64,000 nucleotides of DNA. It comes from Raja brachyura. Taxonomy: Eukaryota. The stretch spans positions 17,112,001 to 17,176,000 of the forward strand of contig OY740799.1 of NCBI GenBank assembly GCA_963514005.1, written 5' to 3'. Below, piece after piece: positions 1 through 64,000 of this stretch; position 1 is the stretch's first letter; each line of letters opens with the position of its first letter. Position numbers and translations under genes: made by a program. The notes under the pieces are model-generated. The model did no database searches. It was not told where the DNA came from and saw only the letters and a program-made list of their open reading frames with translations.

Positions 1-1535
1 GCTGATGGGACTGAAGGCTGATAAATCCCCAGGGCCTGGTGATCTGCATCCCAGGGTCCCAAGTGGCTCTAGAAATCGTGGACGCATTGGTGATCATTTT
101 CTAATGTTCTATAGATTCAGGATCAGTTCTTGTGGATTGGAGGGAAGCTAATGTTATCCCACCTTTTAAGAAAGGCAGAAGAGAGAAAACAGGGAATTAT
201 AGACCAGCTAGCCTGACATCAGTGGTGGGGAAGATGCTGGAGTCAATCATAAAAGATGAAATAGCGGCACATTTGGATAGCAGTAACAGGATCGGTACGA
301 GTTAGCATGGATTTGTGAAGGGGAAATCATGATTGACTAATCTTCTGGAATTTTTTGAAGATGTAACTAGGAAAATGGACAAGGGAGAGCCAGTGGATGT
401 AGTGTACCTGGACTTTCAGAAAGCATTTGATAAGGTCCCACATAGGAGATTAGTGGGCAAAATTAGGGCACATGGTATTGGGGGTAGAGTGCCACCATGG
501 ATAGAAAATTGGTTGGCAGACAGGAAACAAAGAGTAGGGATTAACGGGTCCCTTTCAGAATGGCAATCAGTGACTAGTGGGGTACCACAAGGCTTGGTGC
601 AGGGACTGCTGCTATTTACAATATACATCAATGATTTAGATGATGGGATTCAAAGTAACATTAGCAAATTTGGAGATGTCACAAAGCTGTGAGAACTGTG
701 AGGAGGATGCTATGACAAATGCAGGGTGACTTGGACAGGGTGGGTGAGTGGGCAGATGCATGGTTGAGGCAGTTTAATGTGGATAAATGTGAGGTTATCC
801 ACTTTGGTAGCAAAAACAGGAAGGCAGATTATTATCTAAATGATGTCAAGTTCGGAAAAGAGGAAGCACAACAGGATCGGGGGGGTCCTTGTTCATCAGT
901 CAATTAAAGTAAGCATGCAGGTACAGCAGGCAGTGACGAAAGCGAATGGCAGGTCGGCCTGCATAACAAGAGGAGTTGAGTATAGGAGCAAAGAGGTCCT
1001 TTTGCAGTTGTATAGGACCCTAGTGAGACCACACCTGGAGTATTGCGTGCAGTTTTGGTCCCCTAATTTGAGGAAGGACATTCTTGCTATTGATGGAGTA
1101 CAATGTAGGTTCACAAGGTTAAACCCTGGGATAGCGGGACTATCATATGCCGAGAGAACGGAGCGGCTGGGCTTGTATTCACTTGAATTTAGAAGGATCA
1201 GAGGGGGTCTTATTGAAACATATAAAATTAAGGGTTTGGACATGCTAGAGGCAGGAAGCATGTTCCCGATATTGGAAAGAGCCGAGTAGATGAGGAAACA
1301 CTTTTTCTCACAGAGAGTTGCGAGTCTGTAGAATTCTCTGCCTCATAGGGCGGTGGAGGCCAGTTCTCTGGATACTTTCAAGAGAGCTTGATAGGGCTGT
1401 TAAAGATAGCAGAGTCAGGGGATATGGGGAGAAGGCAGGAACAGGGTACTGATTGTGGATGGTCAGCCATGATCACATTGAATGGTGGTGCTGGCTCGAA
1501 GGGCTGAATGGCCTACTCCTGCACCTATTGTCTAT
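1..1535 (+). mobile_element. CR1-clade LINE (HER1-like), 3' part, frameshifted RT
   Basis: ORFs with VVYLDFQKAFDKVPH, SGVPQG, LVRPHLEYCVQFWSP; typical 3'UTR ending gggctgaatggcctactcctgcacctatt. Confidence 0.92.
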
Positions 1536-1536
1536 A

Positions 1537-1925
1537 ACACATTTTCCTTCCATTCATTAACCCATAATTCTATTGCCAATCAGTTACATGCCAGATTATC
1601 CAAGGAGGTTCCACACCGCAGACATTAAACTCACTGGGTTGAACAAACAGCAACATAGCACATGGCCTTTAACCTGAAAAGAATCAGATGGAAACACACG
1701 CCGACGCAGATTACTCTGGGTGGACCTTTCTTGACCAGCAGGGATGCAATGTATCACTATTGATGCCTGTGTTTTTAATCTGGTTCTGATTTCATGTGCT
1801 GTGTATCTGTTTGTTCAACCCAGTGTTTGACATCTGCAGTGTGGAGCCTCCTCAAATAACCTTGAATCGAAATGAAAGTTGCCAATTGAAGTATGAACAA
1901 AGAAATGGAAGGTAATCATGTTAAT
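1537..1925. repeat. Degenerate fold-back (long inverted repeat), probable ancient MITE
   Basis: 1603-1664 aggaggttccacaccgcagacattaaactcactgggttgaacaaacagcaacatagcacatg pairs with 1793-1852; outer arms (ttccttccatt / aatggaaggtaa) also pair. Confidence 0.7.
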
Positions 1926-2859
1926 AATGGCTTGTAGTTCTGGAGAAACCCAAGGGTAAACATGTTAAAAAATGAATCTGTGACTAATTTACAGTAACAA
2001 GAGCATTGATGAGGTTGGCTTGGTTTGCATTTGTTTTCCGTGCTGCATGACAACGTCTATAATCCCATTTACTATCCTAGGTCCATAAAATTGCAGCTTA
2101 CAACTCATCAACTACCTAGGCAGTGCAACAAAATATTTACTAACCCCAGTAAAAAAAAAATATGCTCCTTTTAATCTTTTTTATTGATGAAATTCAATCT
2201 TTGTCCCTGGTTTTTAATCTCATCACCAAGGGAAATATGCTCTTCCTATTAACTCTTTTATACACCACACTCAAGACCCCTCCAGTCTTCTCTGCTCCAA
2301 ATAAATCAACCATTGCATGTTCAATTTTATTTCATAGTAAAAATTACCCAGTCCTTACAACTACTTCAATTCTCCTCTGTACCCTCTCCAGTACAAGCAG
2401 CTCCTTACTGTAAATGTGGTGACCAGAACTGTATGCAGTATTCAGGTTGTGGTCTAGCTGGTGTTGCATACAGTTTTGGCATCACCTCCCTGCTCTTAGA
2501 TTTGGTCATAGTTAATAAAAGAATCCCATATGGCTTTGTAACCACTACCTTGAAGTATCTGCAGCCATACTTCTCAATCGTCTCCTGTTTATTGGGAATT
2601 TTCTTCCCGCTCCAAATGCATTACCTCACTTTTCTGGATCAAACTTTGTTGGCAATAACCAATTAACTAAACCATCTACATCTTTCCATTCTATTCCCCC
2701 TCCTTCTCTACCTTCCAAACCTACATTTAATCTCATATCCTCCTGACAAGATGGCTTCAAACCTCCCCAAATCAATTGCAAACCCAGTGGGTGGCACCAA
2801 AAGCACTGCTTTCTACAAAGTCAACCTGTTGGACACCCTCAATCCTGTACTCAATCCTA

Positions 2860-3110
2860 CATAGAAAATAGGTGCAGGAGTAGGCCATTCCGCCCTTTGA
2901 GCCAGCACTGCCATTCAATATGATCCTGGCTGATCAACCAAAATCAGTACCCCGGTCCCGCTTTCTCCCCATATCCCTTGATTCCGTTCATCCCAAGAAC
3001 TATATCTAACTCTCTCTTGAAAACATCCAGTGAATTAGCCTCCACTTCTTTCCGTGGCAGAGAATTCCACAGATTCACAACTATCTGGGTGAAAAGGTTT
3101 CTTTTCAGGC
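2860..3110 (-). mobile_element. CR1 LINE 3' tail fragment
   Basis: catagaaaataggtgcaggagtaggccatt..., reverse complement of the 3'UTR of the element at 1-1535. Confidence 0.85.
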
Positions 3111-3867
3111 TTTGGTACAAATATGGAACACGTCCCTTGGCTCCTCAGCCTCCCACTTTTTCAGCAGCCACTCATTGGTATTCTAGCCCTGGCACCAGGG
3201 TGGCAATATTCCATCCTGGAATCACATCTACAAGTATGGAAGCACTGCCCAGTGAAATCCCCATTACTGCTGCTCTCCTCTCCGCAGTCGACTCTCCCGC
3301 GAGGTCATGACATTGACCGTCTGCACTACAGAGGAGAAGCCTCACCCTGTCTGTTCTCTGATTAGACAGCATATCCCTTGGGTTTCTCCAGAACTACAAG
3401 CCGGGTTTTGGTTTGAGGAGTCTGGCAATCATCCAGTCCCTCAAGCTGTGGGACGATCATTCTCTACAATGTGCGAGCCACAAACACTCAAACGGACTGC
3501 AGCGACGTTAGCAGTCAAGGTCCAAACCCCCAGACCTCAAGCTGTCCCAGCTGACAACACTCCCAGCACCCGTGTTTGTCCAAAACACAGGAATTGTCCC
3601 AGAGTTTCCATACGACACAGGATGCACATCCCATAGGTCAAAGGTGGCCTGCTTCAATTTAGTAGATGAACTCACCAAGCAGAATAAAACTCGTTTAATA
3701 ACACAAGGCACCCACCAGCCATCACCTCTACTCGCATTCGGAACCCAGCCTAACACTGCCATTTCTTGCTTCTTTTCTTTTGAGAGGAGAACACTGTGAA
3801 TAATATTATTTCCACTTCTCCCAACAAGCACTGAAACACCAAAACACAAGCTAATTACAGAGAAATT

Positions 3868-3972
3868 AATCAGTCTGAAGAAGGGTCTCGACCTAAAACG
3901 TCATCCGTTACTTCTCTCCAAAGATACTGCCTGACCCAGCTCAGTTGCTCCAACAGTTTGTGTCTACCTTCG
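3868..3972 (+). mobile_element. Half copy of the palindromic (Penelope-like) element
   Basis: ctgaagaagggtctcgacctaaaacgtc...gctccaacagtttgtgtctacc; same family as 36658-36876. Confidence 0.65.
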
Positions 3973-6145
3973 ACATGATTAGGGAAATATAGCTCAGAGA
4001 TGGGAAGCCAGTTACTAAATCCAAGTATGGATCGAGCATCTTGGACAATACAGCTCACCCCCTCCATGACACACTGGTCAACCCGAGGGGCACCTTCAGA
4101 AACAGACTGGTGCCACTAAGATGCAGCACAGAACACCACAGGAGATCTTTTTTCCCCCCGCCTCGCCCTCTCCAATCTTTGCATATCCTCAATCCTTTCC
4201 ACTTGTCACTCTAATTCCATGTTTCATGTATCTTGTGTGTTATGACTATTGGCAGACCAATTTCCCTCCTGGGATAAATAACGTTCTATCGCATCACTTT
4301 TCAGTCTTTCCCTATCAAGACAAGGAGACCCTAGGCATGCTCATTCTTTTGTTTCTCCTGGTATCATTCAAATAACTGCACACCACTCTCTCTGGTGCCT
4401 TTTTGTTACCTACCACCCCTCCCCCTATGAACCTCACATCCACCAATTCCTCGAAAATAACCCTCACAAGTAACAACCACGTCCATCTCAATCCGAAGAA
4501 GTTTCACATAAAATCCCTAATCCTCTCCACAGTTGGGTATCGCGGGCTCCTTGCTGCCAGCAAGTCACTCAGGAGGCCGCTAAGACCAGAGTTGGATGGG
4601 AACCCCAAGGTAAAATGGATCACATGTACGGAGGTGGTCACTATACCGAGTGAATGACAATTAACGACAGAAGTGTAAAGAATACAAGCAGACATTGTAC
4701 ATTTGGCCTTTTTGTAACAGTGACAGTATCCAACCATTCACTTCAGTAACCATTTACTAATTTGATCTCCACTGCTTACTGTGGCAGAGAATTTCTGTAG
4801 GTTGACCACCCTGGATTGCATACGATCAACTGCATCTTTCCTGTCAAATGAGAGATACCATTCCGGGAATGAGTTTAGTAAAACATGGTCGTACTCCCTC
4901 ACCAGTTCCAAGCTGCACACTAAACACCAGATATGGTGTTCAATCCCAGGGTAGCTGTCGTTTGACATCTCTGCTCCTGCACTGATGCAAATGTGCCGCT
5001 TGGCTTCCTGGTTACTCATATTCAGCAACTGGCATGGCAGGACACTCCGTTCATATTGCATCTTCCAGTTTCATCCAATCTATCACCATTGTGGTAATAA
5101 TCTCTTTTCATTTTTTTGGGTACCAAAATAGATAATGTCAAACTGTATCTGCCAAACACTTGCCCACTCACAGAACTAGTCAAAGTCACAGTGGAGCCCT
5201 TTTTGCCTGCTCTTCAGTCACCCCATCTCCCCCAGTCATACACAGACTTGAGGCAACTAAATGCAACATCGCTCATCTAAAGTCACCGCGTTACATTAAG
5301 ATCCAAACAGCAAATCCCTGTGGTACTCCATTATTCACTGCCCATGTTTATTCCTACTCCATTTCCTGACAAGCTCTCAATCTTTGTCAGAATATTGACC
5401 TCAATCCCATGCACTTTAAATGTGTACACTAATCTTATCATTTTATCAAAAGCCTACTCAAAAATGAAATGGACCACATCTACCAGTCCTACCTTAACTA
5501 ATTTGTAAACTAAATTCTCATACAAAATTCCATTAAATTTGTTAAGCATGATTTCGCCTTCATAAACCCTTGCCAACTATGTCCAATCTTGTTAATGTTT
5601 TCCAAGTATTCTGCTGTTGTAACTGATGCCAGCTTTTTCTCAACTGGCAATTACTTTTACTGGTCTGTAATTCCCTCTTTTTCCACTGCATTTCCTTTCT
5701 TTTAAAAAGACCTCCAGTCTGCAGCAATTGCTCTGGTATAAAGAATTTTAGACGATGACCACTATTTCCAGGGCCATTTCCTTTAGTACTCTGGTATGTA
5801 GATTATCAGGGCCTGGTAATCTATCATCTTTTAGTGCAAGTGGAATTGAACAGAGGTATTTCCCAACAAATACAGACAGTGTCCAACTCCCTCTAGGGCC
5901 TTGGTTCTCTCACCCATCTGGGAGGTTATCTGTGTCCTGTGTGGAGATAGAACCAAAGAATGCAGTTAATTGTTCTTCCACTTTGTTCCAAATACAAATT
6001 TCCCCATTTCTGACCTACATTTGCCTTCACTGACCTTAATCTCTTCAAATATTCAAAGTAGATTTTAGTCCAGTTTTTATCACTCGTGCAAGCATACTCC
6101 ACTTCCCTTTCAAAACATACACGTTCTTCTTTGCAAGGAACATTA

Positions 6146-6415
6146 GTTTAGATTAGAGATACAGTACAGAAACGGGCGTTTCAGCCCACCGAGTCCATTC
6201 TGATCAGCGATTCTCTCATACTAACAGTATCCTACACACACCAATTAGCCTACAAACCTGTACGTTTTTGTAGTGTGGGAGGAAACCGCAGCATCCAGAG
6301 AAAACCCACGCAGGTCACATGGAGAACGTACAAACTCCGTACGGACAGCCCCCGGATCGAACCTGGGTCTCTGGCGCTGCAAGGCAGCAACTCTACTGCT
6401 GCGCCACCATGCCGC
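6146..6415 (-). mobile_element. tRNA-derived V-SINE (HE1-like)
   Basis: Reverse complement reads ggcggcatggtggcgcagcagtagagttgctgcc (A-box), ggttcgatcc (B-box), V-domain gtacggagtttgtacgttctcc, and a CR1-like tail. Confidence 0.85.
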
Positions 6416-7041
6416 CCATTCAGAATGAACGGTCTGCATATATTCACAGCAAGTCCAGTTTTGTTTCCCAATGTATTGCCCAACCTACTGACCATTCCCG
6501 ACATGTTCTCATACTTCACTGTTCAAACCCTGGATGAGAATGCAAACCTCCAGTGGTCAGGAATAATCAAAATCAATTGTGTGCAACAAAGCAGTAATCG
6601 ATTAATGGCGCAACACAGCAGGAATTTCAGCACATTCACTAGCAACAGAAGCATGGAAATTGTGCTTGTTCAGCCATGAGATGAATAGCAATGGTGATTC
6701 TGGAGAAAGGTGAATGTCAGACAGCAAATGGAGGAAGTTTCTCATTTTCAAAAAACAAAATCACAAAATTAATTAGACTGAATGAAAAGAATTTTTGGCA
6801 TGGTGTTGAAATTATGTGGGAGGCACAAGGAGGTACAGAAGGATTAAAATCTCAGGGAGGAAGGGAACACCTAGCTGGAATTAAAACAGACACGAAAGGA
6901 AAAGAGCCAGGGGAAGTGCAATAGCCCGGAACCACAGGAAACCGCAACACTCTGGGATGGGGCCAGTCACCACAGGACCAGGCTACAGCTCAGCCACTAC
7001 TGGCATCAAAACCATTGGCAATGAAGGAGTACAAATCCACA

Positions 7042-7130
7042 GATAGACACAAAAAGCTGGAGTAACAGCGGGACAGGGAGCATCTCTGGAGAGACGGAAT
7101 GGGCGACGTTTTGGGTCAAGACCCTTCTTC
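7042..7130 (-). mobile_element. Half copy of the palindromic (Penelope-like) element
   Basis: agacacaaaaagctggagtaac...gacgttttgggtcaagacccttcttc. Confidence 0.65.
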
Positions 7131-9800
7131 GGGTCCACAGCCAGGTTGTTCTCGGGACCTGGTTATGCCAACTAATTTAGCCTTTTTGACATTTAACAAC
7201 TTAATTGACACTCCTGATGCAGTTGGCCATGCAGGAGTCTGTAACCCTCTAAAGTCTCTCATTTCACACTAAAGCTGCTTCAATGTGGGTGGGGCGGGGC
7301 AGGCCGGGCCCTTGGGTATTTGACAGAGTCATGCAAACCCAACAGGCAGGCTCTTGCAAGGAGCGGCGCTGGGGGACAGCCGGGACATGGCAAGCTGTCA
7401 GACTCCAAGGTTATCACTGACACATTCCTGCCAGCTGCCCGAGCAGCTGTATATAGCTCGAGCTCAGCACAGGGTGGGGGAAGGGGGTGAGGAGAGCGGC
7501 TTGGGACAGGCGTGACTTTGCAAATGTGTGGGGAATATTCTGGAAGGACAACCCGTTGAACCACAGCACCGCAAGACAGCTGGAGCCCGGCAGCTACCAA
7601 CAGGAATTACTTCCTGAATGGATGTCTGGGTGGAGGGCGGGTGAAGGGGGAAATGAAAGGAAAATTGGAAACAAAAAGGACAGACTGCCGACTGAACCTT
7701 TTTGTTTCACTGATCAAACTGATTCAAGGGGCCAAGTAAGTTCAAGGCTGATCATTTTTTGCCGTCCCCTGGACAGGGGCCAAGACGGTTTTAACTCCAG
7801 ACCAAGATTAAATGAGCAGCCAAGACAAAGGGTTGAAGGGTGGGAGCCACTCCCCTTATAGTCACAATTCAGAGATTGAAATATTGACCCAAAAGATGAA
7901 TACATGTAGAGTAAATGCAAGGATCACTTTCATGTGACAGCAACAGGATATGTACATTTTTCTACCCCAAACGCGAGGAGAAAAATCACTAATGTGTGGG
8001 CATGCAGATGAAAGCTTTCAGATCCCAATTGGTAATTTCCAATTCGTGTAGGAGAGATTATGGAGAGATACTGTATCAAGCACACCCACTAACTCCACAG
8101 TAGCACAAGAGCATGTGATTCATGCCAGGACTCCCTATCATCTTTTCTCGCAATCTAATCCCCTCATCAGCTGCTACTAATAACTATGAAATAAGAATGT
8201 GGAGGAAAACAGAAAACATTTCAGACAGCGAGACCAACTGTGAGACAGTGCCAACCAACCCTGGCCCTACAACAACAACTTGCATGACATAGCATCTTCA
8301 ATGTAGCAAAGTTCCCCCAGGGATCTCCATCGGATCAGGTACCAGACAAAAACTGACATCATGCGACAGGTGACAAAAAGTTTGGTCAACGAGATAGTAG
8401 TGGAGAGGTAGAGAGGTCAGGGAGCGAATGACAAACCACAGAATGCCATGGTCCAAGTCAGTCTCACTGTCTGAGATGCTGTGGTGAAGATAAGAGCTAT
8501 TGAAGTTCCCTTATTCACTCAAAAGTACTATCAATGTTAAAAAGACTGGCCCCTTCACATCCTTATAATACCCAAACCACTTGACAACGACCATACTCAG
8601 GAAGTGATTTGTTGTATTTCAGGAAACTCGGCAAGTAGTTTATCTGGAACACAATTCCAACATCATTAATCGTGATCAATCATTTAATCACCTGCATCGG
8701 TGAAGATGGTTGAAATATGTATCGGTCAGAACACTAGGCAAAATCTCCACTACTCTGGGGTTCGGGGACAGTCTCGTCTCCTGGGACTCGTGTTCAATTC
8801 TGACCTCAGGTGCTATCTGTGTGGGGTTTTCACATTCCTTCAATAACATAGGTTTCATCCCATGCTCCCACATCCCAAACGCCTGCTGATTAGTTGCTAC
8901 TGTGAGTTACCATAATGGGATTACCATGGGAAATAGCAAAAATAACGTTAAAAAGTGTGTTTTGCAAGGCTAGGAAAAGGAGGTAGAATTGCACTGTTGG
9001 GAGTTGATGTGGAATCAATAGGCTGAACCTCCTCCTGGGTCAGAATGTAAGCACATTTCCAACAGTGCTGTTGGATTTAACAATGCCCATGGATTCACAG
9101 CACAGCACAGCAAGATGCCCTTCTGGGCCAGGGCAATGGGTCCCTTTATCACACACACTCATCGCCAAATTACTAATTTTAGCTACAGCAGTACTAGCCG
9201 TTAGTAGACATGATAAGATTCTGTATAAATAGAAATTTGTCCAGATTTAGTGTATTACGGAATCCAGGGAACGATCCAGGATAGAAGGCAGAAATTGGAA
9301 GCAGTTTGCCTCACTTCCTCCATAGGTCCGTTCACGCCCTCCCTTCAAATCCCATTCGCTGCCCAAAGTTACAACAAAATAATCTGCTTGCCCGGTCCAT
9401 CCGGACTCCATCTGAGATCGTAAAAGTACATTGTAACCACGCTGGTGATCTTGTTCATCACCCCCAACTGTGTGTGTCCCCAGTTACAAACCATTGTGCC
9501 GCTGGAGGAGATCTTTGTCCTTATTATGCTGAAACTATGGGTTCCCTCAAAGTATCGAAGGAACTGCATCTCAGATCGTAAGATCAGAACTGCCCCAGGA
9601 GTAGGCTGAAGGCAAGGGGTTTAGTGTGGGTCCCCTGCTCCCCACGGGGTGAGCGTGTGGTCTTGGGTCTGACACATGGTTTGTCCCAGGCGCCCACTGT
9701 AAGCGAGACCCATTGAGAAGGCTGGGCGACAGGGGGGGGATGGGGGGGGGGAAGGAGCGAGAGGAGGACAAGGGGATCACATGGCGGGCGGGGCACCTAC

Positions 9801-10146
9801 CGATAGAGACTAGTTTAATCCGCTCTCTGTCCAGGAACTCCAGGGCCACCGAGACGTTCTCCAGCTTCATCTGACGGAAGTTGGGCCGCGAGTGGTACTT
9901 TCTGTACATCTTCTTCTGGCTGAGGACCTCGAGGAGCCCGATCAGCCTCAGGCCGTCGCCCAGGTCCTTCTGCAGGTCGCCGATGCGCTTGTTCATACAC
10001 TTGAGGTGCTCGTTGCACCAACGGGTGAAGGTGTTCTGCTGGATCTTCTTCCAGGGCGCGTCCTCTGCCAGGTCCTTCTCGGTTGCCGGCATCTCGCCGT
10101 CGTCCTGCCCGTTGGCGGCATGTCCTTGCTGATCCATGGAAGTCAT
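9801..10146 (-). CDS. FLNC: Filamin C, first coding exon (N-terminal CH1 of the actin-binding domain); gene continues beyond position 1
   Basis: Translates MTSMDQ...[32 protein letters not shown]...[29 protein letters not shown] then a phase-1 donor G|gtaggt at 9800. [11 protein letters not shown] is the filamin-C form (FLNA/FLNB have RPTFRQMQLEN). The CCDC136-like upstream neighbour matches known CCDC136-FLNC synteny. Confidence 0.93.
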
Positions 10147-10149
10147 GGC

Positions 10150-10660
10150 CGGGATGTGGCGCTAAAACTTTGCTCAAACTTTGCGGGGTCGGTGCACAAG
10201 CCGTGAGTGAGTGAGTGAGTGAGTGAGTGAGTCCGCGTTTGCCTCTGCCGATTCTGGGCGCTGCCCTACACCAAGTGTCCACTCCGCCCGAAGGCTGTTC
10301 TCCTCGGCTCCCTCTCGCCGAATGATCGCGTTCCCAGCCCAGCCGCACTTTTTAATCAGTGACGGCTGCTCCGAGTTCACGTCAGAGCCCAGGATCGCCA
10401 GGAATCCCGAGGCCATGTCCATATAAACCCCGCACCGAATCAAGTGTTCGCGGCCCGCGGCGACCGCCCCTCCCCGCCCCCGGGGCTAATCATAGCCACC
10501 CGCTCATTGCGCAGCGCCGCTCACTCCAACCTTATTTTTAGAACAGCAAACACTCGAGGGCACGAATGGGTTAATCAAGTTCCTGCCTGTGTGTTCATAG
10601 ATGAACTTTCCAGTAAAGGGGGAGGGGGAGAGGGGGCTGTCTTGGGCCCTCCCAATTTAT
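10150..10660 (-). promoter_or_regulatory. GC/CpG-rich FLNC promoter and 5'UTR
   Basis: CpG-rich island just upstream of the ATG; GC box ccccgcccc at 10472-10480; CRE-like TGACGTG on minus at ~10378-10384; MEF2 site CTAAAAATAA on minus at 10532-10541; AT-rich TTAAAAA near 10350; (GTGA)7 microsatellite at 10203-10232. Confidence 0.7.
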
Positions 10661-11659
10661 TCTCCCAGAATTAACATCCAGCCACCCAAATGGGTTAATT
10701 TTTCCACGTTAGGACGGTCTGTGCATGAAGGAGTTAATTCACTAATCTTCAATTCACGCCTTTGCCCCAAATCTACTCTTTCAAGTATTAACCTGTACCT
10801 CCCATTCAGTGGGTCAACTCCCCTGTAGAAGGGACTCAAATGTTTTCATTGTATTTAGTGATAAACTCTACAGGAAAATGTGTATTCAATGGATTAATAA
10901 TCCAGATTAGGGCAAATCCGCTTCACTTCCACCTTTATTCAAATTAATCCTCGGAGGGTGCAATTAACCAAGACTTCTGTCCCGAATAGATAAATGTCCC
11001 TGAACAGATAATTCCCCCCATCTCTCTCTCGCTTCTCCCTCCCCCCCACATTTCTCATGTCCTATTCTACAGATGTGGTTGGATTCCTGCAACAAAAAGT
11101 GACAGTATGGAAATCCAAAGGGAGCACCAAACACACTGAGCTCAGCTGCTATTTCTGAATATCTTAGGACCAGTATTAAAATAAGAGGTTAATTTTTACT
11201 CATTTATTTCTGCACCTCCTGCCTCCTTACAAGAATAGCTGTACGCATGTCCTCATTGATCACATTTAGCACAAGGCATCATTGCCAGGGGCTGGGCATC
11301 ATCACTCAGCAATGTAACAACCCATTATCGAACGCTCCAGCAACACTGCCTTTCACTTTAATAAAGTAATTAAATATGTTTTTCTTCATACCTTAAAGGT
11401 GCCTCACAAGGCATCAGTTTCTGAATTAGTTGGGTGACCCGTGTGTGACATTCCTCATAGACCAATGCTGGGGTTTCTAATCATCTCCATTGCTCCTCTG
11501 GTCCCTGTTCAGGATCTGACTCACATTTCCTATGCCAGATCCTTCTAACCTTCTGTATCCAAGACAGTAAATCTTTATGTTTGGACTAAGATCCTAGAAC
11601 AGATGCTTCTCTCACATGTTCACCTGTTCTCTGATTTCTCACTATCACCTGCCTATTAG

Positions 11660-12840
11660 CTCAGCATAGTGACGGCGGTGTTAGTAGGTGAGCATTTTGG
11701 GACAGTGACCATAATACTATTAGTTTTTAAATAGTTATGAGGACAGATAGAACTGGTCCACAGGTTAAGGTCCTACATAGGGGCAGGTCAATTTTTGTGG
11801 CATTCAGCAGGAGCTTCTAGAAATCCGTTGGGCGCAACTGTTTGCAGGGAAAGCGATGTCTGGTAAATGGGAGGATTTTAAAAGCAAAATAGCAATATTC
11901 ATGGACAGCATGTTTGTGTTATGGTGAAAAGCAACACTAGCACATTTACGGAAATCTGGTGAGAGATATTGAGGCTCCAGTCAAGAAAAGAAATGCCTGT
12001 TTTGGGGCATCTGGATCAAGCACATCCCTCAACGAGTACACACGTGAGAATACATTTAAAATGGAAATCAGGAAGGCAAAAAAGGGCAAGGTAAAATAAA
12101 ATCCCTAGTGATTCTTCAGGTATATTAGGAGTAAAAGGGTAGCTGGGGAGAAATATATCCCCTTAAAGATCAGCTTGGTTGTCTATGTGTAGAGTCACAG
12201 GAGGGATGAGATTTTTTTTATAAATAGTTCTTAGCAGTTTTTACTGTGGAATAGATCGGTCAGAGTACAAGAAGTTGGAAAGTTAAGTTGCAGTTGTACA
12301 AGATATTGGTGAGGTCACGTTTGGAGTTTTGTGTACAGTTGTGGTTACCTTGCTATTCAAAAGATGCCATTAAGTTAGAAAGAGAGCAAAGAAGATTTAC
12401 GAGAATATTGCCAGGACTCGAAAGCTTGTGTTGTAATGAGAAGTTGAGCAAGCTAGGATTTTATTTCTTGGAGCATAGGAAACTGAAGGGTAGTGTTATA
12501 GAGGCGTAAAATCATGATGGGCATAGATAAGATGAATGCATACAGTCTTTTTCCCAGGAAAAGGAAATCGAAAACTAGATGACATTGGTTTAGGATGAAA
12601 GGGGACAGACTTATAAGAGGCACCATCTTCACTCAGAGAGTGATTCATATATTGGAACAAGCTGACAGAGGAAGTGGTTGAGGCAGGTACAATGACAACG
12701 TTTTAAAAAACATTTGGAAGGTCAAGGTTTAGAAACATGAGTGAAAGATGAGCAAATCAAACTAGCTTAGATGAGCCTCTAGGTCCACGTGGATAAGTTG
12801 GACTGAATGGCCTGTTTCTGTGTTGTATACTCCATGACTC
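11660..12840 (+). mobile_element. Older CR1 LINE fragment, internally deleted
   Basis: gagcattttgggacagtgaccataa (end of endonuclease) joined to LYKILVRSRLEFCVQLW and a CR1 3'UTR. Confidence 0.8.
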
Positions 12841-14869
12841 ACTTCTGACCTTTCAGAATTAAACTCCTTTTATTATAGGATCACTATTCTGATATTATCA
12901 GGTTGAATTTCCTTGATTATCCAGGAGTAATGGATCCTCAATGTCCTTCATGACACAGAAATATGAATCATTTGATCAATTTCAAATATATTTAATATTA
13001 AAACATTGATAAGCCAAATACATTCCACAGCTTCAACAATAAATTAACAGAGCCTTATTATCTGATAACAAAGTACAGCAGCAGTGAGACATTGCTAATG
13101 GGCCAGAACCTTTGTACCTCATCTCTGGTTGATACTTGTAGACTCTATATACCATCCATGCAATTCCTGTTGCCTTGGGTCCTACATCTATGGGTGGATT
13201 AGGGAGAATGGATACAACCCTGCTTAGAGCCAAATTTTCGGGAATATAAGCGCAAAGGTGATCAGAACTTGTGGGTCCCATCTCTAGGGAATCCTGGGTT
13301 AGCTGGGTCCCATCTCTGAGGTGCGGACAGGAATCCAATTGACTTCAACTATGATCTTGTGAAGAAGTGAAGGCAGGGATGTACAGGACTCAAGGAGAGT
13401 TTGTCTCTGATGCAGGCAAGAGGAGGTTCAAAGATCACATCTGGCCTGGATCATCTCAATAATGGTTAGGTCATTATGAAACCTCATCACTGGGGGAGAC
13501 CCAAAAACATATCTTCTCCTGGGATTTGGGATTCTGCTGGACCCCATCACTGGACCATTTTACTTTACAAGACCCTATGTCTCAAGGGCCTGGACAGTCA
13601 AGAAACCCTATGCTTGGGGAACAGAGCAGCGGGATCTCTTGGTCTCCATTTCTGGTGTGTGAGAGGTCAGTATTCCTCAGAGACTTGATGAGGAACCACT
13701 GCTAAACTGGACCACATCTGCAGACAGAGGTGGGGACTGGAGTCCTGGATTCCCAAGGACCCATCACAAGCCTCCCTGGAACTTCATCTCTTCCTGACAA
13801 TTGGGTTTCAAGTGCAGATGGTGCAGTTTGCTCCCCACCAATGTAATTTCCTGCATGGCAGCAGATCACAGATTACTATCATCTTTGTGGCAAGCTTGGC
13901 CCCAAGAAAACAATAAAGGGAAATCTGTGCATCTAAAAGTATCCTTCAGTTCTGGCCGAAAGGGTGTGAGGCTCGGTGCACAGGTTAAGGTTAACACATG
14001 AAAGTGAAAACAAAGGTGGAAAGAAGGCAAGCCAGTGCTGGACACAGCTAATCTTCTCATTCCTCCCTTAGTTCGATCCACTCCCAGAGCAGCTGACCAA
14101 GAGTATGTCTATAAATGAGTAAAGGGCTCATCTGATAATGCCACAAAGGTGTGCAATGTAAAGAAAAAAGACCCTCAAATGTAGGTCCTCAATCCAATAA
14201 TTCACTTTACAAGAAAATTGTTTCTTACTTACATTCAGTACCAATGAAATTACCAGCAGAAATAGTTATACAACATTTATAACCATGAGACAGATGGCAG
14301 CTGGGTGAGTCAGTGATCAGAGGCAAAGAATGAACATCAATCATCTTGTAAACTGCTCCATCCCCGCATCCCTCCTAAATCTCTACATTCCCCCAGGTCC
14401 CAATTGTTTTGACCATATTATTAATCGCAGCCATGATCTACAGTAGTCGGCCGCAATCTCTGGAATTTGTTCCTCTACCTTTTTCTGTAAGACATCCCTT
14501 AAAACAACATATTTGATCAATCTTTTAAACTTCTATTTTCTTATTCAAGCAGCTTGCAATCAAACATTTGTTTGATAATGCTCCTGCAAAGTGCCAAGGG
14601 ATATTCTACTACTTTAAAGACACTATATTAAAGCAGGCATTTGTAGATGTCTATGCTCAAGCATTGGATCAAATATCAAGCAGACTTTAGAGGTATATTT
14701 TATTAGTTTTCAAAAACTAAGTTTTTCCAAAATGTAAGTGGTTCAACATAAACTGAGTGCTGCCATTCCTTATTTCTGCAGCACAGTAGAACCAGAACCA
14801 AGGGATCCACAAAACACACATCCATAAATTGAAATTTACAGCACAGGCTGGTATTCCATGTCAGTATCA

Positions 14870-15125
14870 GCTTCCTAGAGCAAACCCAACCTAATCTTTT
14901 GCTCTTGCCACCCCCCTATCGTCCTTTATTAATTTAAAATGAATCCCACTGTCTCATTCTCGTCACTGCCTTCTATCAATCCCAAACCATACCACTAACC
15001 TGCCCTTTCCCCAATGTCCTGTATCAATGCCAAACTAATCCCATTATCCTGCTCTTTCCCCAAAATCCTTCATCAAAGTTAAACAAATCCTATTATTCCA
15101 CACCCAATATTGGCTCATATCCATC
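14870..15125. repeat. Degenerate ~48-nt tandem repeat
   Basis: About 5 recurrences of caaactaatcccattatcctgctctttccccaatgtcct(t/g)tatcaat-like units. Confidence 0.5.
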
Positions 15126-16214
15126 CCTGTGGTCCATTCTCTCACTATAATCGTGTCTCAATTCCAAGCTCGTTACATTGTCTCGGTGAATTCACCATCC
15201 TTGATTCCAAATTATTCCTATGGACTCTCCACAGTTTCATATCAACCCAAAGTACTTGCTGTATTCTGCTCTTTTGTTTATCCAATATCAACAGCACTAT
15301 CCCACCATCTCACCCCTCACCCTCTCTGTAATGCCCAACCAAACTGAGCAGAACACAGATGTAGCCAGGAAAACAACATGTACATGTCTGGAACGTCAGC
15401 TCACTTTCTCTCCAGATATTGAGCTCAAGGAATCTATTCTGAAAGATGAATAGATCCAGGCCATCAGTGATTGCAGAGTTATTGGGCAATTTAAGGCAAC
15501 TCTTGCATTTGGGAACAGAGGCGGTGCTCAGAAATAGAACAATTAATAGCATTCTTCTTCACTGCCTAACAGGCTTTAAGCTACTATCTGATAATTTAAC
15601 CGATCAAAATGTAAAGTTGGAAGTGAACTTCATAATGTTGGAAGCAAATTTCACAATGTCACCCAGAATGGATGCTGGCAACTGGAGTGAGCAAAAGATA
15701 AAAGTGATATCTATCTGAATAGCAACGTGCTCAATTGTCCAACATTCCCCAAGCACCACATTACCACCTCCAACTCTATCTGAAGACAACTTGCCAAGAT
15801 AGCACCTGGATAGAAAATTAACTATTCACAAAGAACTACCTGGGTATATTCCCTCACATTTGCAGAGCCAGCTCCATTATAGAAGCCTCTTGCTAAGATT
15901 TACCTCTTACATAATTCTTAAAAGTTTTTGAGGGTGATTACACAGAATTGATTCAGAGTATACCACGGAAAGAGATTGGAAATCAGAATCTCTGGGGTTT
16001 TGCAGGAATCAATGATTTTGATGATGTACCATATAGTGCTAAGGTCTTCTTCTCAATGCTTCTATGTTGTTAGATGCAATGAAACAGCATTGCTTGAAGA
16101 GAAACCATCTTTGTGCTGCGTGTCAAATGTTCCGGGTGAGCAGAGCAGTTGCAAAGGATGATTGACTACTCAATACCCCAAACTGCTGCCACTGAAGCTG
16201 TTGGTTACTGCAGT

Positions 16215-17060
16215 ACATAGAAACATAGAAAATAGGTGCAGGAGGAGGCCATTCAGCCCTTCGAGCCAGCACCGCCATTCATTGTGATCATGGCTGATCG
16301 TCCCCTATCAATAACCTGTGCCTGCCTTCTCCCCATATCCCTTGACTCCACTAGCCCCTTGAGCTCCATCTAACTCTCTCTTAAATCCATCCAGTGACTT
16401 GGCCTCCACTGCCCTCTGTGGCAGGGAATTCCATAAATTCACAACTCTCTGGGTGAAAAAGTTTTTTCTCACCTCAGTCTTAAATTACCTCCGCTTTATT
16501 CTAAGACTGGCCCCTGGTTCTGGACTCGCCCAACATTGGCAACATTTTTCCTGCATCTAGCTTGTCCAGTCCTTTTATAATTTTATATGTTTCTATAAGA
16601 TCTCCCCTCATCCTTCTAAACTCCAGTGAATACAAGCCTCGTCTTTTCAGTCTTTCCTCATATGACAATCACGCCATCTCCGGGATCAATCTCGTGAACC
16701 TACGCTGCACTGCCTCAATCACAAGGATGTCCTTCCTCAAATTAGGAGACCAAAACTGTACACAATACTCCTGATGTGGTCTCACCATAGCCCTATACGA
16801 CTGCAGAAGAACCTCTTTACTCGTATACTGAAATCCTCTTGTTATGAAGGCCAACATTCCATTAGCTTTCTTCACTGCCTGCTGTACCTGTAAGCCAACT
16901 TTCAGTGACCGGTGCACAAGGACGCCCAGGTCTCGCTGCACCTCCCCCTTACCTAACCTAACCCTATTGAGATAATAATCTGCCCCCTTGTTTTTGCCGC
17001 CAAAGTGGATAACCTCACATTTATCTATATTATCTCACATTTATCTATATTACATCCCCT
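16215..17060 (-). mobile_element. CR1 LINE 3' fragment
   Basis: ORF 16669-16941 QQAVKKANGMLAFI...YCVQFWSPNLRKD; (catagaaa)n tail. Confidence 0.9.
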
Positions 17061-17989
17061 GCCATTCTTTTATTTTTCTGAGAGAATTCATGCTGCTCTT
17101 TCAGATGCATTCATCTTCCCATGGGAGACTGTACGGCATCTGAACATTATCAGCAAAACCTTGGCAGCAGCATTTAGAATATTCATTAGCACACACAATG
17201 GTGGATCAGGTAGAGCACTATTTCTGTGATGTCCACTGTCTGCTGCAGGAGAAAGAATGATCTCAGGTCACAGCTACTACTAGTATCCCAGGCCAAACCT
17301 AGATTCATTTAGGTTCCTGGAATTGTCGACAGAGCAACAGACCAACTCAAAATGAAACTATTCTACATACATCTGGAAAACTCCCATTGGTCCGCGTATT
17401 CTTATTATCTTTCTACACAAAACGCACTCATTCCTATAACTTCTCATGTAGCTGGGTTTATTACTTACGTACATTATTTTACATGTTGTGCATTTTATAC
17501 CACATCATGTGTTATTGCATATAATGTTCAGGTATACTGTACAGTAAACAGAGTTAGCAAGTATGACATAATGTATGTAATATTTAAATAACATGCATAC
17601 ATTATTGTGTATAATGTTTCTATACTGACAACTAGATTGTAATAATATTCATTTTGAACATCGGGATCTGGGGATCACAAGTACACTGCCTGAAGTAATA
17701 GATGATTCTGGAGATAGACAAATTAAAGGAATCCTAAGGGTATTTGAAAATTGGGCAGACAAGTGGCAGGTGCCACTCATTGCAGAAAATGTAAACTGCT
17801 TCACGGAGACAAAACTTTAAAGAGACTTCACTGGAAATAAACTAATGCATAAAAACTGAGAGCAAATTGTGGACAATTATTTCAGAGCTAAGAGCAAAGT
17901 AAATCAAGTGCCGTGATGTATTAAATGATGTCCTAAAACAGCAAGGTTCTCCTGCTTCTTCATTGATTATTGTCCCACCTACTTTAAGT

Positions 17990-20260
17990 GGTAAATCATC
18001 TCAGTACCAAAGAATAGCTTGGTAAGTTTACCTTAATGACTACTGTTCAGTGGCTCAAAAATCTACCATCATGAAACACTTTGAGAGGCTGTCATGGCAC
18101 AGGTCAACTCCGGTCTCACGAGCAGCCGTGATCCAAGGTACTTTGTCTACTGCTGCAATAGATCCATGGCAGATGCCTTCTCCTTGAGCCTACACTTACC
18201 TCTGGAATATCTGAATAACAAGGACATCTATGTCAGACTCCAATTCATTGACTACAGCTCCATCTTCAACACCATAACTCCAATATAACATCTCCAAACC
18301 TCTGGTCCTAGGGCTCACCACTCCCATCTGCAACTGGATCCTCAACTTACTTGACCCATAGACAGCAATCAGTACGAATAGGTGACAAAACATCTTCAAC
18401 AATTCTCAGCTTCAGTGCCCCATAAGGTTGTATCCTCAGCCCCTTATTACACTCCCTCTGCCCTCAGGAATATGCAGCCAATTCTGCCCTAACTCATTTA
18501 TAAGTTGTAGGTGACAACACTGCATGGGCTGGATCTGAACAATGAACAGGAAGGAGATGGAGTGTTTAGAAACATGGTGTCAAGACTACAACTTCTCCCT
18601 CAATGCCAGCAAAATGAAGGAGCTTGTCATCAACATCAGGAAGCAGGTGGAATACATACCGCAGTCTGAATCAATGGTGCCGAAGTGGAGGTGGTCAAAC
18701 GTTTCAAGTTCCTCGGTGTAACTGTTTCCATCAATTTGTCCTGGTCTGAATAACCACACCAGCACATCGAAGACTAAAGAAAATTTGTCATGTATCCAAA
18801 ACCTCTTATCAATTTCTACAGATGTACCATAGAAACATAGGTGCAGGAGTAGGCCAATAGGCCCTTTTAGCCAGCACCACCATTCAATATGATCATGGGT
18901 GATCATCCAAAATCAGTACCCCGTCCCTGCTTTTACCCCATATCCCTTGATTCCGTTAGCCCTAAGAGCCGAATCTTCTGTAACTCTCTCTTGAAAACAC
19001 CATAACCAGCATCATCACGGCTTGGTATGGCAACGGCTCTGCCCAAGAGGACAATAAATTGCAGAGTTGTAAACACAGCCCAATCCATCATATTTTGACT
19101 CCATCTATACTTCATAGAAACATAGAAATTAGGTGCAGGAGTAGGCCATTCGGCCCTTCGAGCCTGCACCGCCATTCAATATGATCATGGCTGATCATCC
19201 AACTCAGTATCCCGTACCTGCCTTCTCTCCATACCGTCTGATCCCCTTAGCCACAAGGGCCACATCTAACTCCCTCTTAAATATAGCCAATGAACTGGCC
19301 TCAACTACCCTCTGTGGCAGAGAGTTCCAGAGACCCACCACTCTCTGTGTGAAAAAATTCCTTCTCATCTCGGTCCTAAAGGATTTCCCCCTTATCCTTA
19401 AGCTGTAACCCCTTGTCCTGGACCTCCCCAACATCGGGAACAATCTTCCTGCATCTAGCCTGTCCAATTTTGTAAGTTTCTATAAGATCCCCTCTCAATC
19501 TCCTAAATTCTAGAGAGTATAAACCGAGTCTATGCAGTCTTTGTTCATAAGAGTCCTGACATCCCAGGAATCAGTCTGGTGAACCTTCTCTGCACTCCCT
19601 CTATGGCAATAATGTCCTTCCTCAGATTTGGAGACCAGAACTGTACGCAATACTCCAGGTGTGGCCTCACCAAGACCCTATACAACTGAAGTAGAACCTC
19701 CCTGCTCCTATACTCAAATCCTTTTGCTATGAAAGCTAACATACCATTCGCTTTCTTCACTGCCTGCTGTACCTGCATGCCTACTTTCAATGACTGATGT
19801 ACCATGACACCCAGGTCGCGCTGCATCTCCCGTTTTCCTAATCGGCCTCCATTTAGATAATAGTCTGCTTCAGGATGTGGGCAACTGGAGCAAGTGCTCC
19901 AGAATAAGGACCATTCACACCACACATAGTCTCTCTGCTCTCCTCTCCTGTTGGACAGATTATACCAAAGCTTGAAAACACGTACCACCAAATTGAAGAA
20001 CAGCTTATTCGCTGTTGATATCAGTCTCTTGAATGGACCGCTCACACACTGGGGAATTAATCCCAATTTTCCAATCGACCTTATTGCTGCCCTTGCACTT
20101 TAAATACAATCTTTACTTTCTCTGTTGATGTTGGACTATATTCTGCACTCTGTTTATTTTCTCTTTTTGGACTATCTGATGATCTCTTACGTTGGATGCT
20201 TTTTCTGGATAGCACACAAACAATGTTTTTTACTGTACACATAACAATAATAAACCCATA
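17990..20260 (+). mobile_element. Rex1/Babar-like LINE remnant interrupted by two antisense CR1 fragments (~18830-18995 and ~19113-19870)
   Basis: LEYLNNKDIYVRLQFIDYSSIFNTI motif and KELVI-like remnants; nested CR1 ORFs 19204-19467 and 19545-20066. Confidence 0.8.
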
Positions 20261-21379
20261 CTAGATTATTGGGACAACCCCATTTAGAAGATTGTGACCA
20301 TTTTTCATCAAAATAATGAAAAATGGTGTCAAAAGTATAAAGAGAAGAGTTACCAGGATAACTGAGGGGATGGTGGGATTGGATTATGAGGAGCAATTAT
20401 ATAAACGGTGCATGTTCTCACAAAGAAGGGAAGCTTGAAAGTGATATGATTACTGGTTTTATTTTCATATGAGCTACAGCATAATATTGTTGGTGCAAGT
20501 GATGTTGCAAGTAGAGCCCAACTGGACCATAACTCCATCTGTAATGCTCTGTATCTGTGAATTACCAGGATTCACTCTGTTAGCTCACAGTAGCAATCCT
20601 TAAAGTGCTACCAACATGCCCAAACTGTAAAACACCAACTACCCAGAGCACCACCAAGAACAAAGTTGCCAAGGGCAATCCAAAGTCCAGCAATCGGCTG
20701 ATATCCGCCCAGAGCATTCACCGGGTAAAGTGGAAGAACCTCGGCCATGGAGAATCACTCACTCACTCTGTTCGGGTCCATCTCTTGCCAAGGGTTGGCC
20801 AATTATTGAGGCCAGTTAATCGCAGAGGATCAGCATCAGTCAACAGCAGATAGTTGACCACTGGCCGAGAGTCAGTCACTCATCGAAGGTTTGCTCACTC
20901 AGGATCGCCAAGCGTCAGGGCATGGTCTTAGGATTGGTCACCCGCCAAGGGCAGTTCATTTGCCGAGGATCAGTCACTCACGGAGGGATGCTCACTCAAG
21001 ATCATCGAGTGTCAGGTCATAGTCATAGAGTGGATCACTCACCGAGGGCTGCTCATTCACCGAGATCCGGTCTTTCTGGATCCGTCACTCACTGCAAACT
21101 GTTCACTCACTGAGGATCAGTATTCACTGAGAATTAGTCATTTAATGAGAATCGATCACTCGCTGAGGACAGGCCAATTGCTCAGGATTCATGATTCACT
21201 GAGAGTTTGTTCACTCAGTCAGGATCAGTCATTCACTGAGCATCAGTCACTCACTGAGGTTCAGTCATTCACTGGGGATCGGTTACTCACTGAGAATCGG
21301 TCAAACGCCTGGAATGGTCACTCACGGAGGGTCAGTATCCACTGAGAATTGGTCATGTACTGACCATCAGTCACTTAGT

Positions 21380-21800
21380 CATAGTCCTACAGCATGGGAG
21401 CAGGCCCTTCAGGATAACACGTCCATGCAGACCAAGCTACCCATCTAAGCTTGTCCCATTTGCCCGCAATTGGCCCTATCAGTCTAAACCTTTCCTATCT
21501 ATGTACCTGTCCACGTATCTTTTAAATGTTGTACTGTACCTGCCTCAACTACCTGTCCTGACAGCTCATTCCATATACCCACCATCCTATGTGTGATGAA
21601 CCTGCCCCTCAAGTTCCTATTAAATTTTTCCAATATCACCTTAAGCCTATGCCCTCTAGCTCTTGATTCCCCAACTCTGGGGAAAAAAACCTTTGTGCAT
21701 TCACACTATCTATTCCCCTCATGATTTATGCACCTCTATAAGACTGTCCCACACCCTCTTTGTTTCAAGGAATAAAGTCCTGGCCTGCACAACATTGTCC
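21380..21800 (-). mobile_element. CR1 LINE 3' fragment
   Basis: Typical 3'UTR and end-of-ORF2 sequence in reverse orientation. Confidence 0.8.
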
Positions 21801-22239
21801 AACAATCCATGAGGCACACCACTGATCACATGCCTCCATTCATAAATCTTCTACCACAACTCGCTACTTCCTAGCATGAAGCTGATTCTAGATCCAGTTA
21901 GCTAGCTCTCACCAGATCTTGCTGAGGGTCAGTGACTAGTTGAGGGACAGCACTGGCTAATATCATGTCATTAATAAGGGTGGCCACCGATAAATGGTGT
22001 TCATTCACCAAGGTCAGTCAATCGCTGAGGGTCACCCAATTACTGAGGATTGGTCACTTGTGAAGACTGGTCACTGGCTGAGGGCCACCTATTCTCTGGG
22101 ATTGATAGCACTGAGGCCTGGACATTTATTTTGGATAGGCCACCTGCAGATGATCAGCCATTTACTGAGGATGTCAGTCATTGTGCTTCTCCTGCTGAGG
22201 GCAAGTCACTCATTGAGGTTCTGTAAGTTGTTCATGTAA

Positions 22240-22765
22240 GAGCTCATCTCCCCCATCCCATCCTCACTACTTTCTACAGGGGCACCATAGAGAGTATTCT
22301 GACCAGCTGTATCTCTGTCTGGTTTGGGGACTGTAGAGCCTCCGACTGGAAGTCTGTGCAGAGAGTGGTGAGGACAGCGGAAAAAATCATCGGGACCTAT
22401 CTCCCCTCAATCGGGGATATTGCGACCAAACGCTGTGTGTCTAAGGCCAGCAGTATCATAAAGGACCCCACACATCTCCATCACGGACTGTTCACTCTGC
22501 TGCCCTCGGGAAAAAGATACCGCAGCATGAGGAGCAGAACATCAAGGTTCCGCAACAGCTTCTTCCCACGAGCCATCAGACTCCTGAATGCCATGTAAAT
22601 GGGCTGCCACTATTGTCTATTTATCCTTTTCATACATACCTATCCTTCGGTTAATTTATTGTGTTGCACAGGGAGCCAAATGCAACGTAATTTCGTTTGG
22701 AACTGCATATATCAATGTATTTCTAAATGACAATAAAGTTTGTTTGACTTTGACTTTTGACTTGA
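22240..22765 (+). mobile_element. Rex1/Babar-like LINE 3' end
   Basis: QRVVRTAEKIIG...LFTLLPSGKRYRSMRSRTSRFRNSFFPRAIRLLN; aataaa followed by a (tgactt)n tail. Confidence 0.88.
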
Positions 22766-24850
22766 CTGTTGGGGACTGATTATATTGTGAGGGTCTGTCA
22801 TTCGCTGAGGATATCAATTATTGAGTGGATTTCTCAATGTACAAGGAGTCTCTTTGGTCTGACAAGATTGAGTATCAGTTTCCCCAAGGGTCCTCACAGA
22901 TAAGCGTGATTTACACACCAGGGATCAGTCTACTCGATGGTCCTGACTCATTGAGAATCAGTCTCTCTGAGGTTCACGCACTCATCAAGGCTTAGATTCC
23001 CCAAGTATCTCACTCACTGAAGGTCAGTCTCTGTGGAGGTCCCAGGGTCCTCACCCATTGAGGATTAGTCTCTAAGAGTCAGTCACTCATTGAGATTCAA
23101 ACTCACCGAGGTCACTCACCCACTGAAGATCAGTCTCAAGGAGTAACTCACTCATTTAGATTTAAACTCACTGTCACTCACTCACTGAGGATCATTCTCT
23201 ATGAGTCACGCACTCACAGAGGTTAGAAGTCATTGAGGGTCCTCACTCACTGAGATACCAACTCATTCATTCACTTGTTGAGTATCATCCATTCACTGAG
23301 GATCAGTCTCTCTAAGGGTCCTTACCCACTGAGAATCTTTCAGAGGGTCGCTCACTTGCTGAGGATCAGCCTCTGATTGAGATTCAATCATTTGCTTATG
23401 GTTACACTTGCTGAAGGTGAATTACTCCGCCTGTCAGCCATTGAGATCAGTTGATCATTGAAGATTGGAACCCTCAGAACCTCAGACGCTCGCTGGGGGT
23501 GTCATTCAGTTGCTGGGAGCTGTTCACTCACTGAGAGCCAGACACTTGCTCAGTGTTGATCACTCTCTGAGAATCAGTCACTTTCTAAAAGTCAATCACG
23601 AGGTCAATCACTGAGGACCAGTTACTCACTGAGTGTTTGTCATCAGGTAGGGATCAGTCTCCTCAAAGCTCACCCAGTCAATGAAGATCAGTCACTTGTT
23701 GAAATTCAGTGACTTACTGGGATTTGTCTGTTTAATGGGACTCAATTTTTGTTGAGGGTTAGTTACTCTCCAAGGGCTGCGACTCACCAGTCAATCACTG
23801 ATCCAATAAATGCTGATGCCAGTTAATCACTGAAGGATAACCATTCACCGACGCTAGTTAATTGCTGACGATTGATCACTTGCTGAGAATCAGTCACTCC
23901 CAAAAGGATCAGTCACTTACTGCGAGTTGGTCAATGATTGAGGGTGGTCATTCTCCGAGGATCAGCCACTCACAGGGAAAATCCCCAAGATTTGGGGATT
24001 TTCCCCAAGAATTGGAGAGACTCAAGGTGGCGTCCTGGAATAAAGAAGCTTGTTAGCGTGCTCCCATGTTCGAGTGTTATTTGAAGTCTGTTCCAAGCAC
24101 CCAAATACACAACACTGTCGCTTGATGAGGATTTCAATCACAAAGGTCAATATTCCACTGACCACCAGTTACTCAGTTTAGTGATTTGCTGATTATTGCT
24201 CACTTGTTAAGGGTCATCCGGTCAGTTAGTGAAGTTGGTTAATGGCTGGGGCTAAGTCACTTCCTGCTTTTGGATGCTCCCTAAAGGTCAGTCATGCTCC
24301 GAGGATTGGTCACTCCCTGACCTCAGTCAGTCACTAGTTTGGTCACTGACCTTTGACTGAAGATCACTCACTCACTCAAATTTAGTAAATCATTGAGATT
24401 TGGTCACTCACTGATAGACTGCCATTGACAATCAATCGATCAATCATAGTGTGTCAGGCACTGGTTGAGGATCAGTTGGTGTCAGATATTCAGAAAGTGA
24501 AGCATAATGCACTAATCATCGAGGGTCAATTGATCATAGTCTGGGAATCCAAACCAGATTAATGGCCTGAACTCCACCAGGAAATGCAGCAGATCATCAA
24601 TATATAAGGTGGTGTCATTGAAGAATTGGTCTTTCTACACGCGGGAGGCCATCAAAAGATCTGAACATTCTGAGAGCCCTGGTTATAACCTCAATAATTA
24701 AGTTTCTGTTAATTCACACATATGATCTCTGACTCCACCCAGCTCTGGAGTGCCTCATTGGCAGCTGCTCTTCATTTCATTATATGTTTCGAGAAAAGCT
24801 TTTGTGCAAAATTGCCAGAGAAAACAGATACAGATCAGTGTGCAGTGCAC

Positions 24851-24921
24851 TTATGGGTTCAGAAATTCCAGATGAGCCGGTATGTACAGCAGCATTCCCA
24901 GGACAGCAGGATGACAGGACA
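24851..24921 (-). other. Probable start of the terminal exon of the CCDC136-like gene, carrying a second tail-anchor-like frame (…AVLGMLLYIPAHLEFLNP*)
   Basis: Acceptor gctctttctctcag| at 24922-24923 after a long pyrimidine-rich intron stretch; the upstream TM exon has a donor that needs a downstream exon. The 3' end of this exon was not determined. Confidence 0.55.
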
Positions 24922-24959
24922 CTGAGAGAAAGAGCAGGCAATCTTAAAACTAATGGGAA

Positions 24960-25745
24960 AATGGAAGGGAAAATTGAAGGGACAAAATGTAGCATAGGCA
25001 GAAGATGGAAGGTGAAAGAAGTGGGGGAAAGAGTGAGAAAGAGGCAAGAGAGGTGAGGGGGAAGGCATGGGGGGAAGAAGTGATGGGGAAGATGTGGACA
25101 GAAGAGGTGAATGGACAAGGTGAGGATGAGGCAGGCAGGTGGGTGGGGCAAAGAGGTAGGGAGACAAGGTGAAGGCACACTGGGAAAAATGTGGGTGGAA
25201 GTGAGAGAAGGCAGAGGCAAGACATAGGAGAAGAGTTGAAGAGGTAAACGGGAGGAGAAGAATAAGCGAGGAAGGGATGAGTGGAAAGATAAAGGGGAAA
25301 GAGGTGAGGAGGTGGGGAGGCCAAGAATGGCAGGATAAACATGGATAGAGAGGATAAGAATAAGCTAATGGATGCACATAAGGGGATGGGGACAGGGATT
25401 GTGAGGAAGAAAAACCGAGGAAAGAGAATTAGGGGAGGGAGAGAATAAGATAGGGAAGAGAAAAGGTGAAGTGGGGAGATGGTAGAAGGGGAGGAGAGGC
25501 AGGAGAAGGAACGAATTGGGTGTGGGTGAAAGTAGAGGACGATGTTAGAACAAAAGAAGAAGAGAAATGAAGAAGTGAGAAATGGAAGAAAGCAATGAGA
25601 GAGTATGGTGACATGAGGAGACTATGAGGATTGGGGCTTGTGAGAGGGTGTAGGAAGGTGGGGATAGGAAGAGAAGAGGGAAAGGAGAAAAAGGAACAAC
25701 CAAATTGTGGCAGTTGAGAAGTCAGGAGTGAGGCTGAGATATGGA
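24960..25745 (+). repeat. GA-rich low-complexity tract (pyrimidine-rich on the transcribed strand)
   Basis: Strong purine skew; source of spurious Leu/Pro/Ser-rich ORFs. Confidence 0.75.
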
Positions 25746-27074
25746 AGAATGATCAGCTCTAATGGAATCCACACTCCAGCTCGACTCTGTGCAGGAAAGA
25801 AAGCAGCAAAAGGTCACAGATAAATTCCAGCTGTAACCCTAACTGTCTCTGTGCTTCTTGCCACTCCCCCCCCCCCTCTCTATCAACAGCACCCCTCCCT
25901 CACACACTGCTAACACAATACAGATTATTTTTCAGGGCTCTCCCTTTGATATCGATTGGTGATTTTTTTTCAACATCATATTCCCAGTCAATTCTACACC
26001 CAACCACCACCCCTCATTCCCCCTCCTCCCCCGACTATGGCTATGCTACCCACAAGCCTCCCTGGACCCTTCCTGCATTTCTGGGGGAGGGGGGACTATT
26101 CAGTTTTTAAATTTCCTCTTGCCTTCCTCACTATAGACTCTCCCCTCCCCCCTTTGCATGGGATTCTTCCCCCAGTCCACAAGGCTCTCCTTCCCCTCTA
26201 CTACAACCTTATTCAGTTTCCCAGGGAGGACTCTGCAGAATTCCCAAATCCCCCACCTCTGGGAAGTTCGGGAACTTGCACCTGGTGAATTGAAGCCACA
26301 AATCTGCTTTGTGGAATGTCACCGCACGTCTCTTGCTGTACTTCTGGCAGAGAAGGGGCACACTGGCAGTGTTTGGAGAGGTTTCTTTCACAAAGTTATA
26401 AATCAGGCAGAGAGACAGCAATATGCTTTAATCTCAAACAGCTGTCACAACATGATACACGCAGCACAATCGCTACACGATGGCAATGAAGGAGGCCGAG
26501 CGAGTGCACAAGGGGTCTAGGCAGAAGTAAACTTTTACAGCACTGCAATCCCACTTTAATCTGTCGCATGTGTCACAGGGCTGCAGAGCCCAAGCACAGC
26601 AGTAGGATCACCACCGTTTCTGGGTTAGAGGTGAAGACAGGCAGGGTCTCTGCTGTAAATCTTTGCCCCGAGATGCCTGGGTTAGAGAAATGACTAATCA
26701 ACCAACGTTCCTGCTCCAGAATCCTGCTGCACAGAAAAGGGAAATCACCCAGAGTTGTTGTTTCTGATCATTGCCCTGTGTGTCCTCGATTAGGATAGGA
26801 AGAGGAATGACCCACAAATCCTGTTCCTAAATTGCCTTAATTGGTTCACAACTAGGATTAAATTTCACCCAACTGAATAATGTGTAGAGAGTGTGTTTTC
26901 CCTTGTCAGCCCCAATTTGTAACTTGTTTAACTCCACTCTGTATCTTACTCAGTTGCAGACTTTGACCTGCTCTAATCAACCTCTGACCCCATGGCTGCC
27001 AAACTGTGACCCACGAAACCTAATCTTACTAAAATTTTCATAAAGATAATAAAATATGAAACGTCAGTACCTGG

Positions 27075-28100
<1,026 letters not shown>

Positions 28101-28644
28101 TTAACACTTCAAATATTGAAGCAAGCTGAGATTTAACAGACCAGCAAAGACAAGCAGACATAATTCAGTAAAGGCAGCAACAGAATTCTTCAACACTAAT
28201 ATAACAGATTAGAATTTAAAATGGATCAACTCATAGATAATTAAGAGCATTTAGATCATCCCTCTAAAGCAAACTACATTCCTCGCCATCTCATTTTCTA
28301 ATTGGGCCTCGAGTTATTCCAGAAACCTTGGGCCAAATTTCCTATCTACAACCCAATGTATGTGAAGTAATAGACCATGTCCTCTTACCTTGCAGACATC
28401 ATTTCATTTTAGGTTCACAATTAACCTTTGCTATTACACCCATTCAAATTTGTATATACTCTGGAAGGATCCTTTACAAAAGCCCTCAACATTTGTCAAT
28501 ACTGATCCTTTATTTGCCTGTCAAGGAAACGTTCTCATTCCCTGCCGCTTTTAGAAATATCCTCCTACACCAGCCGTCTCAATCCTGTTGTATAATAGAG
28601 GGGACATGGAACTTTTCTGTCCCCACTTAATCTCTTTGAAGCTC

Positions 28645-29240
28645 ATTGGCCTTCATCAGTCAGAGTATTGAGTATAGAAGTCGGGAGGTCATGTTGCAGT
28701 TGCATAAGATGTTGGTGAGGCCACATTTAGAGTATTGAGTTCATTTCTGGGCACCATGTTATGGGAAATATGTTATCAAGCTGGGAAGGGTACAGAGAAG
28801 ATTTATGAGGATGTTGCTAGGACTAGAGTGTCTGTGCTAGAGGGAGAGGTTGAGTAGGCTGGGACACTATTCCTTGGAGCACAGGACGATTAGGGGGGAT
28901 CTTATAGAGGTGTGTAAAATCATGAGAGGAATAGATGCACAGAGTCTCTTGTCCAGAGTAGGTGAATCGAGGACCAGAGGACATAGATTTAAGGAAAAGA
29001 TGTAATAGGAATCTGAGGTTAGCATTTTCACACAAAGGGTGGTGGGTATATGGAACCAGCTGCCAGAGGATGTAGTTGAGGCAGAAACTATCCCAATTAG
29101 ATAGGTACATGTATAGGACAGTTTGGAGGGATATGGCCCAAATGCGGGCAGGTGAGACCAGTGTTGGTCGGACACGTCGACCGGTGTGGGCAAGTTGGAC
29201 CGAAGGGGATGTTTCCACACTGTATCACTCTAGGACTTCT
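28645..29240 (+). mobile_element. CR1 LINE 3' fragment
   Basis: ttggtgaggccacatttagagtatt... through the 3'UTR ending ctgtatcactctag. Confidence 0.85.
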
Positions 29241-30834
29241 GGATTCTGTTGTGCTGCAGCAAGTAAGAATTTCATTGTCCCGTCCGGGACATATGACAAT
29301 ACAACACTCTTGGCTTTCTTGACTCTGAGACTCTAGGACTATGGCTTTAGGACTATGCCAATTCAGCCCCTTTTTTAGGGGGATCCCCTATTTATTTCGG
29401 CTCCCTACCTATTTCTTTTTTCACTAAAGGATTGTTTTTAATTAGGGAGTCCACCCTTTGTTGACAGTCCTTTATACCTCCCAGGAAGCCTCTTTTCAGC
29501 TTCCCTAGGTTTGGCAACAAGCCAGATCAAGCAAATAACAGGTCTGGAAGGCAACTGACAACCAGGTCCTGATATGGAATGGTGTATTAATTGTTGTTTT
29601 AATACCAATCTGGTAATCATTTGCTTTGGATACTTTACTCCCAGGCTAAACAATACTCTGTAAACAGTCTCTGAGTTAAAGTTGACTATCTACACTAATT
29701 GCCCAAAGCTCCATCCTTTAAGGTCTCTTTAATTAAAGGTGCCTGAAGTCAAGTTTCGCCAAACTCTAAATTAGTTTTGAAGATGGTTCTGGGAAGATTA
29801 GATTTGTAGACAAGCCAGACAGTTACAACAAGTGAAGAACTTTAGACACAGTTTTGCCAGAAGTAAAGAATTAATTAAGAGTAAAATTGAAAGATTAATA
29901 ATTATATCAGCAGAAGTTAAACATAGTAAAAACAGAAAATGCTCAAATGTTCAGCCAGTCAAGCAGTGTCTATGGAGGAAGAAACAGTCAAAATTTCAGG
30001 TCGACAACTTTTCATCAAAGCTAGAAAAAGATAGAAATCAGACATGGTTTAAGATGCAGCAAAAGGGGAGAGGAGGTCAGAACAAAGGGAACATCTATGA
30101 AGGTGAAGAAAGATTGATATAATTAGCAATGATGCTGACTGAGAGGGTGGTCATGGTTTGTTAACTGTAAATGATCTTTCTCGATAAGACGTATATAACA
30201 GGAGATGAATGAAAACAGAACAGAGAATAAAATAAACTGTGGAACGTTGAGATACAAAATATTACAGCTGCTGGAAATCTGAAATAAGAGAATTGAAATA
30301 CTCGACAGATTAGGCAACATCTGCGAAGAGAGAAAAACAAAGGGCTAATGATTTTTCACCCGACCTGGCTACTTCAATACAAATGAAAAAGGATGGTTAT
30401 CTGAAATTGATGAATTAAGTGTGCAGTCCTGAGGGCCAAATTTTGTCCCATGGCAGAGTGGGAATGAAATAGAGAATTAAAGTGAAAAGTGACTGGTCAC
30501 CTTATGGAGATAATATAAATCTTCTGCAAAGCTGTCAATTAATCTGCATTTTCTCCAATCTACAGGAGACAACATTGTGATTGTCTAAGGTACTACTCTA
30601 AATTGAAAACAGTGCAAATGGAATAGATTTTGCAACTGGAAGGAGTATTTGGCTTACTGTTGGGCTTAAAGAGAAAAAATAAAAGGGCACTAGCATGGGA
30701 TGGTTCTACAAGAAAGGAAGTGATTGATAGAAATTGGAGAGTATCCAGAGGTTTGTAGAAGGAACATTTACTTCTGAATGCTTTAAGGAGAGGGGAGAAA
30801 AAAAATGCATCTGACAATGGCATTCTATTGAAGA

Positions 30835-31575
30835 TCGTCAAGTCAACTTTATTTGTCACATACACGTACAAGATGTGCAGTGAAATGAAAGTGGCAATGT
30901 CTGCGGATTGTGCAAAAAGCAACAGAACAGAATAGAACTGAACCAGTATTTACATTTTAGAAAAAAAGACACAACACAACAGTAAATGAGTCCCTGGTGA
31001 GATAAGAGTTTACAGTCCTGATGGCCTGTGGGAAGAAACTCCGTCTCATCCTCTCTGTTTTCACAGCGTGACAGCAGAGGCGCTTGCCTGACCGTAGCAG
31101 CTGGTCCATTGCTGGGATGGTTGGGGTCCCTTATAATGTTGCTGGCTCTGGATCTGCACCTCCTGGTGTATAGGTCCTGCAGGGGGGCGAGTGTAGTTCC
31201 GAACTCACAACTCTCCGCAGAGCCTTCCTGTTCTGGGCAGAGCTGTTCCCAAACCAGATTGAGATGTTGCCGGACAAGATGCTTTCTACAGCCCCAGAGT
31301 AGAAGCACTGAAGGATCCTCAGAGAGACTCTGAATTTCCTCAGCTGCCTGAGGTGGTAAAGGCGCTGCTTTACTCACCAGTGCGGCAGTGTGCGTTGTCC
31401 ATGTCAGACCCTCTGTGATGTGAACTCCCAGGTATTTAAAGCTGCTCACCCTATCCACAGTAGTCCCATTTGTCTCCAGTGGCATGTACGTCCTCGGAAT
31501 TTGAGCCTTTCTAAAGTCCACAATCAGCTCCTTAGTTTTTGTGACATTCAAGAGGAGGCTGTTGTCCTGACACCT
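30835..31575 (-). mobile_element. Rex1/Babar-like LINE 3' portion
   Basis: NVTKTKELIVDFRK...SFKYLGVHITEGLTWTTHT; 3' tail with aataaa. Confidence 0.88.
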
Positions 31576-32847
31576 TATGTAGATATTGCAGGGAATGATC
31601 CCTTGAACATGGAAGATGGAAGGGAGGACAAAAGGAAACTTTTCTGGGAGGAGCGAGGGCGAGGGCAGAAGTATGGGTAAGGGAACAGTAGGTGGAGGGA
31701 AATTGTGTTTTATGGAGAAAGGAAGGCATGGAAAGCATCACCATCGGAACAGATACAACAGTAGAACAGTAGAAACTGGGAAAATGGAATGTACTCTATA
31801 CAGGAAATAGGTTTAGAGGAGGTATAATCATAGATAGTTGTGTGAGACTGTAGGCTTGTATAGGATACTGGTCAACAATCTATCCCCTGAATTGGGAAAT
31901 TGAGAAAAGTAAGGGAAATCAATGATGGATCATGTGAAAGCAAGACCTGGGTGGAAACTATCAGCAAAATGAAGGTGATAGCTATCAGCAAAATGAAAAT
32001 GAATTCTCATTGAAGTGGGGTATAAGTGATAAAGTTGAAGCTTTAGCTAAAGACTGGTCATTCAAGATCAGAGGAGAAATATCAGAAGGGATAGTGAAAA
32101 CATGATAATGAACAAGATGAGGGAGAGAGATGAGAAAGTGGTGGAAGATCCAGAGGCAGAATGGAATTCTATAATTGTTAACAATTTGCAATCTATGATG
32201 CCTTTGATAAAGGAAGGAAAGAAGTCTTCTGAATTATGCCACAGCTACTGGATAATAGCACAACAGGGGTATAGTAAAATGCAGAAAAATTATATTATAA
32301 TGATGTTAATTACATAAACATATAATTAATGAAAGTTAACTATAGACTTAACACAGATGTTCTATGAGGGGTGTATTTCCTAGAGAAAGATATAATAATC
32401 CACTAGTGTAGGGGTCCAACCTAGTGAGGTAGGGTTGTTCGTATTGTCACGAAAAATGAAAATATGAACATAAATGTTTAAATAGATATGTTAAATCAGA
32501 CTGTATTCCTTTCACGAATCTGCACTATTACACCATAATTAGAACAAATTATTTAACACCAAGATGTTAACTTATCACCTCTAATTTAAAATCTGCTTAT
32601 TTATAATTTCTGGCTTAATAACTATTATAATCCTGTCAATCACACAACCCACCTTTGTGTGCTCAAGATTAGGTGTCTCATCAAATCTCCCAAAAGCCAG
32701 AACACTAAATGCATTATCAGAGACTGTTCTCTTCCTGACTTCCATGTTGGCTCAACCCCTACAAAAAACAGACATTCCACTGAAACAGAGCCATGTTTTG
32801 AACTCCACGTCTTGCCCTTCCCTTCTCTAATTTGATATAATTCCTTA

Positions 32848-33365
32848 AGGGACTTCCCACTGCGGCAACCTAATTGGCGAGTTTAGAAGAGTTTGGCCTC
32901 GACACATACTCGCAGCATGGTCGACACGAGGTCCTAGGAGGTCTTTGTAACTCTCCTTCATGCTCGAGAGTAGTCCCTGTGTACTCGGGGCCTCAGCTAG
33001 GTCGCTGCGTATTTTTCAACATGCTGATATTTTTTTACTTGTAGGTTTAGTCGAAGTAGGTTGTAGTAGGTCGGCATGTTATTCGTAGGTAATCGAGGGT
33101 AGTCAAAGGTAATCGAAGGTAGCCATAGATAGTCTTCAATATAGTCGAAGGGAGGTCGAAGGAGATCGAAGGAAGTAGTCTTCACTCTCCACTATTTGGT
33201 GTCCACTTTTCCCGTAGCTAGTCGAAGCTAGTCTTCAACATAGTCGAAGGAGGTCGAAGGTGGTCTTCTACATAGTCGAAGGAGGTCTTCAAACATGACA
33301 CTTTTTCAAACCCTCCTAAACTCTTCTAAACTCGCCAATTAGGTCGCCGCAGTGGGACAGCCCCT
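32848..33365. mobile_element. Non-autonomous DNA transposon (PIF/Harbinger-like MITE)
   Basis: ~47-bp TIRs (aggg..tcccactgcggc(a/g)acctaattggcgagtttagaagagttt), TTA flanks at 32845-32847 and 33366-33368, internal tagtcgaagg repeats. Confidence 0.82.
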
Positions 33366-34425
33366 TTATCCTCAACAGTAAGTGCTTCACGCCCGTCCTT
33401 ACCCCACCTCTGTGCAATGCAGTCCCCTCGTACTGGCTCCTTGTGCATGAGATCTCAATCTATCTCAATTTGTTCCTGCACTCTAGAATTCCCCCAGTTC
33501 TCCAAAAGTCTTTATAAAGTTTTCCACTCCTGCATTTTCTCCCTCCAATAGCCTAATCTGTATTTTCTCCTCAAGTTAGTGCCACAGACATGGTCTCAAA
33601 ATCTCGTCAAAATGCTCAAGGTTCCACGGGTGAATTAAGGATGTTGCAACAGCCCTGCTGCAAAATGAAGGTCCGACTCTAGGCAGAAAATGTTATTCTT
33701 TCCACAAATCCTCACACTCTCACACGTCTTCACCCAGTGCTAAGTATTTCTAGCATCTCCTGTTTAAATCTCTGGATATCCATCAGTTTCAGTACTTTGA
33801 TATCAGAGACTTATTGTCAATTGTTACGTTAGTAAGACTTGGTTATTCTACATTTGCTGTCAGAACTATGAGTCTCAATCTCTTCTACATTTCTATATCT
33901 ATACAGAGAATCTATTTGGCATATTTGCGGCAAATGGCAAATGCCGAGCACTAACTTGTCCACAATACTGGGTCAAATTTTGATCCACCTCCAACACAAG
34001 ATAATGTGCTGCAAGCACTGGTGGGAAATCACTCCAAACTAGCCAGAAATGGAAGACCTCTCAAAACAAGACTTGTTAATGTGCAGGACAATTCCTTAAA
34101 TAAATGACAATTCATTCACAGTTTCGTTCAATCCAATAATGATTTGCAAGGCACTGTTCTCTTCCAGTTGGTGTCACTAGTTTATTAAGGAAAAAAACAA
34201 AATGTATTGATTACCCTGTAGTGTATTGGATGGTACATGCCACCTTTGCTGCCATCCTGATGAGGATCAGGTCTCTTCCTTCAACTGCAGATGAATGAGA
34301 TGTGGCCATTTCACTGGGGGTTGACCGAGGGTGGCAAGGATGAGCAGATTAACTATAATTGGCATTGTCTTTCTGTTTTATAACTTTCTACCCCCCCCCC
34401 CCCCACCCACCTCTCACCAACTTAC

Positions 34426-34560
34426 CTGACAAGGCACCCCTTTCAGTTTGTGGACTTCCTCCTTGAATTGCCTGAGCTGTAACTCCAGCTGGCTGCGCTC
34501 CTCTTGGCTGTTCCTGTATCTTTCCTCGAGTGCTCTCAAATCAGTGATTAATCCTTCGCA
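34426..34560 (-). CDS. CCDC136: CCDC136-like exon (CEGLITDLRALEERYRNSQEERSQLELQLRQFKEEVHKLKGVPCQ)
   Basis: 135 nt, tgtgtgcccag| ... CAG|gtaagt, phase 0/0; coiled coil. Confidence 0.88.
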
Positions 34561-36190
34561 CTGGGCACACAACAGAAAGAATCACTTGTTAGCAAAGCAC
34601 GACTTGTTGACACAGTATCAGACATGTGTGAGAGGCACTGGATTCTGCATAAGATAATAGAGAAACCCATCCTTGTACAAATGCACTGAACAGGTGAGAC
34701 TATGAATGGCCTGTCTGGAGTTGAGGCTCTCCACCTAACCTCTGGGGCTTTGAGTCTTGGGACTAAGTTTATACCTCCAGTACAGTGGAAATGCGCAGTG
34801 TCAGTGCAGCTCTGAAAAGGATACAACAGCTTTTCAAATGTGGTGAGAAGGAAAAAGAAAAGAACCAGTACAGTAATGATGTATTGATATAATTGAACCT
34901 CATCACGCAGACAATTTACACACCCCACAAACCTTCCACTCAAACCAATTTGACCATCGGTCTCATTTTGAAAGACCCATTGCCCTCTCCGGCTCTGCAC
35001 AATGACCTAACTCTTATACACAGACTTAACTTCTCATCTCTACGCAAATACAATACACAGACTCATTCCACGCACAGGTGCTTGACATATGTAGACCCAC
35101 TCCTCTCACAGGGATTGTAAAAAGCAGCCAACAGCAAGAGGCAGTCAGACAGCCTTTAACAAAGAAACATTCCCATTGTACTTCATTCGGGAGCAAGATA
35201 AAATGAGCAGTGAGCTAACAAAGAAAGGAAAGATTTCTAGGAATCATAAACTTTATAAATGAAAATATTACAGAGGGACACAGGTGGAAAAACAAAGTAC
35301 AGAGTCTGAGGATCAAAGATGGAAAAAAGCTAGGCAACAAGATGGATATACAAAGAATTGAATCCATGGAGAGATTTAAACAGGGTGAGAATGTTTTGGT
35401 TGAGACAATTCTATGACTATGTAGCCTTGATGTGGGTTATCATTTATGGAGCCATGTTTTAAATGAGATGAAATGCAGACAAAGCAAAAATAAGGAAGAG
35501 CTCTAGAATAGGTAGATCAGGAGGTGACAAAGCCATTAAAGAGCATTCCTGTACCAGATGTCCTGAGGCATATTATTGGAGATAATAACAGTGGTCGATA
35601 TAGAGTATACGTCCCAATGTTTAGTTGGAAGAAACTGCAATTCTTGGGGTACGGTGGAAGGAGGTGGAGGATTGCAATTAAAAGGGGTCCAAAGAAGTGA
35701 CTGGAGATGGCTTTACTGGCAACCATGAGTGAAATAGTAGAAATGTAAAGGGATTTGATGACAGGGGGCATGGAATTGAATTAATGAAAATGAATTGTTC
35801 AAAACCAGTGAAGAAAGACTGGATGATAACTTCGTGAAGTATTCAGTTGAGACTGGTAGATGGATGAGAGCAAAAAAATATTTTAAAGAATGAAAGAAGA
35901 TGCAAAGCCAAAAAGAGGAAGTGACAGAATTAAGGGGGAAAAAACAAAGTGTGTATGAGTGTGCAAAGAGCTTACAAGGGCCACACATCTTCACAATGGG
36001 GATCTCACTAGGACTAGTAACAGAAAGTCTAGTATGTGTGAAGGCTTCCATTAGGGCGTGTCAGTCAGAACAAATTATCCAATTCTACTGCTCTCCACTT
36101 ATTTAAAAGAAAAAAGAGTTTCTCAAAGCCCACTATTTTGCTCTGTACTAGATAACTACTAGTTGTTTCTGAGCCCTGTGTCGCCATTAC

Positions 36191-36629
36191 CTCATGCTGC
36201 ACTGTCAGTGCTTTCTCTTCTGCCTTTAGCAGTCGATGTTTTAAATCTAATTCTTCAAACTGTCCTTTCTCTTCTGCCCTCTGGAGTGCTCTAGGAATGA
36301 GCTCGGGGCTTTTTATCTTCTGGGCAGATGTGGTACCATCACCCGTGCTTCCATCCTCAAGTCCTCTAACCTGCCGCCCATCTTCAAGCTGCTCTCTTGC
36401 AGAAGCTCGGCCGCTTGCAGCTATTTTATCAGCCGACTTCTCCTGGCATTTCCTCAGCTCCTCCTTCTGAGGGAGCTTCAGTTCCTCCTGGCATTTTAGT
36501 CCTGTCTCTTTGAGTTCGTGGCCATTTAGTTTTCTGGATTGTTTCTCAGACAATATCTCAGCCTTTGCACCCTGCTGCTGACAATGGCTTTCAGACCCTG
36601 GAGTGTCCACTTTAAATCCGTCAACTGAT
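36191..36629 (-). CDS. CCDC136: CCDC136-like exon (SVDGFKVDTPGSES...LDLKHRLLKAEEKALTVQHE)
   Basis: 439 nt, ttttccttttag| ... GAG|gtaatg, phase 2/0; the end resembles SLMAP DLKTLLSKAENQAKDVQKE. Confidence 0.85.
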
Positions 36630-36657
36630 CTAAAAGGAAAACAGGAAATATGTGCTT

Positions 36658-36876
36658 AAGAAGGAACTGCAGAAGCTGGAAAATCGAAGGTAGACAAAAG
36701 TGCTGGAGAAACTCAGCGGGTGAGGCAGCATCTAGGGAGCGAAGGAAATAGGCAACATTTCGGGCCGAAACCCTTCTTCAGTCTGAAGAGGGATTTTGGC
36801 CTGAAATGTCGCCTATTTCCTTCGCTCCATAGATGCTGCCTCACCCACTGAGTTTCTCCAGCACTTTTGTCTAGCT
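36658..36876. mobile_element. Palindromic element (probably Penelope-like-derived) with 15-bp target-site duplication
   Basis: ~90-bp inverted arms 36691-36873 centred near 36782; aggaaatatgtgctt at 36643-36657 and 36877-36891. Confidence 0.8.
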
Positions 36877-36999
36877 AGGAAATATGTGCTTCTCTTTGAC
36901 TTTAAAATCAAACAAGTCCTTTAAAAATAGTCAATTTCCCAAATTGACTGTGAATCTTTGAAGCCTTCAACACAATGGCTAATTGGGCATGAATGCTCC

Positions 37000-37670
37000 C
37001 ATGGCACTGTCCCATCAAAGGCTCACAGCCAGGGTACTGTACAAGATGGATACAGAGTAAAGCTCCTCTACACTGTCCCATCAAACATCCACCATTCAGG
37101 AAATTAGAAACATAGCCAAGTTAATACGCCAGGGCGGATAGAACATAAACTAGATAGAGAATAAAGTTGAGATGCAATGAACTGCAGATGCTGGAATCTT
37201 GAGGAAAACAAAGTGCTGGAGTAACTCAACGGGTCAGGCAACATTTGTAGAGGGAACGGATAGGCAACATTTCAGGTCTGGACCCCTCTTCAGACGCCAC
37301 CTGATCCACTGACTTATTCCATCATTCTGTATTTTGCTGGAGAATAATGTTCCCTCCACAATGTTCCATCGAACACTCGAAGGCGAGGTGCAGCACAGAG
37401 TAAATGCAGACTAAAATCCCCTCTATACTATGTCATCAAACACAGTAAACCCAATAAATGACAGGTAAAAATCCCACTATACCATCCCATCAAACACTGA
37501 GTGCAGATGCAGCACATTTGGATACAGTGTAAAACTCCCCCACACTGCCCCATCTAACACTCCCAGTAGAGATAGAACACACGTGAGTCAGAGTGAAAGT
37601 TCCTTTATACAACCCCAGTAAACATTTCCAAAGTTAGAAACAGAGTAAATCATCCTGCAAACAGTGAGAT
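37000..37670. repeat. Degenerate ~65-nt shark-type satellite (cagagtaaagctccctctacactgtcccatcaaacactcc...) interrupted by a palindromic element (~37170-37340)
   Basis: About 7-8 recurrences of cagagtaaa..ccc.ctacactgtcccatcaaacac. Confidence 0.7.
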
Positions 37671-38727
37671 TATAGGATGCTTTACAAAGTTTCTAATTCA
37701 GCGAGTGTATCAGTGACTGAGTATGTGTGCATAAGACTATGTATAAGAAAGTGCAAGTGAGTGGCTGTAAAATTCAGCTCCATGTTTCCTGTTGTTGCAG
37801 TTGCAAATTGATTCCAGCATGGTGAACTAAATGAAGCGAGTATATTTGTTGCATACACTGCACCAAGAGACATGTTGGTAAGGACATTAGTGCTGGTGAT
37901 GATAATGCCCACTGGCAGTATACAGTGTTGGCAGTTGACAATATCAATCAGTATGCAACACTGATTTGACACCAGCTCTGCTAAATCAGAGTTCAATGCT
38001 TCAGTTCTCTTCATCTTGGATAGCTGAATGTGCACTCAGCAGCAGAAAGCTACCCCCACCCGCATTAATAGTAGGAATCATCAACAATGTGTTTGGCACA
38101 GTCGAGTTGGGCCAAACGGCCAGTTTCCACATGTGGATCAATGACTAAAACTTGCAGGTTAATGATCTATTGATTTCCAGTGGTCATTATAATTCGAAAT
38201 GTCTCATAAAGTCTAGAAGGAGCGGTTTGCCAGTGGCTGAATAACATTCACCTGATGTCAAGGCTTCTGGGCAAATCTGTTGCTCCCAGTCATGGGTACA
38301 TGGAGATTCACCTTGGGGATAATCAAGAGAATAAGCAGAGGGTACTCAGAGCAGAACAGAAGTGGGACAACAGAAGAGGAATAGGGGCATAGGCATTCGG
38401 CAAGAGACTACAATAATCCAGAGTTTTCAGGGAACAATTCTCCCACCTGAATTATTGCGAGGAACCATGCATGAGAAGGAGGCACAGTAAGGATGTCCTT
38501 ATTGAAATATATCTTGTTCCAATTGTAACCTCAGAGCCTAGTGAGGATTGCTTTTCCACTGGCTGTCAAGGTGATTGTGGTCATGAACTTTTATGCTTTG
38601 GGCTGCTTCCAGGCTGGAGATATTTAAAACATCATGAAATGTGATCCATACTTTTCCAAGTGGACTGAGTATCTGTTTTTCTCTCTCAACAGAAAGTTAC
38701 AACCGGAATGGAGTTATGAAGATTATA

Positions 38728-38918
38728 GACCTTTGATAAAGTCCCACATAGGAGATTAGTTGGCAAAATCAGAGCACATGATATTGGGGGTAGGGTACTG
38801 ACATGGATAGAAAAATTGGTTGGCAGACAGGAAACAAAGAATAGGGATTAACGGGTCCCTTTCAGAACGGCAGGCAGTGACTAGTGGGGTACCGCAAGGC
38901 TCGGTGCTGGGACCGCAC
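38728..38918 (+). mobile_element. Short internal CR1 RT fragment
   Basis: Near-identical to 425-610 (FDKVPHRRLVGKIRAH...GVPQGSVLGP). Confidence 0.85.
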
Positions 38919-40061
38919 ATTTTCAGCTCAAGTAGCAGTGGTCAGGGTTGTTTGGCTGATACTTAACTTCATGGGCACTGGCAGAGTGAGATCAGCCTGG
39001 TAGTGGACATGCTATTCCTGCTGCATGGAGCAACTGCTACCATCCCTGTCAGCGAACCAGCAATCCTGCAACCTATTAGAGAATGGCTTGCTGTATTTCA
39101 CTGGCACCCCATCAGCCCATTTTAACACAATCATTTAACAACAATAATTGTAGCAATCTCAGGCCGTGAGACAGAAATCAACACTTCCAATACAGCAACA
39201 AGATATTGAGTGACCTCTGCTGACCTCATTCCCTCTTTTCTCTTCCTGTTCTCTGGTGCTGGGAAAATATGGAGCCCAACATCTCCTGTTACTGTCGCAA
39301 GGTTTAATGAGTGCCTTCACTGGCAAGCAGGTGTGACGATGGAAGCACCACTTCTTGGAGCTGCAATCCTCCTCATTTGTGGGGGTAGCAAGCTCATTTT
39401 GATCATTTCCGTTAGTTTAATCATGTTTACACTTATAAAATTGAGTCCCCTTTGAGTGTCTGGACAATTGACAGCACATCATGTTGTGGCTAGAGACTAA
39501 AACTATTATAATGAGCAGGCAGAATGAAAGTTGGTGAGCTGTTTGAAGAGAACCAAACCAAGCTGTTCATTATCCGGTCTCAAGAGCTAGAGATGGTATA
39601 TATATACCATATATACCATATATATATTTGTTTCATTGAGAATGTTTGAAGTGAGAGGCCATGCATGAATTTGAAGTAGCAGGAGTGAGCATGTGTGTGC
39701 AAGCAAGAGAGAGAAAATAAGTGAGTATATGTGGGAGCACATGAGTGTAAGCACATCATAGATTTAGTTATGAATGAATGCATCAACGAGTGTGCAAGAG
39801 GTTGTGTGTGAGTGTTAAGTGTGAGAGTGAATGTATAAGGTGACTAGGTATGTGAGTGAGGGTGGAAGTAAGCATGTGTGTGAGAGTATGAATAAGCATA
39901 ATGGTCAATTTGTGTTCAAGTGTATAAGTGTGTGTTTTTTATTAATAAAGGTGTGTGTGTTGTGTGAATGCACGTGAATACATGTTTGTTTATGTGTATA
40001 TGAGAGAGAGGGTGCAAGCCTTACATACCAAAGCATACATAACATAGTTAATTTGTCCTAC

Positions 40062-40179
40062 CTGCAATACTGCCGTTCCATTTGTTGCAGTCTTTCCCTC
40101 AGCTGTTTGTTATCATTCTGCAGAACTCGACATTCTTGAGCCAGATTTCGACACTCAACCTGCAGGCACTGTACTGCAC
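40062..40179 (-). CDS. CCDC136: CCDC136-like exon (GAVQCLQVECRNLAQECRVLQNDNKQLRERLQQMERQYCR)
   Basis: 118 nt, taacag| ... AG|gtagga, phase 1/2 bridges both neighbours; heptad pattern. Confidence 0.85.
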
Positions 40180-42529
40180 CTGTTACACACACAGTTTAAA
40201 TAGCAACACACACATGCAGGGAGATAATAACTTCTGGTCGAGAATTCCATACCCTAAAAACCCTGCTAAAAAAGGCATTGTTTTAGCCACTTCCTTCATT
40301 CCTATCGTGATGGATTTACACTGAAATGTGCAGGGGTTGTGACAGAAGACATTCAGCCAGACAAGTTTGTTTGGGCATTTAACCATCCCACACAGAACCA
40401 CATGTTTATAACACGTACATATATCCCACCAACCCTTCCCACCTCCCCCACTTCTCAATTCCTCTCCTTCCACGATATTAATTTTATGTTCAAAACATGT
40501 AAAATGTTTTTCCTTTTGTTTTGTTTTAATGTCTTTTCTCAACTTGTCTTCTCTTGTTGCCTTATTTTATCTGTTTAACTGCATTCCCACACACATAATT
40601 GATAATTCTTGTTAGGTCCAATTGTTTTTCCTTCAACATCCCAAAATTAATTATAATTTTCTTTTTTTTTAAATGGAACATACTTATTAACAGAATCATA
40701 GTGTGGTAGAGCACAGACAAAGAGCATTTAGCACATCATGGCTGTCTACTCTGTGAAAGAGCCACCCAGTTAATCTCACTTTCCTCAATGGCATATAATT
40801 ATTTTCATTAATTTTCTTCCTGAAATAAATCATTTAATCTATTTTTGTCACATTTTCAGGCTGTGCATTCCCAATCACTACAACTTGCTTTGTCCAAAAC
40901 GGTTTCCTCCCGTTGCCTGCTACTTCCACTAATCATTTTAAATCTCCAAGCAACCTCCTATCTATTTTTATCTGTTATGCCAACAAAGAATTTGTAATTT
41001 TTCAATGCCCCCATAAAATCTCTTATTTTTTCGGAATTGAACACTATGCCCATAGCCAATTGTATGTGCAATTGTGTATGTGTTACAATGGTTTACCATT
41101 ACATCTTTTTATTTGTTATCTACTCTACCGCCAATGTAGCCAAGAGATCCTTGGCCTAGAAATTGATCTTCAGCATTTTTCTGACATTGGTGCAGGTCAC
41201 CCTAATGCTGTTTGTGAAAGTCACATGAAAACCCAGAACTTTAATCGTCAGGTAGAACCGCGCTGAAACTGAGTTTATTGTTTTTAGTGATGTGTTACAA
41301 GTTCTCACATTTGTCAAAATGTAGCAAGCAGGTGTGACGATGGAAGCACCACTCAACACTCTTCCGCTGCTGAATGAATGGATGCTGCATTGATGGACGG
41401 AGGTGAGAAAGTGTTTTTACAGGACGAGAAGGACCTGGACAAGCTGGTGAGGAACATACCCACCTCTGGTGGTCCTTTTTCTATGGGAGCCAAAGGGGCT
41501 ACCTAGTACAACGGTCAGGAATTCCTAGCAAATGTATGCCACAAAAAGGTTTAGGGAGAACAATAATCCATTTGAAAGATGAAGAAATCAAATTTCCCGA
41601 CAAATGCTACGATTGATTTCTGAGATGTAAAGATTAGCTTGTGAGGAAATATTAAGCAGGAGGTGTATATACTGATTGGAATTTAGAAAAATGAAAGGCA
41701 GTCCCGTTGAAATATATAAGATTCTGATGATCTGTTTCCCATGGCCAGAGAGTGTAGAACAAGAGGGCCTTGTCTCAGGAGAAAGGGCTGAGATAAAATG
41801 TTTTTTATTCCTCCGAGGCTTTTGAATGGTGTAGAATTTTCTGCTCGAGAGCGCTGTGGACATGAGTTGTTGTGTCTATTCACTGGCTGAGTCAGCTTTA
41901 TTTTTTAACAACAAATGCATATGAGAGTGAATTAATAGTGGACAAGGTAAAAGACCAGGCATAATCATGAAGAAAAACAGAGGAGACAGAGATGTTTCAA
42001 GGCCTGTACCTGGTCTTGTTTACTTTCTTAAACTATGGCTCCGCAGTCCAGTTAATCAATAACTCTCTCCACCTCACAACCACCAACATGTCTTTATACA
42101 TAAGTCTGCCCAAAACTCATCCTATCTTCCAGTTTTTGTACAAATATTTTTCCCTTTCCATTTGGATTTTAAACCTAGTACTGTGGTCACTGTCTTAATC
42201 TAGTTCATCTACAAAATCCATTTTATTAGTTCTAGTGACGTCTTTGTCCTCGTGGGCTGAATAACACATTGCTGGAGGGAGAAAATCTTTATGTAATTTA
42301 GGAATGTCATTCCTAATTCTTTACTAACTTGCTTTCTGCCCAGTGAGAAAGAATCATTAAAAATTTCTAGTCACAACAATTTGATTATTTTTTACTCGTC
42401 TTTCTAATTACACTTACTCGTCTTTCTAATTAGACTAGGTTCCGTTCACTTTCTTTCAATTGGAGGAGGTGTTAATGCCATTACTGTAACAAGATGATTT
42501 AAGCTTTGTGTTAATATTGACTTTGCATC

Positions 42530-42820
42530 AGTTTAGTTTATAGATAGAGCATGGAAACAGTCCTGCGGCTCACCAAGTCCCCGCCGACCAACGATGACCC
42601 GTACACTAGTTCAATCCTCCACTCTAGGGGCAATTTACAGTGGCCAATTAACCTACAAACTTGCACGTCTTTGGAATGTGGTAGGAAACCGTAGCATCCG
42701 GTGAAAACGCATGCGGTCACTGGGAGAACGTGTAAACGCCATACAGATAGCACCCATAGTCACAATCAAACCATGGTCTCCGGCGCTGTAAGGCAGCAAC
42801 TCTACCATTATGCCACCCAC
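42530..42820 (-). mobile_element. V-SINE (HE1-like)
   Basis: Same family as 6146-6415. Confidence 0.82.
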
Positions 42821-44174
42821 TTAATTTCCATGTCTATTCCCATCTTTTCTCTTAGTTACTCATATTGATACAGAATCTCTTTTTTTGTTTTGTTTTCCAC
42901 CTAAAATATATTGGCTGAATTGTCTCAGTTGAGTGTGTTCTGTTGGATCTTTCAATGCCCATTACTCAATGCTCTCCCTATATATGAATTAATGTGGCAC
43001 AGATGGTTGGGTCTATTTCGCCCTGGGCCTCCCAAATCGGAAGTGAGACAGGCATAGCAAGGTGTCAGCAGCTAGCTAGCATGCAGCTGGGACACAACCC
43101 CAGATATCCCGACAGCCCTTGACAGGAGACAAGGTCAGAGATTGGGTGTGGGGATGTATCTCTGTCTTCGGCTCTGTCATAAGTTATGCTCGGACTTTTT
43201 AATGTCTCAATAATTTGAAATATTACAAAAGGTAAAATAACTAGAGTATTTTCACATGCATTAAAACAATGAAATTATATAAAGTGAGTATAAATGAAAT
43301 AATTGAAAAAGGACTCGGATCCAACACTAGGTGTGACTGGTGTGAGATTACAGAAACACATTTGCTGGTTTTTGTCACTCAGCCCATCCATTACTAACGG
43401 TGGGTCTGCATCAGATCTGTGATTTACTTACCTGCAAGCAGTTGAACACTGAATTTCCTTTGAAGCTGGCCACAACCTGCTCAGTTCAGTCCATCGTATT
43501 TGTACATGCTCTTTTTGCCTTCACATCTTTAGTTATATATAGTTATTAAACAATGCAGCTTGAGGTTGGCCATTTGGCCCACAATATCTATATGAGATAT
43601 TTGGCTATTATAAACAATATCTATGGTATTAATCTTATTTTCTGCCCACTGTTCCTGAACCCCCTTTTAATTCCATTAAACTCTTCTTTCTTTTCAGCCG
43701 CCTTCTTAACTTAACATTCCGTGTTGTTAAATTCGATTTGCCCATTTCACTAGTCTTGCTTTGCTTGCCTGGTCTATTTTTGCTACTCGTTCCGTTCTCT
43801 AATTTATTTTCCATAGCTCAATTGCTCCTGGAACTGGTGCTGAAGTCCAAGAGTAAAATCTCCCTGACATCTCTCCTTTCACTAGGCAGTGTCATTTCTC
43901 ATTCATTTGCATGACTTGAAAAGTAACAACAGGATTCCCACCCATGAAGTCTATCATCTGAATGCATCCTCAAGTACTTTGGACCTTTTTTTTTTAAACC
44001 AGTGACTGACCCCACATGAAATTGGGTAATTAGTACCACATGAACACCAATAACAATCTCAAACTACCACCTAGCAACACACATCTACCCACCATGTTGT
44101 TCTATATGGAATCCCCGCTCCATTTAATAAACCCTTCTGTATAGGACTCATATCATTCACTGCCTGGATCATAC

Positions 44175-44495
44175 CCTGGAGCTGAGTAACCTCTTCGGAG
44201 TTTTTCTTCTGTCGACTGTCACTTTTCATCTGTATCTCTGCTCGGAGTGTGGTGATCTCCAGCTCATACTCCACTGTTGTCTGCTGAAGGTGTTCCAGCT
44301 CTGCCCGAATACGACATAGCTCCTCCTGCAACGTTGCAATCTCATTTTCCCGTTCTCCCGCTGCCTCCTCGGCTGCCTGACGTAGATTCACAATCTCCTC
44401 CTGTGCGCAGTGAAGTTCCTCATGTGCTTCTGTCAGCTCACTCTCCTTCTCTTCCTCCAAGCTCTCAATCTCCTCCTGGACGGACCGAAGCTGCA
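44175..44495 (-). CDS. CCDC136: CCDC136-like coiled-coil exon (VQLRSVQEEIESLEEEKESEL...EEVTQLQ)
   Basis: 321 nt, tgtcctattcag| ... G|gtatga, phase 1/1; matches CCDC136 [20 protein letters not shown]...LRQAAED...IASLQEDLCR...YEMEIASLRAE. Confidence 0.92.
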
Positions 44496-44944
44496 CTGAA
44501 TAGGACAAAGCAGATATCTATAAGTATAGGATAAGACTCTATATCTATAAGAGTCTGCTGCTTTTGTTAAAGAAACAGATTTGAGTTCAGTCATTTCAGC
44601 CAATACCTCTCAGCTAGTAGCATAATGCTATTCTAACCAATGGAGCAGAAACTCCTTGTTCTCAGACAGCAAACAAGGGAGAATGGATTGTGTAAGAAGG
44701 GTCTTGAACCAAAACGTCATCCATTCCTTCTCCCTAGAGATGTTGCCTGCCTGCTGAGTTACATTTTGTGTCTATCTAACGGAGAATGGAATACAGGGCT
44801 ACTCAAATAGAATTAGATGAGAAAAGATGAGAGGCTCAAGTGGATCATAAATTGATTGGTTGAGCAGAACACCCGAGTCTTTGCCGTACATCCCTTATAA
44901 TCCCATATGCTCAATTAGACAGTAGCACTGTTGAAAATGTAAGT

Positions 44945-46690
44945 CAAGGGTCGAGAGTGTTTCATTGTCATATGTCCCGAGAACAATGACATTTTTATTT
45001 GCAGCAGCACAACAGACAAGTAAACATAGTACTCTGTAAGCACCATAATAAACAACAAAAACATTTAATATATAAAAACAAACAAATAATAATAGTGCAA
45101 CAACAAAATAATGCCCCCACGTCTATGTAGTTCAGAGCATAGTTGGAGGTTGTAGTGTTTAATAGCTGGTTGTTGGGAAGAAGCTGCTCCTGAACTTGGA
45201 TGTGACAGTTTTCAGGTTCGCATACCTTCTTCCCGATGGCAGGAGTGAAATGAGGGTGTGGCCAGGGTGGTGTGGGTCCATAATGATGCTGGCTGCCTTT
45301 TTGAGGCAGCTCCTCCTTAGATCTTTTGATGGTGGGGAGGTCAGTTCCAGTGATGGACTTGGCCATGTTCACCAGTTTTTGCAAACATTCTCCTTCCTGG
45401 GTATTGGAGTTGCTGAACCAGGGCGTGATGTGACCAGTCAGTATGCAATTAACTGTACAATCTATTCCATTCCTTGGAGCACAGGAGGTTGATGGGTGAT
45501 CTTATAAAGGTGTACGAAATCATGAGATCATACCCAGAGTAGGGGAATCTAGGACCAGATGACACACGTTCAAGGTGAAGGGGAAAAGATTTAATAAGAA
45601 TCTGAGGGGTGACTTTTTCATACAAAGGGTGGTGGGTGTATGGAACATGCTGCCAGATGAGGTAGTTGAGGCTGGGACTATCCCAATGTTTAAGAAACAG
45701 TTAGACAGGTACATGCATAGGACAGGTGTGGAGGGCAGGTCCAAGCGCAGGCCAGTGGGACTAGTGTAGCTGGGGCATGTTGGTCGGTGTGGGCAAGTTT
45801 GGCCGAAGGGCCTGTTTCCACTCTGTATCACTCTATCATGACTATGGCTCTATCTGCAGAAGTTCAAGAGAGTATTCATCGACATACCAAATCTGAATAA
45901 TCTTCCAAGGGAGTAGAGGTGCTGATGAGCTTTCTTTATGATTTCATCAGTGTGCTGTGTTCAGGACAGATCTTCAATTTGAAATTGTTGATTCGCTCCA
46001 CTACTGTCCCATCAATGAAGACAGGTAGGTGCATCCTCGGCCTTTCTCTTCTAAATTCAACAATCGGTTCCTTGGTTTTACTGACGTTGAGAACAATATT
46101 GTTTTTCTGGCACCAATCGGTCAGTCAATCGATCTCCCTCCTATATTTTGACTCATCATCATCTGTAATTCGTCCAACAATGGTAGTGTCATCGGCGAAT
46201 TTAAAGATGCAGTTGGAACTGTGTCTGGTTACATGGTCATGGGTATAGAGTGGGTGGAGCAGAAGGCTGAGCACACCGCCTTGAGGAGCTCCTGTGCTTA
46301 TGGTTATCAAGTTGCTGCCAACCCGTACAGATCGTGTTCTGTTAAAGGGGAAGTCGAGGATCCAGCTGCAGAGGGATACACAGAAACCCAGTTCCCTAAG
46401 CTTAGCAAACAGTTTGGAGGGGATAATAGTGTTGAACAGCAAGCTGTAGTCAATGAACAACAGCCTGATATATGTGTTTTATTGTCCAAGTGGTCCAGTG
46501 CAGAGTGGAGAGCCAGCAAGATCACATCCACCGTTGCCATGTTGTGGCGGTAGGCAAGTTGTAGTGGGTCCTGGTTCTTGTTGAGGTAGGAGTTGACATA
46601 TGCCATAATCAACATCTCAAAACACTTCATCACCACGCAAGGATATTAGTACCACCGGTCGGTAGTCATTGAAGCATGTCACCTTACTCT
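44945..46690 (-). mobile_element. Rex1/Babar-like LINE with a nested sense CR1 3' fragment (~45460-45850)
   Basis: FIDYSLLFNTIIPSKL...TGAPQGGVLS...FKFADDTTIVG; VMKCFEML; the CR1 tail inside is in the opposite orientation. Confidence 0.87.
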
Positions 46691-46789
46691 TTGTGTTATT
46701 ATTATTGTTGTGAATGCACTATATGAATGGAGATCTTTCTCGAGTAATATAATTGAAAAGTTGGGAAATTATGCTAAGCTGGTGTCATA

Positions 46790-47310
46790 TAGTCAGAGTT
46801 ATACAGCACAGAAACAGGCCCTTCCGCCTAACTTGTCCATGCCAACTCAATTGTCTACCTGAACTAGTCCCATTTGCCTGTGTTTTGCCCATATCACTCT
46901 ATACCTATCCAAATGGCTTTTAAATGCTGTAACTGAAACTGCTTCTGCAACTTTGTCAGCTCTTTTCACATGCCCACTACCGTCTGTGTAAAAAGGTGCC
47001 CCTCTATCCCTTTTTAAAGTCTTTCCTTTCTCACGAATCCATGTCCTCTAGTTTTAGACTTCTCCACCTTGGGGAAATGATTGTTTTTATTTGGCATATA
47101 TATTCCACTATGATTTTATACACGTCTATAAGATCCCCCCTCTGCCTTCATGATCCATAGAAAAAAGACCCAGCCTATCCAGCCACTTCTTATAACTCTA
47201 GTCATCCAGACTCGGCAACATCCTTGTAAATCTTTTGTACACCGTTTCCATGTTAATGGCATCCTTCCTATAGATGGGTGACCAGAACTGCACTAAATAT
47301 TCCAAATGCT
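46790..47310 (-). mobile_element. Older CR1 LINE 3' fragment
   Basis: gggtgaccagaactgcac... and 3'UTR similarity to other copies. Confidence 0.75.
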
Positions 47311-47704
47311 GCACCATCCCAGACATGACTTGAACAAACAACTCCAGGCTTGGGATGTCAATGTCTTATCCACTAGGTCATTAGAGCTGGTGTTTATAAT
47401 CACACATGGAATAACACATACGATCATAGATGCAATGGAGAGAATGCAGAGAAGATTTAAGGGAATACCAGAAATGTGAAGTTATCTGTATCAGGAAAGA
47501 TTTCCACTCAGTTCCAGTGAGCTCATCTTTTATAGAACTAGTTTTGTACCTTTCTCATCCAAACATTAGGCATGCTGCCCACGACGGTATTCACTAGCCA
47601 GCTGAGGCCATTCAGCACTCACACACCCTCTATCATTTTGTGCCACATTGCCTCGTTATGAATGCAAGGAGTTTATTAGCTTATCAGCTGAGTTCACATA
47701 CTCT

Positions 47705-48640
47705 ACATAGATACATAGACAATTAGTGCAGAAGTAGGCCATTCATCCCTTCGAGCCAGCACCGCCATTCAATGTGATCACTGTTGATCATCCACAATCA
47801 GTACCCCGTTCCTGCCTCCCCATATCCCTTGATTCTGCTAGCCCTAGGAGCTCTAACTGTTTTGAATGCACCAAGTGAATCAGCCTCCACTGCCTTCTAA
47901 GGCAGAGAATTCCACAAATTCACAAGTCTGTGTGAAAAAGTTTTTCCTCATCTCAGTTCTAAATGGCCTACCCCTTATTCTTAAACTATGCCCCCTGGTT
48001 CTGGACACTCCCAACATCAGGAACATGTTTCCTGCATCTAGCATGTCCAATCTCTTAATAATTTTACATGTTTCTATATGATCCCCTCTCATCCTTCTAA
48101 ATTCCAGTGAATTCAAGCCCAGTCGCTCCATTCTTTCATCATATGTCAGTCCTGCCATCCCGGGAATTAACCTCATGACCCTACGCTGCACTCCCTCAAT
48201 AGCAAGAATGTCCTTCCTCAAATTAGGAGACCAAAACTGCACACAATACTCCAGATGTGATCTCACCGGGGCCCTTAACAACTGCAGAAGGACCTCTTTG
48301 CTCCTATACTCAACTCCTCTCGTTATGAAGGCCAACATGCCATTAGCTTTCTTCACTGCCTGCTGTACCAGCATGCTTACTTTCAGTGACTGATGTACAA
48401 AGACACCCAGGTCTCATTGTACTTCCCATTTTCCTAACCTGACACCATTCAGATAAAAATCTGCCTTCCTGTTCTTGCCACCAAAGTGGATAACCTCACA
48501 TTTATCCACATTATACTGCATCTGCCATGCATCTGCCCACTTACCCAATCTGACCAAGTAACCCTGCATCCTCATAGAATCCTCTTCACAGTTCACACTG
48601 CCACACTGCAAATTTGCTAATGTTACTTTTATTTCCTTCA
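47705..48640 (-). mobile_element. CR1 LINE 3' fragment
   Basis: ORFs 47880-48374 and 48414-48641 (WQMQYNVDKCEVIHFG; HLEYCVQFWSP). Confidence 0.9.
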
Positions 48641-48820
48641 TCTATTAATTGAGAATGAGGAATCTACATTTATGCCAGGCCTCCAGCCACACTGCTGGGC
48701 TCTGCTCATATCCTCATATGGCATTGCACTTCTCTGCTTCGTATTGTTTAACCCAAGCCTCAGTCACCGTGGTATGTTTGCGTTCTACAGCACAGCTCAA
48801 ACCCAAGAACTGTCACTCAC

Positions 48821-48895
48821 CTTGGAGACGCTGGATCTGTTTGGCAAAGTTTTCAGTCTGTTGCACATTGACCAATCGTTGTTCCTCCAGCAATC
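48821..48895 (-). CDS. CCDC136: CCDC136-like exon (RLLEEQRLVNVQQTENFAKQIQRLQ)
   Basis: 75 nt, actgcag| ... G|gtgagt, phase 1/1; matches CCDC136 [25 protein letters not shown]. Confidence 0.9.
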
Positions 48896-50023
48896 CTGCA
48901 GTGTTTGGAAAGGCAAGAGGTTGATATGACAGCGGCTAAATACATCGTGAATCTCCCTCTACACTCTTCCACTGAACATAGCCAGGGGAGGTAGAAGGGT
49001 AAAGCTCACCAGAGTGTTCCAAAAAGCAGGATGGCAGTGGGAGCTGAGGTCATGGACCTGCAACATTGACTCTATTCTCTACTCACAGATGCTGCCTGAC
49101 CTGTTGAATATTTCCAGCAATTTTAATATTTGCAAGAAAATGTAGGGAGCTATGAAGAAATAACAAGGGTTAATTGGCTGAGTAGGGACATAGCACATGA
49201 AATACAAAGTGGGAAAGTGGAAGAAAAAAGTAGAAATGTTGCTTTAATTTTTTTTAATTGGGTGTTGAAAAGATCTGCTGTTCAGAAATACTTGGACCAG
49301 TTTACACAAACCCTATGTGTAGGTTCAGCAAATCAGTAGGAAGGCAAATGGTATGTTGCCCCTTTTACAAGAGGTTTAAGTGCAGGAGCAAAAAACGTTC
49401 ATCCCGCAATTACAAGGGCAATTTGTGAGTTCAACTTCTCCAGATGCCTTTGTGATACTATATGTTTTCAGTTAGATATAATGCTATGGCCCAAAGGATG
49501 TAAAAGTGACGTCTCTTGCAGTCCCATATTGAGAAAGCAGGTCCTTCACTTTCCCTGTTTCTTCTGTCTGAATGTGCTGAAAGCTCCTAACATGACTAAT
49601 ACTCAAAATTGTAATGTCTTCTTATGAGAACAGACTCAATTTTCCTCACCTCTGACATTTATATATGCTATATGATGCTCCAAACATCCTGATATTTCTT
49701 CCCTACTGACTCCCCAACATGTCTCCCCAATACTTGAAACTGTCCATAAAAACCCTACATCTCCAAGTCTCATTCCTATATCCAACTCCCTGACCACCTT
49801 ATGTCAGTTCCTTCCGTCTATGCCTTGCCCCTCCAGCACAGCATGTCAAAAACTGATTCCCACAACTCCCCACCAGTGCTCAGCTTCACACCAATCAGGA
49901 CTATTCTTGCCAACCCTAAAACCCCCGTCTCATTCCTAGGACTGAGCATGGAATGCAGAACATCTGGCCTCACAACCCCCCCCTCCCCAAAAAAAACCAC
50001 TTTCCTTTATGAAATCCACTTAC

Positions 50024-51973
50024 TTTGTAAGTCCAAATAGCTCCTCTGGTGCCGGGCTGCTTGTTCCCGAGACTCCTCCAATTCCTTCCGTAGCTGCTTA
50101 ATCTGCAACCTCAATTCATCCAATTCCAACATACAAAGCACATTGTTGCACGATTTAGGACTAGATGACCTCATGCTACATATTTCTGGTTTGCTTAATA
50201 GTTGGTCGTAAGACTTATGGAAACGTGCCATCATATCACAAAGTTCTAGATTAGCTGATATCACTGTAGATACTTTAGGATCAGTTGAGTTGATCTCAGC
50301 TGTTTTGGTAACAGATAACGCATCCTCACCTGGTTTAGGAATAGCTAACATGATCCCAGGAACCTTAGGAGCAATGCATCTAATGTCAGATGTCTTGGGA
50401 GCAGCTGACTTGATCTCGGAAGATTTGGGATCAGCTGCTTTGGTCTCAGACATGTTGAATACAGCGGACTTGATCTCAGAAACTTTGGAAGAAGCTGGCG
50501 TGACCTTGGAAAGTTCGGGATCAGTTGTTTTGGTCTCAGATATGTTAAGTGCAGATAACTTGACGTCAGATGCCTTGGGAGCAGCTGAATTGACCTCATA
50601 TTCCTGGGAAGCAACTGACTTAACTTCTGCCTCATTGGGACCATCGGATTTGATTTTGTAATCAGTCGGCATGACTGACGTTATCTTAAAATCATTGAGA
50701 GCAGATAATGGGACCTCAAAAGGCTTGGGATCAGCTGCCTTGGTCACTGACCCATTAGAAGCCGTTGACTTGATCTCAGACAACTTGGTAGTGCTAGACT
50801 TGACCTCAGAAAGTTTGGAATCAGTAGATGTGACTTCAGATGGTTTGAGATCAGTTGACTTCACTTCAACCATCTTGGGGCCAGCCGACAATACCGTGGA
50901 TTGGTTAGGATCTATTAACCCTATTGTAGATGGTTTGAGAGGTGTTGATCTAACCTCAGATTGTTTAAGATCAACTGACGTGACCCTAGATGGTTTGGGA
51001 TCAGATAACTGAACTTCTGTTTGTCTGAGATCAACTGGTTTCACCATGGATTGTTCGAAATATGTTGGGCTGAATTCAGGCACAGATGAATCAGTTGGTT
51101 TGACCTCAGCTGGGATGAGATCAGCAGACTTGAATTCAGGCATTTTAAGATCAATTGACTTGGCGTTGTATGGTTTGGAATGTGTTGATTCAATTTCCAC
51201 TAATTTAGGATCAGCTGACTTAACTTCTGACTGTTTAGCATCAATTGCCTTGGCCTCAGATGATGTAGAATGAGTTGTCTTGATTTCAGATGGTTTGCAA
51301 TCTGCTAATTTGACTCCTGACACTTCAGAATCAATCATCTTGGCATCAAATGGTTTGGGAAAAACTGTTTTGATCTCGGGTGGTTTGGAATCTGCTAATT
51401 TGACCTCTGACACTTTAGGATCAATTGTCTTAATCTCAGATGCCTTGTGTTCAGCTAATTTGACCTCTATCACTTTGGGATCAATTGTCTTGATATCAGA
51501 TGATTTAGAACACTCATTTTCAGATGGTTTGAAATCAATTAATTTGATCTCTGAGGCATTAGAATCAACTGCCTTGATGTCAGGTGATTTAGGGCATGTT
51601 GAATTGATTTCAGATGGTTTGGGATTATCTGATTTGATCTCTGATATCATCTTAACCTCACATGGATTGGAATATGTTGACTTGACCTCAGAAGATGTGT
51701 GAACAATTGACCCGACCTCAGATGTCTCAGAATTAGTTGACATGACCATGGTTGGTGTGAGATCAGGTAATTTGACATCAGTTGACTTGGAATCAGGTGA
51801 ACTGATCTCAGGAGCCTTGAGATTCATTGAATTTACCTCCGATATTTTGAATGCTTCTGATTTCACCTCACAGATTGGAATATCAGGTGGCTTCATATTT
51901 GACTCTGGATCTCCTGAAGATGAGACATTTGTCGTTGATTCATTTGCCTTGTTGTCTGCAGACAGCACATCAC
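50024..51973 (-). CDS. CCDC136: CCDC136-like giant exon (1950 nt): ~55 decapeptide repeats followed by the first conserved coiled coil (ELDELRLQIKQLRKELEESREQAARHQRSYLDLQ)
   Basis: 659-codon ORF; acceptor tttgttttacatag| at 51974-51975, donor A|gtaagt at 50022-50023, phase 1/1. Its C-terminal end matches CCDC136 [34 protein letters not shown] (from memory). Confidence 0.88.
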
Positions 51974-52547
51974 CTATGTAAAACAAATGTTGATAAAAAA
52001 TAAACCCAATGTAGAAAACACGATCAAAGGAGATACAGCGCCAGAAACCGATTCAACAGAACCTCTAAAGTGTTCGCCCTTGTGTGTCAGTGTGCTCAGT
52101 GTTGCCCCTGGCTGAGTGGAGAACACAGGACCAGATTCTCACTGCACAATGAGCACAGAGCCTATCTCTTCTACATAGTGTGCCACAAGCCCAGAGTCAA
52201 CCCAGTTCTGGTCACCATGACCTGACCACCCATCATTCAATAGACCATGTTCCATGCCATTTGTCACTCACTCCCCAATGTTCCGACTGTCCGTTCCTCA
52301 TGGACAATGTGTCAAAGACTGCATTTCTCAGCATGTCATGTCCAGAGCCCCTTCTCTCACTGGTCTGTGCTCCAATGCTGTTGTTTACACAACTGAGGCC
52401 AGTATCAACCCTGATTGGACGGCATGCCCAGAGCACATATTTCATGGGACATGCACTGAGTTTATTCACCGTGCAAAACATGCCGAAAGGCTGATTGTCA
52501 CTGGACTGTGTGCTCAGAACCACCCCTCAATACATAATTTCTCTCTA

Positions 52548-52935
52548 GGGTGGCACAGTGGAAGAGTTGCTGCCTTAGATCACCAGAGACCCAGGTTCGA
52601 TCCTGACCTTGGGCACCATCTGTACGGAGTTTGTACGTTCTCCCTGTGACCGCATGGGTTTCCCTTTGGACGCTCCAGTTTCCTCCCACATTCCTAAGAC
52701 TTACAGGTTTATAGGTTAAATGTGTAGGAAGGAACCGCAGATGCTGGCGTATACCAGAGATCGACGCAAAATGCTGGAATAACTCAGCGGGTCAGGCAGC
52801 AACTCTGGAGAAAAGGAATAGGTGACGTTTTGGGTGGAAACCCGGGTATGAAGAAGGGTTCTGACCTGAAACATCACCTATTCCTTTTCTCCAGAAATGC
52901 TGCCTGATCCGCTGAGTAATTCCAAAATCCTTGTG
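52548..52935 (+). mobile_element. V-SINE 5' part followed by a palindromic element (~52722-52935)
   Basis: gggtggcacagtggaagagttgctgcc...ggttcgatcc; then inverted arms around gggtatgaagaaggg. Confidence 0.8.
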
Positions 52936-53668
52936 TAAGGAAGGCCAACATATGTATTGTCCTCCATATGGTTGTCCTCCATATGCACCTAGATGTTAGC
53001 CTTCAGTGACCTTTGCACAAACACAAGTAGGTCCCCAATTTCTCACATTTAACACTGTTTTTCAGTTATGTACATCTCAATGGATAGTGTAATTCTCCCC
53101 CACACATTATTGTTTATGTCACATCCTCCCACATTTATTCAACTTGTCCATGACCTCTTAAACCCTCATTCCATCTTCCTTCATACTCATAATCTCACCT
53201 GCTTGAGCATCATGAGCAATGATGTTTCATACCCTCAGGACAATCATTGATATAGATTGTGAATAGCTGAGGTTCAATTAGATTTAGCAATTTTCATAAC
53301 ATGAGAAGCATCTATAGATTCCTTGCATTCTGCCTAACAATCACTAGTCAATCTATGTAGTGCATTATTATTATGTATTCCATCACACTCCTAATGTTTA
53401 GATGATGGAAAGGTCTGTGGGTGTCATGAGGTGAGCCACAAACCACAGGTGGTTCAGCCTTTGATCTGCTCCTAAATTCACGTATTTATGAGCTTGCTCC
53501 AGTTGAGCTTCTGGTACTTGGTGACTCCCAGGATGCTGATAGTGAGAATGGCTGGATGGAGCAGCTATCGTTGCATTCCATTCCTATACTATACTCTCTA
53601 CTATCAGGAGACACCTCAAACCAGTAGAGAGAGATAACACCAATCCTGTCTCTGCAGAATAAGCTCAC

Positions 53669-53728
53669 CAATATTAGCATCCTCTCTGAGCCCATCATAG
53701 CTGGCATTAAGGCTCTTCACTGAACCAG
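53669..53728 (-). CDS. CCDC136: CCDC136-like 60-nt exon (GSVKSLNASYDGLREDANI)
   Basis: tctactttgcag| ... G|gtgagc, phase 1/1, open frame. Confidence 0.6.
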
Positions 53729-54480
53729 CTGCAAAGTAGAGCCACATTATTTGCCTAACTTCCAAATCAGGTGCACAATTGCAAGTTCCATCACAATAAG
53801 AAATTACAAAAAGAGCAAATAAAGGAACATCCTCACTGATTTATCAGAATTGAAATAAAGTAGCATCCTCATTGACTGGTGTCTCAAATGTGCGATTATC
53901 ATTAATCTTTGCTGGTTAGTCCATTTTTCCCTTGTTCAATCATTGGCCAGTCGTTAGTGTTTTCACATTGCCACATGATCCTCTGTCTGGATACCACACT
54001 ATGCCGCTGCAATGTTCTCATTCCAGCCTGGTTTCCAAATACTGCAGGGCAGAGGGTCCATTGTGGCACAGATATGTACCTACACAGGATGAGCCTGTCA
54101 AATGACATACCATGAAAATCTGTTTTTCAGCTGTACGACTATCATCTATGTACAGAGAATCATAAGTGAGAGAGAGGAATATATAGAAAAATGCGTACTA
54201 CAAAAGGAGAGAGGGAGAGAGAGTTGGGAGTGTGCAGCTCCTTGGTGGTGCTATTTGAAGCGAGTATGTGCAATGTTGATCCTATTCCACATCCTTCAAA
54301 GATGAGGCACGACATACGAATATAATTTAACAACCCCCGTCGCGGTGTGATCCACACAAGGCTGCTGCCTGGCACTGTAGTATCAGTTATAACAGCCGCC
54401 TGTATTTCCAACATGCAGTAAGATGTGGCAGTGAGGTTTCATATATAATATCATGGTTAAACATTTGCTTTCAGTTTAAA

Positions 54481-55107
54481 AATCTTGCAGCAATAGCAAA
54501 ATGGAGTCAGGGTGATTGGTGCAGCAGTGAGTTTCAGGATGGTGGAGAGTGTGCTAGAGGTCATGGTAGTGAACATGGGGTGAACAACTGAAGAGAGTGT
54601 GATACCAGGTGCGAGTATTTTTCCATTCTGCACTTGTTGGGTGAGAAGGAAATTGCACATTTGAGACGGTAGCAGTTGCTGAGAGATTCGAAAGGGAGAA
54701 GACCGAGAATTAAATAAATGGTTGAGCAGTTGATATTGCCAAAGAAATATCTCCTTCTTCCCAAGAAGCCCATCAGCTTCTACCACTCAGTCATTGTGTT
54801 ATGCGGTGGCAGATGGGGCCCATGGGAATCTGCAGATTCTCCTACAGCTAAGCAATGCATTTCTAACTGGGTTTAAGCAAAAAACTATTAAATATAGGGG
54901 TCATAACTAAATATAGGGGTCATTATTAAGAAGTTTACTAATGACACCATTGTGATCGATAGGTGGGAAGAAACTTACTTGACTAGTAGGCATCACTGGA
55001 ATCTTGCAGCAATAGCAAAATGGAGTCAGGGTGATTGGTGCAGCAGTGAGTTTCAGGATGGTGGAGAGTGTGCTAGAGGTCATGGTAGTGAACATGGGGT
55101 GAACAAC
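54481..55107 (+). repeat. 108-bp perfect direct repeat (54481-54588 and 55000-55107)
   Basis: aatcttgcagcaatagc...ggggtgaacaac is identical in both copies. Confidence 0.9.
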
Positions 55108-57581
55108 CCCATTTCAAATCATTTGCTGTGTCGCTCTTCCAGGGAGATGCTAAATGCATTTCGTTGTCTCTGTACTGTACACTGACAATGACAATTAAAA
55201 TTGAATCTGAATCTGAATGTGACTGGAATGGTTGGGAATTCACAGAAATAGCAAACAAAATTCATTTCCGAGAAGTGTGAGATAAAATATTTGTAAATGG
55301 CAACAAAGGAAAGGAATGCATGATAAATGGTAAGATACTAACAAGTGCGGAGAAACAGAGGGATTTTGAAGTTATGAAGTAAATTTGTTGCACAAAGATA
55401 GCAGTATGAGTCAATAGATAATAATGAAGGCTTGTGGAATACATGCTTTTATTAGCTGAGACAGATAATAACAAGCAGAACTGTTAGAACTGTGTAAATA
55501 AAATCAGTTTGGCCATGGCCAGAGTAGACTCTATAGTTCTGGTCATGATGCTACAGAAAGAACATAATTCCATTAGAGAGCTGTGGAGGAGATTCATGAG
55601 GCTATTTCTAGGGCTCATGAACTATAGCAATGAGAAACGATTATATTGGCTGGGAATGTTTTCTTTGGAACAAAGATGACTAAGAAATTATGAGTTTGAA
55701 TTGAATAAATTTATGAGGCCCAGGCAGTAAACAAATAGCAGAGGGGGTCAGAGACTCTCACTACATTTAAAAAGTCCTGGATGAGCACTTAAAGATCAGT
55801 AACTGAAAGGTCACATCAAATTCTCAGAAGTGTGATTCCAAAAGGTCAATTTTTGACCAGCAGCAGTTTGCCTGGCCTCCTTCTGCGCTGTCTTTTTATA
55901 TGATTCTGACTGTTCAGAGCACACAGCTCATCAAATACGACCTGTAATATGGCTCATGTCTGCAATCTCACACACACCAAGACCACCAACATTCTTCTGA
56001 CGGTAGCCCAGCATCCTCTCAGTGGGGCCCCCTGATGGTGGAGTATTCCCAGTGCAGCAACACTCAGATTGGGAGTTCAAACCTTCAGAGCCTAGAACCT
56101 TCTAACTCTGAGGTGAACAACAGGAGACCCAGGACTATTGGCAGCATCAACCAAGACTTGCTGTCTCAGCTAATGTGCGACAGGCTGCTTGCTAGCAGGC
56201 TCCTCATGCCATCTATTAGGTCACCTTTAGTAAAGTCCTTGGAGAGAACTTTCACTGGGGCTTCAGCACAACAGTGTTTTGTTTATTCAGGCCATCCCGA
56301 GTTAAAAAACCCTTACATTATATACTCCTGCATTCTAACAAGTTCCCATTATATTATAACATTCAAAAATCCAACATGCATGCATTAATTGTTCCTACAA
56401 ATAGCAGAACTGCTTCTCTCTCTCCCTCTCTCTCTCTGGTTTTAGTAATTGTGCTTTCTAACCAGCCATATGTGCTTTTGATGACATTCACCACAATAAT
56501 GTATGGTGACCATTATGGTGACCATAACAAACCATTCTAGTTCATTTTCCAATTTATGGACAAAATTGACATATAGATGTCTGTAAACACAGAATCCATT
56601 TGTTATCTGGACCTGGCCTGTATTTTTATTCTCTGAATGTTTCTGACCATTTAATTTTCCTGTCTCAGATTCCTGCACCAAAGCACATTTTGGCTACACC
56701 TCTGGGCAGTTACGAAGCCAGCCATGTAAGGGTCTGCAGTAATGTTGCCTCTTTCCAGGGACTCTTAGCAGTACAGTATTGAGGATGTTTTTCTTTGTAT
56801 GTAACTTTTGCTGCATCCAAACCAGCAGTATTTGTGATGGGATTTTGTACAAGGACTTGTACTCTGCCCTGGTACTATTCAATATCCTAACTGTGGTATG
56901 GGATTCATGAGTTCCTTTTTGACCCTGTATAAATAAAGCGGCAGAGTTTTTTTGGTGCCTTCAGTTATTTACATGGATCAGATTGCAGCCAATATAACAG
57001 CGGGTGAGGAAGAGAGTATTTACTTTATCTGCCCTTTCAGTCTAAAGTTTGATATACTGTAGCCTTTCTGGCATTACAGTCACTGATCCAAGATTCCAGT
57101 GGGCTTAATCTCGAGAGCAGGCCATGGCGCCACCTGTTGTAACACTGAGGAAGAGCAGTGGTGTTTTGTCAACCCAGGACTGATAGTGGAAATGGGAACA
57201 GGCAAGTACTTCTGGCAAAGAGATATTATTTTCCCTTCATATTGTTCCATGAACTTTCATCAGAATTACATGGTCTGTGTACTTTGCATTGAGAATTGAT
57301 ATACAGCAAACCATTTGACCTACATTGCAGTAGGTTGTTGCTACAATAATCATAAACTAACTCACTGTTCCATTCTCTCTGTATGATCCTGTACAAAGTT
57401 AAATCTAATCCATTGCTCCATTCACACTCCACTTCTGACTTCCACAGTTGCAACAGTCTTCTAATTTTTCTTTCAAAAATACAAAGATCTCTTCATCAGA
57501 CATTTCCTGTGTGAATCATTCTATGTTGCAACGGTGGGATACAGAAAATCAATATCTCCTAACCTCACGACTCACACTTAC

Positions 57582-57635
57582 AGGGACTGATGAACCCTAT
57601 GCACTTAACTTTTTCCAGCCAGGGGAACAGTTTAT
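57582..57635 (-). CDS. Possible optional 54-nt exon (DKLFPWLEKVKCIGFISP)
   Basis: ggttcctcag| ... CT|gtaagt, symmetric phase 1/1 and open, but no homology support. Confidence 0.35.
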
Positions 57636-58096
57636 CTGAGGAACCAGTCCATCAATATTATAAATTTGAAAACTTTCATTAAATCTCTCCTGCAATTCTA
57701 TATCCCATTGCTAAGATTAAGAATGTTTGCAGAAACACCCAACAACTCTGAGTTTCCATTCCTAAAATAATTGAGGTAAACCTTCTGCTGACAAAAGCCC
57801 TTTGGGCCTGTTTTATTATAAGAAAGCAAAAATGAACACAGCCTCTGTCTGTCAAATAAAGGATGATTCATAGATCACTAGACTGTATCCATTCAATACC
57901 AATCTGCAGTTAGAACAAGTACGTGTTCTAACTGCAGATATATATTGCTGCTCTTTTCCGGCAGATATATATTGTTGCAAGGAATGGAATAATTCTCTTC
58001 CTCCCCGACCGCATCTCCAACAGGACACTGGTGTGAATATTGTCAGTGAGCACTCTATTCATGACTCAGGAGCATAGTAACTAAACAAAGACTCAC

Positions 58097-58156
58097 CACT
58101 CATATCTCGGACAATCGCTTGTTGTCGCAGCACCTTCACCTCTGGGGGACCTCTCT
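58097..58156 (-). CDS. CCDC136: CCDC136-like 60-nt microexon B (ERGPPEVKVLRQQAIVRDMS)
   Basis: atgttttag| ... G|gtgagt, phase 1/1, open; same length as microexon A and shares the LRxQAxxRDMS motif. Confidence 0.72.
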
Positions 58157-58764
58157 CTAAAACATATTGAAGATAAATATGGATTATTGCCATTGTACAG
58201 GAGGTAAACAAAGGTAGATTTTCTTTTGGCCAAATGCAATAACAAAAAGCCTGTCAAGGATAGAACTGATCTAGAATCTCCAGGAAGAATATCGAAAGTC
58301 AGAACCTTCAGAGGAAGATGCAGGGGGCAGAAGAGTCAATGGCTTCTAGGAAGAATATAGAGAGTCAACATCTTCAGCAGGGAGAGCCAGCAGCAATGAT
58401 GTAGGGGAGAGTGAGTCAGCGCCAATGAGGGCGGGGAGAGAGAGTCAGCACTTCGAAGGAAGGGAAAGAGCACATGGGAAGGGAGAAAAGAGTCAGCATT
58501 AGGGAACGGGAGAGAGAGCACCGAGGGAAGGGAGAGAGCACCTTACGGGTGGGGGGGGGGGGGGGGGGCGGAAGGGTTAGCATCTTCAGGGAAAGGAGAT
58601 GGAGTCTGCACTCTTCAGAAGGTTGGGGGAGATAAAATCTGCAGTTTCACAGGAGGGGAAGAGAGTCAACTTTGAAGGAGGGGATGAGAGTTGAATGCAC
58701 AATCGCAGTAACTGTAGGGTTTTAATTGTAAAGCAGTATTGTGCTGAAATGGATGTACTGTTAC

Positions 58765-58824
58765 CGCTCATGTCTCTGATCATGGCTTGTTTACGGAGAA
58801 TCTTCGATTCCTGGAGTCTTTTTT
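58765..58824 (-). CDS. CCDC136: CCDC136-like 60-nt microexon A (EKRLQESKILRKQAMIRDMS)
   Basis: ttgtctgttacag| ... G|gtaaca, phase 1/1, open; paralogous to the exon at 58097-58156. Confidence 0.7.
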
Positions 58825-59337
58825 CTGTAACAGACAAATATCAAGAAGCTAAATTTGTAATTATTTTAAACATTTCAATCAAACATTTAAATAAAAAACT
58901 GTTACATACAAGAGAGACAAATAACCAACCCACAAACCCCACACATCCTATCCCCACCTCCGTATACCCCATCCTACACACCTAAAGCCTTCAAACCCCA
59001 TCACAACCCCCGCACATTACACCCCAACGCCACATCCAACTCCCCATACACAATCTTCACCTCCACAAACCTCACCCAAACCCAGCCCCAACCCCATCCC
59101 ACACACACCATCTCCATCCACAACATCATGGCCACCCCATCAAGATTCTAGGCCCTGGTCAGTCAATGGCCCACATCCTATCTTCTAGCCCAAAATGCCC
59201 CATTCCCAGCGCAGGATCACCTTTTCTCCAAAGCCCCAGGCATTTATTTTTCCATCCCCCGAGTTCTCACGCTCCCTACACCCACGTTTCCAGATATCCC
59301 AAGCTCAGTTCACAAACCACGCTCCCGGAGATCCTAC

Positions 59338-59614
59338 CTTTCCGTAGAGTTGGTCTTCGACGTTTCCTGTTCAACCCATCCTCCACATCATTGTCAGGTG
59401 AAGCCATTTCTTTTCCTTCTGGAATCTCCTCGCCATCTTTATTATCTCCTTCTGTGTTTCCTGTCTTTACCTCCATTAGCTTCTCCGGGTCGGTTTTACT
59501 GTTCAGCTCCTGCACCTTTACATCCATGTTTTTGTGATTAGTCTTGAGATCCAAATCTGATCGGAATGATCCCCTGTACTTCAATGTCAGATTTGCACAC
59601 TCAGCCTGAGTGTC
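59338..59614 (-). CDS. CCDC136: CCDC136-like exon (DTQAECANLTLKYRGSFRSD...GLNRKRRRPTLRK)
   Basis: Acceptor ccttcctctgcag|, donor AAG|gtagga, open frame (overlaps ORF 59276-59584), phase 0/1 fits both neighbours; charged, disordered composition. Confidence 0.72.
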
Positions 59615-59829
59615 CTGCAGAGGAAGGTATCCATTAGTAAGTTCATTGCCACCCTACTCATGAGAAATAGCCTCCCCTGCTTCACAGGTAACAACCACAG
59701 CAGGACAGCTGGATAGGATCTGAAACATGAAGCAAAGTAAGGGCCATTCAGCCCTTTAATCCTACTGATTTCACAACCCCTGCATCATATATCCTCAATG
59801 AACACAAACACACTTATTTAATTGCCCAA

Positions 59830-60130
59830 GGCAATGCAGTGGCAAAGGATTTACAGGACCAAGGGTCAATCCTGACCAAGGGTGCTGTCTGTGTGGAGTT
59901 CGCATGTTCTCCCTGTGACCGGGCAAGTTTTCTCCAAGTGCTCCGGTCTCCTCCCACATCCTAATGACATGTGGGTTTGTAAGTTAATTGGCCTCTGTAA
60001 ATTGCCCCTAATGTGTGGAAAAGTGAATAACATTGATCTTGTGTGAATAGATGATTGATGATCGGTGTGGACTCGGTGGGCTGAAGGGCCTGTTTCCATG
60101 CTGTATCTCTAGACAAAACTAAATTAAACT
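59830..60130 (+). mobile_element. V-SINE (HE1-like)
   Basis: gggtgctgtctgtgtggagttcgcatgttctccc... with tail gggcctgtttccatgctgtatctcta. Confidence 0.8.
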
Positions 60131-60694
60131 AAGTCCTTAAAAAGGAAACTTCCAAGTATTGCAAGAGAGATTTATCTGGTCATTGCTCACAGAAAGAAAG
60201 GGATTAAGGATGAGACTGCAAGGTGGCCATATAACATTTTGTAGAAGTGGAGAGCTTCTGCTTTTATACAGATACTGTCAATTGAACTACCTTAATAAGG
60301 GAAAAGGGTCAGTCAGAAACATCTTGGTATACATTGTTTGCATTGTCTTGATGCATTTACCACAGTCAAATAAAGGGCTTGTCAGTCACATACATTTCAA
60401 TACAGTATGTGTAGGAAGGAACTGCAGATGCTGGTTTAAACCGAAGACAGACACAAAATGCTGGAGTAACTCAGTGGGACATTGTCCCTGTTAATTGTCA
60501 ATGTATATTGCTGTACTCTGGTTTGGTCTAAGCTGTTGTCTCTAAAGGAGCATGATCAAAGGATGCTTCCTTTGCTGGGCTACAGTATAAGTATACAGTA
60601 TGAGGGCCGCTTCTTCTCCGGTATCGTCTGTGGGTGCTGATACATCAAGGTAAACGGAAAGGCAGTGTTGTGAGGGATATATTGCTGGACACAA

Positions 60695-61015
60695 TGGGCA
60701 GCATGGTGACACTGCGGTAGAGTTGCCTCCTTACTGTGCCAGAGACCCGGGTTCGATCCTGACCGACCCTGAAAGGCAGTGTTGCTGTCTGTACGGAGTT
60801 CATACGCTCTCCCCGTGACCTGCGTGATTTTTTTTCCAGGATCTCCGATTTCCTCCCACACTCCAATGATGCACTGGTTTGTAGGTTAATTGGCTTTGGT
60901 AAAAATAGTAAATTGTTCCTAGTGTGTGTAGGTATAGTGTTGGTGTACGGGGGTCACTGGTCGGCACGGACACTGTGGGCCAAAGGGCCTGTTTCCATGC
61001 TGCATCGGTAAACTA
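60695..61015 (+). mobile_element. V-SINE (HE1-like)
   Basis: ggcagcatggtgacactgcggtagagttgc...gggttcgatcc... and a CR1-like tail. Confidence 0.82.
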
Positions 61016-61619
61016 AAGTATATAATAGTATACTCGCTGGATATGAATCAGAATGATGCTGTTTCTCTCAGGAACATGAGCACCAGAAGATTCATTGTAG
61101 CGCACCAAGGACGGCTGGCCATTCAGCTTGAGCATTCAATCTCCAGCTGGGTGAGGCCAATATAGCCAAACAAAGAGACGGGGATTCACCAGCTTCCATC
61201 ATGTCCAATGGAAGGTGATGGGAATGACTATAAACTCTGGGTTAATGCAAGGAACAGCGATGGTCCATGCTCATCATGCCAACCATGGAGCAGCAGCGAG
61301 CCCTGTGTCTCTGCAACAATAGGTGGTCCTGCTTGCCGTGACCCACCCATCAAAACTCTCACAAACAGGCTCTCCATACCAAGGAGGTCAGCTTCCTGGA
61401 AGCAGGGAGGCCTGGGGCTCACACCAGGTTTCAGGTGCAGCCGCTGAGTAGTTGTCTTTGTTTAGTGTGCAGAGAAGTACATACCCATGTGTGTCTGGAT
61501 CGGAGGACTAGCACACTCTAGTGGTTTGCGGAGTACCGTTAATGGAGAGCCAGTATTTGTTGGATACACCAGCTATAGGGGACCAGGGCACAGTACTATA
61601 GAGAAGAAGAGGTTTGTAC

Positions 61620-61715
61620 CTGCCAGACATTGTCAGAGAGGACCTGTGTGTTGGTCAGTAAATACTGCAGCGTCTCCAACTTCTGTTCCAGGAGCTGCTC
61701 ACGCTGCAAAGCCTC
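61620..61715 (-). CDS. CCDC136: CCDC136/SLMAP-family gene exon: SLMAP/TRAF3IP3-like N-terminal coiled coil (EALQREQLLEQKLETLQYLLTNTQVLSDNVWQ)
   Basis: 96 nt, strong acceptor ttctgttttctgttgcag| and donor CAG|gtacaa, phase 0/0. Closely resembles SLMAP EALHREQMLEQKLATLQRLLAITQEASDTSWQ as I recall it. Linkage to the downstream exons is inferred from phase only. Confidence 0.8.
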
Positions 61716-61854
61716 CTGCAACAGAAAACAGAAGACATTGACGTACCTGTGCTGCAATCTGTACAAATGGTAAAGGACATTAGGCCATCATGACTTTATT
61801 ACACGCAATCATTATCACAGACCTATGAAAACCCAAGCAACACAAACATATTGT

Positions 61855-64000
61855 ATCAAATTATAGACCTGTGTCTTTGCTCAATTTTGTAAAATATTTG
61901 AAAAGCTATTTGTGAATAGACTTGATGACTTCATTGAGAAATATGAGTTATTGAGTGATCATCAATATGGGTTTAGTAGCAATGTTACAAAATTTTGAGA
62001 TTTTAAAAATCAAGTCTGCAATTTATCCCATCAGATAAAGCATAAAAATAATTTGACACCCAATTCACTTTCATATTTTCAGTATTAAGAAAATTATGAC
62101 CATTTTCATGCTCGGAAATTAGCATCTTCTTCCCCATTGCCTTTCAATTGACTTAACTCAAAAGCTGTGATCTAGAACCGTTAAAAGCCCATAACTTTCT
62201 TAAACATTAAGAGAACTCAATGAAATTTCCAGTTATTATAGATTGAAGCATTCTGAAGCAAATATGAAACAATCTTACTTGGATGACCTGAAATTAAAGC
62301 ATATAATTAGTTAGTTATCCAATTGTAGCTAATTACAAAATTCAATGAGTAGATCTAAACATCTATCCATTTCTTAAGAAAAGATAAACTTTTTTTAAAT
62401 TGTCTAAGTGTCCAAATAACATTCACACAATAATCCACAATATAACATAATTTTTAAATCTCATTTTCATGAATTTCTGGGCCAAATGGAAGGAATTTTG
62501 TGTTGAATGCCTGTAAATGAATGGCCATTTAAATCAACTAGCGAGTGGGTTTTAGTGGAATGTGGTGGATTGGAACGTTGTGCTTTGCTGTGAAGTCGGT
62601 ATGAAAAATACAGCTGGTTCATACATTTTTTTTGGACCCCATTTCGCAACATGAAAATATTATTAAAGCCTCCATAAAAACCAACTTTTAATATAAAAAT
62701 AAACTGTGTCCCTTTTTTTCTCCCCTACGCAAAATCCTTCCCGTTATCGGCACTCACGGCTTTTGAAGGTGATTTTTAAATTACTCTAGATAATAAATAA
62801 TCTAGCGTAATTTAAAAATACCTTCATTAATGAAATGTCGGAGCGATTTTTCTTCCGCAACAAAATCGCCCGACATTGATCGATTTGCCCAGTCTGAAGA
62901 AAAACGGCACTTTAAGCCTGCCCCCCTCTGAAAGGTGCCAAAGACGCGCACACGGGGAGCGGCAGAACTGCAGCGCTGCTCAAGGTAAGTTTTGTAACGT
63001 ACCTAGGTTTAGGAGTAATCGATCGACATCATTAGCGGTGATGGATTTTGTAGAAAATATAGCAACAGCAATAGATAAGAAACTACACACTGTGGGTGTA
63101 TTTATTGATTTACGTAAAGCATTTGATACAATTAATAATTCCTTACTTTTGCAGAAATTGGAACGTTATGGTATAAGAGGTGTCACACAAAATTGGTTGG
63201 GAAGTTAAAGTAATAGGTTTCAGTATGTAAAAATTAATAATACTGAATCACAGCTTAGAATAGTAACCTGTGGTGTTCCACAAGGTTCGGTACTGGGACC
63301 CAAGTTATTTATACTTTATTTAAATATTTGTAAAGTATCCAATACGTTTAATTTTTTTTAAGTTTGCGGATGATACAAATATATTTTGTTCAGGGAATGA
63401 TATAAAATAACTATTGAAAACAGCAGAAAGAGAATTGATAGTGCTAAAATAAATGGTTTGATATTAATAAATTATCCCTAAATGAAAATAAAACAAAATT
63501 TACGGTGTTTGGTGGTGACAGGGTTAATTGTGAAATAAAATTGAATGGAGTTGAAATTGAAAGAGTATATCAAACAAAATTCCTGGGAGTGAATATAGAT
63601 CATAAACTTTGTTAGAAGCCTGATATAGAATACATCAAACGGAAATTATCTACATCCATTGCTATTCTTTACAAAACAAAGGATCTGTTGAATAAGAAGT
63701 GTTTGTATATATTGCATTGCTCGCTGATAATGCCATATATGTCATATTGTGTTGAAGTTTGGGGAAATGTATACAAAACAAATATAGACCCTATAATTAA
63801 ACTCCAGAAAAGAGCTATTAGAATAATACATAAAGCTTTTAACCATGAAACTACAACTCCATTAGTCATAAAGTCCGGTACCTTAAAATGTTTGGATATT
63901 GTGCATGTAAAGACATTAGAAATACTTTTCCGAGTTAGGAATAAAATCCTTCCAGTTAGTATTTAAAAAAAAAATAAATTAAGAGAAGGACATTATAATT
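61855..64000 (+). mobile_element. AT-rich decayed LINE of the CR1/L2 group (Crack/Daphne-like), split by a DNA transposon
   Basis: YRPVSLL..KIFEK..QYGF|RSNRSTSLA...VFIDLRKAFDTI...GVPQGSVLGP...FADDT...YCVEVWGN, with stops and frameshifts; clade label is tentative. Confidence 0.82.
61977..63005. mobile_element. Non-autonomous TIR DNA transposon (hAT-like) with 7-bp TSD
   Basis: Left end tagcaatgttacaaaa, right end ttttgtaacgtaccta; ggtttag duplicated at 61970-61976 and 63006-63012; removing it restores the LINE codons QYGFRSNRS. Confidence 0.82.

What the first reader, a model, noticed from the sequence alone, without database searches (positions are those of the whole stretch)
61620..61715. 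FLNC-linked CCDC136 retains an SLMAP/TRAF3IP3-type N-terminal exon: a possible ancestral STRIPAK-adaptor form
Seen: a clean 96-nt exon, EALQREQLLEQKLETLQYLLTNTQVLSDNVWQ, in phase with the downstream exons. Known: this segment follows the FHA domain in SLMAP (EALHREQMLEQKLATLQ...SWQ), in the region that binds SIKE1/FGFR1OP2 in STRIPAK; SLMAP-FLNB and CCDC136-FLNC are paralogous gene pairs; the mammalian CCDC136 sequence I recall lacks this segment. The C-terminal exon chain here is also compact like SLMAP, without the long mammalian CCDC136 expansion. I could not find the next SLMAP exons (ALIDEDRLL..., NQTED...) between 61620 and 59614, so the module may be truncated. Inference: an intermediate ohnolog that could still contact STRIPAK or act as a decoy.
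Basis: partly seen in the sequence, partly recalled or inferred. Interest (0 to 1): 0.7.

Follow-up and report, generated by a model that had tools for sequence, protein, structure and literature searches.

The report
Shark CCDC136 keeps SIKE1-binding coil
In sharks and skates the gene CCDC136 still carries two ancestral exons for the coil by which its sister protein SLMAP docks onto a growth-control phosphatase complex; it lacks the kinase-catching domain, so it likely acts as a kinase-blind competitor for that docking site, though binding and the full-length transcript are untested.

Summary
The 96-nt exon (61715-61620, minus strand) is real. It is not alone: a 63-nt exon 5 kb upstream, past the window end, precedes it, and both match SLMAP exons in size and phase. 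Together they encode SLMAP residues 153-205, the first coil that binds SIKE1. 12 of the 13 interface residues named for the crystal structure are kept, including all four essential leucines. The pair is conserved in whale shark and catshark, and contigs of 4 of 4 RNA-like runs from other species splice the two exons together. None of 120 best CCDC136 database hits carries it. The downstream gene is CCDC136 (tree 100/100; nesting in SLMAP rejected), and SLMAP and TRAF3IP3 sit on other contigs. No FHA exons were found, nor the SLMAP exons for residues 206-462. Novel exons, one of about 650 codons, replace them. All 12 coding exons join in one open frame of 1232 codons, but the splice into the giant exon is inferred. 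So this is a retained module in a derived, FHA-less protein, not an ancestral form. It is a new variant of a known kind: TRAF3IP3 has a similar layout.

The parts
61716..64000 (-). Window part of the intron between exon A and exon B. Three exons of the gene lie beyond the window end (extended coordinates = window + onward count). Exon A, 66874-66812 (G000:C19:17178812-17178874), 63 nt, phase 0/0, homolog of the 63-nt SLMAP exon for residues 153-173, codon 6 the likely start Met. Optional exon U2, 72668-72624, 45 nt, phase 0/0, open. Leader exon U1, with a GC donor after 75613 (in frame, five-codon start) or a GT donor after 75609 (in-frame stop two codons before the junction); its 5' limit was not determined.
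   Evidence: Exon A; spliced to exon B in 4 of 4 runs. U1 and U2: loose ends of X3 (28 of 30) and X4 (29 of 30) mapped; context
61620..61715 (-). Exon B, the finding: 96 nt, phase 0/0, SLMAP residues 174-205, carrying the four leucines essential for SIKE1 binding
59338..59614 (-). Exon C, 277 nt, phase 0/1, no detectable SLMAP homology; 51 of 92 residues identical in whale shark; ends in a basic run
58765..58824 (-). Exon D, 60 nt, phase 1/1; 20 of 20 residues identical in whale shark
   Evidence: (X1 record 6 joins C to D)
58097..58156 (-). Exon E, 60 nt, phase 1/1, tandem relative of exon D; 17 of 20 identical in whale shark
50024..51973 (-). Exon F, 1950 nt predicted, phase 1/1, Ser/Lys/Glu/Pro-rich degenerate repeats ending in the first CCDC136 coil; the 5' boundary is inferred from the open frame and an AG
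   Evidence: 3' end joined to G and H in contigs
48821..48895 (-). Exon G, 75 nt, same size and phase as its SLMAP counterpart
44175..44495 (-). Exon H, 321 nt, CCDC136 core coil, same size as its SLMAP counterpart
40062..40179 (-). Exon I, 118 nt, same size as its SLMAP counterpart
36191..36629 (-). Exon J, 439 nt
34426..34560 (-). Exon K, 135 nt, last coil
27075..27179 (-). Exon L, C-terminal transmembrane tail and stop codon
   Evidence: 64-67% identical to the lungfish and gar CCDC136 tails
9802..10161 (-). Open frame holding the first coding exon of the downstream filamin (taken as FLNC); synteny marker only

Best explanation
This is the elasmobranch CCDC136 gene, an old duplicate sister of SLMAP, which keeps the two exons for SLMAP's first coil but has no detectable FHA exons, and likely makes one tail-anchored protein predicted to bind SIKE1/FGFR1OP2 without being able to recruit MST kinases. 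Shown: exon identity, size and phase; CCDC136 orthology of the core; conservation across skate and two sharks; splices U1/U2-A-B-C-D and F(3')-G-H in contigs of related species; no detectable FHA or middle-coil exons. Inferred: origin by whole-genome duplication; start at the Met in exon A or five codons into U1; the D-E and E-F splices and so a protein of about 1230 aa; a 2:2 four-helix bundle with SIKE1 as in PDB 6AKM; loading onto striatin through SIKE1. The likely result is a membrane-tethered STRIPAK arm that competes with SLMAP for SIKE1/FGFR1OP2 and can stabilise or relocate them, working as TRAF3IP3 does. Bony vertebrates would have lost this long form and kept only the short C-terminal form, which resembles SLMAP1/2.
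For: Exon sizes 63, 96, 75, 321 and 118 nt are identical between this gene and SLMAP on C16, in the same order, each gene upstream of a filamin on the same strand. Fourfold-degenerate sites against SLMAP differ at 11 of 11, so the copy is old. Core tree: CCDC136 versus SLMAP 100/100, nesting with shark SLMAP rejected at p-AU 5e-9 (14 of 21 rows, after dropping 7 long-branch or outgroup rows). The module is 44 of 48 identical to whale shark P0123 against 51 of 92 for exon C, and 48 of 53 to catshark P0243. 12 of 13 named interface residues are kept (13 of 13 in both sharks), including L182, L186, L189 and L193. Predicted 2:2 complex of the catshark module with this genome's SIKE-family coil: score 0.85, best of 3 controls 0.05, runs agree in at least 89% of contacts, partner pLDDT at least 80. 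The mark was reached by 51 of 78 solved and 2 of 108 mismatched pairs (eukaryotes: 39 of 65 and 2 of 126). A like complex is solved, so this shows likeness, not binding. All 12 coding exons give one open frame of 1232 codons with AG/GT at every junction. Contigs join A to B in 4 of 4 runs from 2 studies, B to C in X3 and C to D in X1.
Against: The whale shark model P0123 stops 23 residues after exon E, and a whale shark core is a separate model from another source, P0003. No protein listed or 44 holds this gene's module together with its core. The minimal SIKE1-binding piece of SLMAP was 167-226, and residues 206-226 have no homolog here. The module has a long stem branch and its place in the tree is unresolved. 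The contigs come from other species, their RNA label is a guess (X3 is flagged probably DNA), and contigs do not prove a single transcript. The folded partner was the catshark copy and the SIKE chain only residues 2-45.
Confidence: 0.55

Rival explanations
1. Split locus: exons A-E form their own short transcript, giving a soluble protein of about 200 aa that binds and sequesters SIKE1/FGFR1OP2. The membrane-anchored core starts from an internal promoter at or in exon F, as SLMAP1/2 and bony-vertebrate CCDC136 would.
For: The NCBI whale shark model P0123 covers A-E plus a short tail. No listed database hit has both halves. Six AATAAA hexamers lie in the 6.1-kb E-F intron (not tested against chance).
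Against: The whale shark tail has no match in this locus. The donor of E and the acceptor of F are both phase 1 and give an open frame, a 1-in-3 chance on its own. SLMAP carries both halves in one gene in the same order. A fast-evolving repeat exon can break gene models (inference).
Confidence: 0.25
2. The module is kept only as a homodimerising coil, or for another partner, and no longer enters STRIPAK.
For: Long stem branch with fixed changes in all three elasmobranchs, for example at positions 166, 191, 199 and 202-203. Residues 206-226 are missing.
Against: The changes spare the named SIKE1 contacts, including the polar ones R178, K185, Q190, S200 and D201, which is not what loss of that partner would predict.
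Confidence: 0.14
3. The two exons were copied from SLMAP into the CCDC136 locus by exon shuffling or gene conversion in early cartilaginous fish, rather than retained from the duplication.
For: The module tree does not reject grouping with shark SLMAP (support 34/90). Bony-vertebrate CCDC136 hits lack the module.
Against: 11 of 11 fourfold sites differ from SLMAP, which excludes a recent copy. The exons sit in the ancestral position, order, strand and phase, so retention needs only one loss.
Confidence: 0.04
4. The gene is a second SLMAP rather than CCDC136.
For: NCBI names the whale shark fragment 'SLMAP-like'.
Against: The core is 54-82% identical to CCDC136 and 39-41% to the four gnathostome SLMAP rows of the tree; AU p=5e-9. 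A full SLMAP with FHA lies on C16.
Confidence: 0.02

Closest known systems
CCDC136 (NAG6) of bony vertebrates
   Same: Orthologous coiled-coil core and C-terminal membrane tail, next to a filamin. Named as an SLMAP paralogue in PMC11484480 (passages and introduction read).
   Different: 0 of the 120 best hits carry the SIKE1-binding coil. This copy adds exons A-E and a very long exon F.
SLMAP (SLMAP3), SIKE1-SLMAP arm of STRIPAK, PDB 6AKM
   Same: Residues 153-205 with 12 of 13 named contacts; five exons of identical size; tail anchor.
   Different: No FHA domain, which SLMAP needs to bind MST1/2. No homolog of residues 206-462.
TRAF3IP3 (T3JAM)
   Same: SLMAP paralogue with the same coil and a hydrophobic tail, whose coiled-coil region binds SIKE1 (PMC6323126 section 10; PMC10777921 passages). 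That it has no FHA is recalled and fits the two sequences read.
   Different: A different gene (C24 in this genome). It keeps the coil after residue 205, and only 13 of 32 residues of exon B are shared.
SLMAP1/SLMAP2 short isoforms
   Same: FHA-less, tail-anchored coils that do not recruit MST1/2.
   Different: They are isoforms of one gene. That they also lack the first coil is recalled, not checked.

Membership tests
CCDC136 | Core coil groups with CCDC136, apart from SLMAP | tested here: met
   100/100 split, AU p=5e-9; the tree with long branches was unresolved
CCDC136 | C-terminal transmembrane tail of CCDC136 type | tested here: met
   Exon L, E about 1e-11 to 1e-12 against three orthologs
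CCDC136 | Lies directly upstream of FLNC | tested here: inconclusive
   A filamin follows on the same strand and differs from the FLNB-like copy beside SLMAP; the label FLNC rests on a recalled motif and on exclusion
SLMAP (SLMAP3) | N-terminal FHA domain | tested here: not met
   No hit in 200 kb upstream by tblastn; profiles best iE 1.4 or worse against 8e-43 and 2e-35 at SLMAP; no C19 match among 21 Pfam FHA matches, a lower bound
SLMAP (SLMAP3) | First coil, residues 153-205 | tested here: met
   Exons A and B
SLMAP (SLMAP3) | Coil residues 206-462 | tested here: not met
   Five profiles found nothing here and all hit the SLMAP locus
TRAF3IP3 | Orthology | tested here: not met
   TRAF3IP3 is on C24; the module does not join the TRAF3IP3 clade
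SIKE1-binding STRIPAK arm | Interface residues L168, L172, A175, L182, L186, L189, L193, Q173, R178, K185, Q190, S200, D201 | tested here: met
   12 of 13 here (Q173K, as in coelacanth TRAF3IP3), 13 of 13 in both sharks
SIKE1-binding STRIPAK arm | Forms a 2:2 bundle with SIKE1 | tested here: inconclusive
   Predicted 0.85 against best control 0.05, but a like complex is solved
SIKE1-binding STRIPAK arm | Binding and loading onto striatin in cells | not testable with these tools
   Needs pulldown or co-IP

The most novel reading that the evidence does not exclude
Sharks and skates have a third STRIPAK arm that bony vertebrates lost: a tail-anchored CCDC136 that takes SIKE1/FGFR1OP2 away from SLMAP and so acts as a natural dominant-negative of MST1/2 recruitment. 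In place of the FHA domain it carries two tandem, highly conserved 20-residue exons with kinase-pseudosubstrate-like basic motifs that may dock a different kinase.
Probability: 0.15. Interest if true: 0.7.

Novelty: new variant of a known kind. Interest (0 to 1): 0.42.

Why it matters
It shows how the SLMAP/TRAF3IP3/CCDC136 trio was pared down after duplication. CCDC136 lost the FHA domain and middle coil but kept the SIKE1 dock in elasmobranchs, and seems to have lost the dock too in bony vertebrates. It gives a natural FHA-less competitor with which to test how SIKE1 occupancy tunes STRIPAK and Hippo signalling. It also points to fragmented shark gene models: one labelled 'SLMAP-like' is really the 5' half of the CCDC136 locus. 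The interest is limited because an FHA-less SIKE1-binding paralog (TRAF3IP3) is already known and retention of ancestral exons in slow-evolving cartilaginous fish is expected.

Tried and rejected
No run listed is on record as RNA; five were guessed to be RNA and held 6-8% of the words. No listed contig joined exon E to exon F, or D to E as a separate piece. That table was cut (6646 pieces not shown) and repeats dominated it, so this says nothing either way. The 5' piece of run X1 had no match in the 264 kb searched (best 21 of 30). FHA and middle-coil searches were negative with working controls. The core tree with cyclostome and invertebrate rows was unresolved, so it was rebuilt with 14 of 21 rows. 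The module-only tree cannot place the module. Pfam gave no family for exon B or P0123. No second alternative transmembrane exon was found. Earlier scan notes: none. A recent copy from SLMAP was rejected. The literature searches CCDC136+SLMAP (5 papers), CCDC136+STRIPAK (1 paper) and three-of-four-term searches listed no paper on this module. The shark search listed 8 of 2,342 papers, none containing ccdc136. The library lacks most subscription journals, and no supplements were read.

Full report
OBSERVATION. The window is G000:C19:17112001-17176000 of a 2.7-Gb genome. Its SLMAP exons mostly match a skate protein at 83-100% in tblastn pieces, so the animal is a skate-like elasmobranch. The 96-nt exon at 61715-61620 (minus strand) is real, with AG/GT ends and phase 0/0. 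It matches the SLMAP chain of the SIKE1-SLMAP crystal, PDB 6AKM (E=1.2e-6). The only other match in the genome search is the SLMAP exon on C16 (72%).

GENE ANATOMY. A whale shark protein annotated 'SLMAP-like' (P0123, 203 aa) maps to five exons: A (66874-66812 in extended coordinates, past the window end), B (the finding), C (59614-59338), D (58824-58765) and E (58156-58097). Exon A is 63 nt, phase 0/0, like the SLMAP exon for residues 153-173. Downstream come a 1950-nt low-complexity exon F and exons G-L, which are CCDC136 by search. Joined by script, A-L give 1232 codons with no internal stop and AG/GT at every junction. Exons A, B, G, H and I have the same sizes as their SLMAP counterparts: 63, 96, 75, 321 and 118 nt. 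A filamin follows each gene on the same strand. Calling the window's copy FLNC rests on a recalled motif and on its difference from the copy beside SLMAP. SCO2 (plus strand, about 101-102 kb in extended coordinates) and NCAPH2 lie upstream and bound the 5' search.

WHICH PARALOG. On the core coil the gene groups with CCDC136 against SLMAP at 100/100, and nesting with shark SLMAP is rejected (p-AU 5e-9). That tree used 14 of 21 rows; with the cyclostome, invertebrate and one divergent teleost rows it was unresolved. SLMAP with its FHA exons is on C16 and TRAF3IP3 on C24, so all three paralogs are present. Against SLMAP, 11 of 11 fourfold-degenerate sites in exons A and B differ, so this is no recent copy. 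The module-only tree unites skate, whale shark and catshark at 100/100 on a stem of 1.08 but cannot place them.

WHAT IS MISSING. tblastn with three shark or skate SLMAP proteins found no FHA exon in the window plus 200 kb upstream (part of that output was cut). Profiles for SLMAP residues 1-152 and 206-462 found nothing in extended 26-150 kb, while each hit the SLMAP locus (the profile for residues 116-152 hit only its first exon there). The Pfam FHA scan of the genome gave 21 matches, none on C19, but that count is a lower bound.

TRANSCRIPTION. Contigs of runs from two other organisms (2 studies; RNA is the tool's guess, and X3 is flagged probably DNA) skip the introns at the exon ends. A joins B in 4 of 4 runs. 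B joins C in X3, C joins D in X1, and the 3' end of F joins G and H in X3; X4 has one contig on F and H. Upstream of A the runs carry three different pieces. Two map to this genome: exon U1 (28 of 30 letters at 75610) and a 45-nt exon U2 (29 of 30 at 72627). U1 is used with two donors 4 nt apart (X2 and X3). One gives an in-frame five-codon start; the other puts a stop two codons before exon A. This fits a mostly non-coding leader and a start at or near the Met in exon A (inference). The D-E and E-F splices are inferred from phase.

DISTRIBUTION. The module is 44 of 48 identical to whale shark and 48 of 53 to a catshark model (P0243), against 51 of 92 for exon C. None of the 120 best CCDC136 hits (of 394; mostly bony fish, amphibians and lungfish; 90 of the 118 measurable have at least 100 residues before the core exon) matches a broad module profile (best iE 0.25). 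The whale shark core and chimaera rows among them look like partial models, and mammals were not in the list; that mammals lack the module is recalled. Of the 150 best of 250 representatives, 1 was closest to this module, 140 to SLMAP and 9 to TRAF3IP3. These are annotated proteins, so unannotated exons in bony vertebrates are not excluded.

MECHANISM. Tang et al. (PMC6323126; abstract and sections 10 and 11 read) show that SLMAP reaches striatin only through SIKE1. They find that residues 167-226 suffice, and that L182, L186, L189 and L193 are essential in a 2:2 four-helix bundle. This copy keeps 12 of the 13 named SLMAP contacts; the exception, Q173K, also occurs in coelacanth TRAF3IP3, and both sharks keep 13 of 13. 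A predicted 2:2 complex of the catshark module with residues 2-45 of this genome's C24 SIKE-family protein ('SIKE1-like' is by recall) scored 0.85 against a best control of 0.05. The runs agreed in at least 89% of contacts and partner pLDDT was at least 80. The mark was reached by 51 of 78 solved and 2 of 108 mismatched pairs. Since 6AKM is solved, this shows likeness only. Without FHA the protein would not recruit MST1/2 (PMC11484480 introduction). The most likely working is therefore a membrane-tethered, kinase-blind STRIPAK arm that competes with SLMAP for SIKE1/FGFR1OP2 (confidence 0.55). The main rival is a split locus making a soluble 200-aa decoy (0.25), as the whale shark model suggests. 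Against binding: residues 206-226 have no homolog here.

COMPARISON AND NOVELTY. It is a member of CCDC136 that likely works like TRAF3IP3, an SLMAP paralog already shown to bind SIKE1. It is not an SLMAP (FHA and middle coil not met). The paralogy of CCDC136 to SLMAP is in print. The searches listed nothing on a retained first coil in CCDC136; for papers other than the three opened I saw only listings and abstract starts. Verdict: real, conserved and apparently undescribed, but an expected kind of lineage-specific retention. New variant of a known kind, interest 0.42.

Noticed in passing
window 58765-58824 and 58097-58156 (-): Two tandem 60-nt exons, 20 of 20 and 17 of 20 identical in whale shark, each with an Arg-x-Gln-Ala-hydrophobic pattern, preceded by a basic run at the end of exon C. 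This resembles pseudosubstrate and phosphosite motifs of basophilic kinases (recalled, untested). No homolog was found.
   Followed up: partly
window 61619-61717: Exon B differs by only 1, 1 and 2 letters of 99 in runs X1, X3 and X4, while exon H differs by 30 and 36 of 323 in X3 and X4. This hints at constraint on synonymous sites, but the runs were found through exon B words, so the comparison is biased.
   Followed up: no
window 50024-51973 (-): A 650-codon Ser/Lys/Glu/Pro-rich degenerate-repeat exon. The chimaera and lungfish CCDC136 hits also have repeat-rich or acidic stretches at this position.
   Followed up: partly
G000:C19:17187609-17187613 (extended window 75609-75613): Leader exon U1 uses a GC donor or a GT donor 4 nt apart. 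The GT form turns the five-codon start into a short upstream ORF ending 4 nt before the main Met (read).
   Followed up: partly
L006:6860-8116 (+) and L011:5542-6009 (-): SCO2-like and NCAPH2-like genes lie upstream of CCDC136, where mammals have CALU and OPN1SW (recalled).
   Followed up: no
Database searches: SLMAP isoforms of many named sharks and rays were returned, but no full-length elasmobranch CCDC136 among the listed hits of up to 2000 aa. The gene may be poorly annotated in this group.
   Followed up: no
G000:C16:52222572-52222689 (-): The 118-nt SLMAP exon homologous to exon I appears to end at a GC donor.
   Followed up: no
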